Positions 1-45,088 of a stretch of 45,088 nucleotides of DNA are shown here, piece after piece; the first letter of the stretch is position 1, and each line of letters opens with the position of its first letter. A program made the position numbers and the translations under genes. The notes under the pieces are model-generated. The model did no database searches and was not told where the DNA came from. It saw only the letters and a list, made by a program, of their open reading frames with translations. This DNA comes from Coprothermobacterota bacterium. Lineage in GTDB: Bacteria > Caldisericota > JANLFM01. The stretch spans positions 1 to 45,088 of the forward strand of contig JAPLHX010000215.1 of assembly GCA_026389415.1 (NCBI GenBank), given 5' to 3'.

Positions 1-644
1 GTCTCCAGCACGGCCCATTCGGGAGTGATCGTTACTTCCATTCCTGATTTATCCAACGCTTTGACGCGGAATGACTGTTCATCATTTACCGCTAGATTTA
101 CTGAGGCGGGCATGATGTCGATTTTGGCAACTACGGCTCCGGCAACGATGGAAAGAGTTGCAGTGGCAGTCTTATCTCCGCTTTTGGTCGTGGCAGTTGC
201 CATAATTTCTCCATCCCCTGCGGAGGACGGTTTAAAAACTCCTGCGGTGTCAATTGAACCCAATGTCTCCGGGATCACCGACCAGGAGATATCAGAAAGT
301 GGCATTTCTTTCTGGTCGCTTATGGTGCCGATCGCGGTGAAGGTTTGGCTGGAATTCACTGTCATTTTCGCGCTGGACGGATCTATTCTCATGGAAACGA
401 TTTCAGCTGGCGGCGTCGCGTTCCATCCCGTCAAGATGTAATAGATGATGACAGAAAGGGCAGCAAGGACGACCAGGATTCCAGCAAAAATCAAAGGCAA
501 TTTGGAGGAACTGCGCTCTCGCCGGCGGCGGGAATTGCGTAAAGAATATTTCTTCTCGCTAGGAGCAGCGGTCAAAAGTTCACCGCAGTGATTGCAATAT
601 TGGCTTCCTTCTGGGTTTTGGCGTCCGCATTTCGTGCAAAACAT
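1..644 (-). CDS. Zinc-ribbon / single-pass membrane / bacterial Ig-like (Big_2) repeat protein, partial (C-terminus lies beyond window start)
   Basis: Not in the ORF track because it runs off the window. Manual reverse-strand translation from ATG (complement of 642-644): MFCTKCGRQNPEGSQYCNHCGELL (CxxC-N10-CxxC zinc ribbon). This is followed by an RRRRER stretch, then TM helix LPLIFAGILVVLAALSVIIYYIL, then two Big_2-like repeats (MTVNSSQTFTAIG...WSV...GSIDTAGVFKP; VNLAVNDEQSFRVKALDKSG). SD-like AAGGGGGG lies just upstream. The listed + ORF 25..441 is its mirror image. Confidence 0.75.
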   Translation of the reverse strand, partial: MFCTKCGRQNPEGSQYCNHCGELLTAAPSEKKYSLRNSRRRRERSSSKLPLIFAGILVVLAALSVIIYYILTGWNATPPAEIVSMRIDPSSAKMTVNSSQTFTAIGTISDQKEMPLSDISWSVIPETLGSIDTAGVFKPSSAGDGEIMATATTKSGDKTATATLSIVAGAVVAKIDIMPASVNLAVNDEQSFRVKALDKSGMEVTITPEWAVLE

Positions 645-711
645 GGGGAAACCCCCCTTTTCTGTGCGCATTGCTTTACGCACCGCCTTATTGTATAGAA
701 CCTGTCCATTC

Positions 712-743
712 TTGACCATCCGGAAAGTCCACCGTGGTACAAT
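712..743 (+). promoter_or_regulatory. Candidate sigma-70-type promoter for the lipoprotein gene, in the divergent intergenic region
   Basis: TTGACC (712-717) and an extended -10 TGgTACAAT (735-743). The spacer is 20 nt, which is longer than optimal. SD AAGGGAGG (757-764) lies 8 nt before ATG 773. Confidence 0.3.
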
Positions 744-772
744 AGCAAACAAACACAAGGGAGGCACAACCG

Positions 773-1501
773 ATGTTCACTGCTCGAGCAAAAGCATTGG
801 GAATGTGCATTATGATTTTAGCGCTTGTCACTTTCGGCATCGCCGGATGCGGTGGGAACAGTAGCGAGTCTCCGGCCGAAACCGGAACTCTGATCGGAGT
901 AGTTTACGATAGCCAGAATACCGCAGTCCTTGGCGGGGTGAAGGTCAGTTACGGTACGGACTTGTTTACGACAAGCTCCCCTCGTGGCGTCTTCGAATTA
1001 GTCGCTTTACCCTATGGCTCATTGGAAATCTCCTTTTCCAAACAGGGTTACAAGGTGTCAAACCGAACCGTTGATTTGAAAGAGCCAAAAATGTTCGTAG
1101 AGATTTTGCTCGACATCGACCAATCCCTTGCTAACACCCTCGTTGACGAAGTAAAACTCCGAAAAGACCCAAATCTCAATGGTGAGATTCTAGAGGTCCT
1201 GGCTAAAGAGACGAAACTGGTCCTTACAGGGGAGATCAACAAGGGATGGTACGGAGTGATAGCTGCCGAGAAGAATGGATGGGTCTGGGGTGGCTACTTA
1301 CGTTCCACCGATGTGAAGATCCCCCGTATGGAGATTCTCGCTGATGGCAAACTATATAAAGAAGCCAACTCCACGGAAGGAATCGAGGATATTTTCGCTG
1401 GAATTCCAGTGATTGTGACCGGAACTAGCAGTTCTTGGACGAAAATCCTGCTGCCGAGCGGAGCAGAAGGATGGTTAGAAACAACCGCCTTAACCGGTTA
1501 A
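773..1501 (+). CDS. Lipoprotein with carboxypeptidase-regulatory-like beta-sandwich and two SH3b-like domains
   Basis: Signal peptide with lipobox LVTFGIAGC. GTLIGVVYDSQ...GGVKVSY...FELVALPYGSLEISFSKQGYK resembles the CarboxypepD_reg fold. Two SH3_3-like segments are present (LRKDPNLNGEILEVLAKETKLVL...GWYGV...GWVWGGYL and LYKEANS...WTKILLPSGAEGWLE). Good SD. Confidence 0.7.
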   Translation: MFTARAKALGMCIMILALVTFGIAGCGGNSSESPAETGTLIGVVYDSQNTAVLGGVKVSYGTDLFTTSSPRGVFELVALPYGSLEISFSKQGYKVSNRTVDLKEPKMFVEILLDIDQSLANTLVDEVKLRKDPNLNGEILEVLAKETKLVLTGEINKGWYGVIAAEKNGWVWGGYLRSTDVKIPRMEILADGKLYKEANSTEGIEDIFAGIPVIVTGTSSSWTKILLPSGAEGWLETTALTG

Positions 1502-1502
1502 C

Positions 1503-2480
1503 ATGACAAAACGCTCCTCCCCGCAAAGTTCCCCACAACTGGGACACCGATCCAACCCCATGGCGGACCGGGAAAAAAGGGCCGCTCAAACCCGATCTGC
1601 CGTCTCGCGCCTTGGCGATGAAGATCGGCAACTTCAAGACTTGATTCGCAAGACACTGATTGAGGATCCAGTCCTTTGGAGTGATGACATAGCGATCCGG
1701 GTGAAACAAGGACGGGTGATCTTAGAGGGTGTCGTTGAATCGCACGCGCAAAGGGAACGCGCGGAAAGCGTGCTTTCCGGCTTGCTAGGTGTCAAAGCGG
1801 TGGAAAATGATTTGGTGGTAAGCCAAAGCCACAGTTTCTCTGAAAAGCAAGTCTTCGATTTCGCCAACCAGGCTATGTCTGCAGCTCCATTCGCCACGCG
1901 AGATGTGAGCCTCTCGCTGCGGAACGGTATCCTATCGATCAACGGGCACGTGGATACACTCTGGGAAAAGCTTAAACTTATTGAACTGTTGGATCCTCTC
2001 CCAGGAATCAAAGAAACGGTCAGCCAACTTAAAATCGGGTATGAGAACCCACCTGACGAGGTAAGCCTAAGGAATAAGGTGATTTTAGCGATCTCAGAGC
2101 TACCCCGCTTGAAAGTGCAAGACCTAAAAGTGAGAGTCGTTCATGGAACGATCTACTTAAAAGGCGAAGCCGACCTGGCCAAGGACAAGCAATCACTACT
2201 CGAAAAAGTAGCCAGAGTGAAAGGCGCCAAAGAAATTGTGGATGAAATCGAATCTCGGCACGGGGAAACGATGGAAAATGACCTACGACGCAAACTGGAA
2301 ATTGCCTTCCGGGACGAACCCCGCTTGGCCGGAGCTCAGCTGCAATTCGATCTGGCCGGCGCAACCCTTTTCTTGAGGGGAGTTGTCAGGTCCGGCAGAC
2401 AACTGTACGTGATCGAAGAAATACTACAGGAAATTCCAGCGATCCGGCGGGTCATTAACGAGATTCTCATTCGCACTTAG
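1503..2480 (+). CDS. BON (OsmY-like) multi-domain protein
   Basis: Repeated BON-like modules: IAIRVKQGRVILEGVVESHAQRERAESVLSGLLGVKAVENDLVV; LSLRNGILSINGHVDT...; KVRVVHGTIYLKGEAD...KVARVKGAKEIVDEI; FDLAGATLFLRGVVRSGRQ...IPAIRRVINEI. The exact start is uncertain (ATG 1503 or the internal MADREK). Confidence 0.7.
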   Translation: MTKRSSPQSSPQLGHRSNPMADREKRAAQTRSAVSRLGDEDRQLQDLIRKTLIEDPVLWSDDIAIRVKQGRVILEGVVESHAQRERAESVLSGLLGVKAVENDLVVSQSHSFSEKQVFDFANQAMSAAPFATRDVSLSLRNGILSINGHVDTLWEKLKLIELLDPLPGIKETVSQLKIGYENPPDEVSLRNKVILAISELPRLKVQDLKVRVVHGTIYLKGEADLAKDKQSLLEKVARVKGAKEIVDEIESRHGETMENDLRRKLEIAFRDEPRLAGAQLQFDLAGATLFLRGVVRSGRQLYVIEEILQEIPAIRRVINEILIRT

Positions 2481-2490
2481 CTATCATTCG

Positions 2491-2520
2491 TTGGCCCCTA
2501 AGCCTTTCCTGTGGTAGAAT
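2491..2520 (+). promoter_or_regulatory. Candidate promoter positioned to give a leaderless purB mRNA
   Basis: TTGGCC (2491-2496), an 18-nt spacer, then TGgTAGAAT (2512-2520). Only 6 nt (cacact) separate the -10 from ATG 2527, and no SD is present. Confidence 0.4.
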
Positions 2521-2526
2521 CACACT

Positions 2527-3825
2527 ATGCCTGCGCGATATTCGCATGCCGAAATCCAGACTCTCTGGACAGAAGAAACCCAATACAGACGATGGCTTCA
2601 AGTGGAAATGGCAGTTTGCCAGGCCCGCTGGGAAGCGGGTGAAATACCCACCGATTCTTGGCTGAGGATGCAGGAACGGGCAGGTTTTGGCTCGGTTGAT
2701 GAGGTTGCTCAGCTGGAAAAAGAGACCCATCATGACCTCGTCGCTTTCCTTCGTGCCATCGAACCGCGATTGGGGGAGGATTTTCGTTATTTTCATCAAG
2801 GACTGACCTCACAAGACATCAAGGATACGACATTTTCTCTCCAATGCCAGCGTGCCGGTGAGATCATTTCCAAAGATATCCAAGTGCTGATGAATCGGAT
2901 TTATGCTTGTGCAGACCGTGAAAAACACACAATCATGGTTGGCCGCACACATGGTATGCAGGCAGAACCGATTACGTTCGGGTTGAAACTGCTACGTTTT
3001 GGGGAGGAATTCCGCCGACACAGCAAGCGAGTAGAAAATGCCATTGCAGAGGTGTCGGTAGGGAAAGTTTCCGGCGCCGTAGGCACCTATGGACATATTC
3101 CGATCCCTATCGCGGAACGAGCATGTTCCATTTTGGGACTTCAACTCCTGCTTGTGACCTCACAGATCATTCCTCGCGACATCTATGCCTACTTCTTCTC
3201 TGTGCTTGCCCTCCTCGCAAGTAGCATCGAAAACGTAGCCACTGAAATCCGCCACCTGCAACGGACGGAGGTAGCTGAAGTCGAGGAACCCTTTACTCGA
3301 GGACAAATGGGTTCTTCTGCGATGCCGCACAAGCGCAACCCGATCTTGTGCGAACGACTTTGTGGTCTGAGCCGATGGGTGCGCTTTCAAGCAGCAGCCC
3401 ACCTGGAAAACATACCAAGCTGGCATGAGCGTGATCTTAGCCATTCTTGCTTGGAGCGGCTTTCTGCACCAGCCATTACGGAAACGATCGGCTATATGCT
3501 TCAATTGCTGGCGAATGTAGTCGAAGGTTTGCAGGTCGATCCGGAGCGAATGCTTGTGAACATGGAGCTCTCTTACGGCACGGTTTTCTCTGAGTCATTG
3601 TTGCTTACCCTTGTCCAAAAAGGGATGCCCAGAAGCCTAGCCAGCCAAAAAGTCCAGGCTCTGGCGTTTCGGGCCCTGCGAGAGAAAACCTCGCTGCGCA
3701 CGCTGATCGAACAAGATCCTGAGATCTTCCCGTTGGTGACTGAGTGTCTGGATCATTTGGTTTCCAATGACTCTCTTACTCATCGAATCAATGAGATTTT
3801 TGCCAGGTCTCGCGGGAGATACTAA
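2527..3825 (+). CDS. purB: Adenylosuccinate lyase
   Basis: 432 aa. N-terminus RYSHAEIQTLWTEE..., fumarate-lyase signature GSSAMPHKRNP, and a length typical of the short PurB type. Confidence 0.95.
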   Translation: MPARYSHAEIQTLWTEETQYRRWLQVEMAVCQARWEAGEIPTDSWLRMQERAGFGSVDEVAQLEKETHHDLVAFLRAIEPRLGEDFRYFHQGLTSQDIKDTTFSLQCQRAGEIISKDIQVLMNRIYACADREKHTIMVGRTHGMQAEPITFGLKLLRFGEEFRRHSKRVENAIAEVSVGKVSGAVGTYGHIPIPIAERACSILGLQLLLVTSQIIPRDIYAYFFSVLALLASSIENVATEIRHLQRTEVAEVEEPFTRGQMGSSAMPHKRNPILCERLCGLSRWVRFQAAAHLENIPSWHERDLSHSCLERLSAPAITETIGYMLQLLANVVEGLQVDPERMLVNMELSYGTVFSESLLLTLVQKGMPRSLASQKVQALAFRALREKTSLRTLIEQDPEIFPLVTECLDHLVSNDSLTHRINEIFARSRGRY

Positions 3826-5466
3826 ATGTACGTTCTAGAGCAAATAAGCTCCGAGGTTTCCTCGGAGCTCAAACAGCTTTCCCCACTCCAGGCTCCTGCC
3901 ATTGCATGGGAAAAAGGCAATAACCTGGCGGATCTATCCACTGCTTTTGCGTTCCAGGCTGCCAAGATCTATCAAAAATCACCGGTAGCCATTGCGCAAT
4001 TCCTAGCCAAGAAATTGTCCGAGAAAACGAATTGGCTTACATTTCTACCGCATGAACGCGGCTTTCTGAATTGCAACTGGCAACCGGAGGGCATTTATCA
4101 GGTTCTAAAACAAGCATCGGAAATGGGACCGGAATATGGAAAACGATCGAAGGAACCAGAGAGAAAAGCGAATATAGAATTTTGCAGTGCCAATCCCACG
4201 GGTCCCATCCACTTGGGCAACGCACGCGGCGCTGCGATTGGCAGTGTTCTGGCTAATTTGCTCGAAACGTTGGGTTGGCAGGTTACGCGCGAGTACTACT
4301 TTGATGATTACGGAACACAGGTTGATGCTTTTGTTCTCTCCCTGGAGGCACGATATTTTCAAGCGCTGGGAAAGCCATGTCAATTTCCAGAAAATGGTTA
4401 CCAAGGTCAGTATGTACGGGACATCGCCAATGAGGTTGTTCAATTACAAGATCATGCGATCCTGAACAAAGATTCCGAATCTCGATTGGCATTCTTCCGT
4501 GAATACGGTTTGGGGAAAATGTTAGAGCAGCATCGAAAAACCACTTCCCGGATGGGAATTGATTATGATGCTTGGGTCAGTCAGAGCTCACTCGATCGGG
4601 ACGGATGGCTTGTGCAAGTGATACAGGCTCTAGAAAAGCGAGGAGTGCTTTTCAGAAAGGACGGAGCGGTGTGGTTTCGCTCCACGCAATTTGGTGACGA
4701 CAAAGATCGGGTAGTGATCCGGTCCAATGACGAACCCACCTACTTAGCATGGGATATGGCATACCATTTGAACAAACGAGCTCGCGGAGCAAAACTCTTA
4801 ATTGATGTTTGGGGTCCAGATCATCATGGGTACGTTCCCCGCGTGAAAGCGTTTTGGCAAGCCCTCGGTTATGAAGAAGCGGATCTTCAATTGCTGATTT
4901 ATCAGATGGTTCACTTATTCGACAAAGGAGCGGAGGTCTCTATGTCACGCCGCTCTGGAGATTTTGTCACATTAGATGAAGTTTTAGATACAGTGGGAAA
5001 GGATGCAACGCTATTTCTACTAGTCGATCGGAGTTTAGATTCAAACATGGATTTCGATTTGGATTTGGCTCGACAGCATTCGCTCTCCAATCCCGTCTAC
5101 TACGTGCAATACGCCTACACTCGCGCACTCGCACTTGAGCGAGAAGCGGCAGTGCGCGAGATTGAAATCCCGCCTCCCGATCCTGAGCTGTGCAGGATTT
5201 ATACTTCGTCAGAGCGGAACCTTGTGACGATGATTGCCATGATGCCCGAGGAAATCCTGCGCGCGGCACTGACCTTCTCACCGATGCGCATCGCCAACTA
5301 TGCCAAAGATTTAGCCGGTCAGTTTCATGCCTTCTATCACGATGAAAGGGTTCTGGGGGCGAATCCCCCTGATCAAGCAGCTCGGCTCGTATTGGTGCGA
5401 GCCGTTCGTATCGTATTGGCAAACACATTGGCAATCTTGGGGCTTTCAGCTCCAGAACATATGTGA
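3826..5466 (+). CDS. argS: Arginine--tRNA ligase
   Basis: 546 aa. Class I HIGH region ANPTGPIHLGNARG, KMSKS-equivalent MSRRSG, and a DALR-type C-terminus ending in M. Starts directly after the purB stop (TAAATG). Confidence 0.95.
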   Translation: MYVLEQISSEVSSELKQLSPLQAPAIAWEKGNNLADLSTAFAFQAAKIYQKSPVAIAQFLAKKLSEKTNWLTFLPHERGFLNCNWQPEGIYQVLKQASEMGPEYGKRSKEPERKANIEFCSANPTGPIHLGNARGAAIGSVLANLLETLGWQVTREYYFDDYGTQVDAFVLSLEARYFQALGKPCQFPENGYQGQYVRDIANEVVQLQDHAILNKDSESRLAFFREYGLGKMLEQHRKTTSRMGIDYDAWVSQSSLDRDGWLVQVIQALEKRGVLFRKDGAVWFRSTQFGDDKDRVVIRSNDEPTYLAWDMAYHLNKRARGAKLLIDVWGPDHHGYVPRVKAFWQALGYEEADLQLLIYQMVHLFDKGAEVSMSRRSGDFVTLDEVLDTVGKDATLFLLVDRSLDSNMDFDLDLARQHSLSNPVYYVQYAYTRALALEREAAVREIEIPPPDPELCRIYTSSERNLVTMIAMMPEEILRAALTFSPMRIANYAKDLAGQFHAFYHDERVLGANPPDQAARLVLVRAVRIVLANTLAILGLSAPEHM

Positions 5467-5494
5467 TTACAAAAAGAATAGAAAGGAGAATCAC

Positions 5495-6535
5495 ATGGGA
5501 AAGGGTAATCCGTTTGGTACCCACCGAGTGATCGAACCCCAAGGAGCAATGCCTCAGGCCGCTTGGAAACTAGATAATAATTTTTCTCAAATCTATGACA
5601 ACGAAATCTTAGTGGATGTGGAACGGTTGAATATCGATGCTGCAAGCTTCACGCAACTGGAAAGGGAGGCAGGGGAGGATCCGCAAAAGATCGCCGGACA
5701 AATCAAAAAGATCGTCAAGGACCGAGGCAAGATGCATAACCCCGTCACGGGTTCCGGTGGAATGTTCATTGGCACGGTGCGGGAAATTGGAAAGGCGATC
5801 CAGAATCATCGCGATCTGAAACATGGCGAATACATTGCCTCGCTGGTTTCTCTCTCCCTTACCCCCCTTTCCCTCAAGCGCATAAAAAAGATTGATCTAG
5901 AAAAAGACCAGGTAGAAATAGAGGGGCAAGCGATCCTCTTCGAGTCGGGCGTTTACGCTAAGCTTCCGCAAGACCTTCCTGCGCATCTAGCCCTGGCTGT
6001 GCTGGATGTTGCCGGTGCACCAGCCCAGACCGCAAGATTGGTAAAGCCGGGCGATACGGTGTTGGTGATTGGTGCGGGCGGTAAATCGGGTTTACTTTGC
6101 TTATACGAAGCAAAAAAGCGAGCCGGTGTAACGGGGAAAGTGATTGGACTTGGACACAGTGAGAACAGCACGGATCGAATCCGCGAATGCGGATTCGCCG
6201 ATCTGGTGATCCAGGGGGACGCGTCTAAGCCTTTGGAAATCTACGAAAAACTGATGGCAGCTACGCTTGGAAAATTGGTCGATGTCACCATCAATTGTGT
6301 AAATATCCCAGGAACGGAAATGGCATCAATTCTAAGCACAAGGGAGGGTGGAACGGTGTATTTCTTTACCATGGCTACCAGCTTCACGGCAGCTGCCTTG
6401 GGAGCGGAGGGGATTGGCAAGGACGTCACGATGATCATCGGAAATGGCTACGCAAAAGGTCACGACCAGATTACCCTGGAGTTGATGCGGGAAAACCCTA
6501 AGCTGCGAGAAATGTTTGAAAGGATGTTCCTATGA
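5495..6535 (+). CDS. kdd: L-erythro-3,5-diaminohexanoate dehydrogenase (lysine fermentation)
   Basis: The track ORF 5327..6535 overlaps argS. The internal ATG 5495 follows SD GAAAGGAG. MGKGNPFGTHRVIEPQGAMPQAAWKLDN... with a Rossmann motif VLVIGAGGKSG, ~346 aa, in a kam/kce gene context. Confidence 0.85.
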   Translation: MGKGNPFGTHRVIEPQGAMPQAAWKLDNNFSQIYDNEILVDVERLNIDAASFTQLEREAGEDPQKIAGQIKKIVKDRGKMHNPVTGSGGMFIGTVREIGKAIQNHRDLKHGEYIASLVSLSLTPLSLKRIKKIDLEKDQVEIEGQAILFESGVYAKLPQDLPAHLALAVLDVAGAPAQTARLVKPGDTVLVIGAGGKSGLLCLYEAKKRAGVTGKVIGLGHSENSTDRIRECGFADLVIQGDASKPLEIYEKLMAATLGKLVDVTINCVNIPGTEMASILSTREGGTVYFFTMATSFTAAALGAEGIGKDVTMIIGNGYAKGHDQITLELMRENPKLREMFERMFL

Positions 6536-7761
6536 TTTATTCGCCCAAGCGGACATGGCGGGAGATATCGCTTTGGCAATCCATAAGCAATGAAGAGTGG
6601 AACGACTGGCATTGGCAGCTGCGAAACCGGATCACGACTGTAGAGCAGTTGAAACTTGTCCTTCCTCTAACAGAGAAAGAAGAGCAAGGTATCCGCAGAG
6701 CTTTGACTAAATTCCGGATGGCGATTACCCCGTATTTCGCATCATTGATGGAGCCGGGGAATTCACAGTGTCCGATCCGATTGCAGGCTGTTCCGCAATT
6801 GGCGGAAACACAACTCAGCGAGCATGATTTGCTCGACCCCCTGCACGAAGATTGTGATTCCCCTGTGCCTGGCCTAACCCACCGGTACCCGGATCGAGTC
6901 CTATTGCTGGTAACGGATCAATGTGCCATGTATTGTCGCCATTGCACGAGAAGACGCTTTGCTGGGACCTATGACGGTTCCAGGTCGAAAGAGGAGCTGA
7001 TTTGCGCGATTGACTACATCCGCCAAACTCCGGTCATCCGAGATGTCGTGGTGTCTGGTGGGGATGGATTGCTATTGGAGCAGAGTCTGCTGGAATTTGT
7101 GCTGACGGAACTGCGAAAGATCCCGCACGTGGAAATCATCCGTATCGGATCTCGAGCACCGGTAACATTACCCCAAAGGATCACGGACGACTTGTTAATG
7201 ATGCTGCGACGATTTCAACCGATCTGGCTGAATACTCACTTCAATCACTCCCACGAGATTACCGTCGAATCCAAAGCCGCTTGTGAGCGTTTGGCTGATG
7301 CGGGGATCCCCCTGGGAAATCAAAGCGTTTTATTGCGGGGGATCAATGACTGCCCGACCGTGATGCGAAGGTTGGTGCATGATCTGCTTATGATCCGCGT
7401 TCGTCCTTACTATATCTACCAATGCGATTTATCCGAAGGGATTGCCCATTTTCGGACCTCTGTCCTGCGTGGAGTCGAGATTATCGAGAGTCTGCGTGGT
7501 CATACCAGCGGATTGGCTGTCCCGACCTTTGTTGTGGATGCTCCCGGTGGCGGAGGGAAGATCCCGTTAGGCCCCAACTATTTGCTTTCGATGTCTCCCG
7601 AGAAGATCGTTTTGCGGAACTACCACGGTGGCGTATTTTCCTATCCGGAACCAGCCGATTTCGAGTCGCATGACACCAGGCGGTGCCCGATTTGTCAGAA
7701 AGAAGCTGCCCCTTCTCTCTCCATCCTCGACGGTCAGATCGGACGATGGACGATAAAATGA
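6532..7761 (+). CDS. kamA: L-lysine 2,3-aminomutase (radical SAM, PLP)
   Basis: 409 aa. Radical-SAM CAMYCRHCTRRR (CxxxCxxC), plus the typical KamA N-terminal WNDWHWQLRNR and AITPYFASL. ATGA overlap with kdd. Confidence 0.95.
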   Translation: MIYSPKRTWREISLWQSISNEEWNDWHWQLRNRITTVEQLKLVLPLTEKEEQGIRRALTKFRMAITPYFASLMEPGNSQCPIRLQAVPQLAETQLSEHDLLDPLHEDCDSPVPGLTHRYPDRVLLLVTDQCAMYCRHCTRRRFAGTYDGSRSKEELICAIDYIRQTPVIRDVVVSGGDGLLLEQSLLEFVLTELRKIPHVEIIRIGSRAPVTLPQRITDDLLMMLRRFQPIWLNTHFNHSHEITVESKAACERLADAGIPLGNQSVLLRGINDCPTVMRRLVHDLLMIRVRPYYIYQCDLSEGIAHFRTSVLRGVEIIESLRGHTSGLAVPTFVVDAPGGGGKIPLGPNYLLSMSPEKIVLRNYHGGVFSYPEPADFESHDTRRCPICQKEAAPSLSILDGQIGRWTIK

Positions 7762-8690
7762 TCGGCAAGAACCTGCTATCGCAGCGGAGGGTCATCTCTG
7801 TAGTGGGTACAGGACGGGGGAGTGGCAAGACTACAACCTGCAACATGATTCTGGAACAGGCATCGAACTACCAAATACCTACAGGAGTGATTCCTTGCGG
7901 AAAAGGTGGTTCCGGCATTCCCATTTATCTGCCGGCGGGAGCATTGATCGCGTTGGCAAGGAATTGTGAACTTGTCAGTAAGTTGGAACTGCTAGAGCAA
8001 ACGAAAGCGAACACTCCCTGGGGAGAAGTTTGGATTGGTCGTGTCCGTGATGCTTGTGAAAGTCGAGTGGCAGGGCCCCTCTCTTTAGCTGATCTGGTGA
8101 TGGTTGCAAGGCAAATGCAGCGCTTAGGGGCAAAGCTGATTGTAGTAGATGGAACCATGGCACGAAAATCCATCACTTCAAGGACTCTCTGCGATTCCTT
8201 TGTCCTGGCTGTTGGAGTGGATTCGAACGAACGCAGTACCCGTCAAGAGGAAATCCGGCATCAGATCAACACGCTGAGAATGCCGTTAGCTGTTTACCCT
8301 CAACCACCGAAAACCGATCATTGTGCAATTTTTAACGGTTCAGATTGGCATCCGTTCCCCCACTTGGCGAAGGTGCCAAAGGAATACTGGGAGAAACCAT
8401 CTGTTGTATTTATCCGCGGAGCTTTTACAGAGTGGCATGCACCCTATCTCGATGGATTGGAGAATCCCAGTCAAATCATTGTAGAAGAACCATGGCGTAT
8501 GTTTCTGGCACGGGAGAGAGCGCAGAGTCTAAAATACCAAGGTTGGTCTTTTTCTGCGCTGCAACGATCGAGTTGCCTGGGCGTCACGATGAATCCGCAA
8601 GCGGTGAATGGGACCTTGGAGGACCTGAACGCAATCCGGCAGGGAGTGAGTATGGCTGAAGACATCGTGGCAATATTACCCACACCATGA
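7758..8690 (+). CDS. Uncharacterised P-loop NTPase
   Basis: Walker A VVGTGRGSGKTT and a Walker-B-like KLIVVDGT. ATG 7758 forms an ATGA overlap with the kamA stop (alternative ATG at 7746; the track start 7683 lies deep inside kamA). I recognise no other family signature. Confidence 0.65.
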   Translation: MIGKNLLSQRRVISVVGTGRGSGKTTTCNMILEQASNYQIPTGVIPCGKGGSGIPIYLPAGALIALARNCELVSKLELLEQTKANTPWGEVWIGRVRDACESRVAGPLSLADLVMVARQMQRLGAKLIVVDGTMARKSITSRTLCDSFVLAVGVDSNERSTRQEEIRHQINTLRMPLAVYPQPPKTDHCAIFNGSDWHPFPHLAKVPKEYWEKPSVVFIRGAFTEWHAPYLDGLENPSQIIVEEPWRMFLARERAQSLKYQGWSFSALQRSSCLGVTMNPQAVNGTLEDLNAIRQGVSMAEDIVAILPTP

Positions 8691-10147
8691 AGGATTTGTT
8701 TTTAGACACTGAAACCCGTTCCGGCTTGGAATGGGAGGAGTTTCTCGGGCTGGTTGAAGTTCAAAGCAGCCTCGGGTTCGATTTTAAGCGCCACTTGGCT
8801 CCTTTCAGTGCAGATCAACGCGATGCTATGAAACGCGAGTGGAAACGAACCGTTCGTTTCAGCGAATGGCTGAAAAAGCAAAAGGCCTGGACGATGGAAC
8901 TCACCACCGTTTTGCGGGAAGTACGCGACGTGCACAGATCACTGGAAAGAGCGCGAGAGGGAATGATTCTGACAATTGCAGAATTGTATGAAATCAAGCG
9001 CTTCCTTTTCGCCTGTTTGCAAGTTCGTGATTTGCTCAAGCCGATTGCATTGCGATTTCTGTCTAGATACCGGCCTCATGATTCAACCCTCCTCCATCGC
9101 TTTTTCTGCAAAGGGAACCAGAGTCCTCAAACATTCGCCATCGTCGACGCCTACTCTCCTGGCCTGGCTGAAATTCGCCGAAAAAAGAAAAAGCTCTTGA
9201 CGCAATCGGAGATGAACCAACCGGCTTGGAAGGAAAAACGCCTTCAATTGGAACAACAAGAAGATGACGAAGAGAAACGTATTCGTCAAACCCTCAGCCA
9301 ATCCGTAGCCGCCGAAAGCGACCTTCTGCTGACCGATACCCGAAGGCTTGCAAATCTAGATTTTCTGACGGGTAAGAGTCTATTGAGCCTTCAATACCGC
9401 GGTGTAAGTCCCGAGTTGCTGTCATTGCGCAGCCGGAAAGCCATAACCATCGAAGACGGTGTGCATTGGCCGATGGCACTGCGCTGGAAGGAGCGTGGAG
9501 TGCGCTTCCAACCAATTACATTGGACGCCGGAAAAGGAGCGCTACTGATTACGGGAGCAAACATGTCCGGCAAGACTGTCTTGTTGAAAACAATCGGTTT
9601 ACTGGTTGCGATGGCTCAATACGGTTTTTTGATTCCTGCGCGTTGCATGTCATTTCTCCCCCGCCAATTTCTATTCTTTTCCACCCGGGGTCGCGAGCCA
9701 GATGGACTGAGTGCATACGGGATCGAGATTGCCGGAGTGAAACGCGTTCTAAAACAGGATGTATCCGATGGCCTGCTGTTGTTTGATGAACTTGCTCGGG
9801 GAACCAACCCTCAAGAGGGGTTCGCCATCAACGCGGCTTTGCTAACCTATCTGCAACAAAAGCAGGCACCAGCGATTCTAACGTCGCATTTCGAGGGTTT
9901 AGCGAACCTCTGTAACGTGGATCACTGGCAGATGAGTGGTTTGGGAGCCATCACGTTGGATCAGGTGAAAGCTCTCACCAAAGGGATTGGAGAAGAACTG
10001 ATCATCAAACTGATGAGCTATCGGTTGGAGCGAGTCGAGCGGGACCGGCCGATTCCTCGCGATGCTTTAAAGATTGCTGTAATGCTTGGATTGAACCCTG
10101 ACGTGATAGAATTGGCTGAAAAATACCTCGAGCAAACTCCCCAATGA
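8687..10147 (+). CDS. MutS-domain-V-like ABC ATPase; no mismatch-binding or Smr domain recognisable
   Basis: 486 aa. Walker A ITGANMSGKTVLLKTIGL, Walker B LLLFDELARGTNPQEG, and TSHF downstream, matching the MutS ATPase core. The N-terminal ~270 aa is helical and charged with no MutS domain I motif. ATGA overlaps on both sides. Confidence 0.75.
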   Translation: MKDLFLDTETRSGLEWEEFLGLVEVQSSLGFDFKRHLAPFSADQRDAMKREWKRTVRFSEWLKKQKAWTMELTTVLREVRDVHRSLERAREGMILTIAELYEIKRFLFACLQVRDLLKPIALRFLSRYRPHDSTLLHRFFCKGNQSPQTFAIVDAYSPGLAEIRRKKKKLLTQSEMNQPAWKEKRLQLEQQEDDEEKRIRQTLSQSVAAESDLLLTDTRRLANLDFLTGKSLLSLQYRGVSPELLSLRSRKAITIEDGVHWPMALRWKERGVRFQPITLDAGKGALLITGANMSGKTVLLKTIGLLVAMAQYGFLIPARCMSFLPRQFLFFSTRGREPDGLSAYGIEIAGVKRVLKQDVSDGLLLFDELARGTNPQEGFAINAALLTYLQQKQAPAILTSHFEGLANLCNVDHWQMSGLGAITLDQVKALTKGIGEELIIKLMSYRLERVERDRPIPRDALKIAVMLGLNPDVIELAEKYLEQTPQ

Positions 10148-11706
10148 AGCTAGCAATTTCCTCCGAGCAAGTTCAACATTGCCGGGCTATGGCCCTAGCA
10201 ATTGCTCACGAAGTGCAGATGGAGATTTCTCGAATGAGCACAATATCGGTGGAGCGATCCCTTCTGCGGTTGTTGGGCATGGAAGGTGCTACAGCAGGCA
10301 TACCTTGGGTGAACGTATTCCTAGAACAAATTCAAGAGCACAATGTTTTAGAAGACGGCGCTCTGTACTGGCTCGGAAATACGTTGTGTGCAACAGATCT
10401 CTCCATTTCCCAGATCGGTCAGGAAGTAGGGGAGGGTAGGCTGGATGTCGTCAAAACGGTGAGACACCCCTTGAAGGACATTCAAGCAAGCATTGCAGCC
10501 GTCACGATGGAGAGTTTAAGACGGATTTTTCTTTTGCGTGCGCAACGAAGACAATTTAGAAATGGTTTACCAATCCATGTTTCGCCTCTTCTTTATGTCA
10601 TCGTAGCTAGTGGGAATATCCACGACGATATTGCCCAAGCCAAAGCAGCTGCCGAGCAAGGTGCGGATGTAATCGCTGTGATTCGCTCTACTGCCCAGAG
10701 TCTGCTGGATTTTGTGCCAGAAGGAGTGACGACGGAAGGTTTTGGAGGTACCTATGCCACACAGGCAAATTATCGCCTGATGCGGGCAGCATTGGACGAA
10801 GTCTCGCGCAAAACAGGCCGATACATCCACCAGGTAAATTACTGTTCCGGGCTTTGCATGGCAGAAATTGCGGCCTTGGCGATATTGGAAGGCTTAGACC
10901 TGATGGTCAACGACGCGCTTTATGGCATCCTGTTCCGAGATTTGAACATGGTGCGAACCATGATAGACCAGCATTTTTCCCGTTACCTGCTCGGTCTGTT
11001 TGACTTGATCATCGTCACGGGGGAAGACAATTTGATTAAAACCGTAGATGCCTTCCAAGAATACTACATCGTACTGACTTCACAGTTCATCAATGAACAG
11101 CTGGCCAAACAAGCTGGTATGGAGGAGAAACAAATCGGTTTAGGACACGCCGCAGAATTGGATCCTTCCTTGCCGGATAGTTTTTTATGGGAATTGGTAC
11201 AGGCACAATTGGTTCGACAAATCTTCCCCCATTCTCCAGTGAAATTCATGCCTCCCACGCGTTACATATCCGGCAATATATTTTTCGCGCATGTGCTGGA
11301 TACCCTCTTTAACCTAGTGGCCATTTGGACTGGACAAGAAATCATATTATTGGGGATGCCGACAGAAGGAATTCATACACCGTACGTACAGGACCGCTAT
11401 CTCAGCCTGGAAAGCGCTATGCACTTGCGCTCCGCAGCCTGCTCCTTACGGAAAGAACTAAATTTCCGACAGAATGGGAAATCGAAAGCGCGTGCACAGG
11501 GGATTTTGGATCAAACGGAAAGCACATTGTCCGAAATCGAGCAAATTGGTCTATGGACGGCACTGAACCGGGGAATGTTCTCCCAAATCAAACGTAGCCG
11601 AAAAGGAGGGCGCGGCTATGAAGGTGTATTTCCGATCAGCCAGTTCTATTTGAATCCTTTTCTGGACCAGGAACTGGTAAAGCGGGCACGGAAAATTGCG
11701 CGATGA
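10144..11706 (+). CDS. kamD: Lysine 5,6-aminomutase alpha subunit (D-lysine / L-beta-lysine)
   Basis: 520 aa, the size of KamD, placed immediately upstream of the B12-binding subunit. TIM-barrel-like sequence with GADVIAVIRSTAQS. The call is by overall resemblance plus operon context. Confidence 0.85.
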   Translation: MKLAISSEQVQHCRAMALAIAHEVQMEISRMSTISVERSLLRLLGMEGATAGIPWVNVFLEQIQEHNVLEDGALYWLGNTLCATDLSISQIGQEVGEGRLDVVKTVRHPLKDIQASIAAVTMESLRRIFLLRAQRRQFRNGLPIHVSPLLYVIVASGNIHDDIAQAKAAAEQGADVIAVIRSTAQSLLDFVPEGVTTEGFGGTYATQANYRLMRAALDEVSRKTGRYIHQVNYCSGLCMAEIAALAILEGLDLMVNDALYGILFRDLNMVRTMIDQHFSRYLLGLFDLIIVTGEDNLIKTVDAFQEYYIVLTSQFINEQLAKQAGMEEKQIGLGHAAELDPSLPDSFLWELVQAQLVRQIFPHSPVKFMPPTRYISGNIFFAHVLDTLFNLVAIWTGQEIILLGMPTEGIHTPYVQDRYLSLESAMHLRSAACSLRKELNFRQNGKSKARAQGILDQTESTLSEIEQIGLWTALNRGMFSQIKRSRKGGRGYEGVFPISQFYLNPFLDQELVKRARKIAR

Positions 11707-12446
11707 CGTCGATCGAGGAAGTGCGACCGTATGGAGATCGTTTGAATGACGGAGCAATCCAGATCTCCTTTAGCTTGCCAATTCCCCTTTCGGCCCAATC
11801 TAAAGAAGCTGCAAAACAGGTCGCCGGCAAGCTCGGACTGGAGCATTTGCGGCTGATTTATGCGCAAGATCTCGGCAATTCGTTTTCCTTTTACATCATC
11901 TATGGGAGAACCAGCGGTTCCATAAATCTCTCATCTATCCATATTCCTACCGTAGATATCCCCCAGATGGATTTTTGGCAGATCAATGATCTACTAGCGC
12001 ATGAATTAAAAAAAACAGTCACTGTAGTAGGAGCGACAATGGGTGCGGACGCGCACACAGTCGGACTGGATGCCATTCTGAGTGCAAAGGGTTTCGGCGG
12101 AGAATCCGGGTTGGAACGCTATCCCCAGTTCAAGATTTACAACCTGGGAGCTCAAGTACCCGCCGAGGAAGTATTGCGCGAGATCATTGAGCAAAAAGCA
12201 GATGTTGCATTGATTTCGCAAGTTGTCACGCAGAGACAATCCCATCTGCAAAACTTGTCGTATTTGGAGGATCTCTTGGAAGGGGAAGAATTGCGCCAGG
12301 ATCTCATCCTGATCTGTGGTGGTCCGTACATCGATACGGAGGTTGCCCTAGAAGTTGGATTCGATGCAGGGTTCGGCCCTGGCACGACACCTTCCCAGGT
12401 AGCCAGCTTTGTTGTAAACGAGTTACTAAGGCGGAGACGAGCTTGA
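11703..12446 (+). CDS. kamE: Lysine 5,6-aminomutase beta subunit (B12- and PLP-binding)
   Basis: 247 aa. Cobalamin base-off/His-on motif GADAHTVGLD (DxHxxG) and a Rossmann-like B12 domain ending in CGGP. ATGA overlap with kamD. Confidence 0.88.
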   Translation: MTSIEEVRPYGDRLNDGAIQISFSLPIPLSAQSKEAAKQVAGKLGLEHLRLIYAQDLGNSFSFYIIYGRTSGSINLSSIHIPTVDIPQMDFWQINDLLAHELKKTVTVVGATMGADAHTVGLDAILSAKGFGGESGLERYPQFKIYNLGAQVPAEEVLREIIEQKADVALISQVVTQRQSHLQNLSYLEDLLEGEELRQDLILICGGPYIDTEVALEVGFDAGFGPGTTPSQVASFVVNELLRRRRA

Positions 12447-14056
12447 GCAAATTCATCTTCATCACTGGAGGTGTGGTCTCAGGACTGGGCAAGGGGATTC
12501 TTACTGCGTCCATCGGTGCCTTGGTCAAAGCCCGTGGTTTATCTGCCACAATGCTGAAATTCGATCCCTATCTGAACGTGGATGCAGGGACCATGAGCCC
12601 TTATCAGCACGGGGAAGTATTCGTCTTAAACGATGGAGCGGAAACGGATTTGGATCTCGGTCATTATGAACGGTTCATCGATGAAGATCTGACTCGTCTC
12701 TCCAACGTCACTTCTGGAAAGATCTATTCAAGCGTGATCACCCGTGAACGGCGTGGGGATTACCTGGGGGCCACTGTGCAAATGATTCCGCATGTTACCG
12801 ACGAGATAAAACAGACGATCCGTCTATTGGCTCACGAATCGACCGCAGAGGTGCTTGTGATAGAGATTGGCGGCACAGTCGGCGATATTGAAGGATTGCC
12901 TTTCCTGGAAGCCATTCGACAATTCCGCAGGGATTCTCAGCCACAAGAGGTTCTCTACATACACACGACTTTGGTACCATTTCTCGATCCCAGTGGTGAA
13001 CAGAAAACAAAACCTACACAGCATAGTGTGCGGGAGCTTCGCAGCATCGGAATACAACCTGATGTGATTGTGTGTCGCTCTAATCTGCCGATTTCCGGAA
13101 AAATGAGAAACAAGGTTGCCCTCTTTTGCGATGTGCAGCCAAATGAGGTAATCTCTCTTCCCGACTTGGAATCCATTTATCGCGTTCCTATCTTCCTGGA
13201 ACGAGAAGGCCTGGCGCCGATTCTGGATCGGTTCATCGGCAAGCATCGCAAAACAGACTTATCAAAATGGGAACGTTTAGACCGGATCCTCGAAAGTGTA
13301 CGTCCCACCGTGCAAATCGGACTGGTCGGTAAGTATGTTGGGATGCGCGATACCTATATTTCGGTCACAGAAGCCATAAAGCACGCAGGTTTTGAGGTTG
13401 GGGTGGAACCTCAAGTGAAATGGATCGACGCGGAGAAACTCGAAAAAGCGGGCACGGAAAAAACACTGAACACATTGGACGGAATCATCGTTCCGGGTGG
13501 TTTTGATAACCGAGGCGTTGAGGGCAAGATCCTAGCGATCCGTTATGCACGGGAACAGCAGATGCCATTCCTTGGTCTTTGTTTGGGGATGCAATGTGCC
13601 GTGATTGAATTTGCCCGCAACGTCTGTGGATTGCAGCGTGCAAATAGTACGGAGTTCGATGCCAAGACGCCCGACCCTGTCATTTACCTATTGCCCAACC
13701 AACGTGGACGAAAAGAGAAAGGTGGAACCATGCGACTTGGAGCTTTTCCATGTCGACTGAAGATTGGCAGTAAAGCCCACCAAGCGTATGGTTTGGATGT
13801 TGTACAAGAACGACACCGGCATCGTTTTGAGTTAAACAATCGTTATCGAATGATGTTTGAGGAAGCAGGGTTGATCGTATCTGGGAATTATGAGGAGAAA
13901 AATCTGGCAGAAGTAATGGAAATCACGGATCACCCATGGTTTGTTGGGAGTCAGTTTCACCCGGAACTGACTTCGCGACCAGGCAAAGCGAATCCACTCT
14001 TCCGCCAGTTCGTAGATGCATGCTCCAGGAGGGCGGAAGCGAAATGGAAAAGCTGA
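12443..14056 (+). CDS. pyrG: CTP synthase
   Basis: 537 aa. N-terminus SKFIFITGGVVSGLGKG and glutamine amidotransferase motif PFLGLCLGMQ. The TTG start forms a TTGA overlap with the kamE stop. Confidence 0.96.
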   Translation: MSKFIFITGGVVSGLGKGILTASIGALVKARGLSATMLKFDPYLNVDAGTMSPYQHGEVFVLNDGAETDLDLGHYERFIDEDLTRLSNVTSGKIYSSVITRERRGDYLGATVQMIPHVTDEIKQTIRLLAHESTAEVLVIEIGGTVGDIEGLPFLEAIRQFRRDSQPQEVLYIHTTLVPFLDPSGEQKTKPTQHSVRELRSIGIQPDVIVCRSNLPISGKMRNKVALFCDVQPNEVISLPDLESIYRVPIFLEREGLAPILDRFIGKHRKTDLSKWERLDRILESVRPTVQIGLVGKYVGMRDTYISVTEAIKHAGFEVGVEPQVKWIDAEKLEKAGTEKTLNTLDGIIVPGGFDNRGVEGKILAIRYAREQQMPFLGLCLGMQCAVIEFARNVCGLQRANSTEFDAKTPDPVIYLLPNQRGRKEKGGTMRLGAFPCRLKIGSKAHQAYGLDVVQERHRHRFELNNRYRMMFEEAGLIVSGNYEEKNLAEVMEITDHPWFVGSQFHPELTSRPGKANPLFRQFVDACSRRAEAKWKS

Positions 14057-14862
14057 TAATTACAGTTGCAATTTGTGGGGCGGAAGCCAGAAAGCTGGAT
14101 AACCCCGCATTACCGGTAACGCCGGAGGAAATTGCACAAGAAGCTTATAAATCCTATTTAGCTGGGGCGTCTGTCGTCCATCTCCATGTGCGAGATCAAC
14201 ATGGGAACCCCAGTCAAGATGTTGGGAACTTCCGGTATGCAATGGAATTGATTCGACAAAAATGCGACATGATCATCCAAATCTCTACAGGAGGTGCCAT
14301 TGGAGCCTCTCCCGAGGAACGGGTAGCGCCATTGGAACTTATGCCCGAGATGGCTTCGCTGACATGTGGAACGGTGAATTTTGGTGAAGGAGTGTTTTGG
14401 AATCCGCCTAACCTGATCACTGGTTTCGCAAGAAGAATGAAAGAGCTGGGAGTCAGACCAGAAATCGAAGTCTTTGAAGCGGGCATGATCCAAAATGCCT
14501 TAAATCTTGTGAAGAAAGGATTATTGGATTCGCCACTTCATTTCGATTTTGTAATGGGCGTACCCGGTGGAATTACCGGTTATTTGCGCGATCTTATTTA
14601 CTTGAGCGAGACAGTTCCACCGGGATCGACTTGGACTGTAGCAGGTATCGGCCGTTTTGAACTTCCTTTAGCTGTTGCTGCGATCATTTTGGGCGGTCAC
14701 GTTCGAGTTGGTTTTGAGGACAACATCTACTATCGAAAAGATGTTTTGGCTGAAAGTAACGCCCAGTTAGTGGAAAGGGTTAAGCGGATTGCGCTCGAAC
14801 TGGGGAGAGAGATCGCTACTCCTGCAGAAGCGCGCCGGATCCTTCATATATCCCGTGATTGA
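14044..14862 (+). CDS. kce: 3-keto-5-aminohexanoate cleavage enzyme (BKACE/DUF849 family)
   Basis: The internal ATG 14044 overlaps the pyrG stop by 13 nt. MEKLIITVAICGAE...VHLHVRD...IQISTGG...GGHVRVGFEDN is typical of BKACE. About 272 aa. Confidence 0.85.
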   Translation: MEKLIITVAICGAEARKLDNPALPVTPEEIAQEAYKSYLAGASVVHLHVRDQHGNPSQDVGNFRYAMELIRQKCDMIIQISTGGAIGASPEERVAPLELMPEMASLTCGTVNFGEGVFWNPPNLITGFARRMKELGVRPEIEVFEAGMIQNALNLVKKGLLDSPLHFDFVMGVPGGITGYLRDLIYLSETVPPGSTWTVAGIGRFELPLAVAAIILGGHVRVGFEDNIYYRKDVLAESNAQLVERVKRIALELGREIATPAEARRILHISRD

Positions 14863-15478
14863 AGAAGAGAAGATTGGTTCATTTCTTGAATCGCTGTGCT
14901 CTAGTAGCCCAACGCCTGGCGGCGGTGCTGTCAGTGGGCTTTGTGCCGCTTCGGCTGCTGCACTTGGGGCAATGGTCGCGGCGCTTTCTCAAGGAGAGAA
15001 ATACGCCGCAATCCGCCAACAAATGGCCGAATGGCAAGAGAAGTTTGCGAGCAAAAGCCTAGAGTTTCTCGAGCTGGGAGAGCAAGATGTGAAAGCTTTC
15101 CAGAAAGTGATGGCTGCTTATCGAATGCCGAGAGAGAATCCCTTGGATCGTCAAACGGCAATCCAAGCCGCATTAAAGCAAGCATCGCTCGTACCGTTAC
15201 AACTTGCGCGCGGGATGATTGAACTGTCACCCGGAATCCAGTTTCTGGCAATAAACGGAAATCGGAATGTCCTAAGCGATGTTGGAGTCGCATCCTCTGC
15301 AGCAGAGGCTGCTTTAGCCTCTGCCCAGATCAATGTCCTTGTGAATTTGATGGCCATTAAAGATAGGCAATTTGCTGCGGAAATGCATCAAATCCTTGAG
15401 CAGGAAGTCATCCCAGCCAGAGGCGAATTCCACCAGCAAACCGAATCCATTATCAAAGCTCTTGAAGGAGGAATCTAA
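14855..15478 (+). CDS. Cyclodeaminase/cyclohydrolase family protein (FTCD C-terminal-domain-like)
   Basis: FLESLCSSSPTPGGGAVSGLCAASAAALGAMVAALS is the hallmark N-terminal motif of the formiminotransferase-cyclodeaminase C-domain / methenyl-THF cyclohydrolase family. All-helical, ~207 aa. The likely GTG start at 14855 overlaps the kce stop (the track start 14789 lies inside kce). Confidence 0.7.
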   Translation: MIEEEKIGSFLESLCSSSPTPGGGAVSGLCAASAAALGAMVAALSQGEKYAAIRQQMAEWQEKFASKSLEFLELGEQDVKAFQKVMAAYRMPRENPLDRQTAIQAALKQASLVPLQLARGMIELSPGIQFLAINGNRNVLSDVGVASSAAEAALASAQINVLVNLMAIKDRQFAAEMHQILEQEVIPARGEFHQQTESIIKALEGGI

Positions 15479-15480
15479 CT

Positions 15481-16662
15481 GTGAAAGACATCGTAATCTG
15501 TGCCGCCAAACGCACCCCCATTGGTTCGTTTCAAGGAACACTAAAGGAGATTTCAGCGCCTCATTTGGGAGCCGGAATCTGTCGATCCATACTGGAAGAA
15601 TGCCAGCTAGATCCAGAGGCAGTGCAAGAGCTTATCGCCGGCTGTGTTTTGCAGGCAGGACAAGGCATGAATCCTGCAAGGCAAATTGCGTTATTATCTG
15701 GATTGCCAGCCATTTCCACTGCCATGACCGTTAATCGGGTTTGCGGTTCCGGTTTACAGGCAATAGTTTCGGCGGCGCAAGCGATCACTCTTGGTGAAAT
15801 GGATTGCATCCTAGCGGGTGGAATTGAGAGCATGAGCCGAGTCCCCTATCTATTAGCCAAAGCCCGTCCGGGTTATCGTTTTGGCCACGACACTCTTTTT
15901 GACGGATTGATATTGGATGGACTATGGGATGCATTCCATGACGTTCATATGGGGCTCACGGCAGAAACACTTGCGGACCGATTCAGCATCAGCCGGCAGG
16001 AGCAAGACCGGTTCGCACTTGAGAGCCAAAATAAGGCGGTTCTGGCAATAAAGGAAGGGCGTTTCAACCGCGAAATTCATCCGGTACCAATCCCCCAAAC
16101 CAAGGGAGATCCGATTCTATTCGGCAACGATGAATATGTCCGAACCGAAACATCGATGGAAAGGTTGTCCAAACTGAAACCCGCTTTTCGCAAGGACGGA
16201 ACTGTAACCGCGGGCAATTCCTCCGGGATAAACGATGGTGCCGCCTTTCTCCTGATTACTTCTTCCAAATGGGCAGAAGCGCATCGTTTGAAACCAAGGG
16301 CAATCATACGGAGTTGGGCAGTGGCAGGAGTGGAACCGATGGAGATGGGGTTGGGACCTGTTCCAGCGGTGAAAAAAGCATTGGAACGGAGCGGAAATCT
16401 CCTTCAACAGATGGATGTGATCGAATTAAATGAAGCATTCGCCGCACAATCACTCGCAGTTCTCCGACAGCTGAATCCACCCCCGGAACGAGTGAATCCC
16501 AACGGAGGTGCAATCGCACTAGGTCATCCCATCGGCGCATCCGGCGCTCGGATACTGGTCACTTTGCTGCATGAACTAGAACGAAGTGCCGGCAAATTTG
16601 GACTGGCCACATTGTGCATCGGAGGAGGCCAGGGGATTGCCATGGTTATCGAAAGAGTATAA
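15481..16662 (+). CDS. Acetyl-CoA C-acetyltransferase (thiolase II)
   Basis: 393 aa. Active-site motifs VNRVCGSGLQA, NGGAIALGHPIGASGARI and CIGGGQGIA. GTG start. Confidence 0.93.
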   Translation: MKDIVICAAKRTPIGSFQGTLKEISAPHLGAGICRSILEECQLDPEAVQELIAGCVLQAGQGMNPARQIALLSGLPAISTAMTVNRVCGSGLQAIVSAAQAITLGEMDCILAGGIESMSRVPYLLAKARPGYRFGHDTLFDGLILDGLWDAFHDVHMGLTAETLADRFSISRQEQDRFALESQNKAVLAIKEGRFNREIHPVPIPQTKGDPILFGNDEYVRTETSMERLSKLKPAFRKDGTVTAGNSSGINDGAAFLLITSSKWAEAHRLKPRAIIRSWAVAGVEPMEMGLGPVPAVKKALERSGNLLQQMDVIELNEAFAAQSLAVLRQLNPPPERVNPNGGAIALGHPIGASGARILVTLLHELERSAGKFGLATLCIGGGQGIAMVIERV

Positions 16663-16732
16663 GCTAAGGTATCGCAAGAGAACGACCGCATGGAAGAACT
16701 CGTCCCGTGAATCCCAAAGCAGGAGGTGCGTG

Positions 16733-17401
16733 ATGCAACTCTTTTTGGACAGCGCGAAACCCAATGAAATCCGCGAGGCCGCAAACCTAGGGGTGATTAG
16801 TGGGGTCACAACCAATCCCTCTCTCGTTGCCAAAGAGAAGGTCGATTATAAGGAACGAATCATGGAGATCTGCCAAATCGTGAGCGGACCGGTCTCTGTC
16901 GAAGTGTTGTCCCAGGAAGCAGAAGGCATGGTTACCGAAGCCAAGGAATTTGCCACCTGGGCATCGAATGTGATCGTAAAAGTACCAATGATCGAGGAAG
17001 GCTTGAGAGCGCTCAAATCATTGCGACAGCTCAAAATTAGGACGAATGTTACTTTGGTATTTTCGCTAAACCAAGCGCTTCTGGCGGCGATTGCAGGAGC
17101 GGACTACGTCAGCCCATTTGTTGGTCGATTGGATGATGTTGGACATGATGGAATGCAGTTGGTAGCTGAAATTGTAAATGCCTATAAAACCTACAACATG
17201 AGTACACAAGTGATTGCAGCTTCCATTCGCCATCCGTTGCATGTCGTTCAGGCCGTACACGCGGGCGCGCACATCGCCACCATTCCCTTCGGCGTTTTGG
17301 AGGGAATGCTTCATCATCCTCTAACCGATTTAGGCGTCCAGCGGTTCCTCGATGACTGGCACCGGGCGATTGGCGAACAAGAAAGGAAAAACGATGTTTA
17401 A
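16733..17401 (+). CDS. tal: Transaldolase / fructose-6-phosphate aldolase family (short type)
   Basis: ATG 16733 follows [39 protein letters not shown] and IVKVPM (Schiff-base Lys). About 222 aa. Confidence 0.9.
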
Positions 17402-18806
17402 ATTCACCCTCGAGCAACTCAATGGGAAAAAAGTACTAGAACTAAAACTGTTGGCCAAGCAATTCAAAATCCCGTATTACACCCGAATGAACCGGGATGA
17501 GTTGATTGAAAAAATCTGGCAAAAAGCAAGCCAGCTAGGATTTGCAGAGGAGTCACCCCTGTTACCGGTGGAAAAGCCAGTAGCAGTAACAGGTATCGAA
17601 ACCTCCGCGGTTTCCCAGGAGCGAACACCTGAAACTCGGGAGAGTGATTCACAAGATAGAAAGACATATACCAAGGACAACAAGGAAGAGGCGACACGAG
17701 GCGACCTGGTGGAAGGTGTGCTAGAAATTCACGAAGAAGGTTATGGGTTTCTGCGTTCCAAATATGTCCCTTCACCCCAGGATATTTATGTATCTCCTTC
17801 TCAAATCAAGCGATTTGGATTGCGAGACGGTGACGTCATCACCGGTTGGGTAAGGCAACCAATGGAGAAAGAGAAATATCTTGCTTTACTTCGAGTCAAG
17901 GAAGTGAATGGATTTGATCCGGAGATTGCACGCAACCGGCCTCAATTTGAACACCTTACACCGATTTTCCCCAATCGGAGGCTGAAATTGGAGACAACAA
18001 CATCCGAATTCTCCACACGGTTGATCGATTTGGTAGCTCCCTTGGGTCGAGGTCAGCGAGGAATGATCGTTTCTCCGCCCAAAGCCGGAAAAACCACCAT
18101 TCTCAAGAAAACAGCCCAAGCGATCACTCGCAACTATCCGGAAGTGATCGTGATGGTTCTCTTAGTCGATGAACGACCGGAGGAAGTCACTGATTTTAAG
18201 CGATCTACCACCGCAGAAGTAGTCTCTTCCACATTTGACCAACTTCCAGAAAACCATATCCGGGTGGCTCGACTGGTGCTAGAAAAAGCGAAACGATTGG
18301 TGGAACAAGGCAAGGATATCGTAATTCTACTGGATGGCATCACTCGCTTGACCCGTGCTTACAATGCCGTGATGCCTTCATCGGGTCGAACGCTTTCCGG
18401 CGGCTTAGATCCTGTAGCGATACACGGTCCCAAGAGTTTTTTTGGCGCAGCACGCAACATCGAGGAAGGGGGAAGCCTGACGATCTTGGCCACGGCTTTG
18501 GTGGAGACAGGCTCCAAAATGGATGAAGTGATTTTCGAGGAGTTCAAGGGTACTGGAAATTTCGAGCTTGTACTCGACCGGAAAATCTTTGAGCGACGTG
18601 TATTCCCTGCGATCGACATTAAACGATCCGGAACTCGCAGAGAGGAATTGCTCTACAGCGAAGAGGAAATCCGTAAAATCTACAACTTACGTCGAGCCTT
18701 GAGCGCACTGGAAGGAAGCGAAGCCTTGGAAAAACTGCTGGATTTGCTCACCAAGACGAAATCCAATACGGAATTTCTCCGCTACATTGGGAGTGAAGAA
18801 CTGTAA
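17394..18806 (+). CDS. rho: Transcription termination factor Rho, with ~55-aa hydrophilic N-terminal insertion
   Basis: [22 protein letters not shown]..., [14 protein letters not shown], Walker A PPKAGKT and [22 protein letters not shown]. The start overlaps the tal stop. Confidence 0.95.
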
Positions 18807-19937
18807 ATGAAGTTACAGCTTCTAGCGTCTACGCCGGAACCAGAGAGGGTTTGTGCGGCTGCTGCACGTCTTTGTTACCGTGATGCGACTGTGGTCGAGT
18901 TGTTCAAAGACTTGCAACGAACAGAAATCGAAACCTTACTGGCAAAAGTGATTGAGAACGGGCATTTTTCCGTTCTAGAGCACGCATCATTTACTTTTGG
19001 CGTAGAAGATATCTCAAGGGTAAGCACTCATCAATTGGTGCGCCATCGGATCGCTTCATTTTCCCAACAAAGCCAAAGATATAGCCGGATAAAGCAACCT
19101 GGTTTCGTCACCCCTCCCGCAATTCGTTCCAATCCAGAAACCTTACAAGCTTTCCAAGATGCACTTTGCTTTGCAGAAAAGCGTTATCAGCAACTGCTTG
19201 CTGCCGGGATAACCGCTGAAGATGCAAGGTACATCTTACCGCAAGCTACGACGAGTCGGATCATTTTTTCAATGAATGCGCGGGAACTATGGCATTTCTT
19301 TGAAATGCGTTGTTGCCAACGGGCACAATGGGAAATCCGAATCTTGGCTTTTCTTGTCCTGGAAGCCGCCAAACAAAAGGCACCCTCACTTTTTGCTAAG
19401 GCAGGCCCCGCTTGTTGGCATGGGTTTTGCTCGGAAAGAGATTACCCCTGCTTTCGAAAGGGATCTTTGTTCTTCAAGGAGTCTTACAAACGTGCGATCA
19501 AGCAATTGAAAGACTGCGGTGGGGAAGTTGAAGAAATCACTCTACCCCAATTCTGTGCAGAAATAAACAAAATAGGCAGTCTACTTGGCGTATCTAAAAG
19601 CCAATGCCTTCAGCCAACATGGGTGACATGGCGAGATAGACCAGGTATTTTACTGTCAGCAGATATCCAACAATGGATTAGCCAATTAACACTGCAAAAT
19701 GACGATGCGCCTATTCCTGTACCAGAAAAGGAAGTGAGAGTTCAAACCGGATTCTCTAAAGTTGCTTTCCCTTTGGTTCTCGAATCTAAACCGATGCGTT
19801 ATTGGGTAGATCCGGGCATTTGGAAAGAATCCGTGTTCTATCTTCCGATTGGAACCCCATGGATCGTCACCAAAGTAGAGGCAGGGAATCTGCGTCACAT
19901 CTTAGGGCAAGTCAACGATGATGGGAGAACGCAGTGA
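18807..19937 (+). CDS. thyX: FAD-dependent thymidylate synthase ThyX fused to a ~153-aa C-terminal domain of unknown function
   Basis: ThyX motif [15 protein letters not shown] (RHRxxSxxxxSxR) and a Cys-rich end to the ThyX core ([17 protein letters not shown]). The ORF then continues for 153 aa with no motif I recognise. Confidence 0.85.
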
Positions 19938-19938
19938 A

Positions 19939-20532
19939 ATGGACGCGATGAAACCCGGGTGGATCGAAGTGATTTGCGGCAGCATGTTCTCAGGAAAAAG
20001 CGAAGAGCTATTGCGCAGAGTACGCCGTGCGCGGATTGCCAAGCAGAGTATTCAGGTGTTTAAGCCTGCTTTTGATGACCGCTACAGGCATTCCAGCGTA
20101 GTTTCACATGACGGGGGTGCCACCCAAGCGATAAATCTAGCCAAACCACAGGAAATCTTCGATCGATTGGAATCGGGTACGCAAGTCGTAGCCGTCGATG
20201 AAGCACAATTCTTCTCGCAGGAATTCGTTGCAGTATGTCAAGAACTGGCAGACCGAGGGATCCGTGTTATCGTGGCAGGGTTGGACACTGACTTCCGCGG
20301 ACTCCCTTTCGGTAGTATGCCCGCGTTGATGGCCGTGGCCGAAGAGGTAGATAAGTTACAAGCCATTTGCGTGGTTTGTGGGGCCCCTGCGGCACGCACT
20401 CAAAGGGTGATCAACGGACGCCCAGCTCGTTTTGAAGATCCTGTGATTATGATTGGGGCATCCGAAAAATATGAAGCTCGTTGTCGGCATTGCCACCAAG
20501 TCCCGCATGAAGCATCGGTTGACAACTCATGA
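19939..20532 (+). CDS. tdk: Thymidine kinase
   Basis: [21 protein letters not shown] (P-loop), VAVDEAQFF, and a C-terminal zinc motif CVVCG...CRHCH. The start could be any of the in-frame ATGs at 19918, 19921, 19939 or 19948; 19939 is the first that clears the thyX stop. Confidence 0.92.
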
Positions 20533-21407
20533 GAATAAAACCAAAGGAAATCCTAGTCGGAGGACAAGCTGTCTGGGAAGGTGTTATGATGCGAAGCCCG
20601 CAGGGGATTGCCTTGGCCGTGCGGCAATCCACGGGGGATATCCAAGTGCAAAAAATATCGTATTCTCCTTTAAGTAAAAGATATCCTCTGTTTCGTTGGC
20701 CCTTTTTCCGGGGGATGGGCGCTCTCTGGGAAGCCCTTATTTTGGGCGTTCGCGCGCTGAACATTTCCCTGTCCCTGGCAAATAAGGAGGAAGATAGGCT
20801 TACACCTGCACAGATGGCCTTATCTTTTGCTTTGGCGATCGGTATGGTCGTTGGAGTTTTTTTTCTTCTTCCCCTTTTCATATCCCGCTTGTTGATACCC
20901 GTTCTGACTTCTCAATGGGTATTGATAGTGGAAGGTTGTTTGCGCTTTCTATTCTTTTTCCTTTACTTGGCCTTGATCCGTTTGATTCCAGAAGTACGGC
21001 GGATTTTACTGCAATACCATGGTGCAGAGCATAAAGCCGTTCATGCTTTCGAACACGGCGAACCGCTCACGGTTGAGGCTGCAAGCAAGTACACTACGTT
21101 ACATCCACGATGTAGCACTAGTTTCCTACTAGTCGTTCTGATTGTTAGTTTTGTCCTCTTTGCTTTTCTAGATTTTTCCCAATGGTATTGGCGTTTGTTA
21201 TCGCGCATCCTCTTATTACCCTTCATTGCTGGGTTTTCCTTTGAATTAATTCGTTTAGTTGTTTTCTACCCACGACATTGGATCTCAAAAGCGATAGTCC
21301 TGCCGGGATTATTGACGCAAAAACTCACGACTGCAGAACCGACACCCGAGCAAATTGAGGTTGCTCTCAGAGCACTGCAATCCTCCTTGGAGCCTTGCGA
21401 TGTTTGA
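20529..21407 (+). CDS. DUF1385 family membrane protein
   Basis: [23 protein letters not shown] and HPRCSTSF motifs with several TM helices. Classically found next to prfA/prmC. ATGA overlap with tdk. Confidence 0.8.
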
Positions 21408-22482
21408 GCGAAAGCAGATGTTAATCTATCGAAAAGAGCAATTGGAGAAGCTTCTGTTGGATCCTTCGGTACAATCAGATTCTACCGCTTTGCAAAAGTA
21501 TGCTATCGCCTATCATGATGTGTCACTACTGTTGCAAAAAATGGAGCAGCTAGCAGTCTTGCAGAAACAGATCCAATCAACAGATTCATTGAAAAGTGAC
21601 CAGGACCCTGAATTGCGCGAAATGGTCGAGATCGAGGCGAACTGCCTTCGCGAGCAGGAAACGTCTCTACACGCCGAAATCATAAATATGATTTTACCAA
21701 AGGATCCTGCGGACCAGCGAAATATCATTATGGAAATTCGAGCGGCAGCAGGAGGCGAGGAAGCTGCTTTGTTTGCAGCGGAATTATTCCGTATGTATGC
21801 CGCATATTCTGAGAAAAAAGGATGGAAAATCGAAGTCCTCTCCTCCAACCCCACAGATTTAGGTGGATATAAAGAGCTCATTTTTGCCGTTAAGGGGAAA
21901 AACGCCTATTCTCGGCTGAAGTTTGAAGGAGGAGCCCATCGAGTGCAACGAGTACCCGTAACGGAATCTTCCGGGCGTCTTCACACCTCAACGGCTACCG
22001 TAGCGGTATTGCCGGAAGCCGAGGAAGTCGATATCGAAATTCAGTCGGAAGAACTCCGCATTGACGTGTATCGCGCGTCGGGTCATGGCGGACAAGGCGT
22101 ACAAAAAACGGATTCCGCGGTCCGCATCACCCATCTACCATCAGGTCTGGTAGTCACTTGCCAAGATGAACGGTCACAACTGCAAAACAAGGAGCGGGCA
22201 ATGACGATCCTGCGCGCACGATTATTAGATAGGGCACGCCAGGCGCAATCCAATACAATCGTTTCCAATCGCCGGCTTCAAGTGAAGGGTGGGGAACGTT
22301 CCGAGAAAATCCGGACATACAATTTTCCACAGAACAGGATTACAGACCATCGGATTGGATTGGATCTCCATAGTCTTCCGCAGGTCATGGATGGCGATTT
22401 GGAGGAATTGTTTCAAGCTCTGCAATCTCAAGATATCAAAGAACGATTGGAGGAAGAGTCATCGAAATTGTCTATCTCGTAA
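21400..22482 (+). CDS. prfA: Peptide chain release factor 1
   Basis: 360 aa from ATG 21400. PVT tripeptide (RVQRVPVTESSGRLHTS) indicates RF1 rather than RF2. GGQ motif SGHGGQGVQKTDSAVRITHLPSG. Confidence 0.95.
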   Translation: MFERKQMLIYRKEQLEKLLLDPSVQSDSTALQKYAIAYHDVSLLLQKMEQLAVLQKQIQSTDSLKSDQDPELREMVEIEANCLREQETSLHAEIINMILPKDPADQRNIIMEIRAAAGGEEAALFAAELFRMYAAYSEKKGWKIEVLSSNPTDLGGYKELIFAVKGKNAYSRLKFEGGAHRVQRVPVTESSGRLHTSTATVAVLPEAEEVDIEIQSEELRIDVYRASGHGGQGVQKTDSAVRITHLPSGLVVTCQDERSQLQNKERAMTILRARLLDRARQAQSNTIVSNRRLQVKGGERSEKIRTYNFPQNRITDHRIGLDLHSLPQVMDGDLEELFQALQSQDIKERLEEESSKLSIS

Positions 22483-23159
22483 TCGGTTATTTAGCCGGTG
22501 CCATTCCGTTCGGCTATTTGTTCGGAAAACTGCGCGGCATAGATTTACGCAAAAGTGGAAGTGGAAATATCGGTGCCACAAACACAATGCGAGTTTTGGG
22601 TTTTTTTCCGGCTTTTTTCGTGTTCATCCTCGACACCGCAAAAGGGTTTCTATTGGTCTATTTGATACACCCACCTCAAGCCGATTTCTTGCTACCACTA
22701 TTTCCGTATGCAAATGCACCTTTGATTTCGGGAAATGATGTCCACGCCTTGATTGGTTTAGCGACGGTTCTCGGTCATGATTACTCAGTATTCTTACGCT
22801 TTCGAGGAGGAAAAGGCGTGGCCACTACGTTCGGGGTTGTCTTGGCTATTAATTGGCAGGTTGCACTATTGATTATGGGCGTATGGTTGTTGGTGGTAAT
22901 ACTCACTCGGTTCGCCTCACTGGCTTCCTTAACCGCTGCAGCTGTGATCCCCGTGCTTCTTTATTTCTGGTCTCCTCCCTATTTCCTGATGGGATTGATC
23001 CTGTTTGGATTGACCTTGGTGCGACACAGAACAAATATCGAGCGTCTGCTACAGGGACAGGAGCTTCCATTTTTGGTGAAACCCAAATTCCAGACGGAAG
23101 ACGATCGTCCAATGGAATCCCATGATCAAGACAATTCCGGAAGTAGCGGAAATCCTTAA
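22461..23159 (+). CDS. plsY: Glycerol-3-phosphate acyltransferase PlsY (start codon uncertain)
   Basis: GIDLRKSGSGNIGATNTMRVLG and HDYSVFLRFRGGKGVAT. The canonical-start ORF begins at TTG 22518. However, the same frame is open upstream and encodes the conserved first TM helix (VYLVIGYLAGAIPFGYLFGK). The only candidate starts there are ATC 22461 (7 nt after GGAGGA) or ATT 22467. Confidence 0.85.
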   Translation: MEIVYLVIGYLAGAIPFGYLFGKLRGIDLRKSGSGNIGATNTMRVLGFFPAFFVFILDTAKGFLLVYLIHPPQADFLLPLFPYANAPLISGNDVHALIGLATVLGHDYSVFLRFRGGKGVATTFGVVLAINWQVALLIMGVWLLVVILTRFASLASLTAAAVIPVLLYFWSPPYFLMGLILFGLTLVRHRTNIERLLQGQELPFLVKPKFQTEDDRPMESHDQDNSGSSGNP

Positions 23160-23988
23160 GCGGGGGGGCGTCTGTGCGTTCCCCACAGAAACCGTTTATG
23201 GATTAGGGGCTCATCCGTTTCACCCAGAAGCAATCCAGCGTATTTTTGCTATCAAGGGAAGGGCTGGGGACCAACCACTGTCTTTACACATCAGCCAGCT
23301 CGGAGAGCTTTTTAAGTTTGGGCAAGACATTCCTAGCATGGCTAACCGTTTCATCAATCGTTTTTGGCCTGGTCCATTGGCGCTGATTGTGCCATCCTCC
23401 CCCTTGGTTCCTTCGCAAGCGAGAAGCAATCGCCAGACTGCCTCCTTTCGATATCCAAATCACTTTCAATTTAGGGAACTTGGTAGACTGGTGGGTGCAC
23501 CCCTGATCGCTACTTCCGCCAATCGGAGCGGGAGCTTGAGCGCTGTATGTTCCCTTGATGCCGAGGCAGAACTAGGTGAGTGGATTGATGGTACCGTGGA
23601 TGGTGGTCCATGCGATTACGCACTTGACTCAACCCTTGTCGATCTCACTACAGATCCACCCACAGTGTTGCGCGAAGGAGCGATTGGCCTGGAGCTTCTA
23701 CAAGAACAGACCGGTTTTCATTTGAAGTTGGTGGGTCGTAAGCTGGTGAGGCTGGAAGTGCTCTTCCTCCCAGAAGGGAAAAGCTTTCCAGAAAACCAAT
23801 CGGGCGATATCGTTGTGCTAAAATCCGTTCCAAAAAAGGAATCCATGTTTTTTTCTCTTTTAGCGGATTTGCAAAAGCAAAACGTTTCCAAGGTTTACAT
23901 ACCTGCAGAGTTCTCCCTTCAAAACAAAGTAGTGCAAAGATTGTGGTTCCGCGGTCAAAAAAAAAGGGGTGATGGAAATTGCAAGTAG
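23122..23988 (+). CDS. tsaC: L-threonylcarbamoyladenylate synthase (Sua5/YwlC/TsaC family)
   Basis: ILKRGGVCAFPTETVYGLGAHPF, WPGPLALIV and ATSANRSG. It has a shortened Sua5-like C-terminal part. Confidence 0.9.
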   Translation: MIKTIPEVAEILKRGGVCAFPTETVYGLGAHPFHPEAIQRIFAIKGRAGDQPLSLHISQLGELFKFGQDIPSMANRFINRFWPGPLALIVPSSPLVPSQARSNRQTASFRYPNHFQFRELGRLVGAPLIATSANRSGSLSAVCSLDAEAELGEWIDGTVDGGPCDYALDSTLVDLTTDPPTVLREGAIGLELLQEQTGFHLKLVGRKLVRLEVLFLPEGKSFPENQSGDIVVLKSVPKKESMFFSLLADLQKQNVSKVYIPAEFSLQNKVVQRLWFRGQKKRGDGNCK

Positions 23989-24320
23989 CACCGGAACAAG
24001 AACGGGTTCTAAAAAGCTTAAACGCTTTCAAGGCTATCGCAAAACAAGCCCTGCTGGCAGCAGTTACCACCAAGGATCCAGAATACTGGCAAAGACATGC
24101 TGAATCCAGAAGGCTAATTTATAAAAACCTGATCACATGGGTGGAAATGGATGGGGTAGAAACAGCTTGTTCTAGGGCTTTGCAGGAATACCGACAGGTT
24201 TTGCAAGGAAAAGAGTCATCACCTGAACAGGCTGGCCGATTGGAAGCATTGGAGGGTTTTCTCTCCCTCTGTGGTTTTGACGAACGGACCATTAAACAGA
24301 GTCAGCGAAGCATGTACTAG
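23979..24320 (+). CDS. Hypothetical helical protein (113 aa)
   Basis: TTG start about 7 nt after SD-like AAGGGGTGA. No motif recognised. Coding status rests only on ORF length, position and the SD. Confidence 0.45.
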   Translation: MQVAPEQERVLKSLNAFKAIAKQALLAAVTTKDPEYWQRHAESRRLIYKNLITWVEMDGVETACSRALQEYRQVLQGKESSPEQAGRLEALEGFLSLCGFDERTIKQSQRSMY

Positions 24321-24329
24321 GAAGGATTT

Positions 24330-25001
24330 ATGAGGAGAATTGCCGAAATTTCCCAAAACAATACTGAGTCGAATGAAATGAAGAAGTCATTGACCAACCC
24401 AACAAATAACTGGCTTACATGGCCCAACGTGCTGACTTTTTTCCGCCTATTAGCAAGTATTCCTCTCTGTTACTTCATCGTTCGCAACGATTCTATTGGA
24501 GCGGTTCTTTTCATTTCTCTTGCGGCCTTTTCTGATTACCTGGATGGGTACCTTGCTAGGAAACTGAATCAGGAAAGTAGGCTGGGAAAAATCATGGACC
24601 CTTTTGTGGATAAAATCCTAGGGGGTTCGGCAATCGTGACATTGTGCATCATGGGGAAAATCCCGTGGAGCTTGCTTTGGCTTTTCTTAACTCGAGATGT
24701 ATTCTTAGTCATCGCCACCTTGATCCTCTTGTGGCAAAAAAAGCAATTGGTGGCTGAAACAAAAGTAGGAAAGTTCTCCACAGGCTTTTTCATGCTTGGA
24801 TTGGTCCTTGTTGTTGCCAATATTCCTTATGCTATTTATTTATTCTACGCCTTTCTCGTATTGTACTTATTCAGCGGCCTTCTGTATTCGATTCGCATAT
24901 TTCAATCCCCGCAAGCCAAGGAATTGAAAGCGAAGGCAAAGGCATATATCTCTGAAAGCCGTTCGAAGACGGGCGAATCGGAGAAAGAGCAAAAAAAATG
25001 A
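24330..25001 (+). CDS. pgsA: CDP-alcohol phosphatidyltransferase (likely phosphatidylglycerophosphate synthase)
   Basis: DYLDGYLARKLNQESRLGKIMDPFVDK matches D(x)2DG(x)2AR(x)8G(x)3D(x)3D. Multiple TM helices. An alternative start is the internal MKKSL. Confidence 0.85.
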   Translation: MRRIAEISQNNTESNEMKKSLTNPTNNWLTWPNVLTFFRLLASIPLCYFIVRNDSIGAVLFISLAAFSDYLDGYLARKLNQESRLGKIMDPFVDKILGGSAIVTLCIMGKIPWSLLWLFLTRDVFLVIATLILLWQKKQLVAETKVGKFSTGFFMLGLVLVVANIPYAIYLFYAFLVLYLFSGLLYSIRIFQSPQAKELKAKAKAYISESRSKTGESEKEQKK

Positions 25002-25714
25002 TCTCCATCAGCCAAGGCAAACTTGCCGTAATTTTGCGGCATAGGAGAATATGTCTCCGCATCCCAGTGCGAACTCACGAGATCAAACCTCCAGATCAAC
25101 TAGAGGAAGTGTTTGGTCGATACACCCACGGTTTGCTGCAGAAGGGCGATATTGTTGTCCTCTCGGAAAAAATGGTCGCTGCTGCGCAAGGGCGTCTTGT
25201 TGCCACAGAGACAATTCAACCCTCTTGGTTGGCAGTATTTTTAGCCAAAAAAGTAAGAAAAACTTCACCTGGAATCGGTTTGGGCAGTCCAGAATCGATG
25301 CAGGTAGCGATTTGGGAATGCGGCAAGTTACGAATCCTTTTTGCTGCGGTTTTCGGCATGATCGGAAAATGGATTGGTATGAAAGGTCTGTTTTATCGGA
25401 TTGCCGGCCGCCAAGCAGCTTGGATCGATGGGGATGCGCCTTACGGCATGCTACGCGGAAATATCACACTAGGACCTGCACAACCGAATCAGGTCTGTCA
25501 ACAGCTTGCTAGGCAATTTGGTTGTCAAGTTGCGATTATGGATGTGAACGACATTGGTGGGTGTGAAATCTGCGGAGCATCGCCTGCGTGCGATCGAAAG
25601 CTATTGATCGACTTGATGAAAGACAATCCACTGGGTCAAGATGTTGAGCAGACACCGATCGGAATCCTTCGGTTCCTGTCAGAGCATGCACCATGTTTTT
25701 TTGGTTGCGGTTGA
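24998..25714 (+). CDS. CofE-like (F420-0:gamma-glutamyl ligase family) domain protein
   Basis: GDIVVLSEKMVAAAQGRLV, VAIMDVNDIGG and DNPLGQDVEQTPIGILR resemble the F420_ligase fold family. ATGA overlap with pgsA. Family call by memory only. Confidence 0.5.
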   Translation: MISISQGKLAVILRHRRICLRIPVRTHEIKPPDQLEEVFGRYTHGLLQKGDIVVLSEKMVAAAQGRLVATETIQPSWLAVFLAKKVRKTSPGIGLGSPESMQVAIWECGKLRILFAAVFGMIGKWIGMKGLFYRIAGRQAAWIDGDAPYGMLRGNITLGPAQPNQVCQQLARQFGCQVAIMDVNDIGGCEICGASPACDRKLLIDLMKDNPLGQDVEQTPIGILRFLSEHAPCFFGCG

Positions 25715-25749
25715 CGCGGCGCCTAGTGAACTTTATACTTACTTTGGTG

Positions 25750-25774
25750 AAGAGTGGGTTTTTCCCACTCTTTT
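25750..25774 (+). terminator. Intrinsic-terminator-like hairpin upstream of rimP-nusA-infB
   Basis: AAGAGTGGG (25750-25758), TTTTT loop, CCCACTCTT (25764-25772): a perfect 9-bp stem whose 3' side runs into TTTT (25771-25774). It ends 13 nt before the rimP ATG. Confidence 0.5.
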
Positions 25775-25786
25775 CCATTGGTATTT

Positions 25787-26233
25787 ATGGAAAAAATGCG
25801 ATTGGAACAAATTGAAAACGAAATCAAGCCGATTCTGGCAAAAGCCGGGTATCGTTTGTTGGATGTCGAGGTGCTTGCTGGAAGAGAACCAACCGTTCGT
25901 ATCGTAATATTTGCGCACAATGGTGTAGGTTTGGATGACTGCGCAAGAGCCTCACGCATGTTAGACCATACGATTGACCGTTTTTTTTACGGCCGATTCC
26001 ACCTGGAAGTATCCTCTCCTGGACTGGAGCGTCAATTTAAGCGCGAGGAAGAGTACGATCTTTTTCGGGGACAGCCGATTCGCTTGCTGCTACGAGAGCC
26101 TCTTGACGGAGAAGACACAATTGAAGGAATTCTTGATGGACTTCAGGAACAAGAAGTTCGACTGATAAAAAACGAAGGCTTCTTGCTGATTCCGATCGAA
26201 ACAATTCAAAAAGCACGGTTGGTTTTCCGATAA
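25787..26233 (+). CDS. rimP: Ribosome maturation factor RimP
   Basis: MEKMRLEQIENEIKPILAKAGYRLLDVEV...LEVSSPGLERQFK. Positioned before nusA. Confidence 0.9.
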   Translation: MEKMRLEQIENEIKPILAKAGYRLLDVEVLAGREPTVRIVIFAHNGVGLDDCARASRMLDHTIDRFFYGRFHLEVSSPGLERQFKREEEYDLFRGQPIRLLLREPLDGEDTIEGILDGLQEQEVRLIKNEGFLLIPIETIQKARLVFR

Positions 26234-26249
26234 AGGAGGGAGGCACAAG

Positions 26250-27299
26250 ATGGCGTCCACCGAATCCAAGGATCTAATGTTGGCTTTGGACCAAATTGCG
26301 CGAGAAAAAAGAATTTCAAAAGAGTCCCTTTTGGAAGCGATTGCTTCGGCTTTGACATCTGCGGTAAAGAGGAATTTTGGCGGTACCCAAAACATTTCTG
26401 TGGAATTAAATGAAAAAACTGGCGTTTTCCGCGTACTCGCTAAAGTGGAAGTTGTACCCCAAGTTGAAAACAGATTCACACAAATCGCTTTGGCGGACGC
26501 ACGCAGGTTACAACTCGAGGTCGCAGTGGGAGATTGGATCGAGCAGGAAGTCACACCCAAGGATTTTGGACGTCTTGCTGCTCAGACAGCGAAGCAGGTT
26601 GTATTTCAGAAAATTAAGGAGGCGGAACGCGAAGCATCCTATGCAGAGTACGCGGATAAAGAAGGAGAAATGATCAATGGTACGATTCGCAGGAAAGAAG
26701 GCAACCAAGTCTACATTGATCTCGACGAGCGTTCCGAAGCGGCATTGCCTCCGAAAGAGCAGGTACCAGGAGAACGATACGAGATCGGCGGACGATATCG
26801 TGTTTATCTACAATCTGTACATAGAGGGATTCGCGGACCAGAGTTGATTGTATCCAGAGCAAATAAAGAGCTAGTTTTACGCCTCTTCGAGCTTGAAGTA
26901 CCAGAAATCTTCGAAGGTCGCGTGGAAATAAAGAGCATTGCCCGGGAGCCGGGATTGCGCAGCAAGATCGCGGTGGCGTCCCGCGAAGAAAAAATCGATC
27001 CCGTTGGGGCTTGTGTGGGTCCAAAAGGGATCCGAATTCAAGCGATTGTGCGAGAACTGCGAGGAGAACGAATTGATATCATCCGTTACTCACGAGATGT
27101 CAAAGAGTTTATAGCAAACGCACTCTCACCAGCCAAAATCAGTCACGTAGACTTAGAAGAAAAGAGCAAAACTGCAACGGTAGTTGTCCAAAGTGATCAG
27201 CTTTCCCTGGCTATTGGCAAAGAAGGGCAGAATGCCAGGCTCGCTGCTAAATTAACAAGCTGGAAAATTGATATTCAAGCCGAAGGGGATGCGCTGTGA
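26250..27299 (+). CDS. nusA: Transcription termination/antitermination factor NusA
   Basis: 349 aa. LMLALDQIAREKRISKESLLEAIASAL, then S1 and two KH regions (GPKGIRIQAIVREL; AIGKEGQNARLAAKLT). No AR1/AR2 domains. Confidence 0.96.
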   Translation: MASTESKDLMLALDQIAREKRISKESLLEAIASALTSAVKRNFGGTQNISVELNEKTGVFRVLAKVEVVPQVENRFTQIALADARRLQLEVAVGDWIEQEVTPKDFGRLAAQTAKQVVFQKIKEAEREASYAEYADKEGEMINGTIRRKEGNQVYIDLDERSEAALPPKEQVPGERYEIGGRYRVYLQSVHRGIRGPELIVSRANKELVLRLFELEVPEIFEGRVEIKSIAREPGLRSKIAVASREEKIDPVGACVGPKGIRIQAIVRELRGERIDIIRYSRDVKEFIANALSPAKISHVDLEEKSKTATVVVQSDQLSLAIGKEGQNARLAAKLTSWKIDIQAEGDAL

Positions 27300-27493
27300 T
27301 CAAACGCTTGCCCTTGCGTACATGCGTTGGTTGTCAGAATCAATTTACCAAGCGAGAACTGATTCGCATCGTTCGAACTCCAGAAGAGACATGGCAATAC
27401 GACCCAACGGGAAAGGCAAACGGGCGCGGTTTGTATATCTGTCGCAACGCAAACTGTTTGGACAGGGCTCTTGGGAACAAGGCTGGTCCTTGA
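27296..27493 (+). CDS. ylxR: YlxR/RnpM (DUF448) family RNA-binding protein
   Basis: LPLRTCVGCQNQFTKRELIRIV...GRGLYIC. GTGA overlap with the nusA stop. 65 aa, somewhat short for the family. Confidence 0.85.
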   Translation: MIKRLPLRTCVGCQNQFTKRELIRIVRTPEETWQYDPTGKANGRGLYICRNANCLDRALGNKAGP

Positions 27494-27513
27494 AGGCTGG
27501 CAGGAGGTATGAG

Positions 27514-29745
27514 ATGAACAAAATGCGAGTTTATGAGTTAGCGAAAAACCTAGGTATTACGAATACCCAAGTGCTTGAAATCCTGGAAAAACTTGGAGTG
27601 ATTGTAAAAAGTCACATCTCGACAGTCGAGGCTGATGCAGTGGAGAACGCGGAACGGTTTGTAAAGGACATGAAGCGTCTTGTACCCCCCACCACAGAAA
27701 TGACATCACCACCAAAAAAAGCTCAGTCTACCCCGTTACCCTCCGTACCCCCCAAATCTTTTTCTGCACCGTTTAAAGCAAAGCCGACGGAAAACAGTGC
27801 ACTTAAACCTATCCGCAGTGAAGAGAAAACTGCGGTTCCTGTGCTGCGGAAACCCCAAAAACTTGTAGAGAAACCGGTAGAGAAGGCAGCAGAGAAACCG
27901 GTAGAGAGGGCAGCAGAGAAACCGGTAGATAAGGTCACTTCCGGCACTGCGCTCACCTGTGAGCAGTTTTCTCTAGAGCATAAAGTGGATTTGGCCAAAG
28001 TGGTTGAGTTTCTATGGAAACAAGGGGAACTGGTTCGAGCAAACCAGCCTCTCAATCAGCATCAGCAAAGGGTATTGGCATCTCTTGGGCACCCAAGGCC
28101 GCCAATCATTATCACTTCCCCCACTGCCGTTCCAAGACGGCGTAAAGAGCCAAAAGCGCATCCCGTTCCAATGACTAAGAAACTGTCCGTAATTCCTGGA
28201 GCCCAACCAAAAGCAAAAACAATTACAATCGCTGAAGCGAAGAAACCGATGGTAGCTGCACCTATTGCAGAATTATTCACTAGACCGCCAGTAGTAACAG
28301 TGTTGGGACATGTTGATCATGGAAAAACCACTCTTTTAGATGCGATCCGCAAAACGACGGTAGCAGAAAAGGAGAGGGGAGGGATCACGCAAAAAATCGG
28401 TGCGTCCGAAATTATATTCAATGGACAAAAAATCGTTTTTATTGATACGCCTGGGCACGAGGCCTTCACGGCAATGCGTGCCCACGGAGCGCAGGTGACC
28501 GATATTGCCATCCTCGTCGTAGCCGCGGATGAAGGAGTCATGCCCCAGACGGTGGAAGCCTTAAATCATGCCAAGGCAGCGAAAGTCGCGATTATGGTTG
28601 GTGTCAATAAAATGGATAAAGAAGGAGCCAATATCGACAAGGTCAAGCAGCAATTGGCTGATCTCAGCCTCATCCCGGAAGAATGGGGCGGTGAGACAAT
28701 CTTCATTCCTCTTTCCGCTAAAAAGAGAGAAGGGATCGATCATCTGCTGGAGATGATTATCCTTCTGGCGGAACTGCTCGAACTGAAAGCCCCCCATGCA
28801 GTTCCGGCGAAGGGAACCGTGATTGAAGCGCATGTGGACAAAGGAATGGGTCCGATGGCGGATGTAATCGTACAGGAAGGTATCCTTCGGTTAGGCGATT
28901 ATGTCCAATTTGGTTTCACCGGAGGAAAAATCCGAATCATGCTGGATGTCAAGGGGAATCGGATCAAAGAGGCAGGTCCCTCCACTCCAGTCGAATTAAT
29001 TGGCCTGGAGGAAGTTCCTTTACCAGGTGAGACATTTGAAGCGGTAAAAGAATATCGCTCAATTAAACGGTTGGGAGCTAAAGCGTCCAACCCGCTGGCG
29101 CGCAAAACTGCTGAGAACATTCTGCATGATATTAGTCTCGATAAGCTGAATTTGATCTTTAAAGCGGATACCCAAGGCAGTTTGGATGCAATCAAGGTTG
29201 CCGTAAGGCGAATTCCAGCACCGGATATTCAAATGGAACCGATACATTTTGGCGTAGGAGCCATATCAGAGTCAGATATCGTACTTGCATCCATTACGCA
29301 ATCGATCGTGTTCGGCTTCAATGTGAGAGCCGACGCTATGGCGAAAAAGGCGGCAGAGAAAGAGAAAGTGGATGTTCGGACATTCGATCTCATCTATGAA
29401 TTGGTTACGGATCTGGAGAGTTGCTTGCGTGGAAAGTGCGAACCCCGGCTAGAAGAAAAACCGCTGGGCGAAGCGGTGGTGCGGCAGGTCTTCCGGATTA
29501 CAAAACTTGGGTTGATCGCAGGGTCCTATGTACAAGAAGGAAAGGTTGTTCGAAATGCCAAGGCTCGCATAATACGCAACAACATCGTTGTTGGGGAAAC
29601 AAAGGTTACATCTCTTAGAAGGTTCAAAGAGGATGTCAGAGAGGTTCTGACAAACTTCGAGTGTGGGATTGGTCTGGAAAAAAACGCTGACCTGCAAGTA
29701 GGAGACATTTTGGAGATCTACGTCATCGAGGAAGTGCAAAAGTGA
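27514..29745 (+). CDS. infB: Translation initiation factor IF-2
   Basis: ATG 27514 follows [37 protein letters not shown], and G-domain motifs [17 protein letters not shown] and NKMD. The track start 27268 is an artefactual extension across nusA/ylxR. Confidence 0.96.
27865..27933 (+). repeat. In-frame 24-nt tandem repeat in the IF-2 linker
   Basis: gtagagaaaccg / gtagagaaggcagcagagaaaccg / gtagagagggcagcagagaaaccg / gtagataag, encoding [23 protein letters not shown]. Confidence 0.8.
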
Positions 29746-30020
29746 TTGGTTGGGGAAGTTGCGCAATCCTTATTCCGATGAGCCATTCGCTAAAAGAAAA
29801 AAGGCAGGTATTGCAACGGTTGATTACCCTGATGCGCAAACAGTTCAACGTATCCATTGCGGAAACGGAAGGACAGGACACATGGCAGCGATCCAGACTG
29901 GAAATCGCACTTGTTGGTACAAGCGAAACACTAGTCCGTGATGCCTTTCAGTCTATCCACCGTTTCCTAGAATCGAACTTGGAGATTACGGTTCTAAGCT
30001 TGGAAATACAGGTATTGTAA
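29742..30020 (+). CDS. DUF503 (YlxP-like) protein
   Basis: SHSLKEKRQVLQRLITLMRKQFNVSIAETEGQDTWQRSRLEIALVG. Conserved position between infB and rbfA. GTGA overlap with infB. Confidence 0.8.
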   Translation: MIGWGSCAILIPMSHSLKEKRQVLQRLITLMRKQFNVSIAETEGQDTWQRSRLEIALVGTSETLVRDAFQSIHRFLESNLEITVLSLEIQVL

Positions 30021-30383
30021 ATGCAACCCTTGCGAGTGGAGCGCATGAAAGCATTGATTCGTCAAGAAATGGCCAGTCTCCTGCAGAAGGAGTTAAAGGA
30101 TCCATGGATCGGTTTCGTGACATTAACACGGGTTGAAGTTTCTCCTGATGCTCGCAACGCTAATTTGTTCTTTTCGGTACTCGGGAGCGAGGAACAGATC
30201 CAGCAATCCATGCAAGGGTTGGAAAGGGCTAAGGGATTTATCCAACATCGAATCGCACAGGTAGTGCAGGGGAGGCATTCACCTCAGATACACATCCAAT
30301 ATGATCCTTCTCTTGCGTATTCCGAAAGGGTACAGACTCTTTTGAAGAAGATTGAGGAGGAAAAGCCTCAGGGTGAATCTTAA
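30021..30383 (+). CDS. rbfA: Ribosome-binding factor A
   Basis: RVERMKALIRQEMASLLQKELKDPWIGFVTLTRVEVSPDARNANLFFSVLG. Confidence 0.93.
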   Translation: MQPLRVERMKALIRQEMASLLQKELKDPWIGFVTLTRVEVSPDARNANLFFSVLGSEEQIQQSMQGLERAKGFIQHRIAQVVQGRHSPQIHIQYDPSLAYSERVQTLLKKIEEEKPQGES

Positions 30384-31311
30384 AGAACTGATCGAGCGGT
30401 ATCAGCGCTTTTTGATTACATCCCATACCAGTCCCGATGGAGATGCCCTTGGCTCTTGCCTTGGTTTGGATCAATGGCTTCAAGAGCAGGGAAAGCAAAG
30501 CGCCATCATACTTTCGGAACTACCCCAACGAGAATTCCCCCTCCCTGGTTTGGACCGAATTCTTAGTCTCCCTCCATGGAGGAACAACTTTGCATTGTTC
30601 GTACTGGACTCCTCCGAGCCGGAACGCATCGGTAACGATTTGGCCGGGATGTCATCATATATCGTAAATATCGATCATCACCCAACCAATAGTCTATTCG
30701 GCGATTGGCAAGTTGTGGATGCAGGCGCTTCCTCAACCGCAGAGATCCTGACAACCATGATTTCCCGGGAATTTACGATCTCCCGCAGTTGCGCACAATG
30801 CTTCTATTACGGGATACTGGCGGATACAGGGGGATTTCGTTTTGGCAATACCTCTGCCCGCGCATTGAAAGCGGCTTCGCTATTGGTGGACTGTGGAGCT
30901 CAACCAGAAATGGCCGCCAAATCGTTCTTCTCTACTTTGTCCTCTTTTGATCTGAAATTACTCGGGCAAGCCCTGCTACAACAAGTTTATGAAGAACCGA
31001 TTGCCTGGACCATTTTGCCTTTCTGGAGCGGAATCAGTGCCAGTATTGACACCGATTTCATCATGAACATTTGGCGGCAGTGGTCAGTACCCTACATTTA
31101 CATACTGTTTAAGGAAATTGAGCCGGGTCTATACAAAGTCAGTATGCGCAGCGACGGTTCCATCGATCTTTCCGCCATCGCCCAACAGTTCGGTGGTGGC
31201 GGACACAAAGCTGCCAGTGGTTGCACGATGCAAGGATCATGGATAGAAGTGCGCTCCCGTTTGGTCGATGCTATTCGGCGAGCAATCCAAGATGGAAAAC
31301 GGATTTCTTAA
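30352..31311 (+). CDS. nrnA: DHH/DHHA1 phosphoesterase (NrnA-like oligoribonuclease / pAp phosphatase)
   Basis: FLITSHTSPDGDALGS, NIDHHPTN and DHHA1 motif GGGGHKAASG. The start is either TTG 30352 or GTG 30373, both overlapping the rbfA 3' end. Confidence 0.85.
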   Translation: MRRKSLRVNLKELIERYQRFLITSHTSPDGDALGSCLGLDQWLQEQGKQSAIILSELPQREFPLPGLDRILSLPPWRNNFALFVLDSSEPERIGNDLAGMSSYIVNIDHHPTNSLFGDWQVVDAGASSTAEILTTMISREFTISRSCAQCFYYGILADTGGFRFGNTSARALKAASLLVDCGAQPEMAAKSFFSTLSSFDLKLLGQALLQQVYEEPIAWTILPFWSGISASIDTDFIMNIWRQWSVPYIYILFKEIEPGLYKVSMRSDGSIDLSAIAQQFGGGGHKAASGCTMQGSWIEVRSRLVDAIRRAIQDGKRIS

Positions 31312-32152
31312 TCTGCTCAAACCCACCGGAATGACGTCATTCGATGTCATCCGATTTCTTCGCAGACAATTGCCATTTGGCAAATTCGGTCATTCCGGCA
31401 CGTTGGATTTGGCCGCTAGCGGTGTATTGGTGATTGCTTGCGGAGCGGCTACCAAGATCTTACCATTCCTGTCCAGCGAGAAATGTTACGTGTTCAGCGT
31501 GATATTTGGCTTGGAAACGGAAACTGGCGATTTATGGGGTCGAATCATGAAGCACAAAGAGATGAAAGTCAGTCGATCTCAGATCGAAAACCTGCTTCCA
31601 CAAATGATTGGGCAAATAGAGCTTCCGGTGCCGCTTTTTTCCGCCAAGCACTGGCACGGACAGCGCATGTACCAATGGGCAATACAAAATCAAACACTGA
31701 ACTATCAACCAAAACAAGCGATCCAAGTGTACGAACTGACGTTGCTCGATCTCAACTCGGGACCCCCCACCACAGCTCGCCTGAGAATGCGCTGCTCGCA
31801 TGGGACTTATGTCCGCGCTATGGCACAGAGAATAGGATCACTGCTACAAGGATCTGCTTGTGCTGGGTTCCTCATTCGTACACAATCGGGTTCCTTCGCA
31901 TTAAGCCAGTCACAACCATTGTCAGAAATTGCGCTAGGTCTGGCAAAGTGGATCGATGTAAAAGAAGCGTTAACCCATCTGCCCTGTGTAGTGTTACCGG
32001 ATCGCTGGCTTAGAAACTTTGTCAATGGCCAACCGGTTACATGGCCTGAGACCCGAGCCAATTTGGTATCTGTGACGGATCGGGGAGGACAGTTCCTCGG
32101 TATGGGGCGAATATACGAATCCTTGCTGAAAGCAGAGCGTTTGTACCGGTGA
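31292..32152 (+). CDS. truB: tRNA pseudouridine(55) synthase
   Basis: NGFLNLLKPTGMTSFDVIRFLRR and the catalytic-Asp motif GHSGTLDLAASGVLVIACG. Confidence 0.93.
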   Translation: MENGFLNLLKPTGMTSFDVIRFLRRQLPFGKFGHSGTLDLAASGVLVIACGAATKILPFLSSEKCYVFSVIFGLETETGDLWGRIMKHKEMKVSRSQIENLLPQMIGQIELPVPLFSAKHWHGQRMYQWAIQNQTLNYQPKQAIQVYELTLLDLNSGPPTTARLRMRCSHGTYVRAMAQRIGSLLQGSACAGFLIRTQSGSFALSQSQPLSEIALGLAKWIDVKEALTHLPCVVLPDRWLRNFVNGQPVTWPETRANLVSVTDRGGQFLGMGRIYESLLKAERLYR

Positions 32153-32910
32153 AGATAGTCGTCCTTCCGCCCGGAATAGGGGAAATGCCCTCCGCGTTGG
32201 GAATCGGAGTTTTCGATGGGCTGCATTTAGCTCACCGTATTCTCCTGGCGCAAACAATCGCGTTAGCGCGCGAACGCAATCTGAACCCTGCGGTTTTTAC
32301 TTTTGATCCTCCACCGCCTCTATATTTTCACCAACCTGGATATCGGTTGATCTCCACGCTCGAGGAGAAAATAAGTGCCCTAGAACAACTGAAGATCGAA
32401 ACTCTTTTCCTACAACGCTTTAGCCAGACATTCGCAGCGTTTACCCCCAGACAGTTTTTCAATTGGTTGATTGAAAAAACGCAGGCACAAGCGTTGTTGG
32501 TTGGCCAGAATTTTGGCTTCGGCGGAAATCGCCTAGGGAATGCGGATCTCTTGAAGGAATTCGGAGAATCGCAAGGGGTAGAAGTCAATATTCTGCCATT
32601 GTTAAAAAACCAACTAGGACTCAGCATTTCCTCCACTCTCATCAGGAGCTTATTGGAGAAAGGAAAGATTGAAGAAGCGAATCATCTTCTCTGTCAGCCA
32701 TTTTCTGCACGTTTCCAATTTACAAATCATGGGTATTTTATTTCGATAGACTCAGAAAAAATCCTTCCACCGACAGGATGGTACCAGGGATTTGTAGAAG
32801 AGAAGGATCCCATCGTTTTCCAGCTGGAGTGTGACCGGATTCTTTGGTCCCAGAGTCTCCAACCTTACGAAAACGGTCTCGTACGAATAGTTTTTCTATC
32901 ACACCTCTAA
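32149..32910 (+). CDS. ribF: FAD synthetase (FMN adenylyltransferase) with truncated or degenerate riboflavin-kinase domain
   Basis: N-terminal nucleotidyltransferase motifs LGIGVFDGLHLAHR and VGQNFGFG. Only 253 aa. The C-terminal ~72 aa lacks the GFPTAN-type kinase motif. Confidence 0.8.
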   Translation: MKIVVLPPGIGEMPSALGIGVFDGLHLAHRILLAQTIALARERNLNPAVFTFDPPPPLYFHQPGYRLISTLEEKISALEQLKIETLFLQRFSQTFAAFTPRQFFNWLIEKTQAQALLVGQNFGFGGNRLGNADLLKEFGESQGVEVNILPLLKNQLGLSISSTLIRSLLEKGKIEEANHLLCQPFSARFQFTNHGYFISIDSEKILPPTGWYQGFVEEKDPIVFQLECDRILWSQSLQPYENGLVRIVFLSHL

Positions 32911-32915
32911 CCAGC

Positions 32916-32944
32916 TTTACCGCTGATACAGCCTGTGATAAGAT
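32916..32944 (+). promoter_or_regulatory. Candidate rpsO promoter
   Basis: TTTACC (32916-32921), a 17-nt spacer, then extended -10 TGaTAAGAT (32936-32944). Confidence 0.45.
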
Positions 32945-32946
32945 GA

Positions 32947-32997
32947 CTGAACCCTTTACTGGGGAATAGCTTCCCTCGAGCTATCGACCCGGTTCAG
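32947..32997 (+). promoter_or_regulatory. Structured rpsO 5' leader (three-segment hairpin), possible S15 autoregulatory element
   Basis: Pairings seen: 32947-32953 ctgaacc with 32991-32997 ggttcag; 32962-32964 ggg with 32988-32990 ccc; 32966-32971 atagct with 32979-32984 agctat. Confidence 0.4.
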
Positions 32998-33030
32998 GGA
33001 ATAAATGCACAGAGCGAACAGGAGGGGCCA

Positions 33031-33300
33031 TTGACTCTCTCGAAAGAACAGAAAGAGGCAATTATCAAGGAATTCCAGATTCACGATCTGGATACGGGTT
33101 CGCCCGAAGTACAAGTAGCTATTCTCACTGAACGGATCAATACCCTGACGGAGCACTTGAGGCTGCACGCGAAGGATCATCATTCGCGTCGCGGCTTGCT
33201 CAAGATGGTTGGGGAGCGGAGGCGCTTGCTGAATTATCTGAAGCGACAATCTGTCGAACGGTACAACAACGTGATAAAAACGTTGGGACTAAGGAAATAA
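33031..33300 (+). CDS. rpsO: 30S ribosomal protein S15
   Basis: [52 protein letters not shown] start 5 nt after GGAGG. Confidence 0.96.
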
Positions 33301-33304
33301 GCAT

Positions 33305-35503
33305 TTGAATAACACAAAAAGCATTGAAATCGCCCTGGGATCGCGCAAGATGATCCTGGAGACCGGAAAGCTCGCAAAACAAGCCGGAGGAGCTGTTACC
33401 GTATTAGCTGGGGATAATGTTGTCCTCGTCACCGCCTGCGTATCGAATAAAGCTCGCGAAGGGATAGATTTTTTACCACTAGTTGTTGATTACGAGGAAA
33501 GGATGTATGCCGCAGGAAAAATACCTGGAGGTTTTTTCAAACGAGAAGGACGACCTTCGGAAAAAGAGATCCTTCGTTCCAGATTGATTGATAGAGCCAT
33601 TCGGCCGCTGTTTCCTGCCAATATGCGAAATGAAGTGCAAGTCATTGCAAAGGTCTTGGCCGCTGACCCAGAATATCCACCGGATATACTTGCCATAAAT
33701 GGAGCTTCTGCCTCCCTGACCATCAGTGAAATCCCCTTCGATGGACCCATCGGTGCCGTGCGCGTTGGATTCAAGGATGGACAATTCCTTCTCAATCCTT
33801 CCTATCTAGAGATGGACGAAGGAGACCTTGATTTGGTGGTGGCTGGACGAGAAGATGCCATCTTAATGGTGGAAGCCGGCGCAAAGGAATTTCCCGAGGA
33901 GAAAATGCTGGAGGCTTTGGCTTATGCGCATGAACAAATCATCCGCATCATTCAGTCAATCCGACAATTTTCAGAGGAAAACAGCAAAACCAAGCTGACC
34001 TTCCCAGAATCAGAACCTGCAAAAGAATTGGTAGAGGTAGTGGATCAAGCGGTACGTCAACCGATTCGACTAGCGATCCGGATTACTGAAAAACAACAAC
34101 GCGAAGAGGAATTGGCGCGATTGGATCTATTCCTGCGGGAAACTCTGTCCACGAAATATCCTGAATGGGATCCTGCAATCCAGCAGATAGAACACAAGAT
34201 ACTGAAAGAAGAAACCCGGCGAATGATCTTGGAAGAAGAAATCCGCCCAGATGGGCGCAAACCCGCAGAGATCCGACCTATTACTTGCGAAGTAAACACA
34301 CTGCCTCGAGTTCACGGTTCTGCTCTTTTCACACGCGGACAAACCCAGGTGATGACAATCGTCACACTGGGAGCCTTGGGTGAAGTGCAAATCATAGAAG
34401 GTCTCGGACTGGAAGAGTTCAAACGTTATATGCATCATTACAACTTCCCACCGTTCTCCACCGGTGAAGTTCGGCCGTTGCGCGGACCAGGACGACGGGA
34501 AATTGGACACGGAGCCCTGGCTGAGCGGGCCTTGTTGCCCGTTGTTCCTTCGCAAGAGAGCTTTCCCTACACCATCCGGCTGGTTTCAGAGGTATTGGAA
34601 TCCAACGGCTCCACTTCGATGGCTTCCACCTGCGGTAGCACCTTAGCACTAATGGATGCTGGCATTCCCATCCACGCGCCTGTTGCTGGGATCGCCATGG
34701 GATTGGTAAAAGAAGGGGATCGAATCGCCGTTTTAACAGATATCCAAGGTATGGAAGATGCTCTGGGAGACATGGATTTTAAGGTAGCCGGAACAGAGGC
34801 GGGAATCACAGCCCTGCAAATGGACATGAAAATCAAGGGGATCGACTTGGCCATCATAAAACAAGCACTAGCTCGGGCCTACGATGCCCGGCTCTTTATC
34901 CTGACAAAGATTAAAGAGGCGCTGCCTGCACCTCGAGCAGAACTGTCTCCCAACGCTCCCCGTGTTTTTGTGATGGAAATCAACCCGGACAAAATCCGTG
35001 AAGTGATTGGTCCTGGAGGCAAGATGATCAAGAAAATCACGGCAGAAACCGGAGCCGTGATCGATATCGATCAAACGGGTCGCGTATACATCACCGCACC
35101 TACAGCTGAATCTGGGGAAGCTGCGCGCAAGACGATTGAATTGCTTGTAGGTGATGTGGAAATCGGAGCGATCTTTGTAGGAAAGGTTACACGACTCGCT
35201 ACATTCGGTGCTTTTATAGAGATCAGTCCCGGCAAGGAAGGATTACTACACATCTCTCAAGTATCCGATCATCGCATAGACCGGATTGAAGATGTTTACA
35301 AACTTGGAGAGGAAGTGGAAGTTAAGGTCAATAAAATTGACGAGCAAGGGAAAATCGGCCTGACTCGCAAAGGGTTACCTGGCGGTCCCAGTGCGGACAC
35401 ACCCGACCGTCCACCGCGTGATGCGCGTTCGCGGGATGATCGGGGGCGCCGCTCCAGCCGTGATGGAAGCGATCGGCCTCGATATGGGGAACGCCACCGC
35501 TAA
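33305..35503 (+). CDS. pnp: Polyribonucleotide nucleotidyltransferase (PNPase) with Arg/Asp/Ser-rich C-terminal tail
   Basis: 732 aa. Two RNase PH domains (FFKREGRPSEKEIL; GEVRPLRGPGRREIGHGALAERAL), KH (IREVIGPGGKMIKKI) and S1 (GKVTRLATFGAFIEI). TTG start. Confidence 0.96.
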   Translation: MNNTKSIEIALGSRKMILETGKLAKQAGGAVTVLAGDNVVLVTACVSNKAREGIDFLPLVVDYEERMYAAGKIPGGFFKREGRPSEKEILRSRLIDRAIRPLFPANMRNEVQVIAKVLAADPEYPPDILAINGASASLTISEIPFDGPIGAVRVGFKDGQFLLNPSYLEMDEGDLDLVVAGREDAILMVEAGAKEFPEEKMLEALAYAHEQIIRIIQSIRQFSEENSKTKLTFPESEPAKELVEVVDQAVRQPIRLAIRITEKQQREEELARLDLFLRETLSTKYPEWDPAIQQIEHKILKEETRRMILEEEIRPDGRKPAEIRPITCEVNTLPRVHGSALFTRGQTQVMTIVTLGALGEVQIIEGLGLEEFKRYMHHYNFPPFSTGEVRPLRGPGRREIGHGALAERALLPVVPSQESFPYTIRLVSEVLESNGSTSMASTCGSTLALMDAGIPIHAPVAGIAMGLVKEGDRIAVLTDIQGMEDALGDMDFKVAGTEAGITALQMDMKIKGIDLAIIKQALARAYDARLFILTKIKEALPAPRAELSPNAPRVFVMEINPDKIREVIGPGGKMIKKITAETGAVIDIDQTGRVYITAPTAESGEAARKTIELLVGDVEIGAIFVGKVTRLATFGAFIEISPGKEGLLHISQVSDHRIDRIEDVYKLGEEVEVKVNKIDEQGKIGLTRKGLPGGPSADTPDRPPRDARSRDDRGRRSSRDGSDRPRYGERHR

Positions 35504-35951
35504 CAAGCCGTCAAACATTCTGATTCCGATCCGTGTTGATCCTAGCGCGGAAGGGTTACCCCTTCCGAAGACAATGACAACCGGATCGGCAGGTGTCGAT
35601 TTATACGCCAGCGCAAGTGAACGAATTCCCGCTAAGCAGTGGCGCAAAGTGTCCACCGGTATCGCGATAGCGATACCGAACGGATTCGAAGGGCAAGTTC
35701 GGCCACGCAGTGGTCTGGCAATACAATATGGCATTACGGTTCTGAATGCTCCAGGAACCATTGACAGCGATTATCGCGGTTTAATTGATGTCATTCTGAT
35801 CAATCATGGCTCGATCGATTTTCAAATTGAACGGGGAGACCGGATTGCCCAATTGGTGATTGCGCCAGTTGCAAGGGCCTCTTTTGTTCGCGACCCAGAT
35901 TTGGAGGAAACCGAGCGATCCAATGGCGGCTTTGGCCACACCGGACGATAG
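35484..35951 (+). CDS. dut: dUTP diphosphatase
   Basis: GSAGVDLYA, RSGLA, GTIDSDYRG, RIAQLV and the C-terminal GGFGHTG motif. ATG 35484 gives 155 aa and overlaps the pnp 3' end by 20 nt. Confidence 0.92.
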   Translation: MGNATANKPSNILIPIRVDPSAEGLPLPKTMTTGSAGVDLYASASERIPAKQWRKVSTGIAIAIPNGFEGQVRPRSGLAIQYGITVLNAPGTIDSDYRGLIDVILINHGSIDFQIERGDRIAQLVIAPVARASFVRDPDLEETERSNGGFGHTGR

Positions 35952-36519
35952 AAAAATCATCTACAGAGATATCCAGCATCAAATCCTTTCATGCAACCGG
36001 TGTCAACTCAGCACTACGCGCAAACACGCCGTGCCCGGTGAAGGCAGATTGGATTCCAATGTGTTGTTTGTAGGAGAAGGGCCTGGAGAGCAGGAAGACC
36101 TGCGCGGTTTGCCTTTTGTAGGAGCCGCAGGGAAACTGCTGGATCAATTGATTCGCTCTCTCGGTCGGACTAGACCAGAAGTCTACATAACCAATCTGGT
36201 AAAGTGCCGCCCACCTGGAAATCGGGATCCTCTTCCGGAAGAGATTAATGCCTGTCGTCCCTACCTGATCGCGCAAATCGGGTTGATTTGCCCTCGCGTA
36301 ATCTGCACTTTGGGTCGCCATGCCTTGCATGCGCTGATCAACCCCACCTGGAGTATCTCGAGTGTTCACGGGCGCGCAGTTCAAAAAGACGGTATCTTCT
36401 TCTTTCCCACATTCCACCCGGCGGCAGCTCTCTATCATCCCGCAAGCAAAGAGGACCTGATAAACGATTTTCTACGATTGAAGGCCCTCTTGCAGCAGGA
36501 AAAACCCCCTTGGATCTGA
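35923..36519 (+). CDS. Uracil-DNA glycosylase, family 4 type (Fe-S)
   Basis: CNRCQLSTTRKHAVPGEG...VLFVGEGPGEQEDLRGLPFVGAAGKLL...NLVKCRPPGNR...HPAAAL. ATG 35923 overlaps dut by 29 nt. Confidence 0.88.
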   Translation: MAALATPDDRKIIYRDIQHQILSCNRCQLSTTRKHAVPGEGRLDSNVLFVGEGPGEQEDLRGLPFVGAAGKLLDQLIRSLGRTRPEVYITNLVKCRPPGNRDPLPEEINACRPYLIAQIGLICPRVICTLGRHALHALINPTWSISSVHGRAVQKDGIFFFPTFHPAAALYHPASKEDLINDFLRLKALLQQEKPPWI

Positions 36520-38174
36520 AATTCGTTTCTTTGGGTGGATTGGGTGAAATTGGCAAGAATATGATGGCATTCGAGATCCGCGGACGGATCCTGCTTGTGG
36601 ATGCCGGCGTAAAATTCCCCGACGAAAAAACACCAGGAGTGGATTTAATTATTCCCGATTTTACGTACCTTATCGAACAAAGGGAAAAAATCGTAGGATT
36701 AGTTTTAACGCACGGTCACGAAGATCATGTTGGCGCGATTCCTTACCTTTTACAAAAGCTTCCGATGCCTGTTTATGGTACCGATCTCACGCTTGGTTTG
36801 GCAGAAGGCAGAACTAAGGAGCTCGGTGTATCGTTCGATAAGCATATTATTCGTCCCGGAGATGAAATTCACCTTGACCCATTTTCTGTGGAATTCTTGC
36901 AGGTTACTCACTCTGTGCCTGCCAGCGTCAGCTTAGCGATCAAGACGCCCCTTGGTATTATTGTGCACTCGGGCGATTTCAAAATCGATCAAAACCCCGT
37001 TGATCAACGAAAAATGGATTTCCCGCGGATTTCCGCACTTGCCAAGCAAGGTGTGCTTTGTCTTTTCTGTGATTCCACCAATGCCGAGCGGCCCGGATAC
37101 GCTCCTTCTGAATTGGCTGTGAAAGGACCGTTGGAAGAGATTTTCCGTGCGGCTCGCAATCGCATTATCGTCACTACATTTGCATCGAATGTGCATCGTA
37201 TTCAGCAGATCATCGCGGCGGCCTCTCTGTTTGGACGAAAAGTACTTGTGGACGGAATGTCGTTGAACAATGTAGTGACGGTCGCTGTCGAGCTTGGCTA
37301 CTTGCAGATCCCTTCTGATATTCTGGTTCAGTCGGATGAGTTGAGTCGCTTACAACGGAATCAAGTGGTCATTATTACGACCGGAAGCCAGGGCGAACCC
37401 CTTTCCGCCCTCTCGCGAATCGCGTCAGGAGAGCATAAAAAGGTCGCAATCGAACCTGGGGACACAGTCATATTTTCTGCGGATCCAATTCCTGGCAACG
37501 AAACCCTGGTCGCAGAAACGATCGATAAGCTTTTCCGAAAAAAAGCGGAAGTGATCTACGGACCTTCAACCGGAGTGCATGTTTCCGGTCATGGGTTTAG
37601 TGAAGACATCAAAATGATGATCAATCTCATCCAACCGCGCTACTTTATTCCGATACATGGGGAATATCGTCATCTGGTGCGGTGTAGCAGAATAGCCGAG
37701 GGCGTCGGAATTCATCCAGACCGGATTTTCCTGGTAGAAAACGGTGAGGTTGTAAACTTCACTGCAGGTAAAGCTTTTGTGCAGGGAAAAGTCAAAAGTT
37801 CCGCCTCCTTCGTAGATGGTCAATCGTTGGATACGCTGGAAAGCTCGGTCTTGCGTGACCGACGGATCCTAAGCCAAGAAGGCTTTGTCAATGTTTCGGC
37901 GGTTCTGCAAATGCAAAAGCGAGTCATCCAGGCAAACCCTACGATTCATTCAAGAGGTTTCTTACCGGAAAAAGACCTGGAGCAATTTGCTAGCGAATTA
38001 ACCCTCCAGATTGTTTTGCTATTCCATCAGTGCATGGAGCAGAATATGGACAGGGAATCTTGCGAACAAAAGACGAAAGATGCAGTCTTGCGATTCTTTT
38101 CCAAACGATTGAAGCGTCGGCCATTGGTGATAGTGAGCATTACGGACCTCGATGAGAAAACCGCAACGGAATAA
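36510..38174 (+). CDS. rnj: Ribonuclease J
   Basis: LGGLGEIGKNMMAFEI and metallo-beta-lactamase motif LTHGHEDHVGAIPYLL, with beta-CASP and a C-terminal domain. TTG 36510 gives the canonical ~555 aa; the track start 36288 lies inside udg. Confidence 0.93.
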   Translation: MDLKFVSLGGLGEIGKNMMAFEIRGRILLVDAGVKFPDEKTPGVDLIIPDFTYLIEQREKIVGLVLTHGHEDHVGAIPYLLQKLPMPVYGTDLTLGLAEGRTKELGVSFDKHIIRPGDEIHLDPFSVEFLQVTHSVPASVSLAIKTPLGIIVHSGDFKIDQNPVDQRKMDFPRISALAKQGVLCLFCDSTNAERPGYAPSELAVKGPLEEIFRAARNRIIVTTFASNVHRIQQIIAAASLFGRKVLVDGMSLNNVVTVAVELGYLQIPSDILVQSDELSRLQRNQVVIITTGSQGEPLSALSRIASGEHKKVAIEPGDTVIFSADPIPGNETLVAETIDKLFRKKAEVIYGPSTGVHVSGHGFSEDIKMMINLIQPRYFIPIHGEYRHLVRCSRIAEGVGIHPDRIFLVENGEVVNFTAGKAFVQGKVKSSASFVDGQSLDTLESSVLRDRRILSQEGFVNVSAVLQMQKRVIQANPTIHSRGFLPEKDLEQFASELTLQIVLLFHQCMEQNMDRESCEQKTKDAVLRFFSKRLKRRPLVIVSITDLDEKTATE

Positions 38175-40131
38175 ACAGCGCAAGCGGAACAAAGGAAAGC
38201 AAACGGCCAAAAGGAAAAACTCTACGACGGCCCTCTGGGTTGGCATGATCCTGCTTTGTTGCGCTGCGGTAGTCGTAATTATCGTTTTCCTGCCTAAAGT
38301 TGTTGAGCTGATATGGAAAGGATTGGGTTGGAATGTCATTACAGTGGTTCTCTTCCTCGCCATCCCCATCCTTCTCTGGCGTTTTCTGAATGGGTTTCGT
38401 GCCCGCTTTCTAGCAGCATGGGTTTCGGGTTTTGTATTTGCATTTCTGCTGATTGGCAGGATCCTTCCTGCAACCTGGAACAGCGCAATCAATCAAACGT
38501 TAGGTCTAGGCATCTACCCAATCCTATTTGCTTTCGCTATCAGTGCGGTCATATCTCTTATCGGTCGTAAACTGTTTCCTAAAAGGACACCAATCGTTGG
38601 CTTGAAAGTAAAGAAAACAAAACCAAAAGAGACATTCACTGCTGTGGCAGAAAAAGCAAGAATCGAAAAAAAGTCCCGACCGGCAATCCCAGCAGGGGCC
38701 GCCGCCGAGTATCGCCTTCCCCCGCTGGATCTGTTAGACAAAAGTACAGGAGAAGGTATCAGAGTGTCTCGCAGAGAAACGCGTAATGTACAACAAGTTT
38801 TGGAAGAAAAACTAAAAAGCTTCGGGATCGGCACCCGCGTAACCAATATCGAAATCGGTCCTGCGGTTACTCGCTACGAACTGGAACTTGATCCTGGCGT
38901 AAAGGTTTCCAAGATCATCAACCTGTCTGATGATATCGCGCTGGCATTGGCTGCCAATGGCGGCGTTCGCATTGAAGCCCCGGTTCCCGGGAAGTCTGTT
39001 TTGGGAATTGAGGTCCCATCTGACAAAATTTCCACGGTCTCGTTGCGAGAAATTCTGGAAAGCAAGGATTTTACAGATCGAAAATTGCGCGTTCCACTTG
39101 CATTTGGTAAGGATATTGCCGGACACCCGATCGTGGCAGACCTGCGGGAAATGCCCCACCTGTTGATTGCTGGAACTACCGGTTCGGGCAAGAGTGTTTG
39201 TATCAACTCTATCATTTGTGGTTTGCTCTACCGTCATACTCCGAAGGATTTGGGATTGATCCTGATCGATCCGAAACGCGTGGAACTTTACAACTACCGC
39301 AATCTTCCCCACCTGCTCTACCCCGTGGTGGAAGACATCAAGCAAGCCACCGCCGTTCTGAAGGTAATCGTAGAGGAGATGGAGAATCGTTTGGCACAAT
39401 TCTCAGCGGTTGGGGCAAGAGATATTGAAGCATTCAACCTTAAAACCAAAGAAGAAGACGGGGGCAAACGGATGCCTTACACCGTAGTGGTGATCGATGA
39501 GCTGGCTGACTTGATGATGATTGCTCCCGCTGATCTGGAAAAGTACATACAACGTTTGGCTCAATTGGCTCGCGCCACGGGGATCCATTTGATCGTGGCG
39601 ACACAGAGGCCTTCTACCGATGTTATCACCGGAGTAATTAAGGCGAATATTCCTTCGCGCATCGCTTTTGCCGTCAGCTCACAAACGGATTCCCGGGTCA
39701 TTCTAGATACTGGCGGAGCGGAGAAGCTGCTAGGGAAGGGAGACGCGCTCTTCTACCCCGTCCATTTCCCCAAACCAAAGAGGCTGCAAGGAGCGTTTAT
39801 CTCGGAAGCGGAAATCGATCGCGTTGTGGAATTCTGGAAAGAGCAGGGTCGAGAAGTAGCGATTCGAGAATTGCCTACTCATCTGGGAGAAGCCGGAGAA
39901 GCCAGAGGAGACGATTTCGATGACCCTCTCTATCAGGAAGCCCTTCGCATTGTCCTTCAAGCCGGAGAGGGGTCGGCTTCCATGTTGCAACGAAAGTTAA
40001 AAATTGGTTATGCCCGCGCGGGTCGACTGATCGACCTGATGGAGCGGCAAGGGATTCTGGGTCCTGTGATTGGATCTAAACCGCGTCCGCTGCTTCGGTA
40101 CCCGGAACAGTCTTCATTCAAATTCCAATGA
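38152..40131 (+). CDS. ftsK: DNA translocase FtsK/SpoIIIE
   Basis: Basic N-terminus plus about 4 TM helices. Walker A LIAGTTGSGKSV, Walker B VVVIDELADL, and a gamma winged-helix domain SASMLQRKLKIGYARAGRLIDLME. Confidence 0.95.
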   Translation: MRKPQRNKQRKRNKGKQTAKRKNSTTALWVGMILLCCAAVVVIIVFLPKVVELIWKGLGWNVITVVLFLAIPILLWRFLNGFRARFLAAWVSGFVFAFLLIGRILPATWNSAINQTLGLGIYPILFAFAISAVISLIGRKLFPKRTPIVGLKVKKTKPKETFTAVAEKARIEKKSRPAIPAGAAAEYRLPPLDLLDKSTGEGIRVSRRETRNVQQVLEEKLKSFGIGTRVTNIEIGPAVTRYELELDPGVKVSKIINLSDDIALALAANGGVRIEAPVPGKSVLGIEVPSDKISTVSLREILESKDFTDRKLRVPLAFGKDIAGHPIVADLREMPHLLIAGTTGSGKSVCINSIICGLLYRHTPKDLGLILIDPKRVELYNYRNLPHLLYPVVEDIKQATAVLKVIVEEMENRLAQFSAVGARDIEAFNLKTKEEDGGKRMPYTVVVIDELADLMMIAPADLEKYIQRLAQLARATGIHLIVATQRPSTDVITGVIKANIPSRIAFAVSSQTDSRVILDTGGAEKLLGKGDALFYPVHFPKPKRLQGAFISEAEIDRVVEFWKEQGREVAIRELPTHLGEAGEARGDDFDDPLYQEALRIVLQAGEGSASMLQRKLKIGYARAGRLIDLMERQGILGPVIGSKPRPLLRYPEQSSFKFQ

Positions 40132-40319
40132 AACCACCACAGGTTTTGTTTCTGGGAGAAACCCTTCTCTTACGCAAGAAACACCCTTGTGGCAGTAACC
40201 GGTGGTCCGTAATCCGGTTGGGGGCAGATATTCGGATTCGCTGCCTTGGTTGCGGGCATACGGTGTTGATTCCACGCAGTAAGTTGGAACGGATGATTCA
40301 CCAACAGCAGGGAAACTAG
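40128..40319 (+). CDS. DUF951 family small protein
   Basis: LLLRKKHPCGSNRWSVIRLGADIRIRCLGCGHTVLIPRSKLE (a four-Cys cluster). Typical position before ychF. ATGA overlap with ftsK. Confidence 0.8.
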   Translation: MKPPQVLFLGETLLLRKKHPCGSNRWSVIRLGADIRIRCLGCGHTVLIPRSKLERMIHQQQGN

Positions 40320-40320
40320 C

Positions 40321-41403
40321 ATGCGCGTCGGGATCATTGGTTTAACCAATATAGGGAAATCCACCTTGTTTCGCGCCCTGACCCGGATCAAAGTCGGCAT
40401 CAACAACTTTCCCTTCTGCACGATTGATCCCAATATCGGTGCAGTTCCCGTACCAGACGATCGCTTGGAAGCCATCGCCGGCATTACAAAACCGCAAAAG
40501 AAAATTCATGCCAACGTAGAGTTCGTCGACGTTGCCGGACTGGTGCGGGGAGCCAACAAAGGAGAGGGGTTGGGGAATCAATTGCTGGGAAAACTGCGAG
40601 AGATGGATGTACTGCTCCACGTCTTGCGTCTGTTTCCCGATCCGGAAGTCATCCATGTAGAAGAAACGATCGATCCGATTCGTGACTTCGAGCTCGTCTG
40701 GACAGAAATTGCACTCAGCGACCTGGAGATTGCAAAACGAAGGCTAGCGGTGTTGGAAAAAACTGCGAAAAGAAGTGACACGGTCGGGCAAAATGAGATC
40801 GCAGCCCTCAAGACGCTGATGGATGCGTTAAAGAGGGGCGATTCTGCCTCCCTGGCCCATTTCCCTTCGCACCATTGCCAATCTCTGGGTGGGATAGGTT
40901 TTTTGACTTTAAAACCGATGGTTGTGGTTTTCAATATCGGCGAGAAGCAGATGGGAGAAAACGTCTTGGTCCAAAAGACGCTGGTTGATCGCTTTCCCGC
41001 AGTTAGAACATCGTGGATCCCGGCTCGAATCGAATGCGAATTATGGGACTTGGATGAGCCTGACCGTCTGGCATACCGTCACGAGCTTGGTCTGCAAGAT
41101 TCTGCCATGAAACTATTGGTGCAAATCTGCTATCAGTTACTCAACCTGATCACCTTCTTCACCATCAAAAGCGATGTGGTTCGCGCTTGGTCCATTTCTA
41201 GTGGTACGAACGCGCAGAAAGCTGCCGGCAAGATCCATACCGATATGGAACGTGGATTCATTCGTGCTGAAATCGTTTCGGTTCCCCATTTCCTGGAAGC
41301 AGGCGGATGGGCACAATCCCGGGAGCGAGGATGGCTGTTGGTGGAAGGAAGAGATTACGTGATGCGTGATGGTGATATGATGTTGGTGAAGTATCAAACG
41401 TAG
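40321..41403 (+). CDS. ychF: Redox-regulated ribosome-binding ATPase YchF
   Basis: MRVGIIGLTNIGKSTLFRALT, DVAGLVRGANKGEGLGNQ and a TGS-like C-terminus GFIRAEIV...DGDMMLVKY. Confidence 0.94.
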   Translation: MRVGIIGLTNIGKSTLFRALTRIKVGINNFPFCTIDPNIGAVPVPDDRLEAIAGITKPQKKIHANVEFVDVAGLVRGANKGEGLGNQLLGKLREMDVLLHVLRLFPDPEVIHVEETIDPIRDFELVWTEIALSDLEIAKRRLAVLEKTAKRSDTVGQNEIAALKTLMDALKRGDSASLAHFPSHHCQSLGGIGFLTLKPMVVVFNIGEKQMGENVLVQKTLVDRFPAVRTSWIPARIECELWDLDEPDRLAYRHELGLQDSAMKLLVQICYQLLNLITFFTIKSDVVRAWSISSGTNAQKAAGKIHTDMERGFIRAEIVSVPHFLEAGGWAQSRERGWLLVEGRDYVMRDGDMMLVKYQT

Positions 41404-41412
41404 GAAGAAGAG

Positions 41413-42453
41413 GTGGAAATGTTATTCCGGAATATCATGATTCTCCTGATTGATCTTGCACTAGGTGCGTTGATGGGTTTAGAAATTCGACTTTCTCTTT
41501 TGGGTAAATTATTCGTTGAGCCTTTTTGCCATTGGATGCCCGCTCTCTTTTTCGCGTTACTGGTCTTGTGGATTTTGCTTTCCCTAGTGATTACCCAGCG
41601 TTGGATTTGGACATTAGGCGGAACGACGCTCGCCCTGCTTGCCGCCACCGCGATCCCGCTTTTCGATCAGCTGGCGTTAGTCACGGTGGATCAATGGATC
41701 AGTCTTTTGCTTTTCTTCCTTTTTGTGCTCGTTTCCACTTTTCTTGTATCTTTTTTTGCGGAATACGGACATCGCCTCATTCCCTTCCAACAAGCTGCCC
41801 GACAAAGTAAAGTAAAATTGCACTCCCCTGCAGGACCCTTTTGGTTTTTGTTCAGCCTAGCTGCCGGTGCGATATTTGCCATCACTCTCTACAACGGTTG
41901 GATCCCCCAGACCTATGTTTCCTTCCTAGGCTCAACGGAAAGTTTTCGTCTGGCATTTTATCTACTGTTTGGTACCATCGGCGGTATTCTTACCATTAGT
42001 CCTAGCTGGGCTGCTCTTTCTGCGTTTATCTTCGTCTTTTTTAGTGAATTCCTCTACCTGTTCTTTTACACTGCATACGCATCTTTTGGACAAATGCTTT
42101 CTTCTTTGACCAACTTGTTCATCGATCCGTATCGTATTACAGCTCCCGTGGCACTGCTGGTTGTCAGTACCCTTTGGTCCCTTACCGCAGGTGGATATAC
42201 TCAGCGATATTTTCTGCTACGGGAAGTGAAACGAGAAGAGGGCAGGATCGTACCATTGGCGACCGAGGTGAACCCTGCACAGCAAGAAATAGGGATCGAA
42301 CCGACCGAAGGAGCAAGATCCGTGGGTACCGACAATCCTCTTCTTCTGGAGGTGACATCGGTTCTTTTACCTTGCCCGAATTGTGGCAGGGTTTTAGAGA
42401 AGGAAGCTCAGTATTGTCCAGGTTGTGGCATTGAGCGGATCAGCAAAGTGTGA
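41413..42453 (+). CDS. Polytopic membrane protein with C-terminal zinc ribbon (hypothetical)
   Basis: About 8 hydrophobic helices, then a charged linker, then LPCPNCGRVLEKEAQYCPGCG. The start is GTG 41413 or ATG 41419. Confidence 0.6.
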   Translation: MEMLFRNIMILLIDLALGALMGLEIRLSLLGKLFVEPFCHWMPALFFALLVLWILLSLVITQRWIWTLGGTTLALLAATAIPLFDQLALVTVDQWISLLLFFLFVLVSTFLVSFFAEYGHRLIPFQQAARQSKVKLHSPAGPFWFLFSLAAGAIFAITLYNGWIPQTYVSFLGSTESFRLAFYLLFGTIGGILTISPSWAALSAFIFVFFSEFLYLFFYTAYASFGQMLSSLTNLFIDPYRITAPVALLVVSTLWSLTAGGYTQRYFLLREVKREEGRIVPLATEVNPAQQEIGIEPTEGARSVGTDNPLLLEVTSVLLPCPNCGRVLEKEAQYCPGCGIERISKV

Positions 42454-42477
42454 TAAGGTATCACGTCACCAAACCCT

Positions 42478-42494
42478 GCTCCGAGAAACGGAGC
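42478..42494 (+). promoter_or_regulatory. Hairpin in the rpsF 5' region (weak terminator or S6:S18 leader candidate)
   Basis: gctccg (42478-42483), agaaa loop, cggagc (42489-42494), followed by ttt. It lies 24 nt upstream of the rpsF start. Confidence 0.35.
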
Positions 42495-42517
42495 TTTGCC
42501 CGAAGGGAGTGAAAAAA

Positions 42518-42799
42518 TTGAATCCGTACGAGATTTGTTTGATTTTGCAGCCGACACTCACGCCAGAAGAAGCCGACCAATCCGCTGATAAGGTCCAGGA
42601 GATCCTTCGCAACAACGGAGGAGAAGTGATTAAAATCGACCGTTGGGGAAAACGACGGCTGGCCTTTCCCATCCAAAAGCAGAACGATGGTTTCTACTTC
42701 ATCATCAATCTGAAGGCAGACAGCACCTGTATGACCGAAACCAAACGACTCATCAAACTGATGCCGGAAACACTTCGCTTTATGGCCATCCGGCAGTAA
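42518..42799 (+). CDS. rpsF: 30S ribosomal protein S6
   Basis: NPYEICLILQPTLTPEEADQSADKVQEIL...RWGKRRLAFPIQKQNDGFYF. TTG 42518 lies 8 nt after GAAGGGAG (alternative GTG 42509). The track start 42425 overlaps the upstream gene. Confidence 0.92.
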   Translation: MNPYEICLILQPTLTPEEADQSADKVQEILRNNGGEVIKIDRWGKRRLAFPIQKQNDGFYFIINLKADSTCMTETKRLIKLMPETLRFMAIRQ

Positions 42800-42810
42800 G
42801 GACAGCCAAG

Positions 42811-43233
42811 ATGCTAAATCGAGTTTTTCTTATCGGTCGTCTTACCGCTGATCCGATCTTACGATACACCGGCAGTGGTGTTTCGGTAGCGACTTTCACC
42901 GTAGCTGTGGACAATAACTACCAGACCGCGAGCGGAGAGAGTAGAAGCTTAACCGATTTTATCGACGTAGTGGTCTGGCGCAAGCAGGCTGTCAATGTTG
43001 CCACTTATCTTAAGAAGGGACGGCTTGTATTCGTGGAAGGCCGCCTTACCATCCGTTCCTTTGAAACGCAGGACGGTCAAAAACGGAAAAAGGCTGAGGT
43101 GGTCGCGCGTTCCGTAAAATTCCTCGAACGCGGAACGACAACTTCAGATTCCTTGGGCAGCCCTGAATTGCCGGAAAGCGGAGATGAGGAATTCACCCCC
43201 GAGGACCTTTCCAATGACATACCGATTGGTTAG
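42811..43233 (+). CDS. ssb: Single-stranded DNA-binding protein
   Basis: MLNRVFLIGRLTADPILRYTGSGVSVATFTVAV...VVWRKQAENV-like OB fold, with an acidic C-terminal tip EDLSNDIPIG. Confidence 0.94.
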   Translation: MLNRVFLIGRLTADPILRYTGSGVSVATFTVAVDNNYQTASGESRSLTDFIDVVVWRKQAVNVATYLKKGRLVFVEGRLTIRSFETQDGQKRKKAEVVARSVKFLERGTTTSDSLGSPELPESGDEEFTPEDLSNDIPIG

Positions 43234-43251
43234 AGGAGAATAGTAAGACTC

Positions 43252-43512
43252 ATGGAAACGAAAAAAGATTTCAAACGTAAAAAACCCCGAAGCCCCAAGG
43301 ATCGCCGTCCCCGTAGGAAATTCTGTGCATTCTGCGTGGAGAACATCGTTGCGATCGACTACAAGGATACGAACCGGCTGCGCAAATTCATCTCAGATAA
43401 AGGGAAAATCATTCCTCGACGCGTAACAGGGAATTGTGCCAAACATCAGCGAGCGCTCACGCGTTCGATTAAACGAGCACGCGAAGTTGCTCTTTTGCCC
43501 TTCACGGGATAA
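43252..43512 (+). CDS. rpsR: 30S ribosomal protein S18
   Basis: [64 protein letters not shown]. Confidence 0.96.
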
Positions 43513-43514
43513 CC

Positions 43515-43964
43515 ATGAAAGTGATTCTGTTGGAGGATGTCACTGCCTTAGGAAAGCAGGGAAGCGTAGTAGATGTCAACGACGGCTATGCTCGCAACTA
43601 CCTTATTCCGCGAGGGATGGCAGAAGAAGCAAAAGCTAGCGCATTGCGAAAGCTGGAATTGAAGAAAAGTCGATGGCAAAAAATAGAAGCCAAGGATTTA
43701 GCCGAAGCCAAGAAGATTGCTGACCAGCTTTCCGGTAAGGTACTCCAAATGACGGCGGACGCTGGTGAAAGCGGGAAGCTCTATGGGTCGATTACGGCTC
43801 ATCATATCGCAGAAAAACTGGCGACAGAATGGAATGTTGCCTTAGATAAGCGAAAAGTGCAAATCGAAGAGCCAATCCGCTCTCTCGGATTCCACAGAGT
43901 TCCACTGAAATTGCACCGGGATTTAGTAATCGAGCTTGAGCTGGAAGTCATCGTCAAAGAATAG
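43515..43964 (+). CDS. rplI: 50S ribosomal protein L9
   Basis: MKVILLEDVTALGKQGSVVDVNDGYARNYLIPRGMA. Confidence 0.96.
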   Translation: MKVILLEDVTALGKQGSVVDVNDGYARNYLIPRGMAEEAKASALRKLELKKSRWQKIEAKDLAEAKKIADQLSGKVLQMTADAGESGKLYGSITAHHIAEKLATEWNVALDKRKVQIEEPIRSLGFHRVPLKLHRDLVIELELEVIVKE

Positions 43965-43967
43965 GGA

Positions 43968-45088
43968 ATGACGCCGGAACTGACCCGCCTGCCGCCCTAT
44001 AACTTGGAGGCCGAGCAAGCTGTTCTCGGATCTATGTTGCTGGATCGGGATGCAATCGCTCTGGTGCTGGAAGTTCTTCATCCGGGAGATTTCTACCGAG
44101 AACCCCATGCTCTGATTTTCACCGCCATTATGGAGCTTTTTGAACGAGGGGAGCCGGTAGATATCGTCACAGTTGTCGATGCGTTGAGGGATAAAGGGAA
44201 GCTGGAAATGGTTGGTGGCACCAGCTACATCGCTTCATTGGCGGAAAGCGTTCCTACGTCCACCAGCGCGGTTTATTATTCACGGATCGTAGAAGAGAAA
44301 TCCGTACTGCGGCGTTTGATCGTAGCCGGCACCAAAATCGCTGGGTTGGGATACGAAACGGATACTCCACTAGAAACTTTGGTGGACCAAGCGGAAAAAG
44401 AGATATACGCCATCGCGCAGCGCCGGCTTTCCGGGGAATTCGTCTGGATTCGCGATTTGCTGAAAGATGCTTATGACCGAATTGACCGCATGTACCATCG
44501 CAAGCGATTTCACACCGGCGTCCCGTCTGGATTCGAAGATCTGGATCGCCTAACGACGGGTTTTCAGCCCGCGGATTTGATCATAGTGGCAGCGAGGCCA
44601 TCGATTGGCAAGACATCGCTCTGCTTGAATATCGCTGAAAATGCGGGCCTGAAAGAGAAGGTTCCGGTGGCGATTTTCTCTCTCGAAATGTCCAAAGAGC
44701 AACTGGTCCAGCGCATGATATCATCACTGGCGCGTGTGGATGCACAAGCACTTCGAACTGGTTTCCTGGACGAAAAAGAAGACTTTGAGAAAATTTCCCG
44801 TGCTCTGGCACCACTTTACGAAGCACCGATTTTTGTCGATGACACACCCGGCATCAGTGTAATGGAGATTCGGGTAAAGGCGCGACGCTTGAAAATGGAG
44901 CGCGGCCTTGGTCTGATCATCGTTGATTACCTTCAGTTAATGACAAGCAGAACCCGAGCTGAAAACCGAGTGCAAGAGATCTCCGAAATGACTCGAAGCC
45001 TCAAGGCCCTTGCGCGGGAATTGAGCGTTCCACTGATCGTTGTTTCCCAGCTCTCTCGAGAAGTGGAAAAAACCGAACGAAGACCACA
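43968..45088 (+). CDS. dnaB: Replicative DNA helicase DnaB, partial (runs off window end)
   Basis: Not in the ORF track. Manual translation from ATG 43968: MTPELTRLPPYNLEAEQAVLGSMLLD..., Walker A ARPSIGKTSLCLNIA, IFSLEMSKEQL, IIVDYLQLM and VVSQLSREVE. The frame is open to the last base. Confidence 0.93.
   Translation, partial: MTPELTRLPPYNLEAEQAVLGSMLLDRDAIALVLEVLHPGDFYREPHALIFTAIMELFERGEPVDIVTVVDALRDKGKLEMVGGTSYIASLAESVPTSTSAVYYSRIVEEKSVLRRLIVAGTKIAGLGYETDTPLETLVDQAEKEIYAIAQRRLSGEFVWIRDLLKDAYDRIDRMYHRKRFHTGVPSGFEDLDRLTTGFQPADLIIVAARPSIGKTSLCLNIAENAGLKEKVPVAIFSLEMSKEQLVQRMISSLARVDAQALRTGFLDEKEDFEKISRALAPLYEAPIFVDDTPGISVMEIRVKARRLKMERGLGLIIVDYLQLMTSRTRAENRVQEISEMTRSLKALARELSVPLIVVSQLSREVEKTERRP

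Follow-up and report, generated by a model that had tools for sequence, protein, structure and literature searches.

Two open reading frames lying between kamA and kamDE in a 45,088-nucleotide stretch of Coprothermobacterota DNA (the window) probably encode KamB and KamC, a nucleotide-driven reactivase of the AdoCbl-dependent lysine 5,6-aminomutase KamDE corresponding to the ATP-dependent E2 of the classical literature, a reading given a probability of roughly 65%. A reactivase role for the pair, proposed earlier in a sequence-only reading, is reasonable but had been put forward before, as curated NCBI models name KamB/KamC as the ATP-driven repair factor. The accompanying claim that no gene had been assigned to the activating fraction is outdated: NCBIfam uses these names, and RefSeq and UniRef homologues of the pair carry the reactivase name. 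The curated names may be based on genome context alone; the searchable open-access literature yielded no experiments on KamB/KamC, and the searchable literature no direct biochemical proof that KamBC is E2.

Layout and overlaps of the lysine cluster

The position of ORF1 and ORF2 between the two aminomutases, and the ATGA start/stop overlaps at 7758, 8687 and 10144, were confirmed in the ORF lists of the window. The cluster is comprised of the following genes, pyrG lying between kamE and the last gene.

5495..6535, + strand: kdd, L-erythro-3,5-diaminohexanoate dehydrogenase (lysine fermentation); NF052381, 278 bits, above the cutoff of 200
6532..7761, + strand: kamA, radical-SAM lysine 2,3-aminomutase; TIGR03820, 591 bits, above the cutoff of 525; Pfam LAM_C and Radical_SAM
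7758..8690, + strand: kamB-like gene (ORF1), 310 aa, 34.2 kDa; NF052386, 128 bits, below the cutoff of 210
8687..10147, + strand: kamC (ORF2), 486 aa, 55.6 kDa; NF052383, 401.8 bits, above the cutoff of 300
10144..11706, + strand: kamD; NF052384, 688.6 bits, above the cutoff of 600; Pfam Lys-AminoMut_A, 3e-205
11703..12446, + strand: kamE; NF052385, 313.8 bits, above the cutoff of 280; Pfam OAM_dimer and B12-binding
14044..14862, + strand: lysine-pathway gene; NF052387, 427 bits, above the cutoff of 382

The kdd start was taken as the Met giving 346 aa, and a 346-aa orthologue is called in locus L161. A GTG further upstream, at 7683, would extend ORF1 to 335 aa; the ATG at 7758 is the start that better fits the aligned homologues. 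The lysine cluster sits amid housekeeping genes of a compact genome.

Further ATGA overlaps occur at 6532 (kdd/kamA) and 11703 (kamD/kamE), and the kamE/pyrG junction is a TTGA overlap at 12443, giving six 4-nt overlaps in succession, pyrG included. Elsewhere in the window, three such overlaps (20529, 24998, 32149) were counted from the ORF lists at about 25 other gene junctions. Read by eye, the junction sequences contain no Shine-Dalgarno-like purine run upstream of the kamC or kamD starts, which fits termination-reinitiation coupling. By their sequence layout, kamB and kamC share a transcript with kamA and kamDE and are translationally coupled to them. The overlaps had been taken to indicate coupled, stoichiometric expression. 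Such overlaps also occur elsewhere in the genome, and pyrG is part of the chain; they are evidence that the genes are co-transcribed and coupled, but not of stoichiometry or shared function.

Predicted families and folds of KamB and KamC

The sole NCBIfam match of ORF1 is NF052386, "reactivase subunit KamB" (E 2.8e-37), with residues 13-296 aligned to positions 1-313 of 326, nearly full length. Judged on sequence, ORF1 is divergent within the KamB family: it belongs to a clade whose members reach 100-153 bits where the cutoff is 210, nine residues of the conserved TSIGRDGE...KP loop are missing from this clade, and the closest named relative is at most about 39% identical. The sub-cutoff score of the window KamB (128 versus 210) and its shortened loop were counted against the reactivase reading. 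Pfam has no family for ORF1, which gave sub-threshold generic P-loop matches only. Its conserved motifs, in two alignments of KamB homologues (A2 and A3), are as follows.

7806..7835, + strand: Walker A GTGRGSGKTT, residues 17-26; G17, G23, K24 and T25 invariant in A2 and A3
8133..8153, + strand: Walker B KLIVVDG, residues 126-132; D131, and R136 following the motif, invariant in A2 and A3

The AF2 model of KamB (pLDDT 85.7) has an N-terminal SIMIBI-type P-loop NTPase domain and a C-terminal alpha/beta domain. Foldseek searches with this model gave weak SIMIBI matches only and no solved structural relative. KamB is accordingly read as a SIMIBI-class P-loop NTPase with an extra C-terminal domain.

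ORF2 passes the curated equivalog NF052383, "lysine 5,6-aminomutase reactivase ATPase KamC", and its closest named relative is at most about 51% identical. The MutS2 model TIGR01069 reaches 165.7 against a cutoff of 400. Among Pfam models MutS_V alone is above threshold (8.6e-23); MutS_III is sub-threshold (17.8 bits versus 34.1), and MutS_I, II, IV and Smr have no match in ORF2. Against the PDB, the profile of KamC homologues (alignment A1) matches Bacillus subtilis MutS2 (7qv3) at 1.9e-59, positions 6-467 of 544 aligning to MutS2 1-455. Foldseek of the AF2 model (pLDDT 91) likewise returns MutS2 structures as best matches, with TM 0.70-0.78. Homology to MutS reaches through its C-terminal region with all catalytic motifs intact.

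9200..9223, + strand: tip of the lever-helix hairpin, residues ~172-179 (A1 gap and AF2 model)
9554..9577, + strand: Walker A GANMSGKT, residues 290-297; G290, N292, M293, G295 and K296 invariant in A1
9704..9727, + strand: ABC-type signature GLSAYGIE, residues 340-347; G340, L341, S342 and E347 invariant in A1
9782..9811, + strand: Walker B and D-loop FDELARGTNP, residues 366-375; D367, E368, R371, T373, N374 and P375 invariant in A1
9881..9892, + strand: H-loop TSHF, residues 399-402; H401 invariant in A1

All motifs quoted in the sequence-only reading, including the hhhhD Walker B of ORF1, are present, and in both NTPases the catalytic residues do not vary within the family (A1, A2, A3). 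GLSAYGIE aligns with the LSTFSSH motif of MutS2; a trans-acting signature of this kind points to a dimer with composite ATP sites. The hairpin tip is the place where long-form KamC and MutS2 carry a clamp (domain IV-like) insert. In the window KamC this insert is missing, as in most KamC proteins: its sequence leaves roughly 60 columns of A1 (189-250) empty, and model helices 158-172 and 179-237 have no beta domain in between. By profile and predicted fold, KamC is a MutS2-derived ABC-type ATPase core without Smr and, in this lineage, without the clamp. The absence of both Smr and a mismatch-recognition domain, noted earlier from sequence, was borne out by Pfam, but the latter is uninformative because the ancestor MutS2 never had such a domain. 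What is informative is the loss of Smr, together with that of the clamp in this lineage.

Neighbourhoods, proposed mechanism and alternative readings

Among 80 kamC-anchored genome loci, kamD is present at 54 (directly downstream in 42), and kamB, using diverse KamB queries, at 69. Conversely, kamC was found at 52 of 80 kamD-anchored metagenome loci, 43 of these with kamB; 19 further kamD-anchored metagenome loci, with short flanks, were uninformative. The order kamB-kamC-kamD-kamE is seen in Clostridia, Tissierellia, Fusobacteria, Bacteroidales, Anaerolineaceae and Riflebacteria, and also on Asgard-labelled MAG contigs. The commonest order is kamA-kamB-kamC. One locus (L110) reads kdd-kamB-kamC-kamD-kamE-kce without kamA, indicating that the linkage of kamBC is to kamDE rather than to kamA. 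Oscillospiraceae-type loci (L010, L028, L137, L145) place kamBC upstream of kce-kdd-kamA, with kamA abutting kamD. Loci L003 and L005 have kamB-kamC-kamD-kamE on contigs ending just upstream of kamB; in L005 the 7.6 kb that follow kamE contain no kamA.

Exceptions to the kamBC-kamDE linkage include split arrangements in Clostridia and KamC-like genes standing alone in Bacteroidales, which count against the reactivase reading. KamB+KamC pairs without kamDE within 10 kb occur at L014, L042, L052 and L057, and kamDE clusters without kamBC within 10 kb at L099, L112 and L153. Neighbourhood profiling of the pair against kamDE finds them linked at most loci, with some pairs standing apart, and supports a link of kamBC to kamDE. 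The proposal of an accessory NTPase pair for the AdoCbl mutase agrees with NF052383/NF052386, the cross-phylum neighbourhoods and a MutS2-core fold without DNA-handling modules.

In the classical system suicide inactivation of E1 (KamDE) yields cob(III)alamin, and ATP-dependent activation or reactivation requires E2, a protein of about 80 kDa (PMC3958899; PMC9081730). The mechanism that we infer for KamBC begins with substrate-dependent suicide inactivation of KamDE, which would leave cob(III)alamin tightly bound. KamC, as a dimer carrying KamB, would dock on the inactivated enzyme, and an ATP-driven open-to-closed motion of KamC, typical of MutS-family dimers, would pull the Rossmann (B12) domain of KamE off KamD; the damaged cofactor could then exit and fresh AdoCbl bind. 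KamB may serve as an adaptor or cofactor gate under nucleotide control, as the G-protein chaperones of B12 mutases suggest by analogy. That MutS2 is a known ATP-driven machine on a macromolecular complex (MutS2-collided-disome structure 7qv3) was counted in favour of this role for KamC.

KamBC could instead be an ATP-dependent allosteric activator or regulator, tuning KamDE by binding and without exchange of damaged cofactor. The genomic linkage fits this as well as it fits a reactivase, and reviews describe E2 as making ATP an allosteric activator of E1, recombinant KamDE alone having no ATP response (PMC3958899, PMC9081730). However, that response is reportedly restored by OraS, an ornithine-system protein unrelated to KamBC, so KamBC is not needed for the effect, and the rapid suicide inactivation of KamDE in vitro implies a need for repair (both PMC3958899). 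Two NTPases that are complete and hydrolysis-competent by motif also exceed what a ligand sensor requires, and allosteric regulation is considered unlikely.

A cofactor-loading or adenosylation module, in which KamB makes or escorts AdoCbl and KamC gates its insertion (cf. the adenosyltransferase and MeaB of methylmalonyl-CoA mutase), is quite unlikely. KamB falls in the SIMIBI class, as do G3E chaperones such as MeaB, which was counted for this view, and no adenosyltransferase gene was recognisable within the window. E2 is also reported to have AdoCbl-synthetase-like activity, with label transfer from [8-14C]ATP to E1 (PMC3958899), but the old preparation may have held contaminating adenosyltransferase. 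KamB does not significantly resemble the adenosyltransferases CobA, PduO and EutT, nor G3E GTPases; of 30 KamB members, 3 matched Pfam cobW, at E of at least 0.35, and neither adenosyltransferase nor G3E structures appear in the Foldseek top 50 for KamB.

It is very unlikely that KamC is a truncated MutS2 paralogue working on nucleic acids or ribosomes (recombination control, ribosome rescue) and placed here by operon packing. Its nearest characterised relatives are MutS2 proteins, the overlap chain holds pyrG in housekeeping surroundings, and solo KamC-like genes of Bacteroidales, still above the KamC cutoff, occur in housekeeping contexts adjoining ribosomal-protein operons and Tex. Against this, linkage to kamDE and kamB is kept across many phyla and gene orders well beyond this lineage, the MutS2 model falls far short of its cutoff, MutS_I, II, IV and Smr are absent, and the clamp lost from most KamC proteins is the part that contacts DNA in MutS proteins. 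Service to KamA just upstream, e.g. Fe-S cluster loading or repair, is highly improbable. It has in its favour that the start of kamB overlaps the kamA stop codon, that kamA-kamB-kamC is the most frequent order and that some SIMIBI NTPases deliver metal cofactors. The L110, L003/L005 and Oscillospiraceae-type loci count against it, as does the fact that genes of the KamA family, ablA and epmB among them, occur without KamBC-like partners.

Comparison with known systems

The E2 "sulfhydryl protein" of the Clostridium sticklandii lysine mutase was reportedly described by Baker, Stadtman and colleagues in the 1970s. The reactivase reading shares with it an ATP-dependent accessory factor of E1 and a size of the same order (89.8 kDa for KamB plus KamC versus about 80 kDa). 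It differs in that the invariant lists of the KamB/KamC alignments hold no conserved cysteine to account for the label, and neither fold obviously accounts for the AdoCbl-synthetase-like activity.

The window genes agree with the NF052383/NF052386 families in that ORF2 is above the KamC cutoff, KamB is the only family match of ORF1, and the order kamA-kamB-kamC-kamD-kamE is that of most members. They depart from them in the sub-cutoff KamB clade with its shortened GRDGE...KP loop, and in a KamC without the clamp insert kept by its nearest sister lineages. With MutS2/RqcU (PDB 7qv3, 7vuf/7vuk, 9kce) KamC has in common the N-terminal core, lever and ABC-type ATPase domain with its Walker A/B, signature and H-loop motifs. 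Unlike MutS2, KamC carries nothing C-terminal to the ATPase domain, neither an Smr nuclease nor another extension; here it also lacks the clamp, and its genomic partners are KamB and KamDE rather than translation or recombination genes.

The diol/glycerol dehydratase reactivases (DdrAB/GdrAB) and EutA use ATP to free a suicide-inactivated AdoCbl radical enzyme of its damaged cobalamin, the job proposed for KamBC, and are likewise encoded beside the enzyme genes (Toraya and Mori 1999, cited in PMC9081730). Those reactivases are Hsp70/actin-like ATPases with folds unrelated to KamB/KamC, and no Hsp70/actin-like structure is among the top Foldseek matches for either model. MeaB/MMAA, the G3E chaperones of methylmalonyl-CoA mutase, differ from KamB, which lacks specific G3E similarity and is predicted to have an extra beta insert besides its C-terminal domain. 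Both are P-loop NTPases of the broad SIMIBI class beside a B12 mutase, and gating of the cofactor by nucleotide is a plausible parallel between them.

Layout of the lysine-fermentation operon

The two ORFs lie in a run of lysine-pathway genes, the flanking ones being securely named by NCBIfam equivalogs. Here kamA encodes the radical-SAM lysine 2,3-aminomutase, kamD and kamE together encode the AdoCbl-dependent lysine 5,6-aminomutase (KamDE, the classical E1), and the products of the two ORFs are referred to jointly as KamBC.

5495-6535, + strand, kdd
6532-7761, + strand, kamA
7758-8690, + strand, ORF1 (kamB-like), 310 aa
8687-10147, + strand, ORF2 (kamC), 486 aa
10144-11706, + strand, kamD
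11703-12446, + strand, kamE
12443-14056, + strand, pyrG (CTP synthase)
about 14044-14862, + strand, kce

The ORFs, the ATGA overlaps and the motifs quoted in the sequence-only reading were all found again in the ORF map and junction sequences. From kdd through pyrG the genes are joined without exception by 4-nt start/stop overlaps, five times ATGA and then TTGA, including the kamB/kamC ATGA overlap at 8687 and, at 10144, the overlap of the kamC stop with the kamD start; kamB and kamC are co-transcribed within this chain. Elsewhere in the window such overlaps occur at only 3 of about 25 junctions (counted from ORF lists), thus they are enriched in the lysine cluster. Since the chain also includes the housekeeping gene pyrG, the overlaps are evidence of coupling and not proof of a common function.

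The pyrG gene itself sits within the lysine-fermentation operon, flanked by kamE, which it overlaps by TTGA, and by kce, and the order kamE-pyrG-kce is kept in related lineages (loci L001, L002, L081, L161 and L162). Between kce and a thiolase gene lies an FTCD_C-like gene of the cyclodeaminase/cyclohydrolase fold (14855-15478), conserved in L002 and L081 at 38-44% identity and scoring 161.7 against the FchA model, below the cutoff of 275. Neither kal nor kat was recognised in the window, and for this reason the FTCD_C-like gene might account for the deamination of 3-aminobutyryl-CoA, a step otherwise missing. All called genes of the 45-kb window (1-45088) are on the + strand, tightly packed with frequent overlaps, and most are housekeeping genes (argS, purB, pyrG, rho, thyX, tdk, prfA, nusA, infB, truB, pnp, rnj, ftsK, ychF). 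A 346-aa ORF at 41413-42453 has no Pfam match at E <= 1e-5. With a GC content of 49%, the window appears to represent the compact chromosome of a lineage not yet cultured. The same gene order, with KamC at 95% identity, is present in JGI and Logan contigs, and no named relative exceeds about 50% identity.

Family membership and anatomy of KamC and KamB

NCBIfam release 20 holds two equivalogs, NF052383 (KamC) and NF052386 (KamB), named for the function that the sequence-only reading had proposed for the pair, and homologue entries in RefSeq and UniRef already carry the KamB name. The claim in that reading of an ATP-dependent fraction with no assigned gene is therefore out of date; the reactivase assignment already stands in curated databases and is not revealed by this window. 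No open-access publication found in the searchable literature refers to KamB or KamC in connection with the aminomutase or describes the biochemistry of either. The cluster figure of Perret et al. 2011 marks the two genes merely "HP" and "mutS".

ORF2 matches NF052383, "lysine 5,6-aminomutase reactivase ATPase KamC", at 401.8 bits (E 4.7e-120; cutoff 300), with residues 15-481 aligned to profile positions 2-508 of 508, and is a KamC in all testable features: score, architecture, motifs and adjacency to kamD/kamE. Pfam reports MutS_V at 8.6e-23 and a sub-threshold MutS_III; MutS_I, MutS_II, MutS_IV and Smr gave no match, and this lack of DNA-handling modules accords with the proposed function. 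Identity as a MutS1 mismatch-repair protein is excluded by scores of 104.8 against a cutoff of 480 (NF003810) and 72.5 against 641.7 (TIGR01070), and also by the lack of mismatch-binding (MutS_I), connector (MutS_II) and clamp (MutS_IV) domains. Four catalytic motifs are intact, each with residues invariant in A1, a profile of 17 KamC-like proteins.

Walker A, GANMSGKT, K296 invariant
Signature motif, GLSAYGIE, S342 invariant
Walker B, FDELARGTNP, D367 and E368 (the catalytic Glu) invariant
H-loop, TSHF, H401 invariant

KamC is a MutS2 core rather than a cut-down mismatch-repair MutS, since all three lines of comparison lead to MutS2. Against PDB sequences, A1 matches Bacillus subtilis MutS2 (7qv3) at 1.9e-59, positions 6-467 of 544 corresponding to MutS2 1-455. 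The best Foldseek matches of the KamC AF2 model (pLDDT 91, pTM 0.89) are MutS2 structures (9a5o, 7qv3, the Thermus thermophilus core 7vuk/7vuf and Thermotoga maritima 9kce; TM 0.70-0.78). Beyond KamC-like proteins, the family closest in the protein database is full-length MutS2 with Smr (about 1e-21). The sequence-only reading of a MutS ATPase core with neither mismatch domain nor Smr was thus right as a description, but with an origin in MutS2 the mismatch-binding domain was never present and its absence is uninformative. The informative losses are those of the Smr nuclease and the remaining MutS2 C-terminus; the window protein ends about 85 residues past the H-loop. Homology to Escherichia coli MutS reaches residue 794 of 800. 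The MutS C-terminal region contains a helix-turn-helix that embraces the partner subunit, and the match therefore implies that KamC is a dimer with composite ATP sites.

A further loss concerns the clamp. A clamp insert of about 60 A1 columns, aligned to a beta-rich MutS2 segment, is present in long-form KamC and missing from the window protein, whose AF2 model shows helices 158-172 and 179-237 as a bare hairpin. The nearest sister lineages, L001 and L002, retain a clamp-like insert (P0005-P0017, 509-596 aa, against 486 aa in the window). Because the window KamC falls within this long-form clade in an NJ tree, its clamp loss is probably lineage-specific and secondary, as indicated by sequence relationships. 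Most other KamC proteins (450-500 aa) are likewise short and clamp-less.

ORF1 is a divergent KamB, with homology, invariant residues and context in agreement and the curated score and one loop at variance. Its sole NCBIfam match is NF052386, "lysine 5,6-aminomutase reactivase subunit KamB", at 128.4 bits (E 2.8e-37; residues 13-296 on 1-313 of 326), below the cutoff of 210. Residues G17, G23, K24, T25, N29, G48, G89, G106, P107, D131 and R136 are invariant in both KamB alignments (A2 and A3). The window clade scores 100-153 bits and canonical KamB 300-375, a difference due to a 9-residue deletion: the window clade has GKGGSGI and then the gap, where others have a TSIGRDGE...KP loop after strand 2. 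As its score falls below the curated cutoff, annotation pipelines applying NF052386 would probably label the KamB of this lineage hypothetical.

KamB belongs to no Pfam family; a scan of all 30 members gave generic P-loop matches only, at E >= 1e-3, and those of ORF1 are sub-threshold. PDB sequence matches of its profile are marginal (cyclic 2,3-diphosphoglycerate synthetase, cDPGS, 0.021; MobB 0.095), and Foldseek on the AF2 model (pLDDT 85.7) returns nothing better than E 4.5e-3, with TMq <= 0.37. The top structural matches are all SIMIBI-class P-loop NTPases (FlhG/MinD, MobB, ParF, SRP54 NG and cDPGS). KamB has no solved structural relative, and the model predicts a SIMIBI-type NTPase domain with a beta insert and a C-terminal alpha/beta domain, placed at the class level only because sequence matches are sub-threshold and structural ones weak. 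On the same matches, specific kinship with MobB, cDPGS, DUF1611, CobW or MeaB is not supported. Membership of the G3E GTPase chaperones of the MeaB/ArgK or CobW kind was rejected: the cobW Pfam model appeared in 3 of 30 members (best E 0.35), and no G3E structure was among the top 50 Foldseek matches of the KamB model.

Linkage of kamBC to kamDE

Linkage was profiled in 80 kamC-anchored loci (one genome per species, flanks up to +/-10 kb) and 80 kamD-anchored loci on metagenome contigs. In the first set kamD is present at 54/80 loci, directly downstream of kamC in 42/80, and kamB, with diverse KamB queries, at 69/80; of the loci lacking kamD, 14/80 have flanks too short to judge and 8/80 have flanks of 8 kb or more in both directions. 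In the second set kamC is present at 52/80 loci, 43 of the 52 with kamB, and kamC and kamD are adjacent at 39/80; among those lacking kamC, 19/80 are uninformative (< 3 kb upstream) and 9/80 have at least 3 kb upstream. Common occurrence of the pair apart from kamDE, which the sequence-only reading had named as telling against its proposal, was not seen at the neighbourhood level (+/-10 kb). The kamB-kamC-kamD-kamE unit is found again in Clostridia, Tissierellia, Fusobacteria, Bacteroidales, Anaerolineaceae, Riflebacteria and Promethearchaeum-binned contigs, and in Oscillospiraceae the order differs (kamB-kamC...kce-kdd-kamA-kamD-kamE).

In the NJ tree, kamBC pairs unlinked to kamDE interleave with linked pairs, and the reciprocal case, a kamDE cluster lacking kamBC (L153), also occurs; together these suggest split loci rather than other functions. 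Pfam scans of large ORFs neighbouring kamBC at loci lacking kamDE found no B12 enzyme, the matches being transketolase, PBP, YidC, GlmS, LRR proteins and ABC transporters.

The linkage carries a real caveat in the solo KamC-like genes of Bacteroidales MAGs (L040, L053, L060, L061, L067, L069, L077, L080, and L163-L165 at 10001-11503). These score 397-456 bits, above the KamC equivalog cutoff, lack both kamB and kamDE within 10 kb, and adjoin ribosomal-protein operons and Tex (P0031 is an example). Either the NCBIfam KamC model is too inclusive, or the proteins serve some other client or have some other role. The kamB-kamC-kamD-kamE unit is also carried by two contigs from Promethearchaeum (Asgard archaea) bins (L003 215-3811; L005 64-4924). 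In the NJ tree their KamC branches among sequences from Clostridium and its clostridial relatives, a sign of either horizontal transfer or a binning error. At seven further loci (L099, L112 at 10001-12424, L102, L111, L126, L135 and L149) kamD/kamDE homologues of about 49-50% identity have neither kamBC nor another lysine-fermentation gene in the available flanks, and these may be part of another pathway.

Proposed function and comparison with known systems

KamDE (E1) is active by itself and undergoes substrate-dependent suicide inactivation to cob(III)alamin, and the classical E2, of about 80 kDa, gives ATP-dependent activation/reactivation (PMC3958899; PMC9081730). KamB and KamC of the window sum to 89.8 kDa. 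The best-supported reading, with a probability of roughly 0.65, is that KamBC is this accessory factor, E2. The KamC dimer would displace the B12 domain of KamE by MutS-type ATP-driven closure, upon which the damaged cobalamin would be released, and KamB would serve as a nucleotide-gated adaptor; physical interaction of KamBC with KamDE, and its stoichiometry, are presumed. A precedent for a MutS2-type ATPase on a non-DNA macromolecular complex is given by the structure 7qv3, in which MutS2 sits on collided ribosomes. MutS2 reportedly uses ATP to split collided-ribosome complexes.

Among rivals, a role of KamBC as an allosteric regulator of KamDE only would fit the conserved linkage to kamDE equally well. 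A cofactor adenosylation or delivery module would be in line with the AdoCbl-synthetase-like activity also reported for E2 (PMC3958899; PMC9081730). A residual nucleic-acid or ribosome function of KamC would recall its MutS2 ancestry; as a MutS2 enzyme of that kind (TIGR01069) ORF2 is rejected, with 165.7 bits against a cutoff of 400 and no Smr. The weakest rival, that KamBC is a helper of KamA, is countered by locus L110 (6256-13136, kdd-kamB-kamC-kamD-kamE-kce), where kamA is absent within 10 kb upstream and 5 kb downstream, tying kamBC to kamDE and not to kamA.

Self-inactivation of lysine 5,6-aminomutase in turnover limits how the enzyme can be studied and also the use proposed for it as a biocatalyst (PMC3958899). 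With the genes of the repair factor known, the old question about E2 can be put to a direct test. Added here to the curated assignment are the specific descent of KamC from MutS2, the clamp-less state of most KamC including that of the window, the isolation of KamB among solved structures, and the reach of the KamC model to solo genes of Bacteroidales that have no aminomutase in their vicinity.

The closest functional analogues of KamBC are the DdrAB/GdrAB/EutA reactivases and MeaB-type chaperones, both of which differ in fold. Membership of the DdrAB/GdrAB/EutA type is rejected: the large subunit there is Hsp70/actin-like, whereas Foldseek leads from KamC to the MutS family and from KamB to SIMIBI P-loop proteins, with no actin-like reactivase among the matches of either model. 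By analogy, it is plausible that KamBC works like DdrAB/GdrAB/EutA or MeaB while belonging to neither family. A bolder proposal, offered tentatively and at slightly worse than even odds, is that KamBC is the first MutS-family machine to have an enzyme, and not DNA or the ribosome, as its substrate, in which a minimal clamp-less MutS2 dimer and a structurally unprecedented SIMIBI protein, KamB, would jointly pry the B12 domain open and eject damaged cobalamin, a third independent solution to B12 repair. If so, the solo KamC-like genes of Bacteroidales would point to further client enzymes, and KamBC would stand alongside the Hsp70-like reactivases and G3E chaperones as an independently evolved means of repairing B12 enzymes.
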